From assembly GCA_000934665.2 (NCBI GenBank), contig KZ538364.1, positions 59,539 through 79,538 on the forward strand: a stretch of DNA of 20,000 nucleotides, read 5' to 3'. This document shows positions 1 through 20,000 of this stretch, in pieces; the stretch's first letter is position 1; every line of letters begins with the position of its first letter. The stretch is from Catajapyx aquilonaris (Eukaryota). The notes beneath the pieces are model-generated. The model saw only the letters and a program-made list of their open reading frames with translations, was not told where the DNA came from and did not search any database. Made by a program: the position numbers and the translations under genes.

Positions 1-686
1 GGAACATGAAAATCGGAAACGACGATGGTTGGGGGTGGACGGCATGAAAATCGTTGTTTGAAGGGGGGGGTTAGGGCATGCGAAATGTGGGTTAATTCTG
101 GTTATTTGGGCCTAGGCTTATAGAGATGGGGGTGGTGGGCCATAAAGAGGCCAGATTGATATTCGGCACGACAGGCGCGAGCCTCATTATAACTCTTAAC
201 TCTGTGCAATTAGGACCAATCTGCCTTCCTTTTTTCGGCTGTACCCACCCCACCTGATTTTTGCACGGCGTTAAATTAAAATGTTGCCTTCCCTTTTCTG
301 GCGCTATCTTTACCACGAACCGTGAAATTAAGACGTTCAGAGAGACCGGGCCTCATTTCCACGGAAACCTTTATCATTTCGGGTCATGGTGGTAGACAGA
401 ATGATAAGGTGATGAAGAAGGGAAGGATTTCTGGAGGATTTGCAACCATATCTGCTGCTGCAAGATGGGCCATTGGTGAGGGACAGTTGGGCTCATTGCA
501 ACGACAGGTGCTGCAGTGGACATAAAAGATGGTGACGCAGGATCAACAGTGATGTCATTTATGCGGTACCAACTAAAAATACCATGTTCAAAAACTTAAA
601 AATAAATTTAAAGAGCAAAAGCCAATGATTCACACACACAAATTAGATTACAATATTGTTGCATTATTTCGTTCATATACCTCAGT

Positions 687-1055
687 CAGGGAGCATATAA
701 TATACTACATTAAGAGGAGCAAAACTTCTGTCGGCGCCTTTGATGTTCGAGTCTCTCTGTTTGAGGCCGTTGCCAAGGCTGGCGGCCCATTTGAAGTGTG
801 GGGAACGCCAACAAGGTATAAATAGGGTACAGGCAAAAATAGCGTCCGCCATCTTTGATAGTTTTGGCGGCCATGGCAACTACACAGCAAGAACACCCGC
901 GAATCAAAAGATGGCGGACCCTATTTTTGCCTGTACCTATTTATACCTCGTTGGCGTTGCCCACACTTCAAAATGGCCGCCAGCCTTGGCAACTCCCCAA
1001 ACAGAGAGACGCGGAAATCGAATGTTTGCGCCTCTTATGTAGGATATGCTCCCTG
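687..1055. mobile_element. 369-bp foldback MITE (non-autonomous DNA transposon, P-element/hAT-like termini)
   Basis: The termini CAGGGAGCATAT (687-698) and ATATGCTCCCTG (1044-1055) are perfect inverted repeats. Inner arms ~750-859 and ~903-1013 are near-perfect reverse complements. An exact 7-bp direct repeat CCTCAGT flanks it at 680-686 and 1056-1062 (TSD). Confidence 0.9.
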
Positions 1056-2422
1056 CCTCAGTGTTACGACATGCTTTATCCCCCTGTAAAAATCTCAATT
1101 CGTCAATACGACACAGAAAAATTAAAATTGAATAAAGGCTACATTTTTCATCTTTACATGCATTTAGCGTGAAATTCTCTTGTAATAATCCTCATCCAGA
1201 ATATTATTAAGCTCACGACCTTTAAAAGCCAGGTCATTGCTACGACTGAAATGGATGTGCTCTAACATTATTGGGCCACCACTCACTTTATGTCTGAACA
1301 AATCGCTGCTGGAATTGTCCAGAAAAGTGCGTAATTGCCAGTTCTATCCCTAGATTTTGCAGATTACTCCTCCATGGAGAGGTGGGGGGGAGGGAGAAGT
1401 GCGGCCAGATTTTGAGAGACTTTTACGCCCTGTAATAAAACCCTCTAGGGAATCTGGGAAGGGCTTTTCGAGATGATCTCTCTCCAACTTTACCCTCCGG
1501 ATGAAAACTCTTCTTCTACATCCCCCCCACTCTTCTCCTTTTTCTGCTTATTGGCTGTGAAATTGAAACGAAACGACAAGACTTGTTCGTGCGAGACAAA
1601 CAGCTTTCAAACAAGCAATACGCAGATTGACAACAGTTACCTTAACCATATATAACTGGTGCTAGGCCATTGATCAAACGTGATTGGCTTTCCGTGGGAA
1701 GTCGTATCTCTAGAGACATGTTCGACTTATTTGAAACGGGGGTAATTGGCATTAAACCTCCTTTTTTTCCCCCTTAAAGGCTCCTGTAGGAATTGGGCAA
1801 CAACAACAACAAAAAAGTGAGACAAAGTTGAAGAGTCACGGGATGTTCAAAGTGGGCAATTGCGGCGCAAAATGGCCTCTTTTGGCCATTATCCACATCG
1901 ATTCCGGAGTAGGATTGATGCCCCGGATTAATTTACGACCTCTGGACAAAGGTTACTTTTTCCAACACCGATTTAATTTGACGGCTTTTCCATGCATCAG
2001 CCTTAACCTTTAAATACATTTGCTTCTTGTTGTTCATACCCAAAGCAACAAACTTTGGTGCGGCCTTGTGACGTCACGATGAATAGTTAATTAGCGGAAA
2101 TTTTACAGACTGCTCCTGCTGACACTAAATATTCATTTTCGAGGCTCCGGACTGTAATTAATCCCACTTCTGATACCTCTGCGTTGGAGACAAGGCTCTC
2201 TAAGGAACACTATCTCGCGACGCAAATGATGGCTATTATGGAATCGATGTTAAATAGTGTTTCCAGTCCGGCGCGGAAAGTTATGTCATCCGGTAAGACA
2301 AAGTAGGCTGGTTTGGTTGCATAACATGTCAGGATGAGATGATTAAAAAATGCATAATTAATTACGTCTTCACCGCCAGGATTTTTCTTCTAACTTCACG
2401 TACAATGTCACCTCATCCACAC

Positions 2423-2622
2423 TACACTCTTAACCATTTACCTTCTCTAGAGAAGGTAAAACTTTTTTACCCTCTATTTTATAAGGTAATGCATGCAAAT
2501 TTTACCTTCTAATCAAGTTCCCCTATAATAATTTACCCTCTAATGTAAGGTAAAAAAATTGCCACTTTCTCACCCTGTATTTTTTTTACCTTCCACATTT
2601 ATACCTTATATTGTAGGGTAAT
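2423..2622. repeat. Cluster of TTACCYT...AAGGTAA palindromic units, probably a truncated DNA-transposon remnant
   Basis: Perfect 24-bp palindrome TTTACCTTCTCTAGAGAAGGTAAA at 2437-2460, followed by several degenerate TTTACC(C/T)T and (A/G)AGGTAA copies up to ~2622. It begins with TACACTCTTAA; no matching right end was found. Confidence 0.55.
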
Positions 2623-3310
2623 CAGGACCCATATTGCAGAACAACAAGCAGATTTGGTTCATAGAAATGGTTTGGCTCAACTCGTCAATATCCCCATGCA
2701 ACCTTGTCTTGCGGAGATTTTGAAGATGGGGGACAACAACAAAAAAAAGGGCTTCTATGCAGTCGGAGGAAAAGAAAATAAGGAGCCAAAAAGAAGGAGT
2801 TTGGAGAACAAGGCGTATATTTTTGGGTTGGAGGAGGGCAATTTGGTGCGAAACGAGAGTACGTGGGAAAAGCTGTTGGGCCATAAAGGGAAGTGCAGGC
2901 AAGGAAGTTATCCTCCTCTTCTCATCCCACCCCCACCCACCCCTCAGCACCATTTCAACGTTATGTCCCCCCCTTTTCAAGAAGGACCAGAAGGACTTGG
3001 AAACACTGCGAGTGTCGTTTGCCAAAATAGAAAGAAGTGGCGGAGAAGTCTCAGGGTGACTATTATACCCCCCCGAGGTGCGACCAACTTTTTTTTTTTT
3101 TTTTGACTGGTCGTCAACAGCTGACGGTAGTTCAGTCCTGAATAAACTGTATGTTTCCAATCGTCGTTCAAATGAACAACACACGATATATGTCACATTC
3201 TACGTAGCCTATCAGACCTCAGATTTTTAAATAAAATTAATGTAAAATTTAAATGTGCGTTTAGCTAATCAGACCAACCTTCAGACAACTGGTTAGTAAA
3301 ATAAATGCAT

Positions 3311-3311
3311 A

Positions 3312-3358
<47 letters not shown>

Positions 3359-3360
3359 AT
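3311..3360. repeat. (ATAA)n microsatellite, ~12 units
   Basis: Read directly from the sequence. Confidence 0.97.
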
Positions 3361-3607
3361 GGATCATTCCACGCGAAAATGGACATTGGTGAAAAGCCAT
3401 TTTTTATACTTTTTAAACTCTGATGTCAACCAAAATTTTGGTGTTGCTGTGCAAAGACATCATAGGTTAATTTTAGTCAAAATTTATACTTGGTCGTTGT
3501 GTTCATCTGTGCGTATCCTTCATCTAGGATATGATGCAATGGGGGTGGCCGCGTGTGTCTAAGCTCTAAGGGGTCAACTTCGACTGTTCAAAGCTGATGG
3601 GACTTAC

Positions 3608-3998
3608 CATTGATGATGTTTGAGATGAGTGTGAATGGCAGACAGAGGACGTTGACCAGAAGGTCAGCCAAGGCCAGGTTGACGATGAAGAGGTTGGTGG
3701 CGCTCCTCATCCTGGGGCTCCTGTAGACCACGGCTACCACGAAGCAGTTTCCGACCACCCCGATCAGGAAGACGAACGTGTAGGCGGTCAGGAGCATCAC
3801 GGTCATGTGGAGGTCATATCGCATCAGAGACGGGGTCACGGTCAGGGGGTCGTCGCCTGATGGGAATGACACGCAGCAGTTGTTGAGACGAGGAGGAGGA
3901 AGAGGAGGCCGGATACTCCATGTGTAGTTCATCACGGGCTGGATGATGTCCTCTGGGTCAAGGGTCACCTCACTGACATTGCCATTGCGGACGTCCAT
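3608..3998 (-). CDS. SIFaR: First coding exon of a rhodopsin-class neuropeptide GPCR, SIFamide receptor-like (N-terminus, TM1, TM2)
   Basis: The translation contains N-glycosylation sequons (NVS, NYT), TM1 [16 protein letters not shown]1 [12 protein letters not shown] and TM2 [22 protein letters not shown], which from recall closely resemble insect SIFamide/NPFF-type receptors. The acceptor TTTCTCTTTTCCCAG precedes an exon starting at 4023. The phase-1 donor G|GTAAGT follows 3608. It could be a SIFaR paralogue rather than the 1:1 orthologue. Later exons were not found in 1-3607. Confidence 0.85.
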
Positions 3999-4001
3999 TG
4001 C

Positions 4002-4019
4002 TCAAACCGCCTTACTCAT
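4002..4019 (-). promoter_or_regulatory. 5-codon upstream ORF (MSKAV*) in the GPCR leader
   Basis: The minus strand reads ATG AGT AAG GCG GTT TGA GCA ATG. The uORF is in frame with the main ATG at 3998 and stops 3 nt before it, inside the same exon. Confidence 0.6.
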
Positions 4020-4063
4020 CGCCCTGGGAAAAGAGAAACAATGATACAGCACATGCTACTCCA

Positions 4064-4450
4064 CTAGACTGTTTTTAACGAACACAACTGAGTGCGCATC
4101 ACAGTTCGCGCATTGTGCACGGTTGGCATTATCAATTATAGCTCCGTTGACATGTGATGATTGTACGCTGGGAACCGTTGTCCTCCTAAAAACCTATACA
4201 GGTTATAACGGGGTAAATTAAAGAAATATAGCTCTGTATTAGTAGGTGCATTGCGCTGCACTTATTTCCAACGCTACTCTTGGAGGGAAACAAAATGGCT
4301 GACGTTTACGACGTTCCCAAAGCTGTAAGCTATAACGAACCTCATCAGAGGCTACGGGTGTGAATTATTTTATGGCCCCATGGGAGTAACTCTGGCAACG
4401 TTGTTATCAGAACACTGGAGCTGCGCTAGTGTGGGTGCGCACTCGTCATC
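4064..4450. mobile_element. MITE-like element, copy 1 (same family as 10548-11035, opposite orientation)
   Basis: The reverse complement of 4063-4145 aligns with ~10942-11035 (CAACCGTGCA..TGCGCGAACTGTG.TGCGCACT). The reverse complement of ~4372-4445 aligns with ~10575-10650 (CGAGTGCGCA.CCACACT.GCGCAGCTCCA...GTTGCCAGAGTT). It has subterminal inverted GAGTGCGCA/TGCGCACTC motifs. The right boundary is approximate. Confidence 0.75.
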
Positions 4451-5053
4451 ATTTAACCAGCTCACTAAAATTGCTGGTAATTACTGCCGGCTGGTACTTG
4501 TAACACCGCAATTACTAGTCAGAAACATAAATCATGCGCTAGCAATATGCCGCGATTGCCATATTATAAACCCAACTCCCTCTTGAAATCCCTAGGGCAA
4601 TATGCAATGTTTAAAATAATAAGAAAAAATATCCCTTCCATTATTCAGGCGATCGGTATAGAGAGGGTTGAAGGTTAGGATTTCAGCTCTGGGAATTATC
4701 CCTTGGGTTGATCCCAAAAGGCGTGGGTGTGAACCCGCAAGTGCAGCTCCGTTCCCCCCCCTGATTGCTTTCTAATCCAGGCATATTAATGAAGCCCCGT
4801 CTAGCCTCCTTCTCTCCCCCTTCCTCTTCTCACAACCCGAAACTTCCTTCGCAGGTAATTCGAGTTTACAGATTAATGAGCCTCTTCTCAACACCACTTG
4901 GAATTTGTCATCATCACAGGATGAAACGCTATCAGGTTCAGATGGACAGCGTCTCAAGGTTATGGGCATAGTTTCAGCTCAGTCTTTGTCATTTCTGCCT
5001 CATGGAAACATCTTATTTAGAATTTGGGATTCACACACACACACCCACACAGG

Positions 5054-5307
5054 CGCGCATTCCTATCCTTGTGAGGTCTTTCCAAAAGTTAAAATTTAAA
5101 ACTAACCTAACCTAACCTGCAAGGAAACACACGAAATTTTGGTGAAATATATTGTTACTGACTTTATGAGGTATTTTTCGATTTTTCCCTATCCTTGTGA
5201 GGCGTGTGTACACTATGAGGTACAGGAAAACTACCTCGTAATGACAAAATTCCTCAGAAGGATAGGAAAAACGCGAAAAAAATTCCTCACAAGGATAGCA
5301 ATGCGCG
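5054..5307. mobile_element. TIR element A next to a CA tract, with internal CCTAA repeats
   Basis: 23-bp TIR with 1 mismatch: CGCGCATTCCTATCCTTGTGAGG (5054-5076) and CCTCACAAGGATAGCAATGCGCG (5285-5307). There is a second internal inverted pair at ~5183-5202 and ~5252-5271. CTAAC repeats at ~5102-5117; a (CA)n tract at 5032-5051 immediately to the left. Confidence 0.8.
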
Positions 5308-5321
5308 TCCATGTTTGCACG

Positions 5322-5600
5322 CCATTAGCTGTGGGGACATGGGTAACACAACTTTTGAAACCTATAGTTTGTCCTAACATAAACTATGCTAACCTAACCT
5401 AACCTACCTAACCTACTCTACCCTAACTAACCTAGGCTGAGATAAATGGTTTTTAAAGAGACCCAATTGTGGGGACATGTCCCCACTAAAGATGTACCCA
5501 ACAGGTGAAATCAATTGTGGGGACCAGAAATGTCCCCACAATTTGAAAATGTCCTCACAGTTACAGTTAAAACTTCCATTTCCGTCCCCAGAGCTAATTG
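5322..5600. mobile_element. TIR element B next to a CA tract, with internal CCTAA repeats
   Basis: TIR CCATTAGCTGTGGGGAC (5322-5338) and GTCCCCAGAGCTAATTG (5584-5600). Internal GTGGGGAC...GTCCCCAC palindromes at ~5464-5543. Degenerate (CCTAA)n at ~5389-5434; an (AC)5 tract at 5601-5610. Confidence 0.8.
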
Positions 5601-6362
5601 ACACACACACTCTCTCCCTACGACGATATGCCATGGGGGAGAAAAGAGCTGGAGAAAATCAATGGAAATCAAACAGGACTAGTCATACTCTTGGTCCTTT
5701 TTGTCAATTAGCCTTATTTCACACTTTTTATTTTCTTCTACTCTATATGCCATGAGCTAGAGAAAAAAAAGCAAAAATTGGTTAATTTCTCCCCCAGGAG
5801 TTGGTTGCAATTGCAGCTGGCTCCTTTCAGAGAGAGGTCCTGGGGAGTAGTCACGTGGCAGTTGGCCGTGTCGTTTATATGGCGAAGAGTAAAACCCCGC
5901 CATTTTCGGGTTAGCAAAGGCAGTTGGCAGGTCTTTTGGCCGCACATTAATCAAGTGGTGCTGGTCGCAGGCATTATTTCATAATTGCTCGTTGCAAAAA
6001 AAAGAGGGGGGGGGAGGGAGGGTGTAGAGAGGATTTCTCTCTGCTGCCTTATTCTGCCCCTTCCCAGCAAAACACACTCCATCCGAGTAGGAGAGGACTA
6101 AAACTCGCTCGTATAACCACTGTTCAGGACGACGCCTTTTCCAGGCCCTTTTATACTGGAACCGGATTAAACTTGGGCCAGCAAAATGTTCTCCTGGAGC
6201 CAGACAAAAGTTGCGCCCCCCCCCCCCCCAAACACCAGTTAAGCAAGTGTCGTTTATCATCCAACATGTCACAATCACAGTCACAATATTGTTGGCTTTA
6301 ACCCACATTTCCCATTATTTTGTTTGCATACAAATGGAGCTCCAAATTAATAATAATTGTTG

Positions 6363-6608
6363 TCCTACATATATGGGGAAGTTTGTTCGTATGTATATAT
6401 GTGTGTTTGTTTTTCCAAGGCAATTGGGCTACCCATGGCAACAAGTCAACTAGTAATCGTGGCAACAAGTCTCCATGGCAAGAAGTAATCATGGCGGGGA
6501 TATCGTGGCAACGGGTGTCCAATGTCCATGGCATCCAGTCGATACCATGATGAAAAGGAAGCTCTTTCATATACGTAAACCACAAGGTTGGAAACAATAA
6601 TATTCTAG
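6363..6608 (+). mobile_element. Non-autonomous Helitron-like element
   Basis: The 5' end TCCTACATATATGGGGAAGTTTGTT resembles the 19440 element. Internal repeats of CCATGGCAAC/CGTGGCAAC. Short 3' hairpin AACC-ACAA-GGTT followed by CTAG|T at 6605-6609. No TIR or TSD. Confidence 0.6.
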
Positions 6609-8325
6609 TCTGGACTTCAACATTTGTACCGACTTTTTACGATTTGGTCCAGTTTGATAGCCTTATATTGCACAAGAAGTAGTCATTTTTTTCCTCCAGC
6701 AAAAATTGAGTTGCACTATAGCTTTTTACAGCCTCATACACACAAAGAACGTCGCCTGTACTGTACAGGGTGATGCACCGATCAAGTCCAAAATTGTTCA
6801 CGCCACAGCAACAAACTTGTGAACAAACTCCAGTGAGTTGCTTCTCTTCTAAAATGATTTCTGGAGTGAACAGTTCCCTAAACAGGAGACACCCTGTAGT
6901 GGTCCTAAGCTTCAAGAGGGGACAGTAATCCGAAATATGCTGGATATTCCCCCCCACTGTTGCAAAATTCTCCTTTGTGATATCCGCTGAATGGAGTTAT
7001 GTGCAGCAGTTTGGAGAGGCCACAAAGGGAAAGACAGTTGTTGGCCTGATTTGCTCTGAAAAGCGATAAATGTAATCATCTCTCTCCACTCCTGCTTGCA
7101 ACTTATCGACCTCTCGTCTCAACTAGCTACAAAGCCACCGACTTTTTAACGGCCCGGAAAGATCAAAAGAAAAACAACAACATCTGATTATTATCAATTA
7201 TGAGCAACAATGTGAACAATATCGGTTTCTTACTCGATTGATTCCCCCCCCCCCCTTTTGTTCCTTTTGTTTCATCTTTAAAGATCTGCTTACTTTCACA
7301 GTTAATTAGATGAACAATTAACTTGTTCAACGCCCCAGATCAAAGGTTAACCCCCGATGTATCACACTTGACGAATCGTTCAACTTCCCTTGAAAGCGCA
7401 ACAGGTTGTGTGAAAAGCGGTTCCAAGAACTAGAACAAAAATCGGAAAATCTTGGCCCCTGAAGGGGGGTTGAAAATGTCGTCGAGTTACTCACGTAGAG
7501 AAATAATATTCCCCAAAAGTCCTTCCAGTTTTGTTGCCAAAGAACTTTTAATAGAAAAAAACGGAGAAATGTCCCCCCCCCCCCCCCCNCCCCCCCTCCT
7601 CAGCACAACCAGTTTTAAACGTCTCTTTGCAGGTTTTATAGGACCAGTAAAAAAAGCTCTGGGCTCGGTACACAAGTTAATAAAAACCGCATGGAATAGC
7701 AGGAGGAATGAACGTAGTTAACTGGCGATATTGCACCTTATCAAAGATGAGGGTGCTGAACACGCACGCTGAGTCTGGGGTGGGCTAATTATAACTTTAA
7801 TAACGCCAAATAATTTCACTCTATACGCTTTTTTTGTATATAAAAAAAAGAGAGAGGCTTGGTTAGCAGTTTCACTTTCAGTTAACCACGTTGGCAGAAA
7901 AAAAACTCGGCAAAACATTTGAGCCTAACTACCCTTAATTATAAGCTGCCTGGATTTTTTTTCTTCGTGCAATTAACGCATGGGAATGAGGATTTTTTTC
8001 CTGCTGATAAATACCTCGGAAAAGTTTTCGCCCCCCTTTTTGGGGAAATGTAAATTGTGATTGATTGCAACAGCAGCATGTAATTGACTCAGAACCTCTA
8101 CTATCGGATGAAGTTATTGCGATTTACTGTATCTATTGCATTATCAACTAGGCCGCTGTGTATCAAAATATGCGGTCATTAATATAATTGCGTGTAATAA
8201 TATTGTTGGCTGCAATTAACAAGAAACGAGCGTTGATTTACCGAGAGATTCTGTTGCATAATTTGAAGCATTGCCGTTGTCTTGTATTTTTTTCTGTATT
8301 ACTGTCACTAATATTTTTTTTAAAG

Positions 8326-8774
8326 GGATGGAATATTCGTCCCACTGCTAGTTACTGCTAACTTAGCAGTATCAGAGTTGGCAATAATGGTACTGCTAAA
8401 TTAGCAGTAACTAGCAGTGGGACGAAATTTCCACCCAAGGTTAATATCTCCTTAACTATAGTCAAGCCCTTTTTATACAGATGTGATAACAATGGGTGGA
8501 ATTTTCGTCCCCACTGCTATAGTTACTGCTAATTTAGCAGTACCATTGTCGACACTGATACTGCTAAGTTAGCAGTAACTAGCAGTGGGACGAAATTTCC
8601 ACCCAAGGTTAATATCTCCTTAACTATGGTCAAGCACTTTTTATACAGATGTGAAAACAATGGGTGGAATTTTCGTCCCCACTGCTATATAGTTACTGCT
8701 AACTTAGCAGTACCATTGTCGACACTGATACTGCTACGTTAGCAGTTACTAGCAGTGGGACGAAAATTCCACCC
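8326..8774. mobile_element. Three tandem ~111-bp palindromic MITEs (8326-8436, 8494-8604, 8662-8774) separated by two near-identical 57-bp spacers; period 168 bp
   Basis: Each unit reads GGGTGGAA..TTCGTCCCACTGCTAG..ACTGCTAANTTAGCAGT-loop-ACTGCTAANTTAGCAGT..CTAGCAGTGGGACGAA..TTCCACCC. The 3-bp flanks are AAG/AAG, AAT/AAG and AAT/AAT. G-rich termini with a 3-bp TSD suggest PIF/Harbinger-like (inference). Confidence 0.9.
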
Positions 8775-8820
8775 AATATCGTTAAGGGCAACGAACCAAT
8801 AAAACCTCACGTTGTACACC

Positions 8821-8821
<1 letters not shown>

Positions 8822-8902
<81 letters not shown>
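8822..8902. repeat. (AAT)n microsatellite, ~26-27 units
   Basis: Read directly from the sequence. Confidence 0.97.
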
Positions 8903-8904
<2 letters not shown>

Positions 8905-10307
8905 TGGACTTACCCTAATATTTGAAGTTAGTGGATGGTGGGGACAGCATAGACCGGAAGTGCTAATGAGCCGAAAGCGACAGGTAAACTGCGAGTTAAG
9001 AAGTCAGAGTGCGCCTGTTGAGGCGTGGTTGAGGACGACGCTGCAGACGGTCCCCTCCCACTTCTCCCCCCTCCCCTCCCCTCCTCTCTCTAAAAACCGA
9101 CGCCCACGACGCAAGCCCAGGTTTCCCCAAATAATTAGTCACCTCCAACCATGGCCATATACCTTCTGCTTTTTCCATATTCCCGCTTTGTCTTCCCCAT
9201 TTTTCCCCTCCCCCCACCCTCCTCCTCTCCAACTATATGGTTGACATTGACCGATTCATATCAGTCGACCACCCAATTATTAATTATTTTTTTTGCAGAA
9301 ATCCGAGGCCAAATTTTCCGGAATATTTATTGGCCACCACACCAGGCGAAGGTATGGTTCGAGGATCAAAATGCGCAGAAACTTGGGCTCGCCATGATTG
9401 TGATTGTGATTATGTACACGAATTTTGGACATTTTTCTTAAGTGCCCTTTGACATCTCAAGGAGCGTCCAATCTTGATTTCGTTGTTTGACTTCGTTTGT
9501 TTGTTTCCAGTATTAGCTACTGGATAAGTCGTATAATATTAGCCATTATCGCATTTGCAGTGCAATAGATAACGAGGCAACGGGGTGGGGGCACTCTCCA
9601 GGAAGGAGTACAGAGGGGCAAAGTTACGAATTGTTCCCTCTAGCAAGTGGTTTAAAAAAGAAACAAATTTTCTATATACAGCAGGTAGAGGACTGTTGGA
9701 CTGTGCAGTTGGCGAGAACTGGACACTTTTTCCTGGAAATGATGACATACGGGGCACTTGAGTGAACACATGTCACACATTTTCCTGGAGACCGATCTTA
9801 TCAAAAAAAAAATCGTAATCCTAATTCGCGGATAACAGGCGATAACTTCCATATCGAAGAGCAATTATTTTTAAAAAATGTGTTGTGAATTCAAGGTGCG
9901 GTTTTGTATGACACTAGATGGGAGCTTGGGACTCTGGCCGATTGCATCCGCGGATGGTGGGGGATAAAAGGCCGAGGTGGAAATGGCCCCCCGACACTCG
10001 ATCATGGGCCAATATCTGCATGAATGAGATAGAGGCCCCAGTTTTTGGCAGGTGGCCAACTTGCGATGGGGAGTGTGCAGATATGCCTGGAAGGGGAAGA
10101 GGGGGGGTTAGATTCCTCAGGGGTAGACTTTGTCATCACCCACCCAACACTTCCCTCTTTACATGCGCAAACACTCCACGAAAATTTTGTAAGGACGCTA
10201 ATTCTCTGGTGAACCCTTCATGACCCCCCACTATCCATATCAATATCAAAATTTTGTCGCCCGGATCAATACTTGTAATGGGAATATTGAGGTAGTTATC
10301 TATCTAA

Positions 10308-10456
10308 AGCCCTGTTTAATTACATGTGAGCGATTTGACTAGCGAAGAGGAGCGAAGTAACCAATATTGTTTGAGGTGAAAGTAACTTTCGACTCAAACA
10401 ATACTGGTTACTCGGGTTACTCAGCGTTGTTATCGCCGGCACATGTAAACGCACCT
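10308..10456. mobile_element. Degenerate Tourist/Harbinger-like hairpin MITE
   Basis: Central 27-bp arms at 10356-10382 and 10386-10412 (3 mismatches). Outer TTACATGTG..GCGAT / ATCGC..CACATGTAA arms. TAA/TTA-type flanks. Ends are approximate. Confidence 0.6.
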
Positions 10457-10460
10457 TATT

Positions 10461-10546
10461 AACTTACTGTACTTGTATTATGAGAGGTGAAGTTTGTTTG
10501 TTTGTTTGGTTCATGACAACCTGTTTCCATGGCAAATTTGTATACC
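10461..10546 (+). mobile_element. 5' fragment of the Helitron-like family (cf. 6363 and 19440)
   Basis: GAAGTTTGTTTGTTTGTTTG followed by CATGACAAC and GTTTCCATGGCAA motifs, in the same order as in the other two copies. It stops where the 10548 element begins. Confidence 0.5.
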
Positions 10547-10547
10547 G

Positions 10548-11035
10548 TATAGACGAATTTTCTACTAGCTCAACCGAGTGCGCATCCACACTCGCGCAGC
10601 TCCATGTCTGTTGTGACAACAAAGTTGCCAGAGTTGCTCCTCAGGGGACAAAATGATAATAATTTTAAATTTCACACTAATTTTAGATTCAACTTAATAA
10701 ATTTAGTTTCATAATTTTTTTAGATTTAACTTAATAAATTTCGTTTCGTAATAATTTTAAATTAATGAATTTAATTGCATATTAATTTTCGATTTAATAC
10801 ATTTAGTTTCATAATAATTTTCGATTTAATACATTTAGTTTCATAATAATTTTCGATTTAATAAATTTAGTTTCATATTAATTTTAGATTTAATAAATTT
10901 AGTTTAATCATTTTAAATTGCAATTGTTATTCACACCCATCAGCTATCATTGTTAATGTCAACCGTGCAGGCTGCGCGAACTGTGGTGCGCACTAGGTTG
11001 CGCTCGTTTAAAAAAAAAAAAAAAAACATCACTAG
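10548..11035. mobile_element. MITE-like element, copy 2, with an internal AT-rich minisatellite
   Basis: Imperfect inverted ends: CAACCGAGTGCGCATCCACACTCGCGCAGC (~10571-10600) versus GCTGCGCGAACTGTGGTGCGCACTAGGTTG (~10972-11000). Both ends are homologous to 4064-4450. Confidence 0.75.
10678..10908. repeat. ~32-bp AT-rich minisatellite, ~7 copies
   Basis: The unit TAATAATTTTCGATTTAATACATTTAGTTTCA repeats with variants. Confidence 0.9.
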
Positions 11036-11057
11036 TTATATGAAGTTCACATTTGTA

Positions 11058-11158
11058 CAGCGGTCAGTAAAAATCCGACCTGAACATATCCTACGGCTAC
11101 GGCTTAATTATTCCATCTTTTAAAAAATCTAGACGTGAACAGATTTTACTGCACCCTG
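11058..11158. mobile_element. Possible degenerate Tc1/mariner-type MITE
   Basis: TA|CAGCGGTCAGTAAAAATC on the left and GATTTTACTGCACCCTG|GA on the right form an imperfect inverted repeat. The right TA flank is not intact. Confidence 0.4.
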
Positions 11159-11889
11159 GAGAGTCCTTTTTTTAGTGCAAAAAAATAGGGTTGAAATTTG
11201 GCAGAGCACGCAAGGATCGAACCTGCTGCACTAAAAATGCGATTGAATTTTCTATGAAGGAGTGGGCGGCAAGAAGATGGTCAGAACTGGGTCAAACTGA
11301 TACACCCCCCCCCCCCCAAAAAAAAAAGTCTTCCCCTCAACAATAGTGTGATCTGGTAACACAGTTTTTTTGAGAGAGGAAAACTTACTAGAATTTTTAT
11401 CCTATCCCGGTTACTTTCCCAGGCTTCCTTTTTTTATTATTATTAATATTTGGGACACCATCCTCATTTGTCTTTGTTGGAAACAAGATCGATGGGGAAG
11501 TTTCGGTCTTTGTGGCTACACGATTACGCTCTAAACAGATTACCAGGTCCGAAGGGGCCTCTTTTTTTTCCAGCATCCCTTGCATTCTATTTTATTATTT
11601 TTTATCGTCCCCCCCCCCCTTCCATTTTTTCATACTGGGGGAGTTGGCTTAGGGAATTCATATTTGGGGGAGACACGAGGGTTTATTCGATTGCTGCAAA
11701 CACAGGAACCATATTTCATCGGCGACCCCAAAAAAGCCGTCCCGAAAAATGTCCTCCCACGCAAGGTTGTGTGTGTGTATTATTTCCAAGCTTGAAATAT
11801 GGCGGGATGAAAAGTTGCAAGATGATCAAATTAATTATTCTAATTGCATTTGAGTGTCTCTCAAGGTTGGAAAGGCCTCTCCCAGAGAG

Positions 11890-14321
11890 ATGCTGGGTGT
11901 TGTGGTACTGTTGGGTTTGTTATTGAGGTTTGTGCTGTGCGATGATGCTTGTCTGGACTTGTGTCAGGTGTCAGGGATGCTGATGGACCAGACTGCGGTT
12001 TTGGATCGTTGTGGGGTCAAAGTGCAAGAACTAGAGGCGACTCTGAGGCGGATGCAAATTCGGTTGGATTCTATGGATCATGCTGGTAAGACTAACCTCG
12101 AAAATATTCGACATTGTCATTTGGCTGGATAAACACAGTGTTTGTAATTATAGCTAATTATTATTCGCAGTTTGGGACATTTCTGATGACAATTTGAGAT
12201 GGAAGGACTGCAACAATGGTATTTGCAAATGTGTAGGAGGCTCGTTCAGCGTGTGGTGTGACAACCTGAACTTAGATTCAGCACAACTCCGGAAGATGAC
12301 AATGCCTTACGACGTTCAGTATCTGTGAGTATTGTTATACAGTTAATTCAAATAGCATTGTAAACTATATGTTTAATTTCCGCAGTGATATGAGCTTTAA
12401 TGGTATGACCGCAATTAACAAGGTAGCATTCAAGAATTTGAAGAAATTGTTGACTTTGTGAGTATCCGCTACATCTCCAGATTTGAATGCAGATTGTAAT
12501 TAATACCTCTTACAGAAATATGCGGTACAACAAGCTGCGATACCTTCCTGAAGAACTGTTTTCAGATTTAGACATGCTCTATTCACTGTAAGCTATTTTG
12601 CCTTTCTGTCACTAGTTTCTGTCAACAATGCGTGCCGCACATTTCAGACAACTTGCAGAAAACGACCTGGAGTTTATAGGCAACAATCTGCTAAGTAGTT
12701 TGAAATCCCTGAAAAGACTGTAAGTTTGTGTGTTTGACAAAGTTTTGAAGCCTCAATAATTCCCACAGTTATCCTTAACAGGGACTTGTCAAGAAACAAG
12801 CTGGAAAAGTTGCCTGGAGAATCGTTTCGATCCCTGGCACAACTTACGTATCTGGAATTGTCTGTGAACAAATTGGCGGATTTGGATGCCAATATTTTTG
12901 CAAACATGGAGCGATTGGAGGAGCTTCACTTGCAACAAAACTCATTGACATCTCTTGCCGACGACATGTTTCTGAGTCAAAAAACAATGACCCTTTTGGA
13001 TTTGAGCAGCAACAGTTTGAAGGACTCGCTGACACCTGACACTTTCAACGGTCTGGAGTCTCTGGAGAGGCTGTACCTGGAGCGAAATTACATCACACAT
13101 CTTGCTGACAATGTATTTAGCAATTTGCACAAACTCCGGATACTGAAGTTGAACCACAATATGCTCAAACAGGTTAGGCAGCATAATTTGCATCTCTATA
13201 TACAAAGCAGAAGGTTTGTTGGTATGTAGGCTATATGTCACGGCTACCTAACCCACTCTGACTACTATAGGACGTAACAGTTCTGAATAATGCTGCTTAA
13301 AACAGCTTTAGTGCCGAATTTTTTACAATTAAAACTGACATCAATTTTTATGTAGGCTGCTGGACATTGCAGGTTGGAAAGCACACTTTTGCAACCCTGG
13401 CCAATCTGGAGTCACTGGAACTGGGACACAATTTCCTGGAAGCGATCGAAACTGGATCCTTCTCCAGTTTGGAATCGCTCGAAGACCTGTCTCTGGTCAA
13501 CAACAATTTGGACACACTGGGTCCGGAAGCTTTTCAGGGATTGAACGCATTGAAAAGTCTGGATCTAGGCAAGAACATGCTGCAAAGTCTGAATTCAAGC
13601 AGTTTTACAGGACTCGCCCAGCTGGAAAATCTGCAAGTGTTTTAAACTGCTAAATTATTATTGAGCCAAGTATATGTAGTGTTCATATAATTATTGGATA
13701 AGTGACATTGTTTTTACCGCAGCAACACTGAAACACAGGTTTGCCCTAAACTGTCATGACGGCCCTTAACAAATTGGCAAATCAGGAGAGTGTGATTCGA
13801 GTATACTTTTTCTCATTGGGTAGTCTTTGCAGTATTGAATTCCAATAATGACGGCCTCTCATTTTTTTATTCTGTGCAATTGAGTCAACATATACACTTG
13901 CTGGTGTCATGACTTCTCACATGGCAGTGCACCACACCACCTGCATGTTTGGTACATAATTAATAAGGGCACATGTGATAATTAGAGTTTCACCTCGTTA
14001 CAGAAACCTGGTTGAAAACATGTTAACCGGAATACCCGAGGGCACCTTCGACGACCTGAAGTCATTGCAATCAGTCATGTTACGTCATAACCCATGGAAT
14101 TGTGAATGCCATGATATCAAATATCTGACACGGTAAAGCCGCCTGATTATTATATGAATGGAAAATGACGTCAACACACATTGTTTATTGATGGCTTTGT
14201 TTTTTATTCCCATAGCTGGATTCAGGACGGAAATGGCCAGGTGTTTTGCTCCACTCCGGATGACCTCACGGGTCAAAAAGTTGAGGACATTGCACAAATT
14301 TGCGGTCACTCTTTGGCTTGA
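11890..14321 (+). CDS. Secreted leucine-rich-repeat protein, ~483 aa, 9 exons (signal peptide, coiled coil, LRRNT, ~13 LRRs, LRRCT; no transmembrane segment)
   Basis: Exons: 11890-12085, 12171-12324, 12386-12457, 12516-12587, 12648-12719, 12782-13172, 13373-13632, 14004-14132, 14216-14321. They sum to 1452 nt with consistent phases and end in TGA. Signal peptide MLGVVVLLGLLLRFVLC; LRRNT CNNGICKC..VWC; three 72-nt single-LRR exons; 24-aa LxLxxNxL repeats; LRRCT NPWNCEC...VFCSTP...C. Intron 7 is GC-AG. Confidence 0.92.
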
Positions 14322-14460
14322 AATCGAGCCCACTTATCTAGGTTTGATTAATCGTTGATGACGCATGTCTGGCGGATATTTTCAGTTGCTATCTGTTTAT
14401 TGCACTTATGTTCCTGAAAAACTAATCAGGCTTATCGACATGTCGATCCCGAAGGTTGGA

Positions 14461-14548
14461 AATAAAGGTGTCTGATTCGCACCTTAAAATCTTCACATGA
14501 TCTACTTTTATGGAGACAACATACTGATATTCAAACCGGTGTAATAAA
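14461..14548 (+). terminator. Candidate polyadenylation signals of the LRR gene (AATAAA at 14461-14466 and 14543-14548)
   Basis: Two canonical hexamers 140 and 222 nt after the stop codon. Which one is used cannot be determined from sequence. Confidence 0.5.
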
Positions 14549-14928
14549 AATGATGGTCATATTGATTGAGAGTAATTATTTGAAGCTATTTCGTGGTTTG
14601 AGACGGAAAAAAAGCGCGTTATTTCCTTGTGTTATCGTTATCGTGATGTTTCCAGGGGGGGTATTGGAGATACTGCTGAATGCAACCATTTTCGCCAGGT
14701 GAAACAAGGCCGGGCGAGCAGTCGGGCTATTGACAATAGACACATTTTCAATAGCCATACCAGCAGGTGTTACACCAGTGCATAACACTGGAGTCAGTGA
14801 GATGAGGAATGAAAGGCCGAGTTGGTGATCACCCCCAGTCACGTCAGGCTCGTGTTTAGTGCTGTGACGACGCAGTGGAATTTCATGCATATAGAACAGT
14901 GAACAACATTATTTTTATCTGGTGAAAA

Positions 14929-17900
14929 ATGGTTGGAATTAAGTGTGCGGCTTTCTTCTGGATAGTTGGACTTATGCTGACAGCCTCATACGTCGTGAGC
15001 GGTGAAAATTGTAATTACAAAAATATTTTCACTCAATCATGGCCTGTTATGTATCAGTATACAGTCTTATTGGATTTACGTTTCTTTCCACAGCTTGTAA
15101 AGTAGTGAACGCGGTTAGTAATTATACGATCCGTGGGACTTTACCAACAGTGTACATAAGTGTTGACGATTCCACGCCTACCAAGACGAACCTTGTGACC
15201 TATATTATGAACGATTCTCTCAAAAGTTAGTGGCCTATAATATGCGCAACATAGTTACTTTTTACAGTGAATTTGTCCCTGTTTATGTTCGATGCATTAT
15301 TTACAGGTGTTACCTTCACCACCGACCACCCAGAATTTACAGGTATAGACGTTACTTGGCAAGATACGAATTTTTCGGTTGCCGTCACGGAAAGCCTCTC
15401 CATAGCGAGTGATTACGTACGTAGAATCCATGGTAGAATCAAAAAGGAGCATGGGTTACTTCTTGCCATGAGTTTATTATTACAATCAATTCATCCCAGC
15501 AATTCATGTTGTTGCTAACAGTAAGTTGAGATAACAAGTGGCAGGCATAAAATATGTCGAAAGTACACAACTTACTACTGAAACTATACCATGAGTACTC
15601 AGCATGGCTATACATTGTATTTGATTTAATTCAATTTTTGAATGGTTCGTAATGGTCGCTTCATTTCAGGATGATCTTACAGACCTGATATTCATTTTCA
15701 ACGAATTTTGCGAAGACGACAGTGGAAAACCGCCGGTTAGTATCGCTTCCATTACGTCAACTTCAATTTTTCGATTGTGTCGAAATAGTTTTACATTATA
15801 CACAATCACTAATCCCAGTTACATTCCGCAGGATTCTGCGACGTTACACGTGTATGTGAATGACATAAACAATGAAAACCCTACGTTCCGTAAAGATCAT
15901 TACGAGTTCAAAATTGAGGCTCCTTTGCCTGCAAACGTCCCTATCAATGAGTTCCAACCTCTGCAAGGATACGACATGGATCGGGATCCTCAGAATAACG
16001 TTGTGACAATAGATGACATTTCCGATCCCATAAGTGTTCATTTTGAAGTGACCAACCATGGAGATAAAAACTTCAGTGCAGTCATGATTCCCAAGGAGCT
16101 CATAAAATACGACCCAGACAACCCAGTGATCACTTTCACAGTCACTGCTCGCGTGAGTTGAAAAATAAAACAACTCCAAGTCAACATGTAACTGGTTATT
16201 ATAATAATAAAAATCACTGTTTCAGGATAGCGGAACTCCTCCACTGACTGGAACTACAAATGTTACATTGAAATTGACGCCTTCCTCGCCTCCCATACCA
16301 GTATTTGAAAAAGCCATATACAAAACGTTAATAACAACTAATGCAAGTACCATAATTTCTGATCATTACAAACTTTGCTGGCCACTTTTAATCTGCTGAA
16401 CAAGAAATACTCAATCTTTGTCACGAAACTCAAGACTCGCATGTCATTGCAGTGTCATTAGCTTGCAAAAGTAGTTGGTATGAGCATTTTAAATATATCA
16501 GACACTGACTTGAAATGTGATTGAAAGTGGCAAATTGATTATAATATTATTTATGATGCTTAGAGATTTAACAGGTAATTCATGGTTGATGTTCACAGAC
16601 GGAGGGCTCGAAGTTGGATGTTGAACCGAAAGACTTTTATGCCACTGCTGCAGGTTCTTCGTCACATATGACTTATGAAGTCCTTCCCTGTCCCTTCGAC
16701 GGTATGTATATTTACAACACGTGCTATAGTGAAATTAAAGCGTCTTATCCTGATAAACTATCAGTCAAACTACCAAATATTGAGTATGGAGGATAATTGC
16801 ATTGACGTTAATCTTTCTTCAGTTATCGTGAGTGTATAAAAGCTGAATGAATTGTTTTTATGGAACATTTATTCCGATACTGCAGGGGAAGTGCAAAAGT
16901 TACTGCTATAAATTATAGCCTAATGAAATGGGGGTGTACGTTAATATATTATAATAGTCCGGATGCTTGCAACTCCCTTCATTATTCATTATGGCAATAA
17001 GATCCAGCACCCACATGACCCCTGCGGTAGATGCCGAATACCTTCTGTGAAGGCACATAATAATTTGTCTTTCGTTGCAGAACCTGATTACGCGGAACAT
17101 TTTGGCATAACCAACGGCAAGGATGGAAAGCCCGTACTGACTCTGACGAAACCCTGGAAGATAGCCAAGCTGCCACCATCCCGGTTTTTGATAATGATCA
17201 AAGTACGACAACACACTGGCATTTCCTCTGCAAACAAATGCTGATCTATGTGTGATCTCTTATCTCTCAGGCAACATACGATGGAAATGAGAAGGAGACA
17301 GTGCAAGTGCCACTTCTGGTTTATCCCTACGTGCCTCCAACCACAACCACACCTACCACCACACCTAAACCAACCACCACAAGTAAGCCAACAACTACAG
17401 TCACTCACACCACCACACCACTACCAACTTGTCCAACACCAACTCCTTGCCCTCCTTGCACGACACCCACAACCACAACCAAGTCAACTACTACCACTCC
17501 AACTACCACTCCAACAACTCAACAAACTACTAAGTCTTCTACTACTTCTTCGACAACCCCAGGTACTACAAGTACATCAACCTGCCCCACATGCCCACCT
17601 TGCCCCACTTCTGCCACATCGTGTCCTCCTTGTCCAACCACCCACATTCCAATCACTAAAACGACTGCAACTAAGGCGACTACTACTACTACCACCAAAC
17701 CAGGTACAACCACCCACATTCCAATCACTAAAACGACTGCAACTAAGGCGACTACTACTACTACGACCAAACCAGGTACAACCACTACTTCCTCTCATCA
17801 TACACGAATCACTAGTCCAACTACTTGTCCCACATGTCCACCTTGCCCCTCTTCTTCTACTTCCACTTCTACTCCTTTTTCTACTCCTACTTCTACTTCT

Positions 17901-19323
17901 ACTGCTTCGACTCCAGGCACTAACAAGTCCACAAGTCCAACTAAATCTGGTCCCACCACCACCTCCACTTCAGGCACGCACAGTACATCTCCAACTAGTC
18001 GTAATACTACTTACACTTCCCGTACTTCGCCGTCAGGTAGCACAAGCAGACATACCACCACTCACTCCGGAACATCCTGTCCTCCTTGTCCGACTCCTAC
18101 ACCGTGCCCAACGACTACTACTGCGACTACTAAGGCCAGCACCACTGCTAATCCAGGAACAACCACTGCAGGTATATACGAGACAGTGTTTCTCGTGACC
18201 ACAAAATGTGTATTAATTTTATTGTTCCTTTTTAAATTCATGAAATGTAGTGCCTGATAGAGTCATCTTTGATAAACACGACTACTACGTTGAAACGGCA
18301 ACCAACTGGACCCAAGTAAACCTGCTCACAGTTCATGCCAAGTCCACGTCTGATAAGAATAATGTAATATACAGTCTGGAGTTACCACCTGAATGTGAGT
18401 ATTATTAGTTTAAAAAAAGTAATCAGGAAAAAAACTGCATTTGCATGTATTGGAAGAACATGCTGAGTTCGTACAGTAGTGTGAGCAAAAGGTCGTCGGC
18501 AATTTGTTTGTAATTAATTACCCAAAGGAATTTTAACGAATGCTTTACTATAGCGTAATATTACGGGGCATCGTACAGATTACGGCTCTCCTTTCTTTTG
18601 CAGTGACTAACGCTTTGAATATATCCTCGAATAATGGAACCATTAAGCAAGTGGAGGACATAAATAAGACGGGATTGTACTATTTCGACGTACAAGCTTA
18701 TGATGGGATCGCGACAGACACGGCAACGGTGATTTCTCCAATAGTTCGCTCAAAACATGGTCCAACTCTTGTGTTGTTATTCGTATAGGTTCACATTTAC
18801 GTCAAACCTGCAAGCGACAACGAGAATGTCTTTCTCAGCATGTGGTACAACGTATCAGTTGAGGAAAACACGGAAGGGGAGCTTAATATAAATCTGATCA
18901 TGGGAGATCTTCCGGATATTGACGTGAGGGTAGTGCAAACTATCCCTGGAGGTATGGCACTCACCACCACCATCATTGAACATCCTATAACTTGTGACAG
19001 CTCCACTTTTTTTTTGCACTAATAATTCAGGTCATGAGGATAATTTCACAGTCTTCACTCAAAATCAGACAGTGAGACTGAATCAAGGGCTGGACAGGGA
19101 GTCCACACCTCACCTCTTCTTGAAACTGAGTGTGGCCAAGGAGGATCACTCCTCTGCAGGATTCACCTTCCTCTGCGGAGAAGCCGTGGTCAATCTAACA
19201 GTCACGGACCAGAATGACAATGCGCCCGAATTACTCAACCATACTACAGAATTAATGATGGTGGGCTTTCCGAGAGTCAAACTTCTCCCTGACATTGCAG
19301 TGGACGTCGTTTGGAAATTCACG
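14929..19323 (+). CDS. Divergent cadherin-domain protein with an internal mucin-like region; 5' part only (13 exons, ~890 aa, continues past the window)
   Basis: Exons: 14929-15001 (alternative donor after 15010), 15094-15225, 15307-15416, 15670-15735, 15832-16152, 16226-16342, 16599-16701, 17081-17202, 17271-18171, 18251-18394, 18604-18728, 18789-18951, 19031-19323. They sum to 2670 nt with consistent phases and no stops. Signal peptide MVGIKCAAFFWIVGLMLTASYVVS. Cadherin motifs VNDINNENPTF, YDMD, TVTARDSGTPPL, VQAYDG, LDRE and VTDQNDNAP. Intron 6 is GC-AG. No TM or stop codon within the window. Confidence 0.88.
17635..17785 (+). repeat. 72-bp (24-aa) coding tandem duplication within the mucin exon
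   Basis: THIPITKTTATKATTTTTTKPGTT occurs twice. The DNA copies starting at 17635 and 17707 differ by one synonymous base (ACC/ACG). Confidence 0.95.
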
Positions 19324-19350
19324 GTACAGTATAATATTAATAAGTATAAG

Positions 19351-19353
<3 letters not shown>

Positions 19354-19440
<87 letters not shown>
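19354..19440. repeat. (AAT)29 intronic microsatellite
   Basis: Read directly from the sequence; it begins 30 nt after the donor at 19324. Confidence 0.97.
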
Positions 19441-19692
19441 CTTACACATATAAAAGGGAAAGTTTGTTTGTTTGTCCCATACCGCCCCTTCCCCTCTACC
19501 TCCTCCTCTCCGTCTCCCATTAGTCCCATAGCAACAGGGTTACCATAGAACCGTTTTTCATTGCAACAGCGGTTACCATGGCGACCGTTGTCTATAGCAA
19601 CATGGATTTACCCATAGCAACGGTTACATGGCAACGGGGTTCCGCTCTTCAATTTCCGTGCGAAGAAAGGGTATCCTATCCTGCTACATTAG
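19440..19692 (+). mobile_element. Non-autonomous Helitron-like element embedded in an AAT microsatellite
   Basis: 5' A|TCTTACACATATAAAAGGGAAAGTTTGTTTGTTTGT matches the TC start, TATAAA..GAAAGT and tetranucleotide tract typical of insect Lep1-type Helitrons. The 3' end is a degenerate CCGTGCGAAG..GGG hairpin and TTAG|T. No TIR. It has internal CCATRGCAAC repeats. Confidence 0.7.
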
Positions 19693-19696
19693 TATA

Positions 19697-19697
<1 letters not shown>

Positions 19698-19781
<84 letters not shown>
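19698..19781. repeat. (AAT)28 microsatellite
   Basis: Read directly from the sequence. Confidence 0.97.
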
Positions 19782-19782
<1 letters not shown>

Positions 19783-20000
19783 TATGCAATTATTTTATAA
19801 TTAATAAGCGTAATAATCATTGCAATTTCACGAGTGATTGGCTGAAGTGTTTGCACAGTGATGGCCCAAATTTCTATTCGTTGTTGTACTGTACAATGTA
19901 CACTAGGGCGGCTCGAAAAACACTTTTTTTCGAAAGTTGTAGTTCGCTAGTGAAAAAAAGTTGCGTTGGGTGATCCTTTTGACAGGAAAAAAATTTGAGT

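Follow-up and report, generated by a model that had tools for sequence, protein, structure and literature searches.

Organization of the locus

The window analyzed in our study is a 20,000-nucleotide stretch of Catajapyx aquilonaris DNA (GCA_000934665.2, contig KZ538364.1, positions 59,539 to 79,538), and on its plus strand lies a gene modeled here as twelve exons, which when spliced give a 918-aa frame without a stop; AG/GT borders delimit exon 8 and the predicted upstream exons. Exon 8 opens with the final strand of a cadherin repeat (ATYDGNEKETVQVPLLVYPY), after which comes a 280-aa region of Thr, Ser, Pro and Cys that we call the spacer. The exons and the spacer are the following, in window coordinates.

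14929-15001, plus strand: exon 1, Met and a hydrophobic, signal-like start (prediction only)
15094-15225, plus strand: exon 2 (prediction only)
15268-15416, plus strand: exon 3 (prediction only)
15670..16152, plus strand: exon 4 (161 aa), holding about 1.5 cadherin repeats and the linker VNDINNENP (homology matches; no RNA cover)
16226-16346, plus strand: exon 5 (prediction only)
16654-16701, plus strand: exon 6 (prediction only)
17081..17202, plus strand: exon 7, part of a cadherin repeat that ends in exon 8 (donor 17202 joined in X5; acceptor by prediction only)
17271..18171, plus strand: coding exon 8, 901 nt, starting in phase 0 and ending with one extra base (AG/GT borders; joints in X5 contigs)
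17331..18170, plus strand: mucin-like (PTS) spacer, aa 397-676 of the spliced model (composition count)
18251..18394, plus strand: exon 9, start of the next cadherin repeat, VPDRVIFDKHDYYVETATN... (X5 joints 18171>18251 and 18394>18604; cadherin cover by local phmmer starts again at aa ~681)
18604..18728, plus strand: exon 10, cadherin repeat (X5 joint at 18604; beyond 18730 a loose contig end carries the sequence that starts at 18791)
18789..18951, plus strand: exon 11, cadherin repeat (X5 joint 18951>19031)
19031..19323, plus strand: exon 12, cadherin repeat with a canonical DQNDNAP linker (phmmer against PDB; X5 contig)

The contigs designated X5 come from a run of a second study whose type is unlabelled; no RNA run is on record for this stretch, and splicing was read from the contig joints. 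In these contigs 17202 runs directly into 17271, and 18171 into 18251, the introns left out having GT..AG ends. The contigs cover 17271-18169 in three abutting pieces with no other letters and make four intron skips in all, each of them with GT..AG; the window is matched colinearly by a DNA run, X1. Exon 8 is present in spliced transcripts, so the first-pass annotation's reservation that the exon might be missing from the mRNA is not substantiated. Its 901 nt are not divisible by 3, and a transcript that omitted it would lose the frame. Downstream, a 1399-nt X5 contig extends past 19324, beyond the window, into letters reading (A)VDLDEGENG; upstream of 17163 X5 cover is absent, and exons 1-7 have no RNA cover.

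The leucine-rich repeat (LRR) gene upstream is probably a mere neighbor. It is unlikely that its exons belong to the cadherin gene: an LRRCT-like end, recognized by eye, lies at 13960-14321, and a new Met with a hydrophobic start follows at 14929. On the minus strand, the open reading frames at 17519-17794, 17577-17969 and 17798-18010 were rejected as genes, given that their Gly/Val-rich sequence is what the complementary strand of the low-complexity frame yields and that the intron ends are GT..AG on the plus strand. An Rfam search gave no matches in the window.

A cadherin-repeat protein interrupted between repeats

Several lines of homology point to a cadherin-repeat protein, as the first-pass annotation had proposed. 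A HMMER search of a representative library with exon 4 returned 92 multi-repeat proteins at E<=1e-3, the best at 1.7e-18, and all five of the matches that were checked are Pfam Cadherin at 3e-33 or better. Against the PDB, exon 4 matched CELSR1 at 2.1e-7, and exon 12 matched Cadherin-1 at 8.9e-8 (phmmer) together with 72 further sequences at E<=1. In the spliced model, local phmmer places cadherin cover at aa ~140-340 and ~680-900, that is, on both flanks of aa 397-676. The Pfam Cadherin model (PF00028), scanned against single frames that each hold only part of a repeat, reached at best 18.0 bits against a cut-off of 28.8 (E 0.0038, frame 18991-19548), and it gave no match in the remaining stop-to-stop frames, which likewise hold partial repeats. 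Calcium-binding linker motifs occur as DQNDNAP at aa 880, as the variant VNDINNENP in exon 4 and as DLDEGENG past 19324; none is found in the linker occupied by the spacer. Judged by these matches, the gene is a divergent member of the cadherin superfamily with recognizable repeats on both sides of the spacer.

The spacer stands in for one of the linkers between repeats: some three cadherin repeats precede it and at least two to three follow. Because of those that follow, it is an inter-repeat spacer and not a membrane-proximal stalk. The idea of a stalk adjacent to the membrane therefore finds no support within the window, where two further repeats follow, with a DLDEGENG-type exon beyond its end.

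Composition and repeats of the spacer

The Thr/Ser/Pro stretch occupies 17331-18170 on the plus strand, its frame and coordinates agreeing with the first-pass annotation. It is composed of T122, P47, S38, C14, K13, A10, G9, H8, I5, R4, N3, V2, Q2, L1, F1 and Y1, so that 207 of the 280 residues (74%) are T, S or P. There are 25 basic residues (K13, H8, R4) and no D or E at all, compared with 46 D/E per 396 aa and 34 D/E per 242 aa in the coding flanks of the gene model. The mucin-like character claimed for the region is thus confirmed by composition. No Pfam family matched the spacer at E<=0.1 in a scan of single stop-to-stop frames. Tandem Repeats Finder identified one longer repeat, and otherwise short periodicities of 6-30 bp with no long array.

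17635..17785, plus strand: 72-bp tandem repeat, 2.1 copies with 98% matches (TTHIPITKTTATKATTTTTTKPG twice)

By its sequence identity, this repeat is a recent duplication inside the spacer, and it contains no Cys cluster. The contigs of both runs break at it.

Four cysteine clusters

All 14 Cys of the spacer fall in four clusters of 3, 5, 3 and 3 residues, and none is scattered. Their number, their restriction to clusters and the four motifs first described are all reproduced by our residue count.

17430..17459, plus strand: cluster 1, CPTPTPCPPC (C-x5-C-x2-C), Cys codons starting at 17430, 17448 and 17457
17583..17636, plus strand: cluster 2, CPTCPPCP-TSATS-CPPCP, 5 Cys, codons starting at 17583, 17592, 17601, 17622 and 17631
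17826..17849, plus strand: cluster 3, CPTCPPCP, Cys codons starting at 17826, 17835 and 17844
18078..18110, plus strand: cluster 4, CPPCPTPTPCP, Cys codons starting at 18078, 18087 and 18105

Within the spacer, CPPC occurs five times, CPTC twice and CPPCP four times. The clustering is far beyond chance: the seven C-x2-C pairs were reached in 0 of 20000 residue shuffles, and the nine Cys-Cys gaps of at most 6 residues in 12 of 20000. The clusters are also related at the DNA level. Cluster 3 differs from the first 24 nt of cluster 2 at two positions, both of them synonymous (TGC/TGT), and the first 15 nt of cluster 4 differ from the CPPCP of cluster 2 at one, again synonymous. All three differences between related copies are therefore synonymous, a very small sample, and the residues flanking the copies have diverged.

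The first and last clusters had been described as roughly mirror images. The mirror order holds, and the match is exact instead of rough: read backward, the 10-mer of cluster 1 gives precisely the first ten residues of cluster 4, and the gap pattern of the whole set is nearly palindromic (6,3 / 3,3,7,3 / 3,3 / 3,6). It is important to note that this order by itself is not significant, because 3-Cys clusters with gaps of 3 and 6 can only stand in the same order or mirrored, which makes a mirror arrangement expected about one time in two by chance.

Searches for similar proteins

No counterpart of the region emerged from our searches. The homologous-protein search gave no match for exon 4 at longer lengths, none for the mucin exon at near lengths (8000 candidates scored) and none at E<=10 for residues 95-150 of that exon at longer lengths (346 candidates); the protein atlas gave no usable match to the spacer exon. 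The CPxCP pattern is carried by none of the 92 related cadherin-type proteins, and it is therefore not a family trait. In metagenome contigs, only one of 105 pattern stretches passed tblastn (39 residues, 44%), and we rejected it as spurious, as the contig that carries it looks bacterial and has a 334-aa ORF opposite the match. A degenerate DNA pattern for CPTCPPCP retrieved 23 viral and at least 114 prokaryote stretches; among the 138 pattern matches listed, none when read in frame has a Thr-rich mucin or cadherin context, and most look like off-frame chance in GC-rich DNA. The open-access papers searched yielded no description of a cadherin of such build, and none that appears to concern a native cadherin CPPC motif.

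Comparison with known hinges, stalks and mucins

The motif invites comparison with antibody hinges. CPPC is the IgG1 hinge motif, as stated in the first-pass annotation, and forms a covalent link to its counterpart on the partner heavy chain (PMC7734232). The core motif is common to IgG1 and the spacer, which carries five; according to the same paper, however, IgG1 has a single CPPC in a 15-residue hinge with no O-glycosylation, as opposed to several copies in a mucin-like stretch here. There, a hinge locked by disulfides was modeled as lacking the flexibility for O-glycosylation; SPPS, in contrast, is glycosylated (PMC7734232). A closer parallel in spacing is the human IgG3 hinge, ELKTPLGDTTHTCPRCP(EPKSCDTPPPCPRCP)3, for which PMC8371214 gives 11 interchain bridges, with Cys at 228, 231, 237, 243, 246 onward (gaps of 3 and 6), partial O-glycosylation and a Pro/Thr-rich sequence with repeated C-x5-C-x2-C-P units. 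The C-x2-C and C-x5-C spacings are shared with the spacer clusters, cluster 1 being C-x5-C-x2-C. In contrast, the IgG3 hinge has 62-70 residues, contains acidic residues and lies between dimerizing immunoglobulin domains, whereas the spacer has 280 aa, none of them acidic, and lies between cadherin repeats. The two have only a short motif in common, with no sequence homology, and the resemblance is convergent at most. No immunoglobulin family was found by Pfam in any frame scanned; the spacer may act like a hinge, yet it is not an immunoglobulin hinge member, its flanks being cadherin repeats.

Outside the antibodies, LYVE-1 and similar receptors offer a parallel in arrangement: in LYVE-1 a binding domain is borne on an extended O-glycosylated segment and the protein becomes a covalent homodimer through one Cys in that stalk (PMC5122770), and our reading of the spacer is similar. 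The one Cys of LYVE-1 is close to the membrane and its head is a Link module, whereas here 14 Cys in four clusters lie inside a cadherin repeat array.

Among cadherins, CDHR5 (mu-protocadherin, mucin-like protocadherin) likewise combines EC repeats and a mucin-like domain in a cadherin-superfamily ectodomain; compared by description, its mucin-like domain is the membrane-adjacent part after the final repeat and is absent in some isoforms, unlike the spacer, which lies between repeats and is not skippable in frame. To our knowledge, CDHR5 is the one well-known mucin-bearing cadherin, with its mucin domain at the membrane end. In gel-forming mucins, long Thr/Ser/Pro (PTS) domains are broken up by CysD, which is a folded unit about 100 residues long. 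The alternation of Cys elements with PTS stretches is alike in both, but the elements are here Cys-Pro motifs of 8-18 residues with no Pfam match. A CysD-type folded domain, a minicollagen-type Cys-rich domain and a metallothionein-like unit were accordingly rejected, as the short C-P motifs fit none of them and have no Pfam match.

A proposed tether with disulfide nodes, and its alternatives

The reading that we put forward, and which we consider a little short of probable, makes the spacer an extended, O-glycosylated tether on which sugar-free disulfide nodes link cadherin chains in cis. The 280-aa Thr/Ser/Pro stretch would be densely O-glycosylated and extended; taking roughly 0.15-0.25 nm per residue, it would span tens of nanometers, and the N-terminal repeats would sit at the far end of a long, flexible tether. 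Within it, the four short clusters of Cys and Pro would stand as unglycosylated nodes forming ladders of interchain disulfides, by which two or a few chains would be locked side by side and in register. Two cadherin chains would in this way become a covalent cis-dimer, with its heads kept paired as the spacer flexes. The odd numbers of Cys (3, 5, 3 and 3) would fit a like-with-like pairing of two chains better than pairing within clusters. The first-pass annotation's proposals that the spacer is stapled between chains, resists proteases or is cross-linked to a matrix are inferences. It is important to consider what argues against interchain pairing: IgG owes its hinge disulfides to folded domains that keep the chains together beforehand, and no comparable dimerizing domain is known for this cadherin. 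An oligomer prediction for two copies of the exon product scored 0.00 with an uncertain fold and is evidence neither way.

The alternative that survives best, although we regard it as rather unlikely, is a lineage-specific, fast-evolving low-complexity insertion, either a glycosylated spacer or without a role, in which the Cys clusters were duplicated and make chance local disulfides. The 72-bp unit duplicated at 98% identity indicates that the spacer is evolving fast, as neutral low-complexity sequence would; clusters 2a and 3, and 2b and 4, look like old DNA copies of each other; and there is no such region among the 92 cadherins, homology searches with the exon being blank. Two features make it difficult to regard the clusters as a by-product of low complexity. 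First, the seven CxxC pairs appear in none of the 20000 shuffles. Second, the motif copies differ synonymously only, and their flanks have diverged. In addition, no single-step change turns a Thr (ACN) or a Pro (CCN) codon into a Cys codon, the clusters rich in C and P account for all 14 Cys, and the exon is kept in frame and expressed.

A different geometry, in which the clusters pair antiparallel (1 with 4 and 2 with 3), as a stapled hairpin of one chain or as two chains head to tail, seems improbable to us. The exact reversal between clusters 1 and 4 and the near-palindromic gap pattern suggest it, since the Cys would be in exact register when read in opposite directions, and soluble LYVE-1 dimers were modeled as antiparallel about the stalk disulfide (PMC5122770). 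These observations are weakened by the one-in-two chance of a mirror order, by the unequal segments between clusters (42 aa between 1 and 2, 78 aa between 3 and 4), by the two Cys of cluster 2 that have no partner in cluster 3, and by the steric crowding that a hairpin of two bottle-brush segments would probably suffer. That the mirror order (6,3 ... 3,6, with 3,3 between) is a code for antiparallel disulfide ladders, and thus a new covalent module in a cadherin ectodomain, built as a stapled hairpin with the N-terminal repeats folded back along the C-terminal ones or as a head-to-tail covalent dimer, we judge distinctly doubtful; if true, adhesion geometry would be set by disulfides of a mucin segment and not by calcium-rigidified linkers.

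There is a slim chance that the clusters serve as disulfide attachment points to other secreted Cys-rich proteins or to an apical matrix, the second possibility raised in the first-pass annotation; Cys-Pro clusters exposed along a spacer that is basic, extended and glycosylated would be within easy reach, but there is no known partner, nor does the window hint at any. Finally, metal binding or redox-active dithiols in place of structural disulfides, suggested by the seven CxxC pairs and by the His that lie no more than 12 residues away from clusters 2, 3 and 4, is very unlikely, as the region is extracellular by context (between cadherin repeats, after a signal-like start), where Cys of this kind are normally oxidized, and Pfam matched no fold or known metal-binding family.

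Significance for cadherin architecture

Cadherin ectodomains are usually seen as calcium-stiffened rods. Judged by its predicted domain order, a cadherin with an expressed 280-aa inter-repeat mucin-like spacer and four hinge-like Cys clusters is unusual, the combination of cadherin with mucin-like sequence being already known. Should the clusters prove neither conserved nor chain-bridging, the spacer would be one more lineage-specific mucin-like insertion. If the tether with disulfide nodes is real, the protein, with a glycosylated tether breaking up its repeat array, would be a long-reach molecule for adhesion or for a barrier, its chains covalently paired, and it would provide a natural case of a convergent antibody-type hinge outside the immune system.

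Composition and cysteine clusters of the spacer

An open frame of 333 codons spans 17256-18257 on the forward strand, and within it lie the following features.

17271-18171, + strand: spacer exon (exon 8), 901 nt, with AG at 17269-70 and GT at 18172-73; its codons 1-20 read ATYDGNEKETVQVPLLVYPY
17331-18170, + strand: spacer, the 280 codons after those first 20

The residue count of the spacer is T122, P47, S38, C14, K13, A10, G9, H8, I5, R4, N3, V2, Q2, L1, F1 and Y1, with no Asp or Glu. Translation and this count confirmed every detail of the first-pass annotation, which had described a Thr/Ser/Pro region without acidic residues and with 14 clustered cysteines. All 14 fall in four clusters (CPTPTPCPPC; CPTCPPCP-TSATS-CPPCP, whose two parts are called 2a and 2b; CPTCPPCP; and CPPCPTPTPCP), which are separated by 42, 65 and 78 residues and have Cys-to-Cys gaps of 6,3 / 3,3,7,3 / 3,3 / 3,6, respectively. 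When the spacer residues were shuffled 20000 times, the seven C-x2-C pairs were never reached, and the nine Cys gaps of 6 or less were reached 12 times.

Expression and splicing

The sequencing runs comprised four from one sample, which may be the one that the DNA came from, and a small run of unrecorded kind from another study (X5); the contigs of X5 and of one DNA run (X1) were compared with positions 14900-19330. The X5 contigs leave out 17203-17270, 18172-18250, 18395-18603 and 18952-19030, in every case between GT and AG, and a loose end at 18730 goes on with the letters after 18789, while X1 is colinear with the window at all the places that X5 skips. The spacer exon is covered by X5 pieces 17271-17664, 17663-17736 and 17735-18169 without a differing letter; these break only at a 72-bp repeat, where the X1 contigs break too. 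Because the pieces cover the whole exon and skip the flanking introns at GT..AG, with X1 colinear, the exon belongs to spliced transcripts, joined to both neighbouring exons, and thus its presence in mRNA, on which the earlier proposal depended, is borne out. Its omission would shift the frame, since the 901 nt are not divisible by three. Splice-donor-like CCAG|GTAC sequences occur inside the exon at 17566, 17704 and 17776 (+), two of them in the 72-bp repeat; no internal splicing at these sites was seen in X5, whose contigs read through all three.

The host gene

A Pfam scan of single frames gave nothing at the Cadherin threshold (top, 18 bits, E 0.0038, 18991-19548), and the mucin frame had no Pfam match. 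Nevertheless, exon 4 (15670-16152, 161 aa) matched 92 proteins at E<=1e-3 in a library of 1.84 billion representatives, seven of them at E<=1e-10 (best 1.7e-18), each over 2-13 stretches at 26-39% identity; the five that were scanned all carry Pfam Cadherin (3e-33 to 4e-265). Among solved structures, exon 4 matched CELSR1 (2.1e-7), and exon 12 (19031-19323) matched Cadherin-1 (8.9e-8), followed by CELSR1, protocadherins, cadherin-23 and protocadherin-15 (73 sequences at E<=1). The cadherin nature of the host protein assumed at first pass is therefore upheld by both exons.

14929-19323, + strand: twelve-exon gene model, all borders AG/GT, 918 aa without a stop

In this model, exons 8-12 and the exon 7 donor are backed by RNA and the remaining parts are predicted. 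It starts with Met and a hydrophobic stretch, signal-peptide-like by eye, and the gene goes on outside the window because a 1399-nt X5 contig extends past 19324, with letters that read (A)VDLDEGENG. Linker motifs are found at aa 880 (DQNDNAP) and in exon 4 (the variant VNDINNENP). Against the 92 proteins, cadherin cover lies at aa ~140-340 and ~680-900 and drops to 5-6 rows over aa 361-660; the repeat before the spacer ends in ...LLVYPY and the one after it starts with VPDRVIFDK.... Because cover falls off and resumes on either side, the spacer (aa 397-676), judged from these alignments, occupies exactly the expected place of one inter-repeat linker. The stalk of the first reading is thus, as far as the window shows, an internal element between cadherin repeats and not a membrane-proximal one.

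Neighbouring features of the window

The model start lies downstream of a leucine-rich-repeat gene that looks separate from the cadherin gene.

11854-14321, + strand: leucine-rich-repeat gene, Met and hydrophobic start in 11854-12132
12738-13229 (3.4e-43) and 13301-13645 (1.3e-23), + strand: Pfam LRR_8 matches
13960-14321, + strand: LRRCT-like NPWNCEC...C end, read by eye
3588-4001, - strand: rhodopsin-family (7tm_1) G-protein-coupled receptor, putative first coding exon, E 1.7e-12 over profile positions 1-49
8329-8776: tandem repeat, 168-bp unit x 2.7, 91% matches, consensus with an internal inverted repeat
8822-8902 (TAA)27; 19331-19440 (ATA)37; 19698-19782 (AAT)28; 3311-3360 (ATAA)12.5: pure long microsatellites

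The candidate receptor exon has a long N-terminal extracellular part, the 168-bp repeat is possibly a foldback or MITE-like element of small size, and two of the four microsatellites flank the cadherin exons of the window on their 3' side. One X1 contig is identical to the window, a second has 11 mismatched letters and 3 gaps across 14911-15068 and is wholly divergent beyond, and a third departs at 15122; the sample therefore contains the putative first-exon region in another version, either a second allele or a paralogous copy.

Search for the feature elsewhere

Word-indexed protein searches and the protein atlas yielded no relatives sharing the spacer feature, and the representative library contained nothing nearer than about one third identity to exon 4. 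The single metagenome locus that came up was spurious. None of the 92 cadherin matches contains CPxCP; CxxCxxC occurs in one, and in one a 60-residue window close to the C-terminal end reaches 60% T+S+P or more. By these comparisons, the hinge-like Cys mucin feature is not characteristic of the closest cadherins that could be detected. In the open-access literature searched, no paper joined CPPCP with mucin or hinge-like, and none contained CPTCPPCP; the papers that mention both CPPC and cadherin appear, from their listed entries, to concern other subjects. The CPTCPPCP pattern in viral and prokaryote DNA had no comparable context among the matches listed. Around it, two prokaryote contigs (loci L132 and L103) and a viral one (L010) carry tandem CPxCPx arrays on in-frame reading, with a run of CPTCPT units and 29 Cys within a 162-aa open stretch in L132, and CPECPKCPDCPKC...CPTCPPCP in L010; these arrays are neither Thr-rich nor cadherin-linked.

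Proposed mechanism and alternatives

What is established is an expressed, in-frame spacer of mucin composition with Cys-Pro clusters, in an extracellular context between cadherin repeats. Its Thr/Ser/Pro segments of 42-78 residues would be O-glycosylated and extended, and the Cys clusters would form bare nodes able to pair into disulfide ladders. It has been described that a linker derived from the IgG1 hinge is disulfide-locked and free of O-glycosylation in its CPPC form and O-glycosylated in its SPPS form (PMC7734232). The IgG3 hinge, ELKTPLGDTTHTCPRCP(EPKSCDTPPPCPRCP)3, is reported to be elongated and partially O-glycosylated and to bridge its chains 11 times, at Cys 228, 231, 237, 243, 246, 252, 258, 261, 267, 273 and 276 (PMC8371214); its Cys gaps of 3 and 6 are those of the spacer clusters, and it is best taken as the closest analogue, rather than IgG1. 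In LYVE-1, one Cys in an O-glycosylated stalk can yield a functionally essential covalent dimer (PMC5122770). From these analogies, a parallel, like-with-like interchain ladder giving covalent cis-dimers is the most likely arrangement, put forward tentatively; the odd number of Cys per cluster (3, 5, 3, 3) fits it better than pairing within clusters.

That the spacer is instead a neutral, lineage-specific insertion seems unlikely but deserves weight. A young 72-bp duplication (98% matches) shows that its Thr-rich parts are in flux, and no Cys cluster was carried along. Cluster 2a differs from cluster 3 at 2 positions of a 24-nt core, and cluster 2b from cluster 4 at 1 position of a 15-nt core; all three differences are synonymous, although the residues adjoining these copies differ, which is thin internal evidence, yet in one direction, against such a neutral insertion. 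Antiparallel pairing, as an intrachain hairpin or head-to-tail dimers, is distinctly improbable: it is suggested by the mirror order reported at first pass, and the ten residues with which cluster 4 begins do, read backwards, spell cluster 1 exactly, but mirror order by itself is not significant (about 1 in 2). Disulfide cross-links to other matrix proteins are rated lower still, and metal or redox chemistry of the clusters is very improbable.

The parallel ladder is plausible as a mechanism, and the spacer may work like an immunoglobulin hinge. It is not one by descent, because its flanks are cadherin repeats. CDHR5, the cadherin known to carry a mucin-like domain, has been described with four repeats, then that domain, which is absent from some isoforms, and then the membrane (PMC8691648); the spacer is not of this architecture because it is internal, cannot be skipped in frame and has Cys clusters. 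The feature is genuine, present in transcripts and unusual; it combines a cadherin-superfamily protein with a mucin-like domain and a convergent hinge-like Cys motif.
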